A DNA stretch of 64,000 nt from Pseudogymnoascus verrucosus. Lineage: Eukaryota. The stretch lies in assembly GCA_001662655.1 (NCBI GenBank), contig KV460215.1; one strand, given 5' to 3'. Below are positions 1 to 64,000 of the stretch, piece after piece. Within the stretch, counting starts at the first letter, position 1. Every line of letters begins with the position of its first letter. The notes below the pieces were generated by a model. The model saw nothing but the letters and a program-made list of their open reading frames with translations. It made no database searches and was not told the DNA's origin. The position numbers and the translations under genes are program-made.

Positions 1-190
1 GGCAGTCAGCATTTGCCCACCTGCATACTACGCCGACCTGGCCTGCGAGCGTGCCCGATGCTACCTACATAAGGAGTACGAGCCCTCGCATCCAGGGGGT
101 TCGAGTGTAAGCGGCGGCGCGCAGCCGAGTACATTGGAATCCGATATTAAGGTCCATGATAGGCTCAAGGACTCGATGTTTTACATTTAA
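1..190 (+). CDS. Argonaute/Piwi protein (QDE-2-like), C-terminal end; 5' part lies outside the window
   Basis: Manual translation from nt 2: AVSICPPAYYADLACERARCYL...IKVHDRLKDSMFYI*, stop TAA 188-190. This is the typical end of a eukaryotic PIWI domain. Not in the ORF track. Confidence 0.92.
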   Translation, partial: AVSICPPAYYADLACERARCYLHKEYEPSHPGGSSVSGGAQPSTLESDIKVHDRLKDSMFYI

Positions 191-425
191 TTTATATTTA
201 TGACTTTGACGATGATTGATGATCTTTCTGGGAACTTTTGGGGGATTTCTTTGACTTGGAGTTTCGCGAATTGGAAATGGATGGAGGCTAGATTTAGCAG
301 CGTTGGATTTTTGAATCTTACAACTTGGTATTGATTCTTTTAATGTGATGGTAATTGGTTTCCGTAAGAGTCTGTGATATCCGGTGCAATTGTGATATTA
401 GAGCTTGAGCCATAACCCGCCCAAT

Positions 426-1271
426 TTACTCCAATCCCAAGATCTTCTCCGCAGCCTTCTTCAACGCAGCCATCGACTCCCTCCACAACGTCGGCCCAAC
501 ACTAATCCTACAAACCCCAATCTCCTTCCACTCCGCAACCGTAACCTTCCCACCCCCACCACTCAACAGCACCGCTACCTTCCCATCAAGCTCCTTAACA
601 AGCGTCTTCACATCATCCACCGTCACCGGTCCCCAAACAAAAAAGCTCGTCGCCCCGGCCTCCAAGTACGCCTTCCCCCTCCTCACCGCCTCCTTTAACA
701 CGTCCTCGTGCCCCCACCCCTCAGGCAGTGGATCAAGCACGAAAAGATCCGTCCTGGCATTCACCACGAAATCAGGTAAGCCTTTCTCCTTCGCAACTTC
801 AAACACGACTTTCAGCCTCTCTACCTGCTCCTCTACTGTCCTCAACCCTTCTAACCCTTTCCCATACCCCGTAGCGGGAATCCCATCCTCGATATTCGCC
901 CCGACGACACCGAGATCAATAGCACCACCTATGCACTCACGTAGCTGGTAGCCATACCCATCCTGCAAATCCGCGCTGAGCGGGACGCCAGCAGCGCGCG
1001 CGATGGGAGAGATAAGGGACAGAGCTTCCAGGTTCAAAGGCAAAGTGAGGTCGGCGTCCGCGAGGCCGAGGGTCCCTGCTATGGCGAACGAACCCGTTGC
1101 GAGGGCGCGGACGGGGGTGGAGGTTGGGGTGTTGAGGGCGAGGACGGTGGTGGTGGAGGGGATGTCGTGGACGTTGCTGAGGACGAAGGGGGAGGAGGGT
1201 TGGTGGAGGGCTTTGAGTTTGAGGGCGTAGGCGTTGTCGATGGGGACGGGCTGGGGGGTTGGGGTTGGCAT
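426..1271 (-). CDS. PEP mutase / isocitrate lyase superfamily protein
   Basis: 281-aa intronless ORF with motifs SADLQDGYG, GANIEDG, NARTD, AYLEAGA and RISVGP. Confidence 0.85.
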   Translation of the reverse strand: MPTPTPQPVPIDNAYALKLKALHQPSSPFVLSNVHDIPSTTTVLALNTPTSTPVRALATGSFAIAGTLGLADADLTLPLNLEALSLISPIARAAGVPLSADLQDGYGYQLRECIGGAIDLGVVGANIEDGIPATGYGKGLEGLRTVEEQVERLKVVFEVAKEKGLPDFVVNARTDLFVLDPLPEGWGHEDVLKEAVRRGKAYLEAGATSFFVWGPVTVDDVKTLVKELDGKVAVLLSGGGGKVTVAEWKEIGVCRISVGPTLWRESMAALKKAAEKILGLE

Positions 1272-1943
1272 TGTGGTGGTGTTGGGTTGGGTGGAGAGGT
1301 TGAATGTGATAAATTGGGAGTCCTGTTAAACTTTCGGCTTGGGATAAAGTTTCAGTGGAGGATGATGTTATGGGTGCTTAGTTTGGATTTCAACTTAGAC
1401 TTTTTGAATACGTTTATAGAAACTATAAAGGAAGGGACCTTGTTATATATTACAGATCAGACAGGCGGGGTAGGCTGCGGGGTTCTGTGCGAACACCAAA
1501 GGATGACTCCGGTTCTCCGGTGTATATTTCAGGAAGGTGATTACTCACCAATCGTGAATACAGACACCAAAACGCGCCCTTACAGGATACCGAGATCTAG
1601 GCAGAAGTGTGCTACACAGAAAGTGGCGGGCATTAATCGAACCGTATTACTACCCTTATAAGGACAATAGTGCAGCTGTGGCGGTGGGTTGGTGAATGAC
1701 ATGTTTGGTATATGGTGGCGCATTTAATAATCTACTGCACTTAGATGAGCTTCATATATTTGCTTTGTAACCAGCGCTCTCTCTATCATCACACATGCTG
1801 TCAAGTAATAACCAAGAAATAGCTTTGGTAATAATAATTACACATTTGTAAGTTCGTTATAATGCCGTGTATGATAAGCAATACATCCCAAACCCGCGTA
1901 TACAAAAATGAACCGAACAGCCAGTCCAATGCAAATCGCTCGC

Positions 1944-3311
1944 TCATTCGCCTGGCTTAGAAATGAGATCCGGGATATCATCGACTGTGTTGTTTCCTTC
2001 CAAAATATCTGGGGTATGGTTAGCGAGGGCGTGGGGGGGAAGCTGGGCTGCGCTAAACGGGATACTTACTATAAACCGCAGTAAACAATGGGTATTCATG
2101 CGCCAGTCCCCTGCTGTTCAAAAACGAGTGTACCTCATACGCGGTGCTCGTTCCCTGCAGCTTCTGCCCATTCAGCTCGCGCTTCTCGATCTCGTTGATT
2201 GAGAGGCCCTCCTCTACCGACATCTTTGCGCACTTGTGGTTCCTGCCACCCGAACAGCTGGTAATGAGATCAGCCACGCCACAGCTCTCCTCGAGGAATG
2301 TGGCTGGGTCGACGGTCTCGGCAAAGAATTCTTTGCCGAACTTGACCATCTCGAGTAGGCCGACACGCATGACAGCTGCTTTGGCATTGTCACCCCATCC
2401 GCGGCCATCGACGAAGCCAGCGGCTACGGCGACGATGTTCTTCAGTGCGCCTCCGAGAGAGACACCTGCAACATCGTGGATCACGCGAATGTGGAAGTAT
2501 TGTCGGTGGAACAGTGTGTGCCAAAGAGCATGGTCTATAGGAGGATAGTCGGAAGGTAAGGGAGTTAGTTTGACAGACGAGACTTCTCCGTGTACATCAA
2601 GGTGCTGCAACCCCTTTAAGTCGTCGGTTGAGGCCTGGGGAGACGGCCCTCTCGGCGTAGGGGTTCGAGAATCCAGCATGGGCGGGTCGTATCCGATGGT
2701 GGTTTCGGACCATTTCTCCTTGGCGATTTCTGTGGCGAGGTTGGCACCGGACAGTGCTCCGACGTAGATTCCCAAGCCCTTTCCAATCGTTTCCGAGAAG
2801 AGACTCACTGATGCATCCGTGACGTGAACGCCCTTGATGCAGGATATTCCACGGGCGAAGGGGAGGATGTGGCCGCGCATTTGCTGGGAGAGTCTGCCAA
2901 TAAACTGGTGGGGTAGGTTGAAGATCAGGATTGAGGCGCCCTCTACGGCGTTTTCTACCGATGGGTTGGCGACAAGGTTCGTCGGCAATGGGATATCTGG
3001 GAGGTATTTGAAGTTCTCGTGGTATTTGTTGATCAGGCTCGTAAGCTTCTCTGGTTTGGCGGAGTCTCCTGGGTAATGTTTCGAGTTTTTGGGGATGGTG
3101 ACTTCTTCCTCGAAAACCCACATCTGAACATCCTCTTCGAATAATTCGGGGTGCGCCCTTGTGTTCTCTGCTACGATCTTTGCGATAGTTGAACCCCTAC
3201 ACAATTGAAGGTCAGTACAGGCCATTGGAAATTGGGGCAGCGCACTCACCAGTTTCCCGATCCTACAACGGCCACCTTATGCCTTTTCGATGGGGCGTTG
3301 AGAGTCGCCAT
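1944..3311 (-). CDS. GPD1: NAD-dependent glycerol-3-phosphate dehydrogenase (3 exons; possible longer start at 3404)
   Basis: Exon 1 [21 protein letters not shown], then a GTGAGT intron. Exon 2 has [27 protein letters not shown] and TSCSGGRN. The last exon [21 protein letters not shown] ends at 1944. Confidence 0.95.
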
Positions 3312-4677
3312 GTTATGTGTCTGAGAAGGCTTGAGATGCAGCGCAGTTTGTATGACCCGTTGTTGAGCCTTACCTGCGGCTGTCACAGAAGTTTTGGATA
3401 GCATCCAGGCTAGTTTGAAGCAAAATATCTATAGTTGAGCAAAAAGGGTCGTCTTTGGGCGTGCTACTGAGATTCTTGTTGGGGAAACGGGGATTTGCTT
3501 GTAGAAATTAGTATATCTATACACGCAGGAGATATAAGGATGCTGAACGACCGAGAGAAAGCCGTCGACCGAGGGACAGGGCTTCCGGGCTAGCCAAGTA
3601 GTGGATCGGCAGGAATTTATAAAAGAAGCTAGCAACGATATTGCACGAGAAGTGGTGAGAATGGTTGAGCTACTGATGAGGCTCGGGAGAAAAAAGCGGG
3701 GAGGGAAGGGGTCGCCGATGAGATAGATATACCGGAAGCAGTTTAGCGTTAAGATCTAAATCTGCACAGTCGTGGGATCTCGTGGGATTTTACTTTCACA
3801 TGTTTTGAAGCGGCGCTACCGAGATTAGTCAGCAGAGCTTAAAGGCTTACTTTCGTTACTTTTGCACGATATAGATTGAAACTCTCCGGAACTACGTCAT
3901 ATGTCAGGGAGTCGAGTCCAAAATGCCGCTACATGTGAGAATCCGCGGTCAACGGGGCTCGGGAGCATGTGTCGATCACGACTATTTCAACGTGCAGAAT
4001 TTATTTATTAGCCGTCCGAGGAGGAGCCAGAGGAGAGTATAGGCCATGATATTTGGAATAGCAATGATGGGGATAGTTGCTACGGCCCTGTGAACCCTGC
4101 AACCCTAAAGCCGGGGTTCTATCAGTCCGTGTTACGGTGATGGCCTCGTCCAGAACACAGATTGCGCGGCATGACAGCCTACAAAAACTCACTAACACGG
4201 CCAGGCTGAATTGCCAGCCATTAAAAGCTTGTGAGGCTATCCCCTGTCATACGACGTGCTGCGGGGTAAAGTCTACGTCCGCCAATAAAGTAGAGCGCCC
4301 TTCTTTCATAATCAAGGGATCCAATATGAGACCTCTTAGTAATTGCATCAGGGAGGCGTTTTGGTGCATCCCGACGACCTCATAAATGCGGTCGACAAAT
4401 GGGAAAGGCAGTGTCTAACACAACCTGGGCTGGAGCTGAAAAACAGTGCATGTTGTGGCTTTTATCACCCTTGTAGCATTTGCTGCCAATGCGGGACAAA
4501 AGCTTGCCTTATCTCTGTGACATATTACACATATAAGTATGCTTGGGTGAATGGATGGAGCTGTGTCGAGCTGTGATATTCTCCTAAAATCTACAGAGAT
4601 TCTTGAATGCCTTTGATCAGTGATATCTACTCTACGAAACATCTAAACCTCCATCTATTCCAGTGACAACACTCACA

Positions 4678-6058
4678 ATGCAAGGCATCGTCGTCGACAA
4701 TGCGGGTGGGGACTTCCACCTCGTAGACACGCTCGAGGAGCCTACCCCAGGCCGAAACCAGATCTTGGTCAAGTCTCTTGTTACTGCCATCAACCCCGTG
4801 TACGGCTACCCTTGTAATTTTCTATCACATAGCTAATATACATCCCACAGTGAAGGATTCATGCAAGGCACCGGGCAACTGGTAACAGCCTGGCCTATTG
4901 TCCTTGGCTGCGACGCCTCGGGAACCGTAGTCGAAGTTGGCGAGGGCGTGACGAAATTCAAGATCGGCGATGCTGTGTTCGGGTGCACCACGCTGGGAAC
5001 CCCTGGGCACTCGACTTTCCAAGAATATGTAGGCGATTTGCAGATATATAAATTTATTGGAGATTATTGCTAATGCTGCTAACTAAGTTTTTAATGGATG
5101 AGGATCTTACGTTTAAGAAGCCGGGGGGCGTGACTACGGAACAGGCTGCGACTATTGGCGTTGGGCTTCTTGTAAGATGGGATTCTGTTCTCAATGTAAT
5201 GATGAAGCTAATTTATAACACAGACTGCAGCTTTGGGTGTCATTATTGGGGCAAACGTCGAGTTAAAAGCTAAAGAGAGTAATTCCCAAAGCCCATGGTT
5301 GATTGTTCTCGGTGCAGCCGGAGGTGTTGGCCAGTTCGCCGTTCAGGTATATCTTTCTCCATATATCAAATAGCGGTACTGTATCTAACCACTATATCAG
5401 TTGGGCAAGCTATGCGGCTATAGGGTTCTTGGATCCTCCTCCCCTTCTAACACCGAGGTATTGGTGTCCGCATTATTTCACAGGCCTCTCACTAACAGAA
5501 CTATAAGGTCGTCAAAGCCGCCGGAGCAGAAGCAGTCTTCGACTACAAACTTCCCCTCGATGAACAGTTAGCTACTATTCAACAGGTAACTAATGGCAAC
5601 TTCACTCGCGTCTTTGATGCTAGCGCAATGGGCACCGAAACAGGCATAGACGCAGTCACGCAAGTTGCCGATCAAAGAGCTCCAGAGAGGTACTTCTCCA
5701 CGACTAATGACTGGTAAGTATCCTTTCCAAGCCCAGCTTCAATTTCCTCTAATTATTTTTGGCCACGTCGATTAATCGTGTATAAAGGGCTCCCATCGAT
5801 CCTCGAGAAGGCGTGGCGATTCACCATGTGGAGTTGGGACAAATCGGACGCTCGGGGAGTGAGAAAGCGGAGAAAATCAATAAGGATATTGTCACCATGA
5901 TCCCTAATTTGGAGGATTATTTGGGGGCTGGCCTTCTGAGACCGCTTGAATATGTGCAGGTGGGAGATATTGGGGTTGGGGAGGTTTTGAAAGCCCTGGA
6001 GGCGTTTAAGAATCATAAGAGTGGGAAGAAACTTGTGGTGAGGCTGGCGGAGAACTAG
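4678..6058 (+). CDS. MDR (GroES-like) oxidoreductase, enoyl-reductase-like; about 8 exons
   Basis: Spliced pieces: MQGIVVDN...AINPV, VLGCDASGTVVEVGEGVTKFKIGDAVFG, LGAAGGVGQFAVQ (Rossmann), AGAEAVFDY, SGKKLVVRLAEN*. Confidence 0.85.
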
Positions 6059-6318
6059 GAATTAGTTAGTGTTGAATTAACGACATCTATTCACGATTAG
6101 TTTTCCTATATATGTATCACACGTTTCTACGAGATATGCCAGTTAGCATTGAACGGTGGCCCAGGCTGCTCCGCCTTCAGTAATGGCATCGAAGATGGCT
6201 TCTAGGACTAGGACTTAATAATTGAATTTCAACCGTCCTTCTACACCCCAAAATCTTACATATATAACACAGGGGTATCACTTTATAAATCATCACCACC
6301 ACAACCCCCCGTCCAACC

Positions 6319-7060
6319 TCACAACACCACCCACCCCACAACCCCCACCACCACCCCCTCCCACCAACTCCACCCCACCCTCCCCCTCCCCTCACTCACC
6401 ACACCCTCCGAATTCCCATTCCTCACCCCCTCCACCTGCTCCTGCACATTCTCCCTAAAATCCCCAATCACATTCCCCGGCGGATAATACTCACACACAA
6501 CATACCACCCCGGGCTGCCCCCCCTCCTATCACACTCCCTCCTTCCACATCCCACAGTGGTCGTATCCTTCCAGACAACCTGCGTGAAGTGACCTGTCTC
6601 GTGGCTGAATTCGGCTTTTTTGAAATCGTACGAGGAGCGCTCGGTGCCCCAGGCGTCTATGGAGGATGTGGCGTTTGGGTAGCCGGCGGCGAGGTTCTCG
6701 CCTGTTGGGCCGCCCTGGAGTTTGTTTGTTAGCAACTGTCTTTATATTCCTCTCTAGGTAGAGTGTATTGAAAGGATTTATGCTTACCGAGTGCTCGAAT
6801 TCGCACGCCTCCGCCCAGTCCGCTGCATACGCTGCGCTTGTCGTGTTCCACGCCAGGGCGCTGGCATTGTGTTCTTTGCGGTAGAAATTGTGTGTCTCGA
6901 GGATGGCGCGCTGGAAGGCGCGGGGGGAGGTGTATTCTGTAGATGGCGGGGTTGGTGTAGCGGCTGCGCCGAGTGTCGTAGGGATGGTCGTGTGGACAGT
7001 GACCGTTACCGCGGCGTAAGCGGATGGGAGGAGCAGGAAGACAGGTAATCGGAGTCGCAT
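6319..7060 (-). CDS. Secreted CAP/SCP (PR-1/Pry-like) protein with hydrophobic C-terminus; intron 6715-6787
   Basis: Signal peptide; HNFYRKEH, GENLA, GHFTQVVW and YVVCEYYPPGNV CAP signatures. Confidence 0.9.
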
Positions 7061-7971
7061 ACTGTGCGTATAGTGCTGGGAGTGTCACACAAGTACATGC
7101 AAAGAAGAGATCAACGTCGGAAGTGATTCAAGCACGCATATTCATTCATGTAGGGAAGGAACTTCATTGATGTGTCGCTCCTGCCATTTGAGAGAAAACA
7201 ATGAAAGAAATAGTCCCATCTCGCCCTTCCAGCCTCGTTGCGGAGAACAAGGAACGAGACAAGAACCACTCACCGTGCATAGCCTCAGAGAAACACGTTT
7301 CATCCCGGTATGCTGATAATACGTCGTTTGTTTCTTTGCGCGGCTTTCGAGGCGGTGTTTCTGGCGTTTCTTGGTTAGGGGAATCCGTTGGTGATGGGTT
7401 GGTGGCCGCGATTGGGGTTGGCGCCCGTCAGCCTTGTCTATGACGACATGATGCAGAGAAACAAAAGGACAGGGGTACCTATCGATGTCACGTGTTATGG
7501 TTCCATTTCAATGAGAAGTCTTGAAGGTTTAAAAAGAGTGGTATGCGCATCTCAGTGAAGAGTCCTTAGTAGTAAAAACTAGCAGAAAAAAGCAATAAAA
7601 TCATACAAACAATACAAAAAGTGGCCTAGATAAGCGGAGTATTCAAAAAAAGACGCGTTATGTATAATAGTGCTCCGGCCGTATCCCAACCCATCATACA
7701 CAATAGTGTCCTTTTTCTGACTCCTGCGAGCCCTTTGTCGTTTATCCCATTTTATTTACCTTCCTCCAGAGTACGCCTTGTGCATGCCATCCATCTTCAT
7801 ACTCCGTAACCCCCTCCGTTGTTGTGTGTTGTGATATTCCCATTCGATATTCAATGAGTGTCCAAGTCACATCTCTGCCTCATACAAAACTCGCCCACTT
7901 AATAAATCCTTCCGTTCAAGAAGAGAAAGTAGACCGTGCAAGTGATTAGTCACTCGAGACGGTATCGCACA

Positions 7972-10921
7972 TTAAATAGCTGCCAGTCTTTGGAGAACCG
8001 TGAGAACACCTAAGTACCGTTAGTATTTTCTAAACTGAATAGCATAGTATCATGAGACTCACCAGTAACTCCCTGCGTCAGCGTCTTCATAGCCTCCGTG
8101 TTACGGCTTCCCAAGCTCACAGTCGTAACATACGGAACCTCACCCTTCTCCTCTATTTCATTCGCCCACCTGAAGACCACTTCGTCTTCGCGTCCATCAC
8201 CGACGACCAATAAGAAATCCACGGGGTATTTGCCCTTCCGGGCTGGTTCCATGCCGTCCTTGATGTTCTTGAAGATGATTTCGGCAGCAGTGCGCTTCGT
8301 CCACTTCATCGACTCGACAATAACAGCTCCCTCGACGGGAATGGCGCGGACATGCTGGTCCTCGCATGCATCGTTAATATGGCCGGCACAGTCTCCAGCC
8401 TGACGAGAGGCCGTTTCGAAGTCCTCGGCATTCTTGTAGTGGAAGATCAGCGAGCAATGGCGAGTCTCGACCCAGCTGCCCGGGGTCCTGTCTTTGTAGT
8501 AGTTCATGATTCCAATGACGGAATCCTTCCAGGCGTTCATTTCATTCGGATCAGACATCTCTTGCCATTCCGTCTTTCCGAATTCGCGGAGGAATGCGCC
8601 ATTCTCAGCAATCAGACCAAGGTTCGGCACGCGCTTGAATAGAGTATCAAGTTCCTCGGGCTTGCGGCCGCTCATGACATAGACCATGTTCCTCTCATCT
8701 ATGAGAAGATCATTCAGTGCGTCGATTGTTCGCTGTGGGCTGGTCAAGATGATGTTGCTGGGAGAACCCCAAACGGCCAAAGTTCCCTCGTAATCGAGAA
8801 TGAAAAGACGACGACCTGAGGACTGGTATTGAGAGCTTAAACCGGGGATGGACAGGCGAGGAACCGAGGTGGTGTCCCGTCTGTGCTGTTCCTCATAGAC
8901 TTCATCTAACTTGTTGATGAACGCATTGAACCAGTGGTCGGCGGTCTCGTGCATGACAGCCTTGTACAGGTTCGTCCACCGCCTCTCTTTTTCAGGGTTT
9001 TCCATCTCAAGAGCTGTCTTGATGGCCTCCGCACACTGGCGGTAGTCCCAGGGGTTGATGGAGAGATCATAGCCGCCGAAGATAGAGGCACTTCCAGTAA
9101 ATTCGCTCAAAATGAGAGATCCGTATTTGTTGTGACCTTCGAACTTGCCATCCTGGCAGAAGAGGTACTCGTGACTGGTCAAGTTCATGCCCTCACGCTG
9201 GCTGGCAATCATAAGCGCATCCGCAACAGTTAACAGTGCGAGGTATTGCGCGTAGCTGATGTCCTGCTTCAAGTACACGAGGGGCTGGTAGGCAAGGTTT
9301 GCCCACGACGAGTTGACACGCGTGACAATATCGGAGACGGTGGCGTCAAGTTCGGCTTGCTCAGTGGTTGATGTGGCGACTTGGATCATGACAACGCGGT
9401 CTCTCCATTCGGGGTATTTGTTCAAAAACAGCTCATAAGCCAGGAGCTTAGGCCTTACGCCGCGGACGTGATCAAGCTTGTCTCTGGCGACAATGAGCTT
9501 CTTGCCCCTATATCGCTCTTGCATGGTTTTTAACCATTCTGCGACCTCCGGGTCCTCGCGATGCACACTCAACGCCACCGGATCGATTCCAATCGCCAAG
9601 TTAACAACATTGACGAAGCGATCCTCGAGCTGAACGCCTTCATTTGTAGCTTCAACACACAAAATACGGCTGCAAGTCTGCAAGAAATGGCGAGAGTATT
9701 CGTGAATCTGGAAAGCAATGAGGTTTGCTCCCAGCATTCCCTCCAGAAGCTCCTTTCGAACTGCGAGACAGCGGAAAACTTCGGACGAAGGGAATGCCAC
9801 GTGCAAGAAGAAGCCGATCTTGGCATCAGGAAGCTTCTTCCTCACCAACGCCGGAACGAGGAGCAGATGGTAGTCGTGGACCCAAATCACATCGCCTCGC
9901 TTCCAGTTCTTGACAATCTTATCCGCAAAGGCCTCGTTAACCTTAACATAGTAGACCCATGAATGGTCCTGATAAGTCTTGCTCTTTGGGTTATCCGGAA
10001 TCTGGTAGTGGAACACCGGCCATAGGATCTGCTTGCAGTAGTGGGTATAGGCGCCATCAAAATCGCTATCTTTGCAGAAAACAGTGAGGCAGTCGTATTC
10101 GGCAGCCAGCGCCTCGTCAATATCTTGCTTTTGCTGCGTATTCTCAAGCGCATCAGTGGGCATGCCAAGAGTTCCAACCCAGTTGAAGTCTTGCTTTCCA
10201 CTTCGCGCAGCTGCCTGCACAGCATTACGCAAGCCACCATTGCCCTGGTCAGCGGGCTCAATCGTCCATGTTGCTTCGGAGAAGTTGCGGTCGTGGCTGT
10301 CGTGGCTGTTGCTCCGGTTCAAATGGTTTGTGTGCCGGATGCTGGCGCGTCTCATAGCAGCTGCCTTCTCAACTAGCCTCTTCTTATGCTGCAAAATCGA
10401 TGCTGGCGGTGGCGAGCTTGCCCTGGACTTCGGCTGCACAAAGCTAGTTCCAGTGCCCCATTCGGGCGCATGGGGATCGCTCGGTGCAACCACAGACCGA
10501 GGGTCTACCTTCTTCGGAAAGTGTTTTCGTCCAGTGCCTGCTGATTCCTGGGCGAAGAACTTCTCGTATCCGCCATCTTCCTTGGTTGGCGACTGAGGAG
10601 GTGTAAGCTGTTGCTTATCGAACAGACTGGGAGCATCTTTGGAGGTGTCGATTTGGATTGGAGGGTGTGCTGGAGCATGGGGGCGGAGAGAGCTCCTGCG
10701 GGAGGTAGTGTCGCTCTGAGCTGGGAGAGTAAAGTTGATGGTATGGGGGAGGAAACTAGAGGACACAAGGTCAGCGATTGGACTCAGAAGTTGAAGACGA
10801 TGCCGACAACGAAGTATGAAAGTAGCTAGGCAATTCCATTGGAACACCAGCATATAAAGCCGCAGGGTGGTCGTTGTAAACCACGGGGTGCTACTTACAG
10901 AGAAACCACGAAGATGGTCAT
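7972..10921 (-). CDS. TPS3: Trehalose-6-phosphate synthase/phosphatase complex regulatory subunit (GT20 + TPP-like; TPS3/TSL1/TslA type)
   Basis: Micro-exon MTIFVVSL from 10921 spliced to FLPHTINF. WVHDYHL, GFFLHVAFPSSE and REGMNL motifs. HAD motif reads DYEGT. Last exon GVLTVLQRLAAI* ends at 7972. Confidence 0.88.
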
Positions 10922-13384
10922 TGTTGCAACTTCTGTCGGCTTTGGCGGGGTAAAAAGCTAGATCAAGGACAGCGTGGCTGACGGTGCGACAGCTCGTCTG
11001 TCGTGTAGTTAAAAGAATACTCCTGCAAGATCATCAAGATACTTGAAGGCAGTGGTCGTAAAGAGCACCTTTTTGCAAGGCACGGAGTTGTCGGTTGGGC
11101 GTTTCGGCGGCTTGCTGCAAGGCCGGTCTGCTGGTTACATTCCTAAGACAGTGTGTCTTTGTTCAAACAGTCGATCCTGCGTTTGAAGAAGGTGTGAACA
11201 GATCGGTTATCGAAGTTGTAGAGAGGATTCCTGTCGGTTTTCTATGTTTCTGTCATAATCTCCACTTTCGGATTCGATGAGCATCATCATCCATTATAAT
11301 TATCAGATTTAGTGGCTGAGAGCCTTGGGAGGGGACACTTTTTCAACCGACGTCAGGCCCGCGCTAAGGCCAAGAGAAGGCTAGGCACTCGGCGATACAG
11401 CGCGAGCAAGGCATGGGAAGACTGGGAAGGTATGGGCAAGGAACGGAAAAGGCCCACTGTAGCACTGGTGGCGGTGCGGAATATGCGCTAATTAAGTTAC
11501 AGTACTGTACATCCGGCCTATCTTCTCCCTGTTCTCCTTGTTCTCCCTCAAATCCCTCCCTCTAAACGGACAAAATATCGATATATCGATATACCGATAT
11601 ATCGACATAGTCAGTCTCTTTCTTCATAATCACAATAAAGTGTTACGGGCGGACACGGACACGTCCCTGGCAACAAACATGCAAATGCAGAATATGCAGT
11701 TTGCCTCATTCTTCCTGGGGAGGAGGGATCTTACTCTATTTTCCCGGGCAGGAAACGAGAGATGTTTCATCCCAAATGATACATCAAACTGGCGGCGCGT
11801 ATGCATCGATCGTATCTTGCTCGGGCCAGGCTGAACCGACACGACTGACTGACTCCTCAGCTCAGCCCGGAGTCTATATCCATGCCTGCATTCGGCCATA
11901 TACCATATACTACCAGCAATTGCTATTGGAGTCCCAATCTTACGCCAACTACGGGAAGCAGGGAGCCAGCAGACGGGGGCTAGAGCACCACCACTACCCA
12001 CTACCAGCGGCTGCATGCCCGTATGAGGCACATACATCATACATATGCAATAGATTTTGAGGGAACAATGGTGCTGATGCACGGTGCTATGCATATGGAA
12101 TTCACAACGAACCATCCAAGCACCACCCTACGAGCCATGCTCGCGGCCCTTAAATATCTCATCTCCGCGCTCCCGTAACTCAAGATGAGAGTTTAAAACG
12201 GAAAATGCATGCTGGAGCCCAATTGCTGCCCACAAGTATGGGCCACTAACACTGGCCTAAGCTGACACGCGGTCGGCCTCATTGGCTCCAAGCGCGCATT
12301 CCAAGGGGTACTGAGGTATACGTGTGATAGAGTATACTCTATGTGTGATATGCGCCCATGCCGGCAAATATGCAGTCCTGTATGGCTCAGCAGCCTCAGC
12401 ATCAACTACAGGGAGTACTTGTACTGTAGTAGAGTACTCTAGCAGACACTCTAGCAGATACTCAGTGTTGTTGAACTTGGACCTCGACAAAAAAGATCGC
12501 GTGGCGCGGCGGTTCACGAAAACATCGTTGAGCCGTTTATTTCCGACACGCAGGACCCGTAGGGCATCAATTCCCTCACACTACTAAATGCCGTCCGCCG
12601 CCCCAGACCCCAGAACTCCAGGGCGCATCTCGGCGCGACAAACCGACGACGACGACGCACCCCAACAAAATATGCGCTTCTCTGAGTTTAGCCAGAAGTT
12701 AGCCCAGAAGCACGTTATCCCTACTCCTTGATTGTTGCGAAAACGCCGTTGTAGCAAATCAGCTTCTCGGCTTCTTTTTCATGATCGGCCTGCGCCTCGC
12801 TTGGCTTGCCACCCCCCAGCGAACACCCGCCGCTGGTCTAGCCTCAGATCTTGCCGCTCCTCCGGGTCCCCCCCATCACGAATGCGGAGAGTTCTAGGTC
12901 CGTCGCTGCGGCTTTGCGTAAGTGAAAGCCGCACACCCTCCCATAGGCAACTTTCACATGTACGGAGAATCACGTTGTTACACAGTAGCATTTGAGGTCG
13001 ATGAAACGTTTGCGTACAGTAATTGGACTGAAAAGAGGGTGCATGCGCCATTTTCGCTCATATATATCTATAGGTCGGTGATTCTATAGGTAGGTTGACG
13101 GTGGGACCAGGCCTGTCACAGAAGCCAAGGCTGTATGTGTTGTGCTTCAACTCATTTTCCAGGCTCCAAGAGAGCAGCCGACTGAAAAGACTGAAGTCCC
13201 CTTGTTACCAAACAGGAGGGTGTGGCACGCGGTTAGATTAGGTGCACAATCTGCAGCACTTTCTGTTTTTAGGATGGCTTGAGAACAGCCAGGTCATAGG
13301 GCCTTCCATTCCATCGACGGGCATGTCATGGGATTTCATCTGTCGGGCGGATTCAATTGCGTAACGCCCTGTTCATTACTATTC

Positions 13385-15110
13385 TCAGTGCCTCCAGGTC
13401 CTGATGGCCTTGTCCTTTCCTCCACTACAGACCATTTTCCCATCTGGGCTCCAGTCGACCGAGTACACTTCGTCTTGATGGCCAGGCAAATCTAGAACGT
13501 TGTATTAGATAAGTCTTGGTACGTTGGGGTTATGATATGGGTGAGGGGTGATGAGGGGTCGTGCGGGGTTATTTTGTCCACGGCAACAATTGCTGGGCGG
13601 GGTACGTACCAACTGCGAGCTTGTGCGTCCTCATGTCCCAGCACTTCAGCGTCGTGTCTTTGCTGCCGGTTACCAGCAATCTCGAGTCCGGGCTAAAGGC
13701 GCATTGATACACTGGTCCAACATGGCCCCTAAGTGTGTTGATGAACTTTCCGTCACGTGCGTTCCAGAGCTTCGTGGAGTTGTCGAAAGCGCTCGAAGCG
13801 ATGAGCAACCCATCCGGTGAGAAGGTCACATGATTCACTTGTTTCTGATGTCCCATGAGCCTAGCAATATGTTTCGTCCCCTTAGAAGGTTCCCAGAGGA
13901 ACATGGTGAAGTCATCCGAGGCGGAGACGAGGCGTTCAACGACCTCTCCCTGGATAGTGGCTGCCTTGAGGAACCGCTCTTTCGCTGCGGCCACCTTGCC
14001 TTCCTGTGTCTCAGGGATCTTGCCAGTGTGGTCATGGTAGGCGGTGCGGAGGACGAAGTCTGTGGACAACGCGAGATGGTTGACCCAATGCGCGTGGGAG
14101 CTCAAAGTGTGAGCCAAAGTGCCGTCACTGACGTTCCACACCTTGATGGTCTTGTCGTGGGACGCCGAGTAGATGAACCCAGTTCCTCCCCACTTCACGC
14201 ACGACACGGATCCCTTGTGCCCGCTGAATACCATATCGATCTTCCCCTGGTTTGTCGACCACACTCTAACCGTGCAATCCTTCGACGACGAGGCGAGTCT
14301 CGGCTCTCCTGGCTTCTGCATATGGTATGGCTCCCAGCTCAAACTCGTAACCCACTTTGAGTGACCCTTCATCGGCTTGCCCATTTCGCCACCAGTTTTC
14401 GGGTCCCATAAACGCACTGTGTTATCCATACTACCAGTTGCTATCCTAGAGTCGTCCGGCGACCAGCTAACGGCCAACACCCAGCTCGTATGTCCCTTCA
14501 GCGTGTGGATGGGAGTACCAGTATCGCAGTCCATTATCCTTGCAGTATTATCACCACTACCGCTAACCATCCTGGACGAACTCCTCGGTGAGAATTGCGT
14601 GGCTAAAATGGCTTCGCCATGTCCTGGGATCGTGGATGCGCATCGCGAGACTGGCTTGACTTTGAAAACTGCTTGTGGTGCAGCAGAGATGTTCTGTACC
14701 TCTTCGGTACTTATTAATCCCGGCAGCAGGAGGGTTTTGTAGACGTTGGTAGGGAAGGCAGTTGTGACGAGGTTTGTGGAGGATTTCCTTTCTGGGACGG
14801 GGAGGGTGAAGCGATAAGGAATATGGTCGGATTCATCCTGAGATATATTAGCACCAGCGCAAACGAGAAGTCGGAATATACTAACATGGCCTTGCAGAGC
14901 ATTGACAAGATTCTCTAAGTTCTTTGGGTTTGCATCCGCAACTGAAACCAAGACCGGTGTGCCGATTGGGAGGCCTGTTGTCTCGTCGAAAAACTGTATC
15001 CGCAAGCTCCCCGCATCGGCTGGAATCTCTTCGATGGCTTGTTGCTGTCCCGCTCTCTCTGCGGCGTCCGTTCTTGCGCGCTTACTCGGGGGAGGTAAGA
15101 CGGTCGACAT
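13385..15110 (-). CDS. RSA4: Ribosome assembly protein 4 / Notchless WD40 protein
   Basis: Starts MSTVLPPPSKR; PQAVFKVKPVSRC; multiple WD repeats; last exon DLPGHQDEVYSVDWSPDG...TWRH*. Confidence 0.93.
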
Positions 15111-15418
15111 TTTGTAAAATATATGCCGAAAAAACTTGATGTGTATGCAGGAATATGAAGTAAGTCCCTTCAAGCGCCGTCCCATGAAGTCTCGACGAGG
15201 CTCGAAAATATTTTGGTGCTTGGTCCGTGCTTTCAGCCTTGTGGTAGCCTTGTACCCCACATACGTCGACTTCATGGCCTTCCACCACCAGTCCTATAGA
15301 ATAATCCATATCACAGCCATAGAGGGCCAATCTGGCATATTAGTTCAAAATTACACTTTATTGACGTTGATATTTGAAATAACGTCTTGAAAAACACTAA
15401 CGAAGGATCTACAGTGCA

Positions 15419-18400
15419 ATGTCTAGCACGCCAAGGCCATCCACCTCCTTCAGTGCTCGGACTGCCATATCACATCGTCACGATGGAGACACTGCTTCAA
15501 CTTCCCAAGGGCAGAGCATACAGCGTACTCTAAGTCGAGCTACTACCCGTCCACCGACGAGGGCACGCTCGCGAGCCGCATCATCCATCGGCGGCGGGCT
15601 ATCACAGCACATAGTGTGCGCTGTGAGTGAAAGCCGAGGAGTATCCCCCACCGTCGGCCTGGCATTTGTGAATGTATCCACCGGAGAAGCCGTGATGAGC
15701 CAAATATGTGACAACCAATTTTATGTGAGGACCGTACTGAAGCTCCAGGTGTTTGAGCCCACCGAAATTCTTCTGGTATCTACTTCTGGCCCTCCGAATC
15801 AGAAGTCAAAGATGTATTCCTTGATTGAAGAGGAGGTCATTGGTTCCAGGATTGTTTGTGTTGACCGTAGGTATTGGTCTGAACCCGCCGGGATGGATTT
15901 CATTCAACAGCTAGCCTTCCCGGAAGATGTCGAGGCCATCAAGGTTGCCACTGGAGGCAATTTCTATGCCACATGTTGTCTCGCAGCGGTATGCGAGCCA
16001 TGATTTCGAAATATGAAGATGTATGCATTCTGATCTGTGGTTTCCTTCTAGTCTCTGCGATATATGGAACATTCCCTTTCTCTTACATTTGCCTCTCATT
16101 CCCTTCGAATCAAATACCAGCCATCTGAGGGCTCTATGATGATTGATCTTTCTACTATTCAGTCCCTTGAACTTATCCAGAATATTACCAATGTCAAGTC
16201 AAAGGACTGTCTGTTCGGCCTCTTGAATGAGACATTAACTCCAATGGGCTCGAGGATGCTTCGAAGCAACATTTTACAGCCTTCAACGCAAGAGAGCATA
16301 CTCAAGAACCGCTATGAAGCTGTCGGTGAATTGGCATCTAAGGAGGAGATGTTTTTTGACACAAGAAATGGCAAGCATGTCGTAAACAGTATCTATTTTT
16401 ATTTATAATTAACTGCCATCAGCTCTTAAGCCTTTTCACGACGTCGACAAGCTCTTGACCAATGTATGTTGCGGTCAGTACTGTCCAGGGGCCATGCTAA
16501 TGTGCAAAGCTCATCATCCAACCAACCCAGCCCGATATTCAGCATTCAGAACAGTCTATCAACCACATACTGATGCTGAAAACATTCGTCCAATGTGTTG
16601 GTCCCGTATATGAAGCATTGTCAGGCGCGAGATCACCACTGTTGGTCGACATCAGAAATGTTTGTCGGCCAAACAATATTACTCCCACATTGAAAATAAT
16701 CGGGGAAGTAATCAACGACGATGTGACTTTCCAGCGCAGTCCGCTCGATTTGCGGAATCAGAGGACATATGCAGTGAAGGTATGGCTACTATCAATTCTC
16801 ACAACCAAATCTAATTTTCAATAGTCTGGTGTCAACGGGCTGCTAGATGTGGCTCGTCAAACTTTTAGAGAGGCAACACAAGATGTGCATAAACATGTTT
16901 CTGACATCAACGGTGAGTTAATAGTTCCAAAATGCAGTCATATTCATGATTCTGACACAGATAAGACCAATACGAGATGCAAATGGAGACCAGATATGAT
17001 AATGCGAGAAGATACTACCTCAGGATCCCGGAATCTAATCTAGAAGGGCGGACAATGCCGGATATTCTCATCAACTGCTACAGAAAGAAGGGGTACATCG
17101 AGTGCCAGACCTTGGATTTGGTCAAGCTCAATCAAAGGATTGAGGATTCCCACCAAGAAGTTGTTTTGATGAGTGACAAGACCGTTGCGCAGCTTATTGA
17201 CAATGTTCGCGCAGAAATTCAGCCACTGTTTCGCGTATCTGACAGCATAGCCATGCTTGACATGCTTGCAGCATTCGCTCAGCTGGTAACGACGAGTGAT
17301 TATATTAAACCGGAAATTACGAGGTGCCTGGCCATCAAATCTGGTCGCCATCCAGTTCATGAGAAGGTATTGACGCTTGCTACGATCAAGGGGCAATACT
17401 AACATATGTCAGGCGCATTCTGAGAAGTTTATTCCCAATGATGTCTATGCGGACAAGCAACAGCGGTTCCAGATAATTACCGGATGCAATATGAGCGGGA
17501 AGAGCACTTACATTCGTTCGATTGCCCTGATGACTGTTATGGCCCAAATCGGAAGCTTTGTGCCAGCGCAGTATGCTTCGTTTCCCATTGTGGACCAGCT
17601 ATTTGCAAGGGTGTCGATGGACGACTGCATCGAAGCTAATGTTTCTACATTTGCATCAGAAATGAGGGAGACTGCGTTCATCCTTAGGTATACTTGTATC
17701 AAAAAGTTGGCAACTCGATCCACTAATGGTTTTCAGGAATATCGGAAATAATAGTCTGGTGATCATTGATGAACTTGGGCGCGGCACCAGCACCAGAGAC
17801 GGGCTGGCGATTGCGTTGAGTATTTCAGAAGCTCTCGTCGAGTCTCAAGCTTTTGTCTGGTTCACAACTCACTTCCGAGAACTCGGTATGATTGTCCTTC
17901 TTCAACTGCGTAACCTCAAACTCATGTCACCAGCTCAGATAATGAACGAGCGCGCCGGTGTCGTTAACATGCACCTTAAAGTCGACATCAGCCAAGAAGA
18001 TAAAATGGTCATGCTATACAAAATAGCAAACGGCTTCGTGAAAGAAGAACACTACGGTCTCGCTCTAGCCCGCGTCGTGAACCTCCCACCCCTGATTCTC
18101 GAGGTTGCAGAGAAAGTATCTAAGAAGCTACAGGCGCAGGCAGCAGCGAAGAAGAAATCCTCTAAATCGTTTGCGATTGCACGGAAGCGGAAGTTGGTGT
18201 TGAGTCTGAGAGAAGTGCTGTTGCAGGCTCAGGAGAGCTCGATGCAGGGGAAGGCGTTGATGGAGTATCTGCGGAAGGTGCAGGAGGAATTTGTGAAAAG
18301 GATGGATTGCATCGAGAATGAAGCTGAGGATTCAGGTGATGAAGGTGTGGTTGGAGAGGAAGAGTTGAGTGACAATGACGACGGCAGCGACGAGAACCTG

Positions 18401-18487
18401 GGACGGGAAGGAGAATTCAACGAGGCCGACGATGATAGTGATGAAAGCGAGATGACTGGTACAGATAAAACAGAAATGCTTGTTTGA
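15419..18487 (+). CDS. MSH4: Meiotic MutS homolog 4 (multi-exon)
   Basis: VCAVSESRGVSPTVGLAF, Walker A ITGCNMSGKST, STFASEM, IIDELGRGTS and FTTHF motifs; no mismatch-binding N-terminal domain. Confidence 0.9.
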
Positions 18488-18735
18488 TGATAAGGAGAGT
18501 ATGCCTACCATTGGCTCCAATAGCTTCAAACATATGGGGAGCTTTCAGTTTCAGATTACTTAGCAGATTGATAGCCTAGCAAAATATTTTGACAAATCAC
18601 AAGACTAAGAACGAAGGACAGGCATGGATCTATACGTAGTATATTGCCTCGGGTATCTTTCTATCAATTGATTCAAGCGCTATGCAATACCTCTATATCA
18701 GGCGCGGCTGAGACGCTATTCAAAACCTGATGTGT

Positions 18736-19968
18736 TCATCCCTTTATCATAAAAATCTAGGACAGTTAGTAATCGATCAGGGAGATAAAATTCGGATCTT
18801 TCATACCTCGTTCAACGAAGCGCTATTCATCGCTGCAAGCCTCTTCTGTGCAATATTCCTTGACCGAACTGCATGTCGACCACCAAGGAGAATCGGCCGA
18901 GATGATATTTCTACAACCACAGGCGTAGTATCTGAAGAATTAGACGCGGTCTTCTCCGATTTGGATTTCTTTGATTTTGACTTCGACTTTGACGACTTTG
19001 ACGTAACGGCGCTGTCTGAGTCCAACGAATCCTCGGAGGGTTTGCTCTTAGACTTCTTCTTCTTGTCTTTCTTATCCTTCTTATCCTTCTTATCCTTCTT
19101 TTCCTTCTTATCTTTCTTAGATTTGCTCTTGCCGTCTTTGGATTCAGAAGCATCTTCTTCTGACTCGCTCTTCTTAGATTTCTTGGACTTCTTGGTCTTA
19201 TCCACTATGGAAACGCCGCCGTCTTCCTCCACATCAGCCAACTTCCGCTTCTTCTTCGATTTTGATTTGCCGTTTTCAGAATCAACTGACGCCTCAGAAA
19301 CCTCAACTTCAATCTCTTTGCTCGATTTCTTCGACTTCTTCGACTTCTTCTCTTTCATGACTACCGGTTCTGGAGTTGTGTCAGAATCAGAATCGGAGCC
19401 CGAATCACCCGAGTCCTCTGAGCCACTTGACGAAGAATCAACAGCCAGTTGACGTAGGCGGTCCGCTTCTCCATCAATGAGATCTTGGATCTTATCTCCT
19501 ATAAGGAACCCTCCACTGACGAATCTGATCGATCCCCACTTCCTCTCCGAGTAGATCGCCCTCTTCAAGTCCTCCCTGGACTTCTGTTCCCGTTCCATCT
19601 CATCCTCGTCTCTACCGTTCAAACGGCCCAGGAGGTTCTGAAAAACGTCCAATCCAACGCACTCGCCTTGTTCCAGGCCGCTGCCTTTCTTGGCGCCGAT
19701 ACCGAGATTATCGTCCTTCAGGACAACACGGATGTGAGAGGCGTTGGCCTCAGTGTGGAACTCGGCATGAGGGGCATCTTTGATACCTAGATACTCGCCA
19801 GGCGTCCATCCCTGCGACTTCATAATCTTATGGCCGAAGCCAGTCGTGTCCTTCGTCCATGTTGTGTTATTCGGGTCCTTGGAAAGCTTTAACCGCCTTA
19901 GAAATGTTAGCAACGGAGAATCCGAGATTTTTTTCCGCGACTTACTTCCGAGGCTCTGCGAGACCCAT
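18736..19968 (-). CDS. PXR1: G-patch nucleolar protein Pxr1/Gno1 (PinX1)
   Basis: Micro-exon MGLAEPR spliced to LSKDPNNTTW; G-patch FGHKIMKSQGWTPGEYLG...DDNLGIGA; K/D/S-rich tail; last exon IFMIKG*. Confidence 0.9.
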
Positions 19969-20570
19969 TTTGTGCTAACGAAACGTCGGTTGACGTGGAA
20001 GGTGTCAAACTTCAATGGCCCAGTGTCACTGGAGAACTTAGATTTCGCTGAATACCCCAGGCGCAGGATGGGCGGCGGGCGCAAGAGAAGTGGTTTCTGT
20101 CGAGGCTTTGGGGGGAGGTAGTGGTTAGGTCGAGAATTAATAGTAAACAGTAAACAGTAGCTGCAAACTCCAAGCGCCAAAGTGAATAGGCAGTGTAGTG
20201 AGGTATGCCTAGCCCAACAAGATGCGAAGCAGCAGAGCGAAAAGATTGTGGCAGGAGCAAGTTTCAATGATTGTTATCTCTTGTTATCGGGAAAACTTTT
20301 GAAGATTGTGGGGATTGGATGATCAATCGGAAAAATAGTTTCTCCGCGTCCGGGATTTAAGGTCCCTCCCAATAGGTATCAAATGCATCAAGGTGAAGCT
20401 TCAAAACTTATCTGATAACAACTGGTAAAAGTCAAGTATATACAGTCTCTTTCATTCCTCTAGGTGTATACAAAAATTCCTCTTTCCTTGTTTTCCGTTA
20501 TTACATACGCTACATCCCATCTCCCAAGTTGTCACCCGCAGCCTTCACGAGTCCAAGTTTGACCGCGGCC

Positions 20571-21320
20571 ATGTCTTCTCCTAGCGACAACGAAGAGTCG
20601 AGCCCAGATGGCATTAATTCGATCGACCATGTTCGGAGAGCTGGACAAATTCTTGCGGCTGTGAGACCAACGATCAACATATGATATTCTTTCATATTAA
20701 TATCCACCCAGGGCAAACGAAAGAAGGAAGCCAAGCTGAAAGCCATCGAGAAAGAGTTCAATCAGAGAGTCGAAAAGGCACACACCAGCTTTCAGGAATT
20801 CCTTGAGGCTCATAATTCAAGGGTGTAAGTAGGAATCCCATCTGCTATATACACCATGAACATGTTTCTTTTACTCTTTATAATCCTTTCCTCGACCTTG
20901 CGAGGCAGTCACGCCCATCTATCGCTACATATGAGCATCCGCAAAGGCAAGAAATTAACTTCTATTAGCTCTGAAGCTCAGAAAGCTCAAATGAATAGTC
21001 TCAACCACGCCCTTCATAGACGCCAACTGGTGGAAATTGACATTTGGAAGCAGCTCAAGGCTCTCGAGAAGTCAAGAAGAGCACTCGCGAAGCTTCTGAT
21101 TGAGGTGTGCCAGGCGCGCTTGGAGACTACGGCCGAGATCGGTACGACGGGACGCGTGCCTGAGAAGGCACCCAAGCTGGTATGCAACGGCCTCATATTG
21201 TGCGAGTGTGATGATGCTGATGACCAATCGAGTGACCAGAGGCGGCCAGAGGCCAGAGAGAAACTGCCAACCAATATCTCACACTCCATATTGTTATACA
21301 AACTTTGCTACATTCACTAA
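20571..21320 (+). CDS. Hypothetical small coiled-coil protein (at least 3 exons; 3' end uncertain)
   Basis: ATG 20571; introns GTGAGA..CAG and GTAAGT..TAG join MSSPSDNEE...LAA / GKRKKEAKLKAIEKEFNQRVEK... / SEAQKAQMNSLNHALHRRQLVE... in one frame. Confidence 0.55.
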
Positions 21321-21521
21321 CACATGTATTTTGCTGGACGTAAGAAGATATGCATACGGAAGAGGACTCTTTAGGGAGGCGATTACTAATATGAATACAC
21401 GGGCTGAACGTCAAATTATGGGCTTGTTTTGCATCACAACCTGTGATTATAGAACTGCTAATAACTATACAATTCCAACTCCCTGGTACCAAACCAGAGA
21501 CAGAAGCTGCTTCTGTCCCTC

Positions 21522-24500
21522 TTACCTAATCTCAATATCTATCCTGGCCACTCCTGTCAATTGCTCGACCAAATCACGCCGATAACCATAGTGGAGGCCA
21601 TCGCCATCATTCGCCATAGCAATGGCCTCGAATGAATGATCGGTCTCAAACCTACTACGCCTCTTCAAACAATCTGCATCTCCCTCGCGGTCATCTTGAG
21701 TGACAACGCGGGATTCGTGATTACGCAGGCTATCCATTAACACCTGGCCTTCGGCGTCTTGCTCTAAGCTCGAGCTGTTGCGCCGACGCCGAGAGCTTCT
21801 GGTCACTTCCGAGGAGAGCCCAGAAGCCGTTCCATCGAACTGCTCCTGTTGAGAGGGCGTTGCATCGAAATCGCTACCAGGACGTGACGCAGGTCGGTCA
21901 CACATTTCGATATCCCCGTTGCCATCGATTTCTCTAATAGTGCCATCTTGCACCACTAACCTCTGGATGTGGTCGTGATGAGGCGTTCCACGGTCAAGCT
22001 TCCAAGTGAGTGCTACTCCCTGCCTGGTAAACGCCCAGATAGTAATGCCAACCCCTGACCCAGTGTGAATTGCTACATCAACAAGTCCTGCACACTGTCC
22101 AACCTGTTGGCCCCGAACCTGGAGTGGCCACATCGTGTTCGTCCTGCTACCATATCCGAAGGTGGGCCATTGCAGGAGGCGGTCCCCGTCATTGCCCCAC
22201 CAAGGCATCCAGTCTGCGTTTCCCCTCGCCGTTTCTCTACTAATGGTAGCAAAGGAATTGATAATGTGAGGTTGCTCTCCTCTTCCATGGCCATCAGTGA
22301 ATACATCTATAGGGATACTGAAAAGACAAATAGTTTGCTCTTTACCCAGTCCATATGCCGCAATAACTCGGACTCCCCACCGAAGGTCACAGGCTGCTGC
22401 ATAGGCAACCGGGCTGCCTTCACCAACGGGGCCAGAAAACCACAGCTTTCTCAACAATTTTGTTGGCCCTCCAAACGGTGCATCACTTCCCAGGCAGAGA
22501 ACACCAGAGTTTGGATCTATGAATAACAGATGATAGCCGTCACTGAGAGGTACAGCCCGGTAATGTTCGCTGCCATTTCTGATGCGGCCTCGAGACTCAG
22601 ATTCAATATCCGTATCAACGAACATGTCATTAGCATCCCATCCGCCCTGGGCCCAGAATACGCTAGACCTTTTATGCCCAGAGAAGCGTTCACCAACAGA
22701 GATTCTCTCTCTCGGTGTGCCTTGGGTACTCACCAAGCGAAGTTTCTTTGCTAAATCTACTCCCGTCCTAGGGGGAAGAAAGTAGAGATGGTCGCTAGGT
22801 GCTGTAAGTGGGAACCAACGGTTTAGATCCTCTCCTGTCAACGCATCAATCCAATGCAACTCAATCCCTGATGAACATCCAAAGGCAACGCAACGGCGCT
22901 GAGGGCATATGGCGATGGACCTTGGAGGGTCATCAGGGGAACATATGAGAGTGTAAAGCGTTGGTGGCGATGCCTCCGTCGGCATCAGATAGGAAGATGT
23001 CGTCTGCGGTTCAGGTCTTACTCTCCTTTGTGCAGTCGATGTATAATAATCGCGGCCAACGTATCTCTCCCCTAACTCACGGCCTGAATATCTATCTGCC
23101 AGAGGTTGTCCAGGAGCCAGGACAGAGACCCGAAGGTATTGATTTGAAGCCTCTGGAGAGGAACGAAGAGAATGCGAAGTCCCAAGTGATACGTTCTGTC
23201 TCCAACTCCCCCCGCGCAATACTGGGAAAACATTCGATTGTTCTTGCATTTTTCTCAAGTCTCGCGTCCTAGTCGGCCCGGGACGATTCGTGTTTCCTGT
23301 TATGGCACACACAAGACCCATGCGACCATCCATCAGAACAGCAATTGCATCGCGGTTTGAAGAAGTATCCATACTGCAGCCAAGCACCCTTCTAGGGCAA
23401 ATTATACTTGTTATTGGTCGGATTGCTCCACTTTCGATATCGTCAGCTCCTTTCCCTGTTCTATGACTTCGGTTGAGTTCATAGACAAACACCATACACC
23501 CTCGTGCCACCATGAGAAATTTGGTACATGCACTGACGATGAAAAGCAGGCCACATGCTTCAGAACTTGAACCAGGGTAATGGGTACCCATATTGGTAAA
23601 ATCCAGCTTGGAGATGAGTCGGAATGGTGTCTTATTCGCTACTCCTTTGGAATGTGTCGGGATTTGCTCTGTTGGTAGAGATGGTATGCCATTCCCCCGC
23701 CAATCGGGCCCAAGAGCACATTCTTTAGCTAGGTGCTTGCTCATAAGCCATTCATCTGTCATGCGAAGGTGATCGTCAAGATATTTATTGTTGAACAACT
23801 CTCGCTGTATGCTAGCAAACCACCCACTTCGCTTCAGCATTGTCTCCAGCAAGGAATGCTCCAAGCTACTGATGAACCATGACCTACACGAGTGCCTAGC
23901 AGAGTTAAAATCTGAAGGTGAGAGCCGCCTGTAAATCTTTGTCAGTATTTCTGGCGGAAGAACCGATGCTGTCGATGGCTTCTCTACAAGGCCCTCTGGT
24001 TCGTCGTGACTTAAGGTCCGTGTCTGAGGCGAGGAGGGTAAACGTTCCACGTCTAAATGAAGTGTTCGGCCACTTCTTATGGATTGTATGACTCCTCTAG
24101 CAGATATGGTCTCGGCGTGAGAGCGTGGCTTGGAGTCGTTGGTCGCGGCCACCTTTCTGGTACGAGTGGCCCACGGAATCTTCTTGCTTCTAATGCTGTA
24201 TTGGTCGGATGTGCTTCTCACGGACGGTTTTCGAGTCGTGGGAACTGGGGTTCCGCCCCTTTCCAGTGTTTCATTGACACTGGCACACATCTGGCCAGGC
24301 GCCAAAGGTTCTAAAACAATATCTTCTAACTCGCCAAGAGAGCTCGACCGGCCTTTATAAAACGCACCTCTTCTTGTTGGGCTTTTCTTCATGAACCTAA
24401 CGTTGACTTCAATCGATGCATCATTGGCTCTATTTCGAGATTCGGCTCTTGACAATGGATTGGGAACCTTCCGAGTCCTTCTCAAAGCTCTGCCCCTTTG

Positions 24501-24860
24501 TGGCCAGGAATCTTTGGGCTCGACATTGTGCTTCCCCTCTGGATGTGGCAGCATTCCGCTTCCCGGCAAGGTATTTGAGAGATCGCCATCCCCGTCGTGA
24601 TGCTCGAGGTCTGTGTTAGCTGGCGAAGTCTGTTGATGGAGTTCATCTGGGCAAGATCTGACATTTGTAGCCATGTCTATCTGGCTCGCACGTTCTGCGG
24701 ACAAGTTCTCGGAATCGTCGATTCGCACATCTACGCCACTCAGATTAGACCAAGAGGTCTTATAATAATGCCTATGTGGCTCAGACTTACCATCTTCCAC
24801 AGAATGTTGCATATCGGAAGCCAACAAAGCCGCAGACAGGTCCTTTCTCCCGGCGACCAT
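21522..24860 (-). CDS. F-box domain protein, uncharacterized
   Basis: 1112-aa ORF with an F-box [28 protein letters not shown] after a disordered N-terminus. Confidence 0.8.
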   Translation of the reverse strand: [1112 protein letters not shown]

Positions 24861-25403
24861 GGTGTCCCTTGACTCCGGATTTGAGTCGCTGATGACTGGG
24901 TATGGGGGAGCCGCCGGAGGCAGGTGACAGTTTGTCAGAGGCGTACTTTTTGCGACTCCCCGTGAAAGATGTATATGCGAAGTCGTAGCTCGATTTGCCT
25001 CGCCCGAGGCAAGATCGGCGGCAGTGTGAGCATAATAGAACTAGACGAGGACCATAGGAGAAGGGCGGTAGACAATGTATACTCAGCAGAATAATGATAA
25101 TCAATTTGATATATGAACTGTAATGAATGGCCCCACGTCACCTTGCTGGAGTAGGAATATGTGGTGGCGGCCTCTGAAAGTATTATGGAATCGTTCATGA
25201 GCCTTCCAGAGGTGACTGAAGACCTCACTGCAGTTGCACTTTCATAAACTCAAACAAGCAAGAGCGACTGGCTGGGTCACATACTTTGACGCTAAATATC
25301 CATCGATGACCTTGATCAAATTAAGAAGGTGCATTCTAACTCCATGCCCCACGCTATGCCCATACCAATTAGATCCAATAGTAATAATATGTATGCGCTA
25401 ATC

Positions 25404-28112
25404 TCAGACATTGCTATCGCCATTCTCTCGCCATATATGGGTATCTCCTAAACTCACAGAGCTCGCGGTGCTCTCTTCGTGCTCCAGTGTTCTTGGTGTT
25501 TCCCCACCAGCGCTGGGCCTCTGGTGAATCCACATTTTCTCTAATCTGATGCAGGTTAGGACAACTGTGGCAAGAGCCAGATATTTAAGGGCACTTACGG
25601 TACAACCAAACTTGGGTTGACAAACTTTTGATCCCTTTCCCTATCCTCATCTATAGTACTGCGACGACGGATGCGTCCGGGTGGTCGATGGATGCCGAGG
25701 TATTCGTCAGCAAGGTTGACTTCCTCGTTGTTATCTCGTCGTATGCTTCGTAGCGCAATATATTTAGTTAAAGGCTCAAAAGTTCGGGCGAAGAAATAGC
25801 TAAACCACATGGTGAACATTATAAGTGGCAGGACGAGAAGAGCCGCCGTAAAGGCTTGCTTCAGAGCAATCACTCCCGCCATTGCCAGTTGGAAGATACC
25901 AAGACCCAGCATGATGCGGTAAGATATCATAGTCCATGCTGCACCTGTTGCGTGTTGCGGGTGGTCCATTGCGTAAAGAAGTTGGTACTTGTATGTGAAG
26001 TAGCCAAGGACAAAGTAAATGAGCCCAAATAAAAGGACCAGGAACCCTGCTGGGAGTATGCTGTAGACAACGCATAAAATGAAAACAAGGAGCGATGTCG
26101 GAAGGTAGAACCCATACTTGAATACTGGCGGTTGGTCAAGTTCTGCAAAATCTCTTGGTGTTTCCGCTCCCCATCGCATGATAGGATACAAAGACACGCT
26201 GCCAAACTCTAGCAATCGCATCGGGAACAAGCCAATCCCCTGGAGCATGATAAAGTTCGTGTAGAATAATCCAAGGGTTTGTAGAGATGTCGCCAGGTTG
26301 TATGCGATCTTCGTTGAATCCTTAAGAGAATCTTGCAAAACAGGCCAAATTTTACTCGCCGTTCCAAAGACCGTGAAGACGAGGAAAAAGTTGAAGAAGG
26401 TGAACAAAAAGTTTTTGGATATCACAGACAACTCCACGTCACTTTGGGAGATTGAGCCTTGATAGTTCGCAAGGAAGTCATATAAGAACGGAACTGCCAC
26501 GTTGAGTAAAGACACAACGAGAGTGGGAAGACCCGTTTGCACAAGAGCTCTGATAATGTCATGGCGGGACAAAACTGCTGCAAGTTTGGGAGCAAACTTT
26601 TCGATGTAACATATGTTTAGCAACGATGCTAATGACGCAACTGGGATAAGCCAGATGGCTGTCAGAATCAAAATGAAGATAGTGATGCTCCAAGACCTCA
26701 ACATTCGACTAGACCGTGACAGGTATGTGTTTGACCATACTATGTCTGATGGCGCCGGTGCAAGAGAAGCGTGGAATTGCAAAGGTGTTGGGTCAATGAG
26801 AGCCTGGACAGCCATTTGAGCAGCCGGGATAGAATCCATAGTAACAAAGGCTAGTGGAGTGGCCGTATACTCCTTTTTTCTCGCATCCTTGATCTTCTCG
26901 TCGAGTCTTCGTAGATACTCCTCGTAGTAATCAATAGCATCCACTTTTTTGGTTGACAGGTTCCAAAATCCGCCTCGGATCCGAGTTGTAGGGCGCGGCT
27001 GGCCATATAATGACACTTCAATGGAGGCGTTGTCCAACAAATTATCACCCTCGTCCCGATCTTCATTCTCGTCTTGATCAGGATCGTCATGATATTCCGT
27101 TGGGGTTTCAGATGCGCGCTCAAAGTTTCTTTGGGCCCTTTGCCTCTTGAAATGAACAGAAACCACTTCTTCGAGCTTTCGGAGCGTCGCTGCCCTTTCT
27201 TCCATCAAGTCATCCAGGAATTTCCAATTGCGGCAAAGAGTTACGTTTTCCACTTTGCCTATCTTCAGTTTCTCCAAGATCTCTATAATTTTTTCTTCTG
27301 ATCTCAGTTCTTCTGGAATGCCCGAAATCCTTATGGTTTTGTCGGTAATCGTTGACTGGCTTCCCAGATAGTCTTGTCTGACCTTGATGATTTTTCGAGT
27401 CTCGGCAATGAGGAAGTAGATGGCCAGCCCCGTGAAAACATATGTAAACACCAGATATGCCCACAGATAACTTTCATCCTCTTCGACCTTATGTTTGCCT
27501 TTCCCGGCTGCGTATATATACACAAATCCTTGTGATACGTAGTGGGAGCTGGAAGCATCGGCAGTCGTTTCGTTGTCTTTCCTGTCCCCTCCACTCAAGT
27601 CGAGTCCAACAAAGTGCTTATTTATCGGTGCGATGATCACTGCTGCTAAGATGAATGCGACTCCGAGGAATTTTATCGCCATCTTGAAGAACGACAGGAA
27701 CTATACCAGTCAGCTATTTATTCGTTGTCCCCGCGCCAATATCAACATACCACAAACGCATCTAATCCAGCAGATGCGAGGACTTGCTCTTCTGTCACCT
27801 TGAATAGCACTGGTATCCAGCCGAAAAAAGTATCCGGTAAATCCGGCAGAGCCATGGCTGCATCGCTATGTCGTTTTCGGGCCGCATAGAGGCTCTTCCA
27901 TCGCGGACGTAGTATCTATGCATGATGGTCAGTGTATTGAACCGCAAAATACTCGGTAGCACCCTAAAACCTACGCAAAATGCTATGAAAGAAGAAACTC
28001 CCAAGCCCATCGAGATGACAAGTTGGACATAGATATCCTTTTCATTGGCCTTCGGACTGATAACATCGTCATCTTGGCACCCTTCGAGAGAGCTGAAAAG
28101 AGAGATGCTCAT
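25404..28112 (-). CDS. CSC1/OSCA/TMEM63 (DUF221, Rsn1-family) calcium-permeable stress-gated channel
   Basis: GLDAYVFL-like N-terminal region, AFVTM, APAPSDIVWSN, YFTYKYQLLYAM and many TM segments. Last exon ends GDSNV* at 25404. Confidence 0.9.
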
Positions 28113-29024
28113 CTTGCCCACATATTTTTTCGAGCAAACGAGGGTTGAGAAAGATAACCTTAGGGTTGATCTTCAGAAGGCGATAACATGATGGAAATTG
28201 TACCTGGCTTGGTCTTAGACGACTGTGATTATGACATAGTTAATGCCACCCCTGTCGCTTGGTCACGTGATGTGTATTTATTTGCTAGAGAGCATTGATG
28301 AGCACCCGTGACCTGTAAAACGGCCTTTCTACATAATCTGATTCTATATATTGACAACTCTAAAAAGGCAGCAGGCCCAGGTTCACATTGCTCCGGTACA
28401 ATAGAGAAGCATCAAACATTCACATAATAATCTCGTCCATGGAACAACGTTATAAGGCTAGGGAACATCAAAGTCATGTGTGGAGGAAGGTGGATTGGAG
28501 TCTGATATGGGCAAGTGAGAACCATGATCAAGCCAATGGCACCCGGTTGCTCCGAAGGACATCCAGAAAGGCAGACTGGGAGCATTGATTAAAACGGGAA
28601 TCAGTTCGGTCAGAAACAAGGTCCGGCGGCATATGAGGCAGTAATTTGCTGGATTGCTGGGAATAACGAGCATGCCGCTGGGATGGGCAACTTTGGCAGA
28701 AGGGGACTCGCCAAGCCACCCCATGGAAGCGTCGACGTCGAGAATTCCCTGGATATGCGAACCCATCATCGCAGCGAGCTAGGTGTCCTCCAAGTCGGTT
28801 GTGACGCAGATCCGACTTCGATGCGAAATGTTCCCATAGGCCCAATAGCCTTCTGCCGCATATCATCACAGTATTCGTCGCACATGAAGGACAAGCCTGG
28901 GGTATTTGGAAATCGTTGTATTTCTGTGTGCTTCAACGCCCCTCAGCCAGTATCTGGTTGAAACCCAGCCCGCAGCTAATGCTTGCACAACCAAAGAAGA
29001 CCCTTTTCCTACACCCAGGCACGC

Positions 29025-29386
29025 TTATCTCAACCTTCTTGCCTCACGCTCGGACTCGAGTAGGCACAGGATATCATCCTCACGGACTATTGTAATATGT
29101 CAGCACTCTTCTTCCTCAAATCCAGTTATGGGTCGTCGCGGTATATTGGTCGGGGAAGTTCGTACCTGGGCCCTTGACGTTGCGGATAATGCTGCGGGTG
29201 GTGTCGTCCATGAACTCAACTCTGACCTGAGTAACACCTCCACGGGAACCTAGAAAACTGTCAGGACTTCGTCTTCCGAAATTACCGCGCGATTGCGTTC
29301 GCTGCGGCTACTCGATTGTGCATACCGGTACGGCCCAAAACGCGGGTGACCTTGACGAGCTTGACTGGGACCTTTGAGGTATCCAT
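29025..29386 (-). CDS. RPS28: 40S ribosomal protein S28 (eS28); 3 coding exons
   Basis: Manual splice: [68 protein letters not shown]. Not in the ORF track. Confidence 0.97.
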
Positions 29387-29728
29387 TTTGGCGAATTCTA
29401 CATACTGTCAGCATGTCGGCGGGCAGCTAATTCGGGCTCTGCACAACGTACATGAGTGATCGGGTCGTGGATTCGGAGGGGTTTGAAAGCTCGATGTCGT
29501 CGGCGGATGATTCCTACGCTTGGGTCAAGAATTCTCGGAATCGGTTGTAGGGCTCCAGAAGCGAGAAACCCTATTGCGACCGGCGAAACGTACACCCGAA
29601 GGATGACTTGATTCGGCTTAGCGTTTTTCTTGGCGGCTGAATTCCAAAAGCGGGCCGTGAATCGGCGGTTCCTGTGCCACGAGTTTTGGAGGGGTAAATC
29701 ATTGGTGGGATACAATTTCGAGATATCG

Positions 29729-29740
29729 GAGTCAGAGTCA
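29729..29740. promoter_or_regulatory. Two tandem Gcn4/CPC-1/CpcA core sites (TGACTC on the minus strand) upstream of HIS1
   Basis: GAGTCAGAGTCA about 250 nt upstream of the HIS1 ATG. Confidence 0.55.
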
Positions 29741-29982
29741 GAAGATCGAGACGAAATATCTCATTATAATCCTATTATCTCCCCAAACAACGCAATTTTA
29801 TTCCAAGATTAACGACCTATTTTGCGCCAAAGAAGCAATCAATTGCGAGCTTTTTCCAAAGTTCTCCGACCCGGTCTGCATTGCGCGACATTCACTGGAT
29901 AAAGTGAATTGTACGACCCTGCAGGTGGTGATACGATAAAGAGGGTGACCCCCCACCCCCTCTCCTCTTCTTCTTCTCTGCG

Positions 29983-31225
29983 ATGGATCTCGTAAACCAG
30001 TATGTGAATCCCCAGCTTCAACAGTCAAGGAAAGCCAAGCCAAACTTAGCGCGCCATGGGCTCCATCAGCAACGACACTGACCTCATTCGTCTCAGCCTC
30101 GAAGGACGACTCCTCTTCGCCGTTCCAAAGAGTAAGCAGCTTCCCCCCCTGCAAAACCACAGTCCAACTGCTTACACCATCCAGAGGGCCGTCTCAATGC
30201 CACCGCACTAAACCTCCTCGAAGGAGCCGACATCCAGTTCCGCCGCGAAAACCGCCTCGACATCGCGCTCGTCAAGAACCTCCCCATCGCCCTCGTCTTC
30301 CTCCCCGCCGCCGACATCCCCACATTCGTCGGAGAGGGTCAGGTTGATCTCGGCATCACGGGCTTTGACCAGGTCGCCGAGCACGATGCGCGCCGCCGCG
30401 CTATAGTCCGCGACCAGGCCGAGTCTGGGAAATCAACACCCGTGGAGGGCGCCACGCCGAAGGGCTGCGACCAACTCCTGGATCTCGATTTCGGAGCTTG
30501 CAAGCTGCAGGTCCAGGTTCCCGTTAAGGGAAAGTACAGGACACCTGCGGATCTGATTGGCAAGAACATTGGCACGAGCTTCGTCAGTCTTGCGGCTGAG
30601 TACTTTGCTAAGTTGGAGGCTGAGGCTGATGCCGCGAATGGCGAGACGTCGGGCCCGAAGCCGCTCAGGACTAAGATCATTGAGTTGAGCGGTAGTGTTG
30701 AGGCTGCTTGCGCGCTTGGTGTTGCGGATGGAATTGTTGATCTCGTTGGTAGGTCGTCTTCCTTCCATTTGAGGAGCACCACATTAACCGTGCCCTAGAA
30801 TCCGGAGAGACAATGAAGGCAGCTGGTCTAGAAGCCATCGACACTGTTGTGTCCACGAAGGCTATTCTAATCAAGTCAAAGAACCCTTCCAACAAGGCAA
30901 TGGTTGACCTGATCGCCTCAAGAATACAGGGTGTTATTTGTAAGTTTCCCCCTTGGCTCGTTTCCAGGGTCAGTCCCTAACTAGCATGCCAGCCGCAAAG
31001 CAATACGTTCTGTGCCAATACAACGTCGAGCGCAAGAACCTCGAGGCCGTTACCAAGGTCACCCCTGGCCGCCGCGCTGCCACCATCAACGCGCTTGAGG
31101 AGGAGGGTTGGGTTGCAGTTAGCTCAATGGTGGAGAAGAAGAGGATTGCGACAGTGATGGATGAGCTGTCGAGCCTTGGAGCGGAGGACATCTTGGTTAT
31201 GGGTATCTTGAACACACGTACGTAG
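29983..31225 (+). CDS. HIS1: ATP phosphoribosyltransferase (5 exons)
   Basis: Spliced MDLVNHLEGRLLFAVPKKGRL; FLPAADIPTFVGEG; GSVEAACALGVADGIVDLVESGETM; TPGRRAAT. Confidence 0.96.
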
Positions 31226-32242
31226 TGGGGTAGTGTTGTTAAAAGCAATTTGCGAAGTATTGGTCCGTATTGGGCCGCAGATCTGAGGCATCTCGATGCT
31301 GGAATTGGAATAATTTAACTCGAGGCATTTCTGTGGACGCATAACTGTTGAAGTTAGTCTAAATACAAAAGTTGACCTATTGGCATTAGTCGGATTAATT
31401 CAATCACACATTGACCATGCTCTTGTTAGTCTTGGTAGACGCCAAGGAGAGATATTCATTGTTGAATAAATACCCCAAGGACCTGCCTTCCTTGCAGACC
31501 AATGCGTTTAGTTACTATATATACAGGAATTTAAAAATATAATACCAATGAACAGGCTGGATTTATGGATAAATCGAGGCTAGTAGTAGTGTACGATTAC
31601 AGTGTCAATGTTGAGTTTCGCCTTTTAAGTTGGTAAATATAAAACCAGCAATGTATGAATTTCCATCCAACCGAATTTATTCGAATAAATAATGATAAAA
31701 CCGATCAACCACCAACAAGACGTCAAAATCAAACATAGATTAAATTCCTATTCCCTCACCCAATCATACAATTTTCATAGTGTCATTCTAACACATACTA
31801 TAATGTACTTTCTAGTTCTCACCATCCCGCCCCCGAAACGTCAACCCCCCCAAGCACCAGCACGCCATCTCTCAAGCCCCAACCCCAGCCATCTGTCCTC
31901 CCTTCATCCCGTCATATCACATCTTTCAAAAGCCACTCCTAGAATAAATTTACACCCCCTCCTCCAGCAAATCCCTCCCCACAGTTGTATAGGAGGGTGG
32001 TGGGGTTCCCAACAAATGCACAGCCTTGCATGACGTACGCGTCAGTCAGCCTCCCATCACCACGTCAGCCTCGTTTGGTTAATGTCGTATAAACACAACC
32101 AAAACGCTTTATTTGATGAGAAGAATGAATTTTAGCAAGAGAATGGGTTTGAAATTGCGATAATATATAATTCTATAATCTATAAATCCGGCCTAGCGAT
32201 AAACAAGGGCGACGACCCCAGTGATCCGCGCGAAGATTTACA

Positions 32243-32767
32243 ATGCCATCGTCTCCGTCATCACCTCCCACAACACGGCGGCGGACCTCATCACCACCGC
32301 CACAGCAGGAATATAGAGAATCCTCACTCTCGCGGGTATATACCCCCAAAACCTTGAATCGTCCCACACCAGCTAACACTCCGCAGCTCGTCATCGCCCC
32401 TATAACATTCTTCTCCTTCCTCCTCTCCCTCTTCCTAATCGACGCCCACACCACCTCCTCCCGGCGACGAGACCGCGCACCCCGCCAAAATGGAGGATGG
32501 CTGAGCGCAATGCTATGGAAGCCGAAACCGGGATCGCCGTATGCGTATGTAGGATCCGGGAGGGGGGGGAAAGGTGGTGGCGCAAAAAGAGGGGAGGATG
32601 AGGAATGGGTGTGGCATACGAAGCAGCGGAAGATGTTGAGGATGGAGGTGGTTGATGCGTTTGAGTTGAGGAGATGGGTTGTGGCTGCGTTGGGGGTGGT
32701 GGTGGTGGTTTTGGGGGGAGGAGGGTTATGGATTGGACGGTGGGTTTGGAGGTGGTGGGGGTGGTGA
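32243..32767 (+). CDS. Hypothetical membrane protein (two hydrophobic segments)
   Basis: 174-aa ORF with hydrophobic stretches LVIAPITFFSFLLSLFLID and WVVAALGVVVVVLGGGGLW. Confidence 0.65.
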   Translation: MPSSPSSPPTTRRRTSSPPPQQEYRESSLSRVYTPKTLNRPTPANTPQLVIAPITFFSFLLSLFLIDAHTTSSRRRDRAPRQNGGWLSAMLWKPKPGSPYAYVGSGRGGKGGGAKRGEDEEWVWHTKQRKMLRMEVVDAFELRRWVVAALGVVVVVLGGGGLWIGRWVWRWWGW

Positions 32768-33033
32768 TGGGAGGGAGTATGGGGATATGGGATTCGTCGG
32801 CGGCATGGCGTTAAGAGATATGGTGGGAAGTATTTTGGAGTTTGAAGGGTGTGTTGCTTGTGTCGCTTTTGGGGTTTGAGGGGTTAGTGGAGGATCAAAG
32901 GGGGTATTTGGTAAGGCACTCAATGAGCCGCCGTAACACTTGATGGGCAAAATGAAACCCATGACCGCGATAGTTCGTAGACATCTGATGTGCAAGTTTA
33001 ATGGAAGCCCTAACTGTGAAAGCTGGCAGGTTT

Positions 33034-33425
33034 CTCATGTTGTGGTGGCTCGTCGAGGATGGAAGGGACAAGACGTTATTTAGACCAACTCTAACACACA
33101 GAAGAGAGGAGAGAAGCCTCTCTAGCACAGTAGTCGCCCCTCGCACACAGCTAGGAAGAAACATTTGACCAGGCCAGTTTGAATATATTGAGGAGTGAGA
33201 AGGATCCTATCTCATGTCGTGGTTGCTCCTTGACCACAACTGGAAAGAAGAAGAGTTCACTAGACCAGCTTCAAGGCTCCCGTCGAAAAGAAAAGAACTA
33301 TCATGTAAAACATTTTATTAGACCAGCTTCAACACACCAGTGAGAGGGAAGCAGCCCTTTCTCTGCCGTGGTTGCCTCCTTGCACATGGCTAAGAAAGAA
33401 ATAGTTTGATTAAGTCAACCTAGTA
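33034..33425. repeat. Degenerate ~90-bp tandem repeat array (4-5 units)
   Basis: TAGACCAGCTTCAA-like motif at 33081, 33170, 33261, 33319 and 33411; CTCATGTYGTGGTKGCTC-like motif at 33034, 33211 and 33361. Confidence 0.65.
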
Positions 33426-33507
33426 TCAACGAGGGTGACAGAAGGGTGTATAAGCACTATTGGTACCATCTTACGAACTCATCCTAGGGTCGACTTTTTT
33501 TGTCAAC

Positions 33508-35728
33508 CACGTGCAAGAAACGATCTTTATATGTGCGGTGTCGCCGATCATTTCAAAGTCTTATCACCCCGTCTTACACGATATCTCCAGCACCCTGCCT
33601 CTCGCTTCCATGGAGCCACCGTCGGTATTGACCGACCAACAAGCATTTTCATGTAACAGCGGCTAAGCGGCATATCCGGCTGGGCGAATTAATATCGGTC
33701 ATCGCCTTCCGTTAGGGGACCAACGTTCGTTTCCAGAACATGCACGATGGGCACGTGCAGGGCATCTTGTGGACATCGATCTGCTCCTTTAAGCAGGGGC
33801 ATTTCCTTCTATTGATTCCAGAAGGGTATAGGATGTCACCCACCCCACGAGGTTGACACTCGCTTTCCGAGTCAACACCTGGGTAGTTCGCCAATAGTCG
33901 CCAAACGGAGGGGAACGCGCGTGTTGGGGAACCACTTTTGAGGTCGCTGAGACATGGTGAAGGGGGAGCTGGACGACAATAGATAGCACGAGAACACTAA
34001 GTCAACTATTGGGCATCACGCAGTGATGATGATAGGATTCTGGAATTCTGCAGCTTAAACGACCCCCAAGACCCTACAACTAGAGAACGATAGTGCCATA
34101 TTCGACGTCGCGTCGAGTTTGTAGAGGAGAGTTACGAGTCGCAGTTAAGATGAGAGAGAGAGAGAGGCATGATGAAGGAGTTGCATCAGCCACTGAGAGC
34201 CACACATGTAGAGAGGTGATGTTGAAAAATAGCCAATGAACGTCGAGGATGGATACACGTGGGTCCTAGGTGCACTGTCGTGCATGGGGTAGCTGGTCTA
34301 GGGGCGTATAGGCCCTGGTCTAGTGGCGGCAGAAACTCTCTCTTGGCGCCTGGCATCGCTTGGCGTTTATATTGGGCTAACGGGACGCGGTGCGGGTGTG
34401 GCAACGCCACGACGCCACGACGCGACGACGTCGAAGTGAAATCTGGAGGGAGATGCATGTTTACGTCTGTTTTCGGGTGGGTGAAACGGCAAGATGTTGC
34501 CGATACCTGCAGTTTTTAGAGGATGGCATGGGGGGTGGCACAAGGGGACCTTGAACTCCGCTATGACTGTCTACTTTGGGATTCCGAGGTCCATAGCGTT
34601 GCTTCGTCGCTGGCTCTTGATTGTACAGTGTCTCAGTGAGGCGTCACAAGAAGCAAGTATGTAATTGTAGATGCAAAGGGTCATTGGTCATAATGGCGCC
34701 GTAGTGTCAAATCACCAAGCTACATCATCTGCTCACGCATCTCCCTCATCTCCTCCTCCCGAGAGGATTTCTCATATTCTCCATAACAACTTCCCCATTA
34801 ACTAACAGTTTCCTTCGTATTGAAAATGAGCTTACAATTCCAACAAAAACGACTCGAGATTCTCCATATATACACCGAAAGCTGAGGAACACCAACACAC
34901 TCTAATACCACACGTGGGTTTAGCAGCATCTATTACCCGTTGCCAATTTTGTGCCAAGAACTCAAGCTCAACTTGGCATCGATGGCCTGCAACAAATACT
35001 GCTTCTTAGAGCGTTTTTTCCCTGCTCTTTCCCTGCCCTGTCCCTGCCTTTTCTTGGTCATCCCACCACGATCTCTTGGGATTGATAGGACTAGGGGACT
35101 GCAAGGGTATATCGTCAGTGCGGCGTAGTAGTGTTAGCATGCATCATCGTTCCTTCTAAAGGTATCACGCTATGTTCCACGGATGGGGCGATGTTTGTCA
35201 AGTCTGCTGCAATCCTTCGACTAACACCACTAACACCACCAACACGATCAACACTATTGTTTTCTTCACACCATCAGTTTGGAACTATTGCCGATGTTAC
35301 GCTCTTTTGCACGAATTCTCATTTTTAAGCGACTCCTTGGAAGGTGGCACTCGAGTAATTTGATTAATCCCCATGTACTTTCCTCAGCTTTGTCACTGCA
35401 ATACTCGTATTATCATAACGGCATGAACGGCTTGGCAACCGCTCTTGGGTCAGACCATGATCTACCGGTTGTTCCCAACCGATGCAATCTTCTCTACTAC
35501 TAAACCTTCAACTATCATTTCTCTATTGCGCCTGTAGTGTCATGCTCCCCCCGCCTCATGCCGCCCTCATGCCGCCCCATGTGCAGACTTGCCCGCCTTG
35601 AGGTTAGTCTTGGCTATCATAATGCTCCGCTCAGGTGCCTTTCCACCTGCAGCAAATTTGTCTGTCAACCTAAATTCGTTATAGTGGATGGATCATGTTA
35701 CGCAGCACCCACTATGGTCGATCCTGGC
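33508..35728. promoter_or_regulatory. Phosphate/pH-responsive upstream region of the phosphate permease gene
   Basis: CACGTG at 33508, 33752, 34256 and 34911 (last two CACGTGGG). GCCARG on either strand at 34342, 34349, 34359, 34953, 34972, 35431, 35609 and 35723. Confidence 0.6.
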
Positions 35729-36036
35729 TTTGCCACTACTGTACTTAGTAGCGTACACCTACATGATACACTACCATACTATGTACTCGAGTACTACTAT
35801 GGTATCCATTACAGCTCAGAAGAAATGTCCCCCTCCTACCCACAACCCCCCCCCCTAGTCGATACTTGTGGGGAGGGATTGTTGGTCCTAATGTCTTGGG
35901 TATCACATATAAGTATGCTTCGCTCATCCTCTCCCAAAATATTCGTTCAACCTCATTACAAACCGAGACCCTCACCTCTGGGGCTGCTTCATAGAGACCT
36001 TTTCTCATAGAAGCTGTACACAGCCCAACCGCCGCC

Positions 36037-37871
36037 ATGCTTCACCAGTTCGACTATATCTTCGCTATTGCGATGATTTTTGGCTTCCTCGATGCCTTCA
36101 TGATCGGTATGCTGCCCTGCCCCGTGACTAGGACGACTGCTTTTCTCCAAAGCGATACTAATGTTCGATGATAGGAGCCAATGATGTCGCCAACTCTTGG
36201 GCTACGTCTGTCTCGTCGCGGTCTGTGACCCTGAGGCAGGCTATGTGCTTGGCCACAGTCATGGAATTCGCAGGTGCTATCGGTGTTGGAGGTCGTGTTG
36301 CCGACACCATTCGCACCAAGATTGTGAACATCTCCTTCTTCGAGAAGGACCCGGCGGTCCTCATGGTCGGAATGACCTGTGCCCTTGTCGGATCCTCGAT
36401 TTACCTATCCGTTGCTACCCGTCTCGGTATGCCTGTGTCCTCCACCCACTCCATCATGGGTGGTGTTATCGGCATGGGTATCGCGACAGTTGGAGCAAAC
36501 AACGTCACCTGGGGCTGGAAGGGTGTTGCTCAGGTTTTCGCTGCCTGGGCCATCGCTCCCGGACTTGCTGGAATTTTCGGTGCCATTATCTTCACCATCA
36601 CCAAGTACGGTGTCCTGAAGCGCGAGAACCCAGTCAGAGCCGCCTTCTTCATGGTGCCGATCTACTTCGGCTTCACAACTGCTATCCTCACCAGTAAGTT
36701 CATCATGCAACTGAAATTCGCCAACAGATGCTAACTAGTCAGTGCTAATCGTCTGGAAGGGTGCCACTACCATCAAGAACCCCAGCACTGCTCTTATTCT
36801 TGGCTGCATCTTCGGTGTTGGCGGCGGAGTTGCGCTTCTCACCGTCATTTTCCTCCTTCCCTACCTTTACCGCCTTCTCGTCAAGGACGATTGGGAGCTC
36901 AAGTGGTATCACCTCTTCTTCGGCCCTCTCCTCCTCAAGCGCGGCCCCGTGCCCCCACAGCCAGAGGGCCACAATATCGTCACCGACTACTACAAGACCT
37001 TCGACTACGAAACAGCCCAGGCCGATGGAACCGTTGCCCCTGGACGTGATACCGCTGAGGACGTCGAGAAGAACGGCAGCAAGCCTGTCAGCCTTCAGAA
37101 GAACATTGACTCTCCTACTGACATCGATGCTGAGGAGCAGCCAAAAAAGAGCCCCTTCCAGATCGCTAAGAGGCTTCTTTTCAGGGGTGTCGATATGGAT
37201 GTTGTATCCCACCAGTCCAAGAAGTCGTCGGCCCTTGTTGGTGACCTGAAGTCTGTCCACGATGCTGCCACCCACTACGATAACAAGGCCGAGCACACCT
37301 ACTCTTTCCTCCAAGTTCTCACTGCCTGTACCGCCTCTTTCGCCCACGGTGCCAACGATGTTGCCAAGTAAGTTCTTCCCACCCCCTAAGAAAACCCAAC
37401 CTAACACACCCCAGTGCCGTCGGCCCCCTCGCCACCGTGTTCACAATCTGGCACAGCAGCAAGTACGAACTCAAGAAGTCCTCCGACGTCCCCATCTGGG
37501 TGCTCGCCTACTGCGGCGCCGCCCTCTCCATCGGTCTCTGGTTCTACGGCTACAACATGATGCGCCAGCTCGGTAACCGCATCACCCTCCACTCCCCCTC
37601 GCGCGGTTTCTCCATGGAGCTGGGCTCCGCCGTCACCGTCGTCATGGCCACGCGTCTCGCTCTCCCAATCTCTACCACCCAGTGTATCTCCGGTGCGACC
37701 GTCGGTGTTGGTCTCTGCGCTGGTACGTGGAGGGCTATCAACTGGCGCATGATTGCGTGGATTTACTTTGGCTGGATCATCACGCTTCCTTGCACTGGTA
37801 TCATTTCGGGATGCTTGACTGGTATCCTGATCAACGCCCCGCAGTTCGGCAAGGCTGTTATCGTGTCCTAG
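36037..37871 (+). CDS. PHO89: PiT-family Na+/phosphate symporter (Pho89 / Neurospora PHO-4 type); 4 exons
   Basis: MLHQFDYIF start; GANDVANSWATSV, PVSSTHS, SFAHGANDVAN, PSRGFSMELG and PISTTQCISGA PHO4-family signatures. Confidence 0.95.
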
Positions 37872-38274
37872 ATGATTCTTTGATTTGTGTGTTTGGCGAG
37901 AGGAGAGCGTGCATGGAATGTGTCGTGGTAGCTGTTCCTCCCATTGTTCCAGCCTTTTGGACTTGGGGTAAGGGCAGGCGCGCACGCGGGTTTGTGGAGG
38001 AATTTGTTTTAGTATACCATACCCGATTATCGTAATAGATTGTATTTGATTTTAGTAATATAAACCTGCCAACTTGTTGGTTATATTATGTACCTGACCC
38101 CTTTATCGGATGCAAAACATGCTGTGACTAGAATATGAGAATTCAAAATCCACACAGCTCATGAGACGTCAAATCCAAGAAATCCTCCACAACGCCACAA
38201 AAAAGCCACACGAACTCCTCAACCATACAACCCCTGCCCTCTCCTTCACCCCTGCCCCTTGGCTCGCAGGGCAA

Positions 38275-40242
38275 TCAAAACACCGCCCCACCAATAATAA
38301 ACAACCTCTCCTCCTCCCTCCTAACCCACTGCACCACCCGACTAGCTCCCTGCAGTAACGCGCCCCTGGCACAATTTGGGCCAGCTACGCAGTAGAACTC
38401 GAAGACGGGGGTAGCCCAGGCGAGCGCGATGGAGGTCTTGGAGACGCAGTGGAGGACTTTGGTGTGTGATGTGCGCGCGTGCGAGGAGGCATGGAGGGTT
38501 TGGTAGAGGGAGAGGAGGCTGGGGGGTTGTTAGCTACTACGTACTAATAGGACAGTTGGGTGAGGTGACAGGGGAAACGGGGAGGCGTACCGGCGGTGGG
38601 AAATCAGGCTGTTGAAATGCGGTGCGTAGCTACTGGTGGTGAACTGCACGTTTGCGCGGCTCTTGTAGAGGAAGTGCCGCAGCTGGGTGCCAGGCACGAT
38701 ATCGGTGGTACTTGGGCGGCCGGCGCGGACGGCGTTTTTAATGATATCCAGGCTGCCGTTTTTGTGGAGCTGCGCGACGACAGCGTCGCGCATCTGTTTG
38801 AGCTCGTAGAAACTCTCCTTGTCGGTGCTTATGAGGAGGACTGCGACGGCATCGTCGCGGCTGTTGGTGCTTTCCGGGGTGGTGTCGTCTTCTTCGCCGT
38901 CGAGGAAGGAGACGTACATGTAGACGTAACCGGTGTTGTTGAAGCCGGGGAGGCAGAGGGGGATCCAGTTCTCGCCGCCGCCGGAGCGGATGCTCTTGGC
39001 TTCGAAGAGCATGTTGAAAATGAGTTGTAGGTCACTCGGGTGTAGAGAGTGACGTTTTGGACGCACGACACTGACTAGGCGGCCACCGGCGACAATGAGA
39101 CCGTAGAGAAGGTTGTCGGTGCGGGTCTTGAGGAGGGTGTTGTTGATGACATGGCGTTGGGATTTGCGGATTTTGAGACACTCCAGAGCGGATAGGAGGG
39201 TGGATGCGGAGCCTTTGGTGAATGTGTCCGCGAGGGATGAGAGGAGGACATCTGTGCCTTCGAGAGGTCGACGCAAGTCGGTCGATGGGCGGTTTGTAAA
39301 GATCTGGGTGAGGCGTGGGAGGGTAAGGGTAGATAAGATCTGCATGTATAAAGCGTCGAGCTGGATGCGAAGTTGCGCTTCGCTCTCACCCAGACTGCTA
39401 ATGGCGACGAAATATAGAGGGCCCTGTGCAGAAACGACAAACTTGGTGTCGCCGGCAGTAAAAGATTGAAGGGGGTCTTTCGATTCTTCATAGAACGATA
39501 TAATCGTCTGAATGACACCGATATAGCCGTTGATCAGGTTGACATCGCCGTGCCTGCTATATATGGGCTTTCCCGCCGATGAAAATATCATATAATGCTT
39601 GAGTTTCGACTTAAATTGATCCAGTAGTTGCTCCTCGTTGCCCATTTCGCTGTCGACGTCATGTATTTCATCGAACTCTTGTTCGAACACGGCCAGTTTA
39701 TCATTTTCCGAGTGTTCAATCGTTTCAAACGGATTGACCGTCTCTGCTTGACCCGCTAGCATTTTCCATGCTGCACTTTGTGCGTTGGCCCCTCCCAGCA
39801 GGCTTTCCAGGTCTCCTCCTCCAGTATGTGTAGTTCCGGTGAAGGTTTGCAGGCTGGCATTATCATCTGCCTCATCCCTGCTCCGTGAATCTCTTCTGTG
39901 GCTATAATCCAAAACAGAAGTCCCCGCCGCGGACGGAGATGCCGTATTATCTGTCGATGAGAACGTGCCTCTGGTTCCGTCGGGAAATGACAGCGTCTGG
40001 ATGTCTATCGAGGACAGCGCAGTAGTCGGTTGAGCTCGGGGCTTGGGTCTCGCTGAGAGTGGTGTCGAAGGTCGCTCCAGTGAATCGAGCTGGTTCGGAC
40101 GAGGCGGTAATCGAGGTGGAATCTCGTTGGGGCCATTACTGTCATCGACTACGGCGCCAGTCGGAGCCGTCTCTGTCTTAGTTTCCCCTCCATTGCCGTC
40201 GGTCACGTTCAGAGCAGTGGAAGCTGCTGCTTCATCTTCCAT
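38275..40242 (-). CDS. MON1: Vacuolar fusion protein Mon1 (SAND family)
   Basis: [29 protein letters not shown] and [12 protein letters not shown]; last exon ends [13 protein letters not shown]. Confidence 0.95.
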
Positions 40243-40617
40243 TGTATGTGGCAAAACAATCCCATTATTCTGCCCTCTAGACCGTCCAAAGATTGAAGGG
40301 CTGAGTAACGTAAGGAGAGAGTAAGGTGTTGGCGCGTCGAAGTCGTTAGTCGTTGATTCCATGCGTCCCAAAATGTGGGGTGGAACAGCTATCAAGGCAC
40401 TTGCCAGGGATTATCCCACGTTGCCGTGCCGCGTTCACGTCAGAGGCTCCAAATAGCGTTCCACAGGGGTAAGGTGGAACTTGCCGCGAGATCTGTATTC
40501 AGGCCACGACCACTTTGGCGCGCGTCGTTCAGGAAATATTCAGCTGCGCGAATCTCGAAGACTGTTTGCGCATAATTTGTAGTATGCCGGAAAGGCCTGA
40601 ACGATATTCTTTTTGAA

Positions 40618-43600
40618 ATGGCTCTTGACCCTGCCCCAGGGCGCCATCAGACGTCCTCACCAACGAATTCAGGCAGAGCATCGCCGATTTCTAGGAAATG
40701 GCGGGGTGAAGGTAACGTCTACAGTACAAGGGAGACATACGAGTCGGAGCTGACATGTTTCAATAGAAGAAGCCCTTAGTAAAGACAAAACCTTTCGGAG
40801 GTACGCTACCGGTGTCGACAGGTCGCTGGCATTATTCGACAGCCAGTTACAGGAATGGGCGGACTATATCTCGTTTTTGGGAAGGCTATTGAAGGTCTGG
40901 CTCTCACAATCTCCGAATTATGCATAAACTGATGATATGACATAGACTTTGCAAGCCCGTCCATCGAATATTACAGTTATTCCCTCCAAGGGAATTGTTG
41001 CTCGGAGACTAGCCCAATGTCTCAACCCAACGCTACCCTCGGGGGTGCACCAGAAGGCTATCGAAGTGTACAACTACATATTCTCAACAATTGGTACGGA
41101 TTCATTATCGAGAGACTTGTCGCTATATCTGCCTGGGCTGTCGTCGACTTTGTCGTTTGCATCTCTGACGGTGCGGTCGCCGTTCCTCGACCTCCTCAAG
41201 ACACACCTTGTACCGCTTGATCCGTTGTCGTTGCGCCCAGCACTCAAAGCTATAATATTGGCCCTTTTACCAGGCCTCGAAGAGGAGACAAGCGAAGATT
41301 TTGACCAGACACTAAAGCTGCTTAATGACTTTAAGAAAGCGGTGCGACCAAAGGGCAGCCAAGATGGCCACGAAAACACCGCCGGAGATGAATACTTTTG
41401 GCAATGCTTTTTCCTGGCATCGATTACTGGAGCGAATCGCAGGCTAGGTGCTCTGGCATACCTTGTCCGAAGCCTGCCAAAGCTTGATGCTAGATCACGA
41501 AGCGGTTCGGTTCCCAATCTTGATCAAGGACCCGGGAATGGGACAGAGATAATCACCACCCCTGAGCCCGGTCTCCTTCTGCGGTGCTTTGCAGCAGGTT
41601 TAAAAGACGACCAGCTTCTCATACAACGCGGGTATCTAGACCTTTTGGTTACCCATCTACCTTTGCACGCCACTGTCTTTCAAAGTCGAGTCAAAAGCGA
41701 TGACTTAGAGCTCCTTATGGCAGCCGCATCTGGCGTAGTAGCTCGCCGAGATATGAGCTTAAATAGGCGCCTATGGAGCTGGCTCTTGGGGCCTGAGCCT
41801 GTCGCAGGCATAGAAGTGGAAAGCGGGCCGGGTCCGGCTTCTGGAAACGCCCGTGATCGTGCAATGTCTATAAGTGCGACAAGAACAAGCTATTTCGAAG
41901 AATTTGGCTTGCAACCTTTAACACAAGCCATCTTGAAGATGATTGCTCGGGATCAACTCGCACCCGCGGAAAGAGCCCGCCCTTTCAAAGTCTGTTTATC
42001 ATTAATGGATCGATGGGAAATAGGAGGGCTCGTTGTACCAGAAGTATTTCTACCCGTGGTTGGTAGTGTAAGGAGATATCAATCACAAAGTACTTCGGCT
42101 GCAGATTTCAATGAAGTTCTACGAAGCGCCAGTGTCTTCTTCGACGGGGTGGAGAGCGGCCTAATATGGAGCGAAATCACAGGACTGATTGCAGGGGCTG
42201 TGGGCTCGAATAAAGCATCGAATGACGTGAAACTCGACAAGCTTGCTCTTGTGAGGTTTATTCTCACGAACTTTAATGTGAGGGAAGAGGAGATGCTTTT
42301 GGTCCATGCACCGATCACCGCCTTGGCTCTTCTGGCGATGCTGTATGAGACTGCATCAAAGGAGATCGATTCTGTTGAAGTGAAAACATTTGCAACAAAT
42401 ATTGTTCTGGACTTGATAGGTCTAATACCAGAAAGGGCTTTCGTCTCAGCCATATCCACCGAACAGTCGGAGTCTGAACGCCGCCAGCCTACTCTATCCA
42501 TCGACAACAAATCCATTATGGACAAAGTACGCCACTTCTATGTCCATAATCAAGGCAACCTCGACGTTTCTCCGCCGCCATTTTCCGCCCAAGAGGTCTC
42601 TGAGCTGCTACTCCGCGAAGCCGTCAGACTAACTAGCCGGAGCTTGAGCGTTGCGACATCAAGTGCTGATGTCGCCGTCAAAGTTCGGCTCCTCGTGGCA
42701 CTTATCACAACAGCTCCTGTCGCCAAGAGTTTAGATGTTAGTGAACTTCTTTCTGCAATCCATGAGAAGCTTTCGGCATCCACACCGCCCCCATTCTCTG
42801 TTTTTTCGTCTGTTGTTGTTATTGTTACGGCGTTATACCCACGCTACTTGAAGCTGGAGCAAATCTCCGATTTGGTTGACCCGCTAGTTCGCCTTGCATG
42901 GTCGTATCTCTCACCGTCCTGCCCAAAATACCACGTGGAAGCTGTGAGAAACCTTTGGCACCTTCAAACTTGCCTAGGAGATGCAAATCGCGAGATCGAG
43001 GCCTCCTTGTGTCGCTTGATTGTGGAATATGATGTTACTGGGACGTTTACAAGCAGAAATGCCGACCCTGGCCGCAGGTTCGCCGTGCTATGGACTCATA
43101 CTCTCCACGACAACGCAGTCCATGTCGAACGTAGAGGATCAAAACCTTTGAAGAGTGACAGCAACTCGGTGGGACTAGCACCAAGTACCGGTGACTATGA
43201 AATAATGCTCTGCCGACCACTTTTCCTTTTACTTGATGCCCTTTCGGACGAGAGAACTCAGCTTTTTACGTCTGTTAGGATTTGGATTCAGAATCTTCCT
43301 GGAATTGAGAAGTAAGCAATAACGACTGTGTGGCCTGTTAACCTGCTAACGTTATTTCAATAGGATATTCCACTTATTTGTCTCAAAGTTTTCTGGATTC
43401 AAATTCCTACAGCCGGTAGAAATCCAAAGCAACGCTGGCACTGAAAAGTCTACAATGCAATATACCACAGATGATGATATTGACAACTGCCTCTATTACC
43501 TGCGGACTTTCCTGAATATCTTGCGTTGGTCCACAATAAGCACGTGGGGAACTCTTGCCAACAGCAAAGTTTCGATTCCAAAGACTGACGAAGCTACTGA

Positions 43601-46496
43601 TTCAATTGGTAATTCTATCCCAAAAGAATCTCTAGTATTTTTTAACGCGTTATAGGGCACCACGAAGATGATATTCCGCTTCAAGAATTTTTTCTGGAAG
43701 TGTGTTTACGAGCAATAAATGGCACGCATAACCCGGCAGAGCCTCAGCTTGATGCATCTATTAGCCAGCTGCACCAGGCAGCATTGGCAGTTCTACATCA
43801 GATTCTTGCGAATCCATTCTCCTCAAATTTTACCGATCTCAACCTAGAAGTTGATCTGATTAGCAAATTACAACGGTCGCTGGCAGATCCGGATCCTTTC
43901 TTGCAGGCTTCGCTTTTGGATGTTGTCTTGGCCTCATTAAAACTCAAGAAAGAATCACCAATCAGCCCGCCTATGTCGCCAAAGCTTGAGCACCGCCCAC
44001 TATCACCAGAGTCAAATCGCGGTGCTGTTCAATCAGAAGCAGTTGCTCATACCGAAATGTTGTCCGAGCGCCGACCCCCCCCGCCAAGTGCATTGCTTGA
44101 GTGTTTGCAAGCAGCATTCGTATCGCCAAATAGCCGTCCCGTTTTAGACAATTGGATTGTCTTTCTTTCTGAATGCATAAATCTATACTCAGACACAATA
44201 TTCCAGGTGCTCATCCCCCTGGTCGAAACATTTTGCAGCCAAATCTCCCAGACATTTGAGTCTCTTCGCAAAACATTCCAAGGCTACGATGGCAGCATAA
44301 AAGCCAACTCGGCGCCGGAAGCTACCCTGATATCATTTCTCAACGGACTAGAACTAGTCCTTGCTCGCGGTCATGAGCGGCTGCTCAAAGACGAAGCTCG
44401 AGCTCCGACGGCGAAAAGTCCAGACCAGCCTCAAGGTTTCTTTGGCAATATGGTTTCGGGAGTTTTCGCAACAGAAACGCACCACTCAAGAACCCAGACT
44501 GCCAACAGTAGGCTTACTGTTCTTCTGTCGTTTCAAGATGCTGTCAGAATCTGTTTCAAGATTTGGTCCTGGGGTGGACGGGGCAGAGACGATTTCAGTC
44601 CAGATGCCGACTCCATGGCATCTTTCGGGTACACCTCTCTGCGGATGCGAAATCGCGCAAGAAGATTGCTGGAGCACCTTTTCCATGCCGAGCCGTTGGA
44701 GTGCCTAGAGACTGTCATCGAAATTTGGCAGAAGGCCTCAACCGCGAGTAACACGCAGTACACTGCGGCTTTCCACCTGCTCCACGTCCTTGATGGTAGT
44801 AGACCCAAACATACCATACCGGCAATATTCGATGCTATATACAGCCGTACCAATCCGGGCGTCTTAGATGTATCCCGAAAGTCCACATTGACGTCCACTT
44901 TACTTGACACGGAACTTGTCGTGTTCTTGGTTGATTATACCAGATCTGTGGAAGATGACGCTATGGACGAGATCTGGACGGATTGCATGACATTTTTGAA
45001 GGATATTCTTGCGAATCCATTCCCACATCGTCAAATTCTACCTGAACTTCTTGAGTTTACCTCTGTCCTTGGGGAGAAGGTGGATAATACCAACTTTGGG
45101 GAGCAGCGGAAAATGCGGAAGGACCTCGCAGTGAGTAGCACTGGCCTCTCCATCAACCATGCACATACTAATATTTATACAGGACCTATTCTTAAGACTT
45201 TTAACTGCAACCTTTACGACCAACCCAATAGGATATTCTATGAGTACGTCGCAGCAACCGCCCGCTGAAAAGCATTCCGAGGTCTCTTCTTCATCAAAAT
45301 TAAAGCGCAGAGCCGAAGACGTCGTTGAGATCCTTGCCACCATTATTCCAAATCTACCCAAGATTTTGGTTGAGCCCGAAAGAGTCTTGGTTGCGGCCAA
45401 TACGATATCGACTAGTGTTATTGGGCCGACAATTCGGTCCAAAGCATACCCTGAAAACGTTTCAGTAAGCCTATTAACTTTGCTGTACCAACTCTCACGA
45501 CTGGCAAACACCCAAAAAGTATGGAAGAAAGATTTAGGAGACGCATTCAACGACCCTCGATTCTTTGCGAATCCGCCAAGTCTGTACGAGAGCCACTGGA
45601 TGGCCCTTATCCGCCAATGGGCAATCACTGACAAAGAGCGCATGCCTGAACTCCTTTCTCGCATTACTCCGCCCACAACAGCCGGTATTGTGTTTGGGGT
45701 CGGTGCTACCAGTGCCCGCCTTGAAGCTGATCGAAAGACACAACTCAATCTTCGCCGCATTGCCACGCTTATTCTATCTGTCCCCGATGATACATTCGTA
45801 TCGGTCCTCGCTGATATCAACGACAAAATTGTGGAGCTCCTCACTGCCACCACCACTTCGTCGCCCTCTTCAACTACTCGAGCAGAGATATACATACTTC
45901 TGCGCGTTCTAGTCCTGAAGACCAGCCCAATTCATCTCGCATTTATGTGGCCAACAGTCAACGCCGAGCTAGAAGCTGCAATATCATCGGTGGTCGCGCC
46001 CGACCACAGTGGGCCGGCAGACACCTGGAACAATTTCAGTATCCTACAAGCATGTAAACTGCTCGACTTACTGCTGTGTATTGCCCCAGACGATTTCCAA
46101 TTGCACGAGTGGCTGTTCATCACAGATACCATTGACGCCGTCTATCGACCTAGCTCGTCAGGCTATCAGCCAGCGGCATTGATTGACCAGCTAGCTGAGG
46201 AACTCGGCTCAGCTACGCTTTCCGGTGCATTTGAAGGCACAAGCGTGGCTCCTGAGGACACAAAAGATAAATCTATGCGACGACCCCTTATTGGTCCTGG
46301 CCGGGTGGAGACACGAGGCGTTAACCTAGAGAGGAGGGATGAGTTAGTTGCGAAAGTGCTGAGGCCATTTTTCAGTCAACTCAGTATCTGGGCGTTTGAG
46401 ACGGTGTACGAGATGGGAAGTATAGAGTGGGAGGAGTGTAGGAGGCAAGTATTGGATGATTTGTTTGATGAAAGCGCGGTTGTAAAGGCGTTGTAA
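40618..46496 (+). CDS. DOP1: Dopey protein (Dop1/DopA), multi-exon
   Basis: QEWADYISFLGRLLK, LAQCLNPTLPSGVHQKA, RRDMSLNRRLWSW, C-terminal LNLRRIATL and FQLHEWLFITD. Confidence 0.95.
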
Positions 46497-46660
46497 GGAA
46501 ACCCCATGCCAGGAGAGCTTATTGGGACTTATATTACGTGTAAATAGATATTCAAGATACAGTTCAACAGCAAGTACTGTCACAAGCCCCAGCAACGAAA
46601 TAATGCCCATTTGAACGTAATGGGTATCGATTTGCACTAAATAGCTCCCCAATATGATAT

Positions 46661-47927
46661 CTAATTAGCAACCGGTTTATCTTCCTCTTCCTCTTTCTCG
46701 GTTTCCTTCGTCTCCCCAGCCTTCGACTCCCCAGCCTTCGACTCCCCAGCCTTCGACTCCCCAGCCTTCGGGGGCCCTCCTAGAGGGGGTCCTCCCTTAG
46801 GCGGGCCTGGCGTGGCCTTCGGAGGACCTCCACTCTTAGGCGGCGGGGGTGGCGGCGTGTTGGTAGGTTTCGCACTCGGCACGTAGTCTAACTCTCTGCT
46901 CTTTTGCTCGCCTTCCATAAAATAATCGTCCAGCTCTCCTCCTTTCGCTTGTACTGTTTTATCATGTCCGCGCCCGTGTTTCCTATGCGCCTTGTCTGAC
47001 GAAGCTGGAGGCGGCGGAGCTGCTCCAGGCAACTGTGCGGGGATGAGGAACTCGGAAGGAGCGGTTGTGATAGGTGGGGCACCGGTGGCAGAGAGCGCAG
47101 CCGCCCTTGACTCCTCGTTCGAGAATCGTGCCGGCTCGCCATCGAAAAGCGTCGATCCCGGCTCGGCAACGGGCTCACTGAGCGGCGCGGGTATGCGGTG
47201 CAGCGCACCATATCCAAGTACACAGCCTAACGCACCCTCTCCGCCCCAGTCGCGGCTCGGTTGGATGGTGACTTCGCGCGTGACATCGTATTCGTTGTTG
47301 TACACGTACAGCCTGAGGGGCCGGCCGATGTGGTCTTCTACCAGCTCACCGAGGCCGGCTTCGCCGTGCAGGATTCCCTCAGGGGTGCCGAGGATATAGT
47401 CGCTGTAGGGGAGGAGGCCGGCGAGGTCGGCGGGGGAGTTGGCGGGGACGTCGAGGATGTGCCAGATTGTTGCGACGGTGGAGAGGGGCGCGTGTTGGAG
47501 GGATATGCCTAGGGTGGGGTTGTCCGAGGGGATGGGAACGTGCAAGGTGCGTGTTCGTTGGCCCTGGTAAGTAATAACGCGTTAGTTGAGATTATGGGAG
47601 CTATGGATGAGGGAGGAGGGAGGTGTTACCTTTGCGCTCCAGAGTCCAAGAGTGACGGTGCCTCCAGCGCAGTTGCGGACTTCTTGGGCGAAGAGACTGG
47701 GATCTGAGTCCTCCTAATTCTTTATTAGAGATTGTCTGCTGAACTATTGAGTGAAACCATACAATCATGCGCCCATTGATCCCAACTACAAAATCAAACC
47801 AAGGCTCAATTGGAAGGTCGGCATTCTTATTTCGTAGGACTTGGAAGCCAAATGCATTGTAGGTGGACGTCTGGGCTGGCGCGTCGGAATCGAGCCTTGA
47901 TATGAAGCGGTTTAGGGCGTTAAACAT
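46661..47927 (-). CDS. GRH1: GRASP55/65 Golgi reassembly stacking protein
   Basis: MFNALNRFISRLD; GFQVLRN, IEPWFDFVVGING, NSPADLAGLLPYSDYILG and WGGEGALGCVLGYGALHRIP. Confidence 0.93.
46712..46770. repeat. 15-bp coding tandem repeat (about 3.9 copies) encoding KAGES
   Basis: (CTCCCCAGCCTTCGA)x3 plus a 14-nt partial copy. Confidence 0.9.
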
Positions 47928-48476
47928 CTTGATTCCAGCCGCATGCAATTGTATTATATAGAGATGTTGGGATTCAGCAATCTTTTGTCAGTGACTTTCA
48001 AGACGGAGACTTGTAGCTGGTGATGTTTATGGTTAATGGAGCTCTGGCCTCACTTGCAACAAGGTACGTACTGTATCATGTTTCGTCATTGGCTAAATTT
48101 ACATCTTCAAGGCTTGGCACGCAGCCTTGTGCCCACCACGCTAAATACCTCAGCCCTGTCAACTTGTCAAGAGGATAATTTTTATATTTTACAAAGAAGC
48201 TGGGCAAGCAAATCGTGGAACTGCTTGGCAACAAACTGTGATGTATTTCACCGCTACGCTCTAATCTACTTACTTCAGCTACTACTCGCATCCACTTCTT
48301 TGACTTTTGCAGAGTCCCTCAAAATCGAAGTGCGGGGCTGCCACCGCCACAACTAGACTTGGCTTCACACGAACCGACCCGTCGACATAACTGTGCGACA
48401 AATATTGGCAAGGGTTATTAAGACAGTGAGCTCCAAGAAATACTTTCTTACTACGGCCAGAGCCTCATTGGGTCTA

Positions 48477-49568
48477 ATGGCGTCCAACCCGCAGACGTTT
48501 CAATCGTTCGGCCGTCCGCTGGCGAACTCCTCCAACTTTTTTTCACAGAGGGACAACGAACATCAACTCTACGGTCTATTCTCTGATCTGAACCTCAACG
48601 GAGAACATCGCAAACAACCACTTTTTACACCGGCCCCAGTTGCTGTTGTTTCTTCTGAGGACATTGAACTGAACGACGCACGATCTACCGAGAGAAAGCT
48701 CACAACAAAGCAACTTCGCAAGCAACGCGAAGCGGAACAGGCTGCGAAAACTCCGAAAAAACCCAAAACCTTAGCATCTAAAGCCAAGAAGCAAAACAGA
48801 ATCAAAATCAGATTTGAGAGACGAAAGAGCCAAAAGGATAGACTGGACGCAATCAACCGCGACCCGAAACTGGTAGAGAAAAGGATACAAGCCTTGAAGG
48901 AGCTCCACGCATGTGCTCAAGATTTACACAACGCCACTGAAAACAAGGTCGCCCTTAAGCAGGCACTGCAAAATCTCACCGAAGCATTAGCTTCACATAC
49001 GGAGAAAACATCCGCGGAGTTATACGCCGAGCTCTGCCAGACCAATAATCAGAAGAGTGCTGAAGTATTAATCGGAAATACAAACGATACACAAAGTTCG
49101 GAGGAATCTTTCAGGAACTTTGTCGATAATTTGGAGAAGCCAGTTCTACCATCAGAGCCCGTTTCGACTTCGCGGGGCAAGAAAACTGCCAGGGTAAAGG
49201 AGTTGCCTGTCAACATCGCCCAGCCAACATTTAAGCTTCTCGCTCCATCGAGGGAGCAGAAGATCAGAAACGCCCACAACTGGAAAAGAGCCAAACCACT
49301 TATTATCGACCTCACAAAAGCGATCGAAAGAAGTGATATTAGCATCGCCAAGTCATACGCTGCAGCACGTGTTCCAATTAAGAACCTGGCTGACGGCTTA
49401 GAAAGAGATTTTGCCGACGTTATATCAGAAGTCATTCCGTCATTTACCAGAGACAGAATTGCGTATTTTGAACGACCCTTCATTACCCTGAAGGAGACCA
49501 ACCAAATATCACCCTCTAATACTCCCATTGCAACCAATGGCGGACTCGACCAATCAATGTCAGCCTGA
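48477..49568 (+). CDS. Hypothetical basic, helical protein (363 aa) directly upstream of TGS1
   Basis: Uninterrupted ORF from ATG 48477 to TGA 49566-49568; K/R-rich NLS-like stretch and coiled-coil-like segment; no family recognised. Confidence 0.65.
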   Translation: MASNPQTFQSFGRPLANSSNFFSQRDNEHQLYGLFSDLNLNGEHRKQPLFTPAPVAVVSSEDIELNDARSTERKLTTKQLRKQREAEQAAKTPKKPKTLASKAKKQNRIKIRFERRKSQKDRLDAINRDPKLVEKRIQALKELHACAQDLHNATENKVALKQALQNLTEALASHTEKTSAELYAELCQTNNQKSAEVLIGNTNDTQSSEESFRNFVDNLEKPVLPSEPVSTSRGKKTARVKELPVNIAQPTFKLLAPSREQKIRNAHNWKRAKPLIIDLTKAIERSDISIAKSYAAARVPIKNLADGLERDFADVISEVIPSFTRDRIAYFERPFITLKETNQISPSNTPIATNGGLDQSMSA

Positions 49569-49569
49569 G

Positions 49570-50298
49570 ATGGATGATCTACAACAGAGCTACGTTGATG
49601 AATTTGGGCTTACAGATGAGTGCCATCACTATGAAAGTTTAGCAGAAGTGCCTTGGGACCTTCAGAAATATTGGCAGCAACGATACAGTATATTCTCATT
49701 ATACGATGAGGGGGTATACATGACAGACGACTCATGGTTTGGGATAACTCCGGAGCCAGTTGCCGTCCAGGTAGCTTCAGACATGGCAGCCTCGATAGAT
49801 CCTTCAAAAACTACAATAGTCGACATCTTTGCTGGCGCAGGGGGGAATTCTATTGCCTTCGCTCGGTCAGGACGCTGGGAAAAGGTCATTTCAATAGAGA
49901 AGGATCCTTCTGTGATTGCTTGCGCCAAAAATAACGCGGCAATCTACGGTGTTGCGGACAAGATTACTTGGATCAATGATGATTGCTTTGATTTTGTTTC
50001 CAAGGATGGGAATATTGATTTCAATACATCCACCATCTTCGCCAGCCCACCTTGGGGCGGCCCAGGCTATCGGGGCGACGAGATCTTCAATCTCGATACC
50101 ATGCAGCCGTACTCCGCCAAGCAGATCCACGAGATGTGCAAGTCGACGGAGTGTGCCTTATTCTTGCCGAGGACATCCGATTTGCGACAGATTGCGAAAC
50201 TTGCACCGGAAGGAGACAAGGTCGAGGTCGTCCAGTATTGCATGGAGGGTGCCAGCAAGGCTTTAGTTGCATATATACCAGCCACTCAGAGCAGCTAA
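49570..50298 (+). CDS. TGS1: Trimethylguanosine synthase (RNA cap guanine-N2 methyltransferase)
   Basis: KYWQQRYSIFSLYDEG, SWFGITPEPVA, VDIFAGAGGNSIAFA, FASPPWGGPGY and LFLPRTSD motifs. An alternative in-frame ATG lies at 49537. Confidence 0.93.
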   Translation: MDDLQQSYVDEFGLTDECHHYESLAEVPWDLQKYWQQRYSIFSLYDEGVYMTDDSWFGITPEPVAVQVASDMAASIDPSKTTIVDIFAGAGGNSIAFARSGRWEKVISIEKDPSVIACAKNNAAIYGVADKITWINDDCFDFVSKDGNIDFNTSTIFASPPWGGPGYRGDEIFNLDTMQPYSAKQIHEMCKSTECALFLPRTSDLRQIAKLAPEGDKVEVVQYCMEGASKALVAYIPATQSS

Positions 50299-50830
50299 AT
50301 TAATGAAAATGAACATGAAGTCAAAAATATGCACATATCAACCCCTCATGACAAGATAATTGCTTCAGGGGAAACTTCCAGTAACGCTTAATTCTGGGGT
50401 AAGGGCGGGGAAGTGGGGTAAACGGTGCTGCTAAAGTGCCGGGTGGAGTTAGCCGATGTCACCGACACAGCCAACTTTAATATAACTCCTCACTTGTAGT
50501 CTCCACACTGAGAACAACAGCCTGAATACGCAGCATGATCATCAATAGTTGTTCCTGTTCCGAACCCCTCAGTCCATATTGCGTTACATGCGGCTGCTAA
50601 TAGGACACAATATAGCTACTTTTTCCTTTTATCCGAAGCCGTTGTTGGTTTAGTTAGCAGCGAAATGATAATCGTATGGCGAAATTAGCAGACGCCAGTG
50701 CTGACGCCTGTGCCATGCCATGGCCCATATAAGATGAAGCCTAGGCGCAATTGATCATGAAGGTGACCGTTAGCTATACTTCAGGGCACAGAAGAGATTC
50801 AAGAAGTTTTACGTAGTTTGAAAGCTCAAG

Positions 50831-52167
50831 ATGCGTTCGGCTTTGGCATACGTAGCGCTTGCGGCAACCTTCGTCCAGCAAGCTGTGACTGCGCCGACGG
50901 TTGGCCTTCCAGCACACGGAAGCAAAAATGTCCACTGGGTAGATACCTGGGCTACTATGCCACAACTTACAGAAGTTGGCAATCTTCCTCCTGCTCCATA
51001 CGTATGTGTCTCGATATATAGCAGTCGTGCCTTCTAACCCCTTTTTAGACCCAACCTGACTCTGTTTTCGTTGACTCGACCGTTCGCGCGACATTCCAAG
51101 TGTCAATCCCAGGGAAAACCGTCCGTCTCAGGTTCACGAATGTATTTGGCGCCACGGACTTGCCAATCGATGCTGTGACCATTGCTCTCCCTAATGGCCC
51201 AGCGGGCACCCGCGCGATTCATACCCAGACACTTCAGAAGGTCACATTCAGTGGCAAGACCTCGATCATAATTCCCAATGGTGCTCAAGTGGTCTCAGAC
51301 CCAATTCACTTTGAGGTCAAGGCCAGGCAAGACGTTGCTGTCACCTATTACACGGCAGCCGGCCAAGCCGGCAACAGCATCACCTCCCACCCAGGGAGTC
51401 GTGTCACGAGTTGGTACTCGCGTGGTAACCACGTCACCGCTGCCAACTTGACGGATGCTTCCGTTGCAAGCTCCGAGCATTGGTACTTCGTAAGTGCCCT
51501 GGAAGTCGACGACTCCCTCGGCAGCACCTTCGCCATCGTCGGCGACAGCATCACCGATGGCCGCGGCAGCACCACCAACGGCAACAACCGCTGGGCCGAT
51601 CAGCTCTCCCTTCGTCTCCTAAAAGACCGACGCACAGCGCATATCGGTATTGCCAACGAGGCAGCTGGCGGCAACCGCGTGCTTCACGACGGCCTTGGAC
51701 CTAACGCGCTTGGTCGTATCGACCGCGACGTGCTGGCGCAACCAAACGTCAAGTATGCTATGATTTATGAGGGCATCAATGATATCGGGACAGGCAATTC
51801 CACGACCTCCGTCGCTGAGCAGCTCGAGACGTCAGACCGACTGATCTGGGCATACCAGCAGATGGCGGAGCGAATCCACGCGGCAGGGATCAAGGTATTC
51901 ATCGCCACTATCACGCCGTTCAACCACCCAGCCGACCAGTTCCAGCCTGTGTGGGACGCGGAGAGAGAGAAGACGAGGCAGCGCGTGAACAAGTGGATCC
52001 GCGAGAATAAGGTGTTCGATGCGGTGCTGGACTTCGATAAGGTTGTCCGAGACCCAGAGCATCCGAATGTAATGCAGGTGCGGTATAACTTTGATGACTT
52101 CCTACATCTCGGTGTTGAGGGTTATCGCGCGTTGGCAGACTCTATCCCTCTCTCTATATTCTCGTAG
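50831..52167 (+). CDS. Secreted SGNH/GDSL lipase-esterase (intron 51002-51048)
   Basis: Signal peptide; HWVDTWATMPQLTE; GDSITDG, GGNRVL, EGINDIG and DFLH SGNH blocks. Confidence 0.92.
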
Positions 52168-52490
52168 GGTTGAGGTTTAAAGGCGATAGTAAAGTTGTAT
52201 TTCTTATATAGAGTGCACAGTCTCTCCAGCATGGTGGGATCAATATACTACAATAATATTTTGTGTGTGTGTGTGTCAAGCATATGTACCGATGAACTAT
52301 GGACGAATGCCATTGCATGTCTCAAGCTCCATGCTTCAAGAAGCTTCTTGACGTCTTGTGAGAAAGGGCCCTTCTTTTCCCCGCAAACTCTGAGTTTTGC
52401 AAGGGCCTTCTCGGAAAGCCTAAATTTCACAAGGTACGAATGAAGCATAACAAGTCCGGCGAAAAGTTATATGATGCAACATAGCCACAG

Positions 52491-52546
52491 CACAGCGTAT
52501 TCGCATAAAAATGCGTACCCCGCATTTTCTATACGAGTACGCTGTG
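52491..52546. repeat. Near-perfect inverted repeat / hairpin (~25-bp arms)
   Basis: CACAGCGTATTCGCATAAAAATGCG-TACCC-CGCATTTTCTATACGAGTACGCTGTG. Confidence 0.85.
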
Positions 52547-52872
52547 GGTTAACACTAACATCGAATTCGATTGTCATATAAATTGCTCTGCCATATAAAG
52601 AAGGTGCTTTTATAGTACTGTGCTTCTCAACATATTACCCATGTCCGGACGCCCGTGACATGGCACTTGTTAAAGTTGCTACCCGGCTCTATCCCAAAAA
52701 GTAAGTGCTGGACTTGGCAGGAAGGCGATATTAGATTTGTTATGTAAAATAACTTATTCGAGAACAACTTAGTTCCGGAGAATAAAACTTCCATCGAGTT
52801 ACGCTCGTTCTAGGCACTTGTGTAGCTCAAACAGGGTTTCCCATGGCGTCGACTCGGGTTATATCCCGGTTT

Positions 52873-53573
52873 GGCTAAACGGGACAAAACCAACAATATA
52901 TATCCATGCAGGGAAGACGACACGGACTTAGGCTATTATGGACCCGACTTAAGCCTTTCTAATGCCATGCGGGGGTAAACCTTGTATTGATGCTGTCAGA
53001 TTCGGCAATGCCAATGAGAACTTTAACAACACGGAGAGCCGGTAAGGGGCAGCAAGTCGACCAGAGCCAAGGTTGTCAGCAGAAAACAGCCTGTTCATTT
53101 ACAGGTTGACATTCAGACTGACGGCCAAGACCGTTTGCCGCTGGACCGTAAACAAGGTCATGTTGAACGAGCATCATTCTCTGCTTCCAATTGAAAAAAT
53201 TGACGTTGGGTTAATTGTATAGACTGTCATGAATAGGACCTACCAGTGCTAAACATCTTGCTCAACAAGCCTCAGCTAAAGTAAAACGATGATGTGTTAG
53301 CCTTCAACACCCCAGAAGCTCCTGCCCAAAGACATCCGGTATATGCCACCGATCCCTGGCAATATGGGCTCCTCCTCATCCGCTTCGAGCACACCTCATA
53401 TACTATATCGCGTGGCATTGCCTGGATTTAGCCAGTGTTCTTGTCGATCCCTTGACGATTAAACCATAGCTTTATGAGGAAGCCCCTCTGCCAATGGCAA
53501 TTCAAAGAATCCAAAGTGCCCAGGCCCTTTTATTTGGCTCTTTGAATCGCATCAGGTGGGACATCGAGGCTAA
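52873..53573. promoter_or_regulatory. Cluster of XlnR/Xyr1-type GGCTAA sites upstream of the CE15 gene
   Basis: GGCTAA at 52873 and 53568; TTAGCC at 53297 and 53428; TATA-like TATAAAA near 53612. Confidence 0.5.
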
Positions 53574-53704
53574 TATCAGCGGTCCAACGGGGCTTGGCGA
53601 ATCATTTGTTATATAAAAGAGTCGAAGTCGACCACAAAACTACCAGCTCTTGTTCAGACAGTACATCTCATTGATTCGTTCACTGCCGTCTTCAATAGAT
53701 CAAG

Positions 53705-55146
53705 ATGCGCGTGCTTCCAGCTCTTTTGCTTGCGGGCCCGGCCGTCGCACAACAGGCTGTATGGGGACAATGTTAGTACTCTTCTACCTTCATTGGGATG
53801 AACTTAGCTAATGAGAGTAAGGTGGCGGAACGGGATGGACAGGTCCAACAACTTGCGTCTCGGGAACGACATGCACCTTCTCGAATGCCTGGTACTCTCA
53901 ATGTCTTCCGGGTGGCAATGGCAACCCCGTTACTACTCCACCGGCAACCACTCCGCCCGCGACTACGCCACCTGCTAGTACCAACCCACCAGCGACTCTA
54001 CCCCCAAGTGAGACTACAACAGCGACTGGCGGAACCCCGTCCACTTGCCCCACGATCCCCGGCAGCATCAACCCCCCATCCGTTGCCACGCTTAACGATC
54101 CGTTCACGCCCTTAAGCGGCTCCCGAATCACCACCAAGGCCCAGTGGACGTGCCGCCAGGATGAAATTAAGCAACTCTTCCAGAAGTACGAGCTTGGTAC
54201 TCTGCCACCAAAGCCATCTTCGGTGACCGGCTCCTTCTCCGGCTCGACCTTGACCATCAATGTCAGCGAGGGAGGAAAGTCGATTTCTTTCACTGCCTCG
54301 ATTACCTACCCATCCTCGGGAACTGCCCCATACCCCGCCATCATTGCCATTGGTGGTCTCAGCATCCCAACTCCAGCGGGCGTCGCCGTCATCAACTTCG
54401 GCAACGATGACATTGCCGCACAGAACAGCGGTAGCAGCCGTGGACAAGGAAAGTTCTACACCATTTATGGTGCAGGCCACAGTGCCGGAGCTACCACGGC
54501 ATGGGCATGGGGTGTCAGCCGTCTTATCGACGTTCTCGAGACTCAAGCGACTGCAGCACGCATTAACGTCAAGAAGCTTGGTGTTTCCGGATGCTCCCGC
54601 AACGGCAAGGGTGCCTTCATCGTCGGTGCTTTGGAGCCCCGCATTGCCCTAACCATCCCGCAAGAGTCAGGCTCCGGTGGTGCCGCTTGCTGGAGAATCT
54701 CCGACTCTGTCTTCGCGGCTGGTGGCAACATCCAGACCGCCCACGAGATTGTCGGCGAGAATGTGTGGTTCTCCCCCAACTTCAACGCCTATGTCAACAC
54801 CATCCCAACTATGCCATTTGACCACCACATGCTGGCAGGTCTAGTCGCTCCTCGCGGTCTGTTCGTCATTGAGAACAACATTGACTGGCTTGGTCCTATG
54901 GCCACAACTGGTTGCATGAAGACTGGCCAGATGATCTACAAAGCTCTCGGTGTTCCGGACAACATGGGTTTCTCTGAGACCACTCCGCACAGCCACTGCT
55001 CGTTCCCATCTTCTCAACAAGCGGACCTTACTGCATTTGTCCAGAAGTTCTTGTTTGACCAGAACACCAACACTGCTGTCTCGAAGTCCGACCAGACCTT
55101 TGATCAGGCCAAGTGGGTTACGTGGAGTGTTCCAACTCTGACCTAA
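53705..55146 (+). CDS. Secreted 4-O-methyl-glucuronoyl methylesterase (CE15, Cip2-like) with N-terminal CBM1; intron 53772-53821
   Basis: Signal peptide; CBM1 [37 protein letters not shown] linker; catalytic [20 protein letters not shown] and HSHC. Confidence 0.95.
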
Positions 55147-56021
55147 GTGCGATGATGTACTTCAAGTTGCTTTCTATCTGTTAGCAGTCGAAAAGGTCAA
55201 TATTTTTCCAAAGCAGGGGCGTGTAGCGCCAGCCTCCAATCCGAAGGTGTTGTATTGTTGGCAGTGAATATTTTAGCTTCTTGAACAATTTTTATCATGC
55301 TTTGCCATAATTCCGAAAGATCAGGTGCCATGATGCCGTGCATAGAATGTGAGCTCTGTGAATTGAGGGGACGTTGGTGAGTTATATCTTATAAACAGCA
55401 CAACTGTGACGGAAAATTGGTCTCCGATGCCCCCCAGCCGCGTCGGACTTATACCTCATTGGCCAGGACCCAACTTGTGCCAAACCTCGGTGGAATTTCT
55501 CCGTGGCTTTCCAATGAACTGTCTACTTTCGTTGTTCCTAATCCCGACCTGACTAGTCAATGGTAGGTCTAATAACGAGTTTCATGTTGTCCGCAAGTTT
55601 CTCCTGGTTCCACGCCGCCTCGCACTGTGCACAAGTCAGCCACCTTTGTCGGTTACTCCCAGGCCACTTGTTTCCTCCTCAAGTTGAAAGGTAGAACTCG
55701 TATTTGATGATTTGAAATAAAAGTAGTAATGGCCCATTCAGTGATAAACTTATAATGTACAAATAGATGTGCTGTGTTTGGTACGTCCGGGCTCTAACGA
55801 CAAGCCTACCACTCTTAGATAGAGCCTTCAAATGGCAGACATAGTACTAACATAGACTCGTTTCAAACAGTCCTATGCCTTTAAAATACAGGATGATTCT
55901 CGTGGTGCGAATGCTCACTCGTTTGAACAGCCGTTTTTGTGATCTAACCACGAACACCTCTCAACTGCTCCTCCGCCGTTCCTCCTATCGTACAAATTTC
56001 CTACACGTAATAATAACCTGC

Positions 56022-56504
56022 CTATTTTGAAGGCTCTTCAGGCTTGTCATTTGAGCCAAACCAAGGTTTGGCATTCTTCCTCTTTGCGTCTTTCCGATCC
56101 GCAAGCTACAAACATCAGCGGTCAACACACTTGGTCAATGGAAAATGGGCTCCCTACCCATTGCTTTTTGCAATCTCGATAAGCCCTATACATCAATTAG
56201 TAAAAGTCCCACTTCACTATTTCACTCCGCCGCAACCACGTGCGAGCATAGCCGAATGCGCCTCCGACTTACTGGAAGTAATCCGAGCACATCTCTCTTT
56301 GCCCGCCATTCCGGTGCAAACACTTCAAACTCCTCGTAGCCAAATCCTGACACGGATCAAAGTACTCGCTATACGCCTTCCTACACCATCAAGTCAGTCT
56401 CCCGCCTATTTACTCCAGAGGTGGTGGTAGGTAGTCCCAATTTACCCTTCGAATTTCCTCTCCGTCTTCTCGTCCCATGGTTGCTCCGGGGGATCAATGG
56501 CCAT
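56022..56504 (-). CDS. COX23: Cytochrome c oxidase assembly factor Cox23 (twin CX9C); 4 exons
   Basis: Manual splice: [92 protein letters not shown]. Not in the ORF track. Confidence 0.9.
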
Positions 56505-57421
56505 AGCTTAAAACAGAGCGACTTATTCGCTCTCTCCCTGTTGCTTGGGTATAAAACAGTGATGATACTGCAAAGGAAATGGTGGGTTTGGGATATATGT
56601 CCAGGTGTTGATGTCTTGAAGCACGTGCCGGGAAGGCGGTTTGGGTGCAGGTCGTGACAGGAAAAGATCTTATCTAATCTAATCTAATCAGCCCCAGAAA
56701 CTATACCACCGCCATTCTCACAAAATCATGCAGGTCTATTTTGGCAATCAATGACTGTTAAATTAGTGAATCATGTTGTTACTATATATTAAAGGCAAGA
56801 CTGTTTTCCTGGGTCAAAATTTGTTCAATTTCATGTTTTTTCGTATAAACTCAAGTAAAATAATACGTGGCAAAATCACGAAATTACTCCTCTTTTAAAA
56901 AGATTATCACACAAATATTCAAATTCCAGTCAGGGCCAAAAGTTAGGTCAATTGCATTGCATAAAAGAAAGTCTGGTTGCGTCCTGTCTAATGATACAAT
57001 CTCCGTTATCCATTCTCCCACTGTCGCCCATCAATTTCGTAGATCTTATAATTTGTCTCCAAACCCTTGCTAACTACTCAACCACCATAAATAACTCCCC
57101 TTGTAGGAACTTCCATGAATAAAAATCCAAGCTGATTGCCACGATGGTCCCGCTCAGAGTAGAATAAGCTCTGTTGAACCTAGGAAGGAGCAGTATGCAA
57201 CTATGTAACTATGTCGTTTGAACCATTTTCATGTAGCTTCCAGAATCTGCTCCTGAATAGTTTCCGAGTTCCATGGCAAGCACTTGCAGTCCCATCAAAA
57301 CAGCCACATCCGTCGAAATACTCCTAACGCCTTGCCGAGACCAGCTACCAGATTGTCATTGCGAATTCTTGGCGTCCTAAGCCGAGAAATGTACTGATCG
57401 CTCCCTCAGACTTGGCAGACT

Positions 57422-59148
57422 TCAATATACTTTTGCACCTAGAGCCTGTTGCGCTAGGATATCGAGGGCCGAAGGGTTTCCATATTCTTCCCCGGCAGCC
57501 TCCTCGATCATCTCATCGGCCCAATTGAACCCAGTCCCACTTCCATGGTATTCAAAAGTTGGGACAAGATCCGAGAAATCTCTGCCAGCCTCGGGATCTG
57601 CCTTGGTTTGTTGAGCAGCGAGAGAGGCATCTTCCCTATGAATCTGTATCAATGCCGCAGCTGCCATGTATTGTTGGGCGTCAACTCTGGTACTGGATGC
57701 ATCCTGCGCATTTTCTTTACCAACGGAGTTGAAAAGTTGTGTATTGTTTGCGAAATGAGAAATATTTGACGCAGCCATCATGCTCTGCTTCTGGGCTTCA
57801 GGCAAGGCCCTCGGAAGACGAAGCTTTGGAGGTAGGCCGTATTTGGCAATAAGAGCCGCCTTATCATCAGTGGAATCGCTGCCTTCGCTTCCAAATGAAG
57901 ATGCCGGCGTAAGAGTTGCGGGAGAATCGTCCGGTGTGGCACCGAATGTCACGGGGAAAGGAACGGAGCATGGATCAGCCCCAAAGCTGACGGCTACATC
58001 GCTGCCTCTGTAGTGTGCGCTCATCAATCTGTATACTTTGTCTGCCGCAGTGATGGACGAAAACTCCACGAAGAAGTATTCCTGGGCGTCGCGCTGGACT
58101 TCAAGCAATTCTTTCACTTGGCTGTATCCGGGCTGAACTATCATATCAAAAACATCCCCTGTAGAGAATGCTGATGGAAGACCTCTGATTGATAGACAGC
58201 GCGTCCAGCCCTGTCTGATTTGCTTTAGCATGGTGGGGCTGATTGGCCATGTTGGATAAGAAGTGATGTGCACTGGCTTGAGAGATTCCATGGCTAAATT
58301 GGATTTCAACAGACTGGCTCCGGATTCTTCAACGAAAATGATAAACGCAGTCAATCCTCCCGTGATTGCAACTGTGTTACAAAGAGTCGCCGAGTAAATC
58401 GGTCCCGTGTTGATGTTGTCAAGAATGCTCTTCAGCGTAGTTCCGATCGGAACGCCGATGTGGACAGCTCTGTGTCCCTGGGACAGTTCATCTGGTGGGT
58501 TGTATGCAATCCCCCAAACGAAATATTCCGAGAGTCTGCCGCGAGGATTGAGAATGGCATTTTGATGATCAATAGCATTTAATCGCTCCTCTCGTGTTTC
58601 CCAAATGGTTTTGTTGGCATTGTAGTCGGGAACGCATGAATTGTGACGTTGTCCATTTCTGGGTTGCCGGGGGAGAGTCTCTCGGGGGGTCTTATTGAGG
58701 TGATAGCTGACGCCGGTGACCACACCTTTGCCAATAAAGTGGTCTGGCTCATTGACGCGCTCAATGCGAGGAGTAGGCGCGGGCTTGTCCTTGATCTCTT
58801 CCATGTACTTTTCATATTCCAAGCGGGCATTTTCCTGTCAACTTTTAGTAAGTATTCATAGCTTGGCTCTCAGTAAATCCATACCACTGCGACAGGGTCC
58901 AACTCAGGCGTGGGATATGCCTGAACGGGAAACTGATCGTCGGATGGCTCGTGCTTGGCAGTTGTGATTTCACTTTCTCCCGCTAGCAGCTCATCATCCA
59001 ATGACTCAAACATCGCTGGAATATGTGTGAATTCAGCCACGGAGCCTACAGGGTCGGCGTCTTGAACGGTAGCATCATGCTCATGTTGTTCTGAGTCTGC
59101 CGCTGGCGCAGGCAGGGCATCCTCAGAGCATTCCTGGGAAGACGGCAT
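57422..59148 (-). CDS. Hypothetical protein with two degenerate RRM-like domains (intron about 58835-58884)
   Basis: Exon 1 MPSSQ...DPVAV spliced to ENARLEYEKY. RAVHIG...AFIIF and TRCLSIRGLP...FVEFSSITAA...VSFGADPC resemble RNP2/RNP1 patterns. Confidence 0.65.
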
Positions 59149-60281
59149 TCTTGGGGTGAAGTCAGCCTCAGTATGGCAATGTTATCCGCATGACAGGTGC
59201 TTTTCACTCACTTGGTGGTAGTCGTAGGGAGTTGAGAAGGTATGGAGTGACCAGACCGTCCAAATATCGTCGACTGGATAGGAATGAATGTCAAATAGAT
59301 TTTTTGAACTCTTCAGAAGTTCACATTGAAAAGATAAGAGTAAAGCAAAGCCCCCAAGTTGAGTAGAGCTCATTATATAGCTGCCTTGACCACAATCGGT
59401 CCTGTCGGTGAGAAGATGGCTATCAGTGACAGGAATTCCAGCAGGGACGGAGTTTCCAACCTCCGGATTGCACTTGCCTCACCACCAGTGCGGCCACTTG
59501 CTCAAATATCCTTCTCGAAAGTGCGAGATTTGCAAGAATGGATGAAGGAATCGGTTCTCTTTGATGGGCAGTAGGCCCTTTGGCCAAAGAGAGGGCGATG
59601 AGCACCATGGTGAGCTTGTGTGGTGGTATATCTGAGGTGAAGAAATATAATGTTAGTTGATGGCTTCAATTTCGGTCCAGGTTCACATACTAAATGAGGA
59701 AGAGAGGTTGTGAAACGAAATTACTTTGCTAGCATTGCGCCTGTGTTGAAAAGAAAACAGAAACATAGACTCAACTTCGCTTTATCGTCTCGGTTTTGGT
59801 ATGGAAATCGTGGGAACCATTGTACATATTGGGAATATTCAATCAGGTGTGCAATCACCAGTTGAAGCACAAGGGAACGGGGACTAGAAGCATCAAAACC
59901 AACTGAGTCCCCCAAGAAAAATGACAAAAGTATTAACTTAATTTTGAATAACGAACCATTATAGCACCATACAATATAAACCTAGCTCCCCTATACTATC
60001 CTTAGTACGATTTTAACATGAGGTATGTTCCTGACAGGAACTCGTTAATACAACTCCCCCACAAGTATTCCACATCAATCCACTCTGTCCAATGGGTTAT
60101 TTCCCCAAAGTTTGCATCAATACAGCCAATATATGCACCCTGGCTCCAGCCCAAAACGCCTGCCACTGTCCCAAGTGCTCCCTTCGCCCATCACACTCCC
60201 TTGCTCTGTGCTTCGGTTACAAGTGTGCCCGGCAACTCCATTCAATCTAACCCATACAAGACCCATAGATGATCCCACACC

Positions 60282-61110
60282 TCACGTCCTCTCACTTACA
60301 AACCACTTCTTCTTCTCCTTCTTCACCTGTGCCGCTGTCATCGGCGTCGTCATCATTGCGGCTTCCTTTCCTGCCGAGCCGTCTCCAAAGCCGCCGCCGC
60401 CATAGGGACCGGTAGGGCCCGAATGGCCCGTAACCCAAGGTGCAGTCGGCGGCCTCATCTCATAGTTCAGTTCACGCTTGCGTAGGTACCTGCGGCGGAA
60501 GAACGCTGCTGCGATCCAGCCACCGACAATAGCGACAACGATGATGACAATCATGATGACATATTGATAGTGAGCCTCCATCCTAGTTCAAATTAGTGTA
60601 TGTTCTCAGAGGTATTGCCGGTGAATACGTATGAGACAGGGCTACTCACCAAGTCTTCTTCTTGGGGGCCGTGACTGTGCTGCCATCAGTTCCAGTCGAA
60701 CCTCCCGTGCTTCCAGTATCTGTCGATCCCGTGTCTGTGCTTCCAGCGCCGTTACTCCCAGTCGTCGTAGTTGGTGTCGTGCCACCCGATGCGCATAGCC
60801 CGTTGTACCATGTCTGAATAGCCGTCAGATCGGCTGCGACGGGGCACACAGCAGCGCACGTGTTGGCAGTGCCAGACAGTCCCACCGAGGTCGTACGGGC
60901 ATCTTTGCAGAAGCAGCTTGTGTCTGGCGCGGGGGTCGCTGGGGGGATACAAGAGTATGCCACGTCAAAGAGCTTGCCGCAGCTTTGGGCGCATAGTGGA
61001 AGCGAGCCGAATGGTACGATATCGACGTTGGTCCCTGGCTTCACGGGGGTGGCTTGGAGGGTAGCGAGGGGAAGGGCGAGGAGGAACAACGTCCGTAAAA
61101 GATTCGACAT
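60282..61110 (-). CDS. Single-pass membrane protein with an 8-Cys (CFEM-like) ectodomain; 2 exons
   Basis: Signal peptide, 8-Cys domain, S/T/G linker, intron after KKTW, TM helix YVIMIVIIVVAIVGGWIAAAFF followed by RRRYLRKR. Confidence 0.8.
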
Positions 61111-61986
61111 CGTGATATGATTGCTGAATGAAATATATACGCAGAGCGCAGGTGAGGTATTATGATTTGCGACGCCGCTGGTGATTATTATTTCCGTTCT
61201 CCGATCGATCTGGCTGTTGGACTCGATCCGGCGGTCAAAGTACTTCGTTCGCAGCCGACGTTTCCGGTATCGATAACGACGGGGACGGTCCGGCCGTTAG
61301 GCGCTGGCGTAGTCGCTGCCCTTCGAAGACGATTTCGCGATCGATGGTTGGGTCGCGATTGCCTTTTGGGTCTGGATGTGTAGAGTTGCCTTCCGTCGTG
61401 ATCGTCAGGTTCAATCTCTGGGGAGCTGAGCGATCAGATTCGCTTCGCAATTTAACCTCTCAGGTGACGTTTTCGAACGATTTCGTCGATCAGCGATCAG
61501 CGGGGCAGTGAGGTGTCAAGATATAGTAATAAGAAGAATGAAGATATTAACAAACGAGCGACAACAAGAGAGTGTGTAGTGGTTGAAGAAGAGTAAGAAG
61601 ATGAAAGTGTTGATTATCCGCAGTTGGTATGGTAGGCTTACTCTCGGCTCTCTCGTATGGCCAGAATGACATAAGACACAAGGGACGCTATAACACCAAT
61701 TTGCGCGCATTTGTTCCGGAAGGAAGACGAGGGCCAAGATTGTTTGGCTGAGATGAAGAGAAATTATGCGAGTTGGTCCGTGCATGGTACATGGTGTCCA
61801 CTTCTTCCACCTCGATGAAAAGGGGGTACGAGTTGCAGAACTGTCAACTGTCAGGGCCCACGGCCCACACGCCACGTGAAAAGCGGCACACTTCATCATT
61901 TCCCAGTATAGGAAAGCATAATATCTATCACGTACAGCACGCCGTGCGTCGATCTAGAATAGTCTATCCGTAATGAATCTCCAAGG

Positions 61987-64000
61987 TTACCGCGTGAAAA
62001 CGCTCCCAATCCAATAGTCTTTATGCGGTCCTCTCACGTGATACCCCACGCTCCATTTAGCTACCTCAACTCCTTGGAAGGCAAATTCATACTCTGGGTC
62101 ATAGGTATCGTCAATGCAAAGGTGATGGGATGTTGCCTTCCATCTCCTGTCCCTTGCCGGTACCAATTCCTTGGGATTTTGCCCCTGTTCACCACCCGTG
62201 GGATGAGGACATATCATCTGCAGCTCATGGAACAAATAGTCGACCGTCTTGTTGTCCGTTTTCACAAACCACACACTTAACTTGTCCTCAGCCTCCGCGT
62301 ACCTGTAGACATACCTCCTCGTCGCTCTAAACTGCAGCCCAGTATCTGTCTTGAAGTCTCCGTCCTCGACATACAGGAACTCTGCTGCGAAACCCTCGGC
62401 TGTAGGGCGCCTGGGATAGAATCTCGCGGTTCCAACTAAAGAGCCAGAAGGGTATGTCGAAATATTACTTTTGATGGTGCGGTTAAGAACCCAGTTTCCC
62501 TGTAGGGAGCGGAAGATTGCCCTGGCCACGAATTTTCCACCTCGGCTTCCGTCAATCTCTTGTTGTATGAGTCGTAAGGCTTCTTTGGATTCTGTAGCTT
62601 CTTCACCCTCGCCTAAGCCCTGCAAGCTGGTTGCATATAGCGCCGGTGAGACAGGTGTACAGTAGCTATCGGCAGCTTCAACCGGCCCATGGCCCTGCAT
62701 TTCTCGGAGAGACTCCATAATGTGAGTATAATCACCCATTGGAAACTGCGTAAGTCTTTCCGGGGTCTCTTTGTAACAGCGTCGCAGTGCAGGAATGATA
62801 GAGCCTGCATCTTTGAGAGCCGAACTCAGAGCCGGAGGCGGCCGGGAGTCAGGTTGCCAGAGGGTGCGCAGAAGAGATGCTTGCTGCTCTGCAACGCCCC
62901 AGTATGGGCCTCGGTAAAAGCCAACAAAGCCTAGAGAAGGTACGGAGGGGTGTATTGTGCTGTGTAGTGACAGGGCGAGCGGTAAGTCTGGAGTCGAAGG
63001 GTCATATCCAAGAGTGGAAAGAATGGATTTAGGAAGGAAGGATAGAGAGGATGCGCTGTCGAAGCCTGTGGCAAAGATAATCGCAGAGATGTTATCGAAT
63101 GTCTCAGTTGACGAGGGTGTTTCAACAATGACAGATGTATTGTCGTCGGCAAGGGATTTCACTCGCCCCCGTGTTGTTTTGATCGCGCCGGACTGAGCGA
63201 ACGAAGAGTAAGTATCGCTGATTCCTAGCCAAGGAGCATCTGTCTCCTTATCCGTGGGTAAGGAGGCAAAGGCAGTTGCTTCACCACCGTTAAATAGTTT
63301 GAAGGCAGCATGTGACTTCTGCGCTGCCTCTGGGCTTACGATCCCAGATCTACTTTTCAGGCGTTCTTCGGGAGACCGATTGCTCAAGTTAAACATAACC
63401 ATATCGAGGGGTAAAAACTCTGGCGCCGGATTCATAACCTGGTACAATTAGCATATACACTTGAGAAGGTCCGAAACAGCGCTTACCTTGCTATCATTCT
63501 TCTCATTATCAACCTGCGTCTTCAGAGGCAAAAATAACGGCACTGTCCAAAATGGCTTGCTCGTTACATGATGAAGAGTGTACTGCTCTATAGACTCGAT
63601 GTCTGATTTCTCAGGAGAATGAATCTCAGATGAAATCTGAGCAGCAATTGTCGCTGATGTTTCAGCGCCAGACATTGACCCGCCCACAACCAGAATCTTC
63701 CCGGGGCCCCCTTTATTATCTTTCAACAATTCCTTGAGGTCTGAAAACTCCGAACTGTGAATTATCGGAATAGGCACACCCTCTCTTTGGGTAAAAGCTT
63801 CGGGGATTATTGGCTTGCCAAAGAAGCCCGAAGATATTATGACATGGTCAAAAAGGTGCTCTTCGGTCTCACCAACATTGACACTTAAGATGGCTGAAGT
63901 GTCTTCGGGTTCTAGGGAGCTTGGTCCCTTAACATCAGTGCGCAGCTTTTGCACCCGTATCCTCCATTTTATTGGTGTAGAGGCATCATCCTCCACCATA
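61987..64000 (-). CDS. Flavin-containing monooxygenase-like protein with C-terminal DUF6314-like domain; 5' end outside the window
   Basis: FDHVIISSGFF, IIHSSEF, ILVVGGSMSG, IIFATGF and LGFVGFY; C-terminal GNWVLNRTI...HHLCIDDTY...GPHKDY. Intron near 63441-63486. Confidence 0.85.

Follow-up and report, generated by a model that had tools for sequence, protein, structure and literature searches.

In snRNAs, snoRNAs and telomerase RNA the trimethylguanosine cap is the work of TGS1, and to our knowledge little is known about how the level of this enzyme is set. The closest described arrangement is that of Drosophila, where the moi-Tgs1 transcript is presented as carrying Tgs1 in second place, behind another ORF (PMC7289441), and where an upstream ORF of 178 aa is given for the locus (PMC2276209). 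Bicistronic transcripts of green algae that are read by leaky scanning are described as having a weak start context at ORF1 and as containing few internal AUGs before ORF2 is reached; an mRNA that loses the ORF1 start codon is said to become monocistronic, with a long leader, and to express more ORF2 (PMC11892635). Co-transcribed genes are also reported in fungi, in a long-read survey of Agaricomycetes and for glpks3-glnrps7 of Glarea lozoyensis (PMC4503453, PMC4471562). A literature search for Tgs1 dicistrons and uORFs gave, among the matches listed, only the Drosophila case as relevant and nothing that joined fungi and TGS1; a search for bicistronic genes of Pseudogymnoascus matched only a grapevine virome and returned no paper on the locus.

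The locus described here lies in a stretch of 64,000 nucleotides of Pseudogymnoascus verrucosus contig KV460215.1, referred to below as the window, and its features are collected in Table 1. An upstream reading frame, ORF1, is followed by TGS1 with a short overlap. We put the probability at roughly 0.6 that a single transcription unit spans ORF1 and TGS1 and yields two separate proteins, with TGS1 reached by scanning.

Table 1. Features of the ORF1-TGS1 locus, in coordinates of the window.
Feature	Position	Strand	Description
Exon 1	48244..48425	+	5' leader without ATG; approximate start, taken as the first base of the relative's RNA-like contig (X2)
Optional intron	48426..48494	+	69 nt, GTGAGC...CTAAT...CAG; contains the ORF1 start codon
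ORF1	48477..49568	+	basic, helical protein of 363 aa without a known family; internal Met at residue 361 only
Sole ATG between the ORF1 and TGS1 starts	48911..48940	+	opens a 9-codon out-of-frame ORF; position not conserved
Dual-coding block	49535..49569	+	conserved, 35 nt; TGS1 start, last 11 ORF1 codons and ORF1 stop
TGS1 CDS from the conserved start	49537..50298	+	253 aa, RNA cap guanine-N2 methyltransferase
Second in-frame TGS1 ATG	49570..49572	+	G at -3, G at +4; lineage-specific; the ATG of TGA-G-ATG

The landmarks from which the first-pass annotation started were all found again: the 363-codon ORF with its last codon GCC (49563-65) and stop TGA (49566-68), the single G at 49569, the ATG in the TGS1 frame 1 nt past the stop, and the TGS1 frame open from 49492 in the ORF scan. 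The motifs that it named are likewise present (G/GTACGT at 48064, AG ending at 48278 and 48312, CTAAT at 49516-20 and CAG at 49561-63). A metagenome scan for the ORF1 context returned one relative only, L001, in which ORF1 is 60% identical and is again followed by TGS1, with synteny and overlap kept. The comparison covered 351 aligned codons and gave a dN of 0.28, with 91, 74 and 217 differences at the first, second and third codon positions. Because of this distribution, ORF1 is, on the substitution pattern, a real coding gene; dS is saturated in this comparison, and for this reason no whole-gene dN/dS ratio is given.

When 1.84 billion cluster representatives were searched with a profile, 11 clusters proved to be related to ORF1; an alignment search for distant ORF1 homologues, in which scores were computed for the 8000 candidates with the most words in common, yielded three proteins. 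No Pfam family matched (the best, AA_kinase, had an E of 0.1 and fell below the cut-off), the distant homologues P0016 and P0018 had no Pfam match either, and ORF1 had no match in the Atlas. The AlphaFold model is all helical with a pLDDT of 66.6. Foldseek gave 0 matches in the PDB at E <= 0.001, and the wide VIA-align search had nothing at Z >= 8, its top match reaching a Z of 6.2 (rmsd 3.2, 54 aligned), which is the level of a generic helical hairpin.

The downstream ORF is TGS1, as it matches PF09445 with an E of 1.4e-42 and 145.5 bits (cut-off 22) over profile positions 2-163 of 165. The invariant TGS1 motifs are common to the window protein and nine other TGS1 sequences, and the dN relative to L001 is 0.14. 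The idea that many Pezizomycotina have TGS1 as a second cistron, raised by 45 long TGS1 proteins, was rejected: in all four of the kelch or PF12157 fusions inspected (P0039, P0040, P0045 and P0052) TGS1 is N-terminal, therefore these are fusions with a downstream neighbour, contrary to that idea.

The region between the two start codons is nearly devoid of ATG. Positions 48480-49536 (1057 nt) hold one, and no other kilobase of the 64-kb window, whichever strand is taken, is as poor in ATG. When sliding windows were counted on both strands (12,590 windows, mean 18.1 ATG), three or fewer ATGs were found in 44, every one of which starts at 48081-48511 on the plus strand. The corresponding 1084 nt of L001 (4004-5087) also contain one ATG, at 4342, which opens a 39-codon ORF, and the low-ATG windows there (39 of 1606) all lie over ORF1. 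Out-of-frame ATGs were rarer than in permutations of synonymous codons (P 0.009 in the window, 0.038 in L001), while the same test on the TGS1 controls gave P values of 0.14 and 0.93. Within the ORF1 family, no Met occurs from the start Met to a D-x-S-M site near the C-terminal end in sets of 11 and 21 sequences. Met is missing from distant ORF1 homologues as well, and the trait may belong to the protein family and be unrelated to TGS1.

Few AUGs between the two starts and conservation of both ORFs as coding are what a dicistron read by leaky scanning should have, and both were found. The context of the ORF1 AUG at 48477 is C at -3 with G at +4. The conserved TGS1 start, ATG 49537, likewise has C at -3; a conserved TGS1 AUG with C or T at this position is not a strong start, and a purine there is seen only at 49570, which is not conserved.

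Transcript evidence came from four of the 24 runs listed (X21, X1, X2 and X3), and no RNA run was listed for the window's own sequence. X2 and X3 belong to two studies and derive from a relative that differs in 85 of 1817 bases, an identity of about 95%. The label "RNA?" on the runs is a guess, and they were taken as RNA because of a GT..AG joint and a gap in the X2 cover. This joint, 48425 to 48495, removes the intron with the ORF1 start codon. It was seen at a depth of 15.2 spliced versus 18 unspliced in X2 and of 243.7 versus 395.7 in X3; it is absent in X21, and X1, with 12 of 30 bins covered, does not reach the intron. The unspliced share of 55-60% could be incomplete splicing. The A of the ORF1 ATG is the predicted branch A of the intron's CTAAT. 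L001 has an intron of 67 nt with matching donor, branch/ATG and acceptor, and its spliced form carries a TAA in the ORF1 frame two codons upstream of the junction, so that this form cannot encode ORF1. In the spliced form of both species the first long ORF is TGS1. Intron folding was unremarkable in both species (z +0.45 and -0.43), and the single Rfam match was to a nematode snoRNA model on the minus strand, with an E of 0.29 and 21 bits against a gathering threshold of 65.

It had been proposed that leader splicing decides between two proteins of one unit, and this general idea is supported, with a different intron, 48426-48494, in place of the one first drawn. The leader exon with ATG 48036 and donor 48064 was not supported, as X2 cover over 48074-48247 was 0 and 0.86 (0 in 48074-48160) and the X2 gene contig begins at 48244; no ATG occurs between 48241 and 48477. 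The 10-codon uORF that would arise by splicing that exon to 49564 is arithmetically correct, but no contig contains the exon or the joint. Nor did any contig join 48063 or 49193 to 49564. In X2 and in X3, one contig each is colinear with 48495-50311 or beyond and has no internal joint, although contigs are unable to show one molecule with both ORFs or the starts and ends of transcripts. The X2 body contig had a depth of 45.7, more than the 33.2 of both junction forms summed, an excess that additional transcript starts within ORF1 might explain. For X3 there was no such excess (626.7 in the body contig, 639.4 in the summed junction forms).

The possibility was considered that the locus produces two overlapping independent mRNAs, TGS1 having a promoter and transcription start of its own toward the 3' end of ORF1, while the ORF1 mRNA reads into TGS1 or ends inside it. 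Independent mRNAs are the default arrangement of eukaryotic genes, which counts for this explanation; overlapping transcripts would be merged into one contig, and the greater depth of the X2 body is in its favor. However, it leaves unexplained an ATG desert of 1.06 kb in two species and the avoidance at the synonymous level, it does not account for the conservation of an intron whose splicing takes out the ORF1 AUG, and the X3 body shows no such excess. We consider it a rather unlikely explanation.

The two ORFs are tightly packed. An earlier in-frame TGS1 ATG, at 49537, had been missed by the first-pass annotation, and from it the overlap with ORF1 is 32 nt. L001 keeps the 32-nt overlap in a block in which 32 of 35 bases are identical with the window (49535-49569) while the flanks have diverged, so the packing, as judged from the alignment, exceeds chance. 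Of three relatives that can be read at ATG 49570, only one has Met there (P0005 M, P0008 V, L001 G). L001 has no ATG at the equivalent of 49570, and its TGS1 starts at the equivalent of 49537. On this comparison the conserved TGS1 start is ATG 49537 and not that of the TGA-G-ATG, and the stop-start spacing is not conserved.

These observations bear on termination-reinitiation, in which ribosomes would stop at 49566-68 and restart at 49570 or back at 49537. The stop and start are 1 nt apart here, the surrounding 35-nt block is conserved, and a dearth of AUGs near the stop is, in the algal account, also compatible with reinitiation (PMC11892635). Nevertheless, ATG 49570 is present in one of the three relatives, and ORF1 stops earlier in the X2/X3 relative, P0006 and P0010; a conserved pair of adjacent or overlapping stop and restart codons was not found. 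RNA structure at the junction was no better than in shuffled sequences (folding z -1.09 and +0.87 in the two species), and ATG avoidance far upstream is left unexplained. Moreover, reinitiation after an ORF of 363 codons is inefficient without special elements, which counts against it. Taken together, reinitiation is improbable.

A further alternative is a single ORF1-TGS1 fusion protein, made through a frame-bridging intron or a +1 frameshift at GCC-TGA-G. Four NCBI models of the locus or its close relatives (V499_04332, V501_06464, VE03_00476 and V493_03031; 561-607 aa, TGS1 91-100% identical) join both ORFs. The NCC-TGA-G form of the stop is common to the window and L001, and in other Leotiomycetes TGS1 is extended in frame at its N-terminus (P0036, P0037 and P0038). 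However, the four models use four different predicted introns, at weak donors, and a single splice junction common to the relatives and seen in RNA was not found; X2 and X3 contain no joint within 48495-50311. One model drops conserved TGS1 residues and at least two drop the conserved C-terminal end of ORF1; V499_04332 does include the intron 48426-48494, which the RNA-like contigs support. The +1 frameshift that had been put forward is likewise unlikely: a 1-nt insertion behind 49490 in the X2/X3 relative breaks the frame relation and shifts the end of ORF1 to the third frame, ORF1 of P0006 and of P0010 is cut short, and the conserved frame relation and shift site that a programmed event would need, usually with a stimulatory structure, were not found. 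Neither an intron nor a frameshift explains the ATG desert, and a fusion protein is very improbable. The practical side of this result is that the four public gene models are probably false fusions. A 1-nt assembly error splitting one ORF, the remaining alternative raised at first, had no point in its favor and was ruled out, since contigs of X21 (two forms, with 1 and 52 other letters) and X1 (0) cross 49286-49751 gap-free, about 7-8 of 10-11 stand-alone ORF1 proteins of other assemblies end at the same place, and L001 has the same two frames.

If ORF1 and TGS1 are indeed one unit giving two proteins, transcription would start near 48244 and continue through both ORFs, which would thus lie on single molecules, and the TGS1 AUG 49537 (in this strain also 49570) would be reached by ribosomes scanning from the cap. 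TGS1 could be fed by two routes. By the first, the intron would be spliced from a large share of the transcripts and the ORF1 AUG lost, leaving TGS1 as the first long ORF after a nearly AUG-free leader of about 1.2 kb. By the second, the intron would be kept and ORF1 translated from AUG 48477, where the base at -3 is C, with a share of the ribosomes possibly bypassing this AUG and reaching TGS1. We infer that the organism of the window splices as the X2/X3 relative does.

The one-unit reading can be extended to a regulated switch, in which intron retention would give ORF1 and splicing TGS1, ORF1 would be a physical partner or a regulator of TGS1, and the Met-free ORF1 family would mark an arrangement that is old and widespread in Pezizomycotina. 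We regard this extension as speculative and unlikely. The one piece of evidence on ORF1-TGS1 binding is a weak pass in a complex prediction, with a score of 0.52 against 0.02 for the best of three controls, at least 48% contact agreement between runs and a partner pLDDT of at least 47. Of 78 solved complexes 51 attain the mark of this test, as do 2 of 108 mismatched pairs, but scores of 0.60 or below comprise only 5 of the 78 solved complexes and all four passing mismatches (of 180). If the switch were true, an enzyme of snRNA-cap maturation would be coupled to how its own mRNA is spliced.

The apparent position of TGS1 as a second cistron hints that it tolerates, or profits from, low translation limited by scanning. 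An intron that carries the start codon of the first cistron would be a simple natural switch for obtaining two proteins from one gene, and ATG deserts could help to locate further such loci in fungal genomes.

Glarea is a Leotiomycete too, and the fungal polycistronic listings, in the parts available, show no case of TGS1. The ORF1s of the algal bicistrons are described as mostly short, while here ORF1 has 363 codons and the ORFs overlap by 32 nt; unlike in the green algae as described, the ORF1 start codon is here removed naturally by splicing. The Drosophila locus, moi-Tgs1 (CG31241), is similar in that TGS1 is second and the first ORF encodes an unrelated protein, and in that a small intron is described as interrupting the first ORF (PMC7289441). 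It differs in being an animal locus whose first ORF is given as the telomere-capping protein Moi, with two products that are said to act independently, and the Drosophila passages describe neither a start-codon intron nor an ATG desert. TGS1 appears, as in Drosophila, as the second cistron of a conserved mRNA, here a fungal one, but behind a first gene that is probably unrelated to the Drosophila one.

The 363-codon ORF without a known family (ORF1) described in the first-pass annotation is present in the window, as are the ATG one nucleotide behind it, the +1 frame open from 49492 and all the sequence motifs named there. The +1-frame product is the RNA cap guanine-N2 methyltransferase TGS1 (PF09445, E 1.4e-42, profile positions 2-163 of 165), whose earlier in-frame start, ATG 49537, had been missed. 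The first exon of the divergent GRASP55/65 homologue starts only about 320 nt away from the ORF1 leader start.

Features of the ORF1-TGS1 locus and its neighbours
Feature	Position	Strand	Remarks
GRASP55/65 homologue, divergent, upstream	46661-47927	minus	first exon starts at 47927
Intron	48426-48494	plus	GTGAGC ... CTAAT ... CAG; spliced and unspliced forms in X2 and X3
ORF1	48477-49568	plus	363 aa; ends GCC TGA
TGS1 from earlier in-frame ATG	starts 49537	plus	253 aa; 32-nt overlap with ORF1
Second TGS1-frame ATG	49570	plus	one G after the ORF1 TGA; +1 frame
GDSL lipase, downstream neighbour	51049-52167	plus	

ORF1 is a genuine gene and belongs to a small family. Its protein matches part of the NCBI model V499_04332 from Pseudogymnoascus sp. 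VKM F-103 at 100% identity. Its conservation upstream of TGS1, suggested earlier as a check, was found in L001, a metagenome contig of a related fungus, where the order GRASP, ORF1, TGS1 is kept and ORF1 (60% identical) shows coding-type differences, 91, 74 and 217 at codon positions 1, 2 and 3 of 351 aligned codons (dN 0.28; dS saturated). Searched with a profile, 1.84 billion representatives gave 11 ORF1-related clusters, including proteins of 403-459 aa with an acidic DDDEEL-type tail. Outside Pseudogymnoascus (P0016-P0032), the family extends about 55 residues past the LNFND motif to this acidic C-end; the tail is missing where TGS1 overlaps ORF1. In both the window and L001, the +1-frame ATG of TGS1 is embedded in the motif's N-D/G codons (AAT Gxx). 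Pfam has no family and Atlas no neighbour for ORF1. The predicted structure is all helical (pLDDT 66.6); Foldseek returned no matches to it at E <= 0.001, and VIA-align gave a best Z of 6.2 with no informative fold match.

The ORF1 start codon lies within an intron. The last two letters of the CTAAT, which stands 17 nt before the acceptor CAG, form the ORF1 ATG with the next G, and splicing therefore takes out the start and the first six codons. Upstream in the window, the spliced form has no in-frame ATG but 23 sense codons and then TAG. L001 has this donor, branch/ATG and acceptor as well, set in an otherwise diverged leader (intron of 67 nt), and a TAA stands in its ORF1 frame two codons before the splice junction. 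The spliced form is unable to encode ORF1; its first long ORF is TGS1 in both species.

Contigs from four of the 24 listed sequencing runs (X21, X1, X2 and X3) were compared with the window. X2 and X3 belong to two different studies of a relative with about 95% identity to the window. They were taken as RNA, although none of the runs is so recorded, because they carry a GT..AG joint that the DNA-like X21 lacks and because the promoter gap is uncovered in X2 (0 in bin 48074-48160). Depths of the spliced and unspliced forms at 48426-48494 were 15.2 vs. 18 in X2 and 243.7 vs. 395.7 in X3; the intron retention could reflect slow splicing. One contig of each run is colinear with 48495-50311 or beyond, and the body contig is deeper than the junction forms in X2 (45.7 vs. 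33.2) and not deeper in X3. The X2 exon 1 contig begins at 48244, so the leader exon proposed earlier (ATG 48036, donor 48064) falls outside the X2 transcript, in DNA untranscribed in that run. In the X3 relative, 28 nt (a doubled 14-mer) are inserted at window position 48156, between the GRASP gene and the ORF1 leader. At the other end, in 50307-50311, the X2 contig with ORF1 and TGS1 stops 13 nt past the TGS1 stop codon, and the next contig has a third of the depth (13.3 vs. 45.7). The poly(A) site may lie very close to this stop codon.

From the ORF1 start to ATG 49537 there is a single ATG, at 48911, which opens a 9-codon ORF. Sliding windows of 1057 nt on both strands of the 64 kb (12,590 in total) contained a mean of 18.1 ATGs; 44 had three or fewer, all on the plus strand with starts at 48081-48511. 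L001 too has a single ATG, located elsewhere (at 4342, opening 39 codons), and the 300 nt upstream of its ORF1 lack any; the low-ATG windows of L001 (39 of 1606) all lie over ORF1. Synonymous-codon permutation gave 5.0 +/- 1.6 expected internal ATGs vs. 1 observed in the window ORF1 (P 0.009) and 3.9 +/- 1.5 vs. 1 in L001 (P 0.038), with no depletion in TGS1 as a control (P 0.14 and 0.93). ATG avoidance exceeds what the amino-acid content of ORF1 gives. The family proteins, in sets of 11 and 21 sequences that include some only 31-38% identical, lack Met between the start and a single conserved site close to the C-end, which in Pseudogymnoascus is downstream of the TGS1 start. Scarce AUGs upstream of a second ORF are described as a mark of scanning-dependent bicistrons in PMC11892635.

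The best-supported model, with a probability of about 0.6, is a single transcription unit that makes two products, ORF1 and TGS1; it is built on contigs, which prove neither single molecules nor transcript starts and ends, and on RNA from a relative. Intron-retaining mRNAs would give the ORF1 protein, and spliced mRNAs lacking the ORF1 AUG would give TGS1 behind a long, nearly AUG-free leader. Leaky scanning past the ORF1 AUG, which has C at -3, may contribute to TGS1 output. Both routes would require the ATG desert. A TGS1 promoter inside ORF1, also proposed in the first-pass annotation, is unlikely; as the sole source of TGS1 it would leave the ATG desert hard to explain.

The TGA-G-ATG junction stands in the window, but its conservation does not hold among relatives: the equivalent of ATG 49570 is GGG in L001, Val in P0008 and Met in P0005, and is thus kept in one of three readable relatives. 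The L001 TGS1 start corresponds to 49537, again with a 32-nt overlap, and 32 of the 35 bases at 49535-49569 are identical in window and L001 with diverged flanks on both sides, consistent with reading in both frames. The TGA-G-ATG form is therefore a local accident and the overlapping start the conserved feature. The overlap itself is dispensable, since one extra base behind 49490 in the X2/X3 relative ends ORF1 before the TGS1 start and ORF1 is likewise short in P0006 and P0010. Among 11 aligned ORF1 proteins, the C-end falls at the same residue in eight, nine residues further in one and about 20 residues short in these two. Termination-reinitiation from the ORF1 stop to TGS1 is quite improbable.

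A fusion of ORF1 and TGS1 by splicing or +1 frameshift is doubtful in the extreme. Fourteen ORF1 relatives were found among 3131 candidates, ten as stand-alone ORFs and four as NCBI models of 561-607 aa that include the TGS1 domain. The frame-bridging site differs in each of the four: P0002 deletes the conserved TGS1 stretch KYWQQRY, P0005 and P0008 the ORF1 C-end, and P0009 both the ORF1 C-end and the TGS1 N-end. Relatives with 59-66% identity conserve the dropped ORF1 C-end at the protein level, and the models are probably artefacts. In the X2 and X3 contigs, ORF1 is not spliced to TGS1 and the suggested intron 49194-49563 is not seen. A 1-nt assembly error splitting a single ORF can practically be dismissed, as contigs of other runs cross the junction gap-free (two forms in X21 across 49286-49728; X1, 49427-49751, with no other letters than the window). 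The two X21 forms, about 99% and 88% alike here and elsewhere, indicate two strains or a mixed sample.

Complex prediction for ORF1 residues 72-350 with TGS1 scored 0.52 (best of three controls, 0.02), in the range up to 0.60 that held only 5 of 78 solved complexes and all 4 passing mismatches (of 180); in calibration, 51 of those 78 complexes passed the mark, as did 2 of 108 mismatched pairs. Contact agreement between runs was at least 48% and partner pLDDT at least 47. This is a weak hint only that ORF1 may be a partner of TGS1.

Polycistronic transcripts have reportedly been found in Agaricomycetes, and an operon-like gene pair in the Leotiomycete Glarea. Long TGS1 models of other fungi were rejected as further cases of upstream partners, TGS1 being N-terminal in all four examined. 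In these (P0039, P0040, P0045, P0052) and further long models from several genera, TGS1 is fused to its downstream neighbour, kelch in Hypocreales and PF12157 (TAF1-like) in Eurotiomycetes and other classes; such recurrent fusions may reflect very tight spacing or read-through on the downstream side of TGS1. In some other Leotiomycetes (P0036, P0037, P0038), TGS1 is extended N-terminally, in frame, by 200-300 Ser-rich residues, judged by eye to be unrelated to ORF1; P0037 is a single uninterrupted 452-aa ORF. A literature search found no paper on this Pseudogymnoascus locus. In Drosophila moi-Tgs1, as described in PMC7289441 and PMC2276209, Tgs1 is likewise the second ORF of a bicistronic transcript; the upstream ORF, which contains a small intron, codes for a telomere-capping protein. 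The green-algal bicistrons of PMC11892635 use leaky scanning, and deletion of the ORF1 start codon there leaves a monocistron with a long leader; by analogy, the intron described here would achieve the same naturally.
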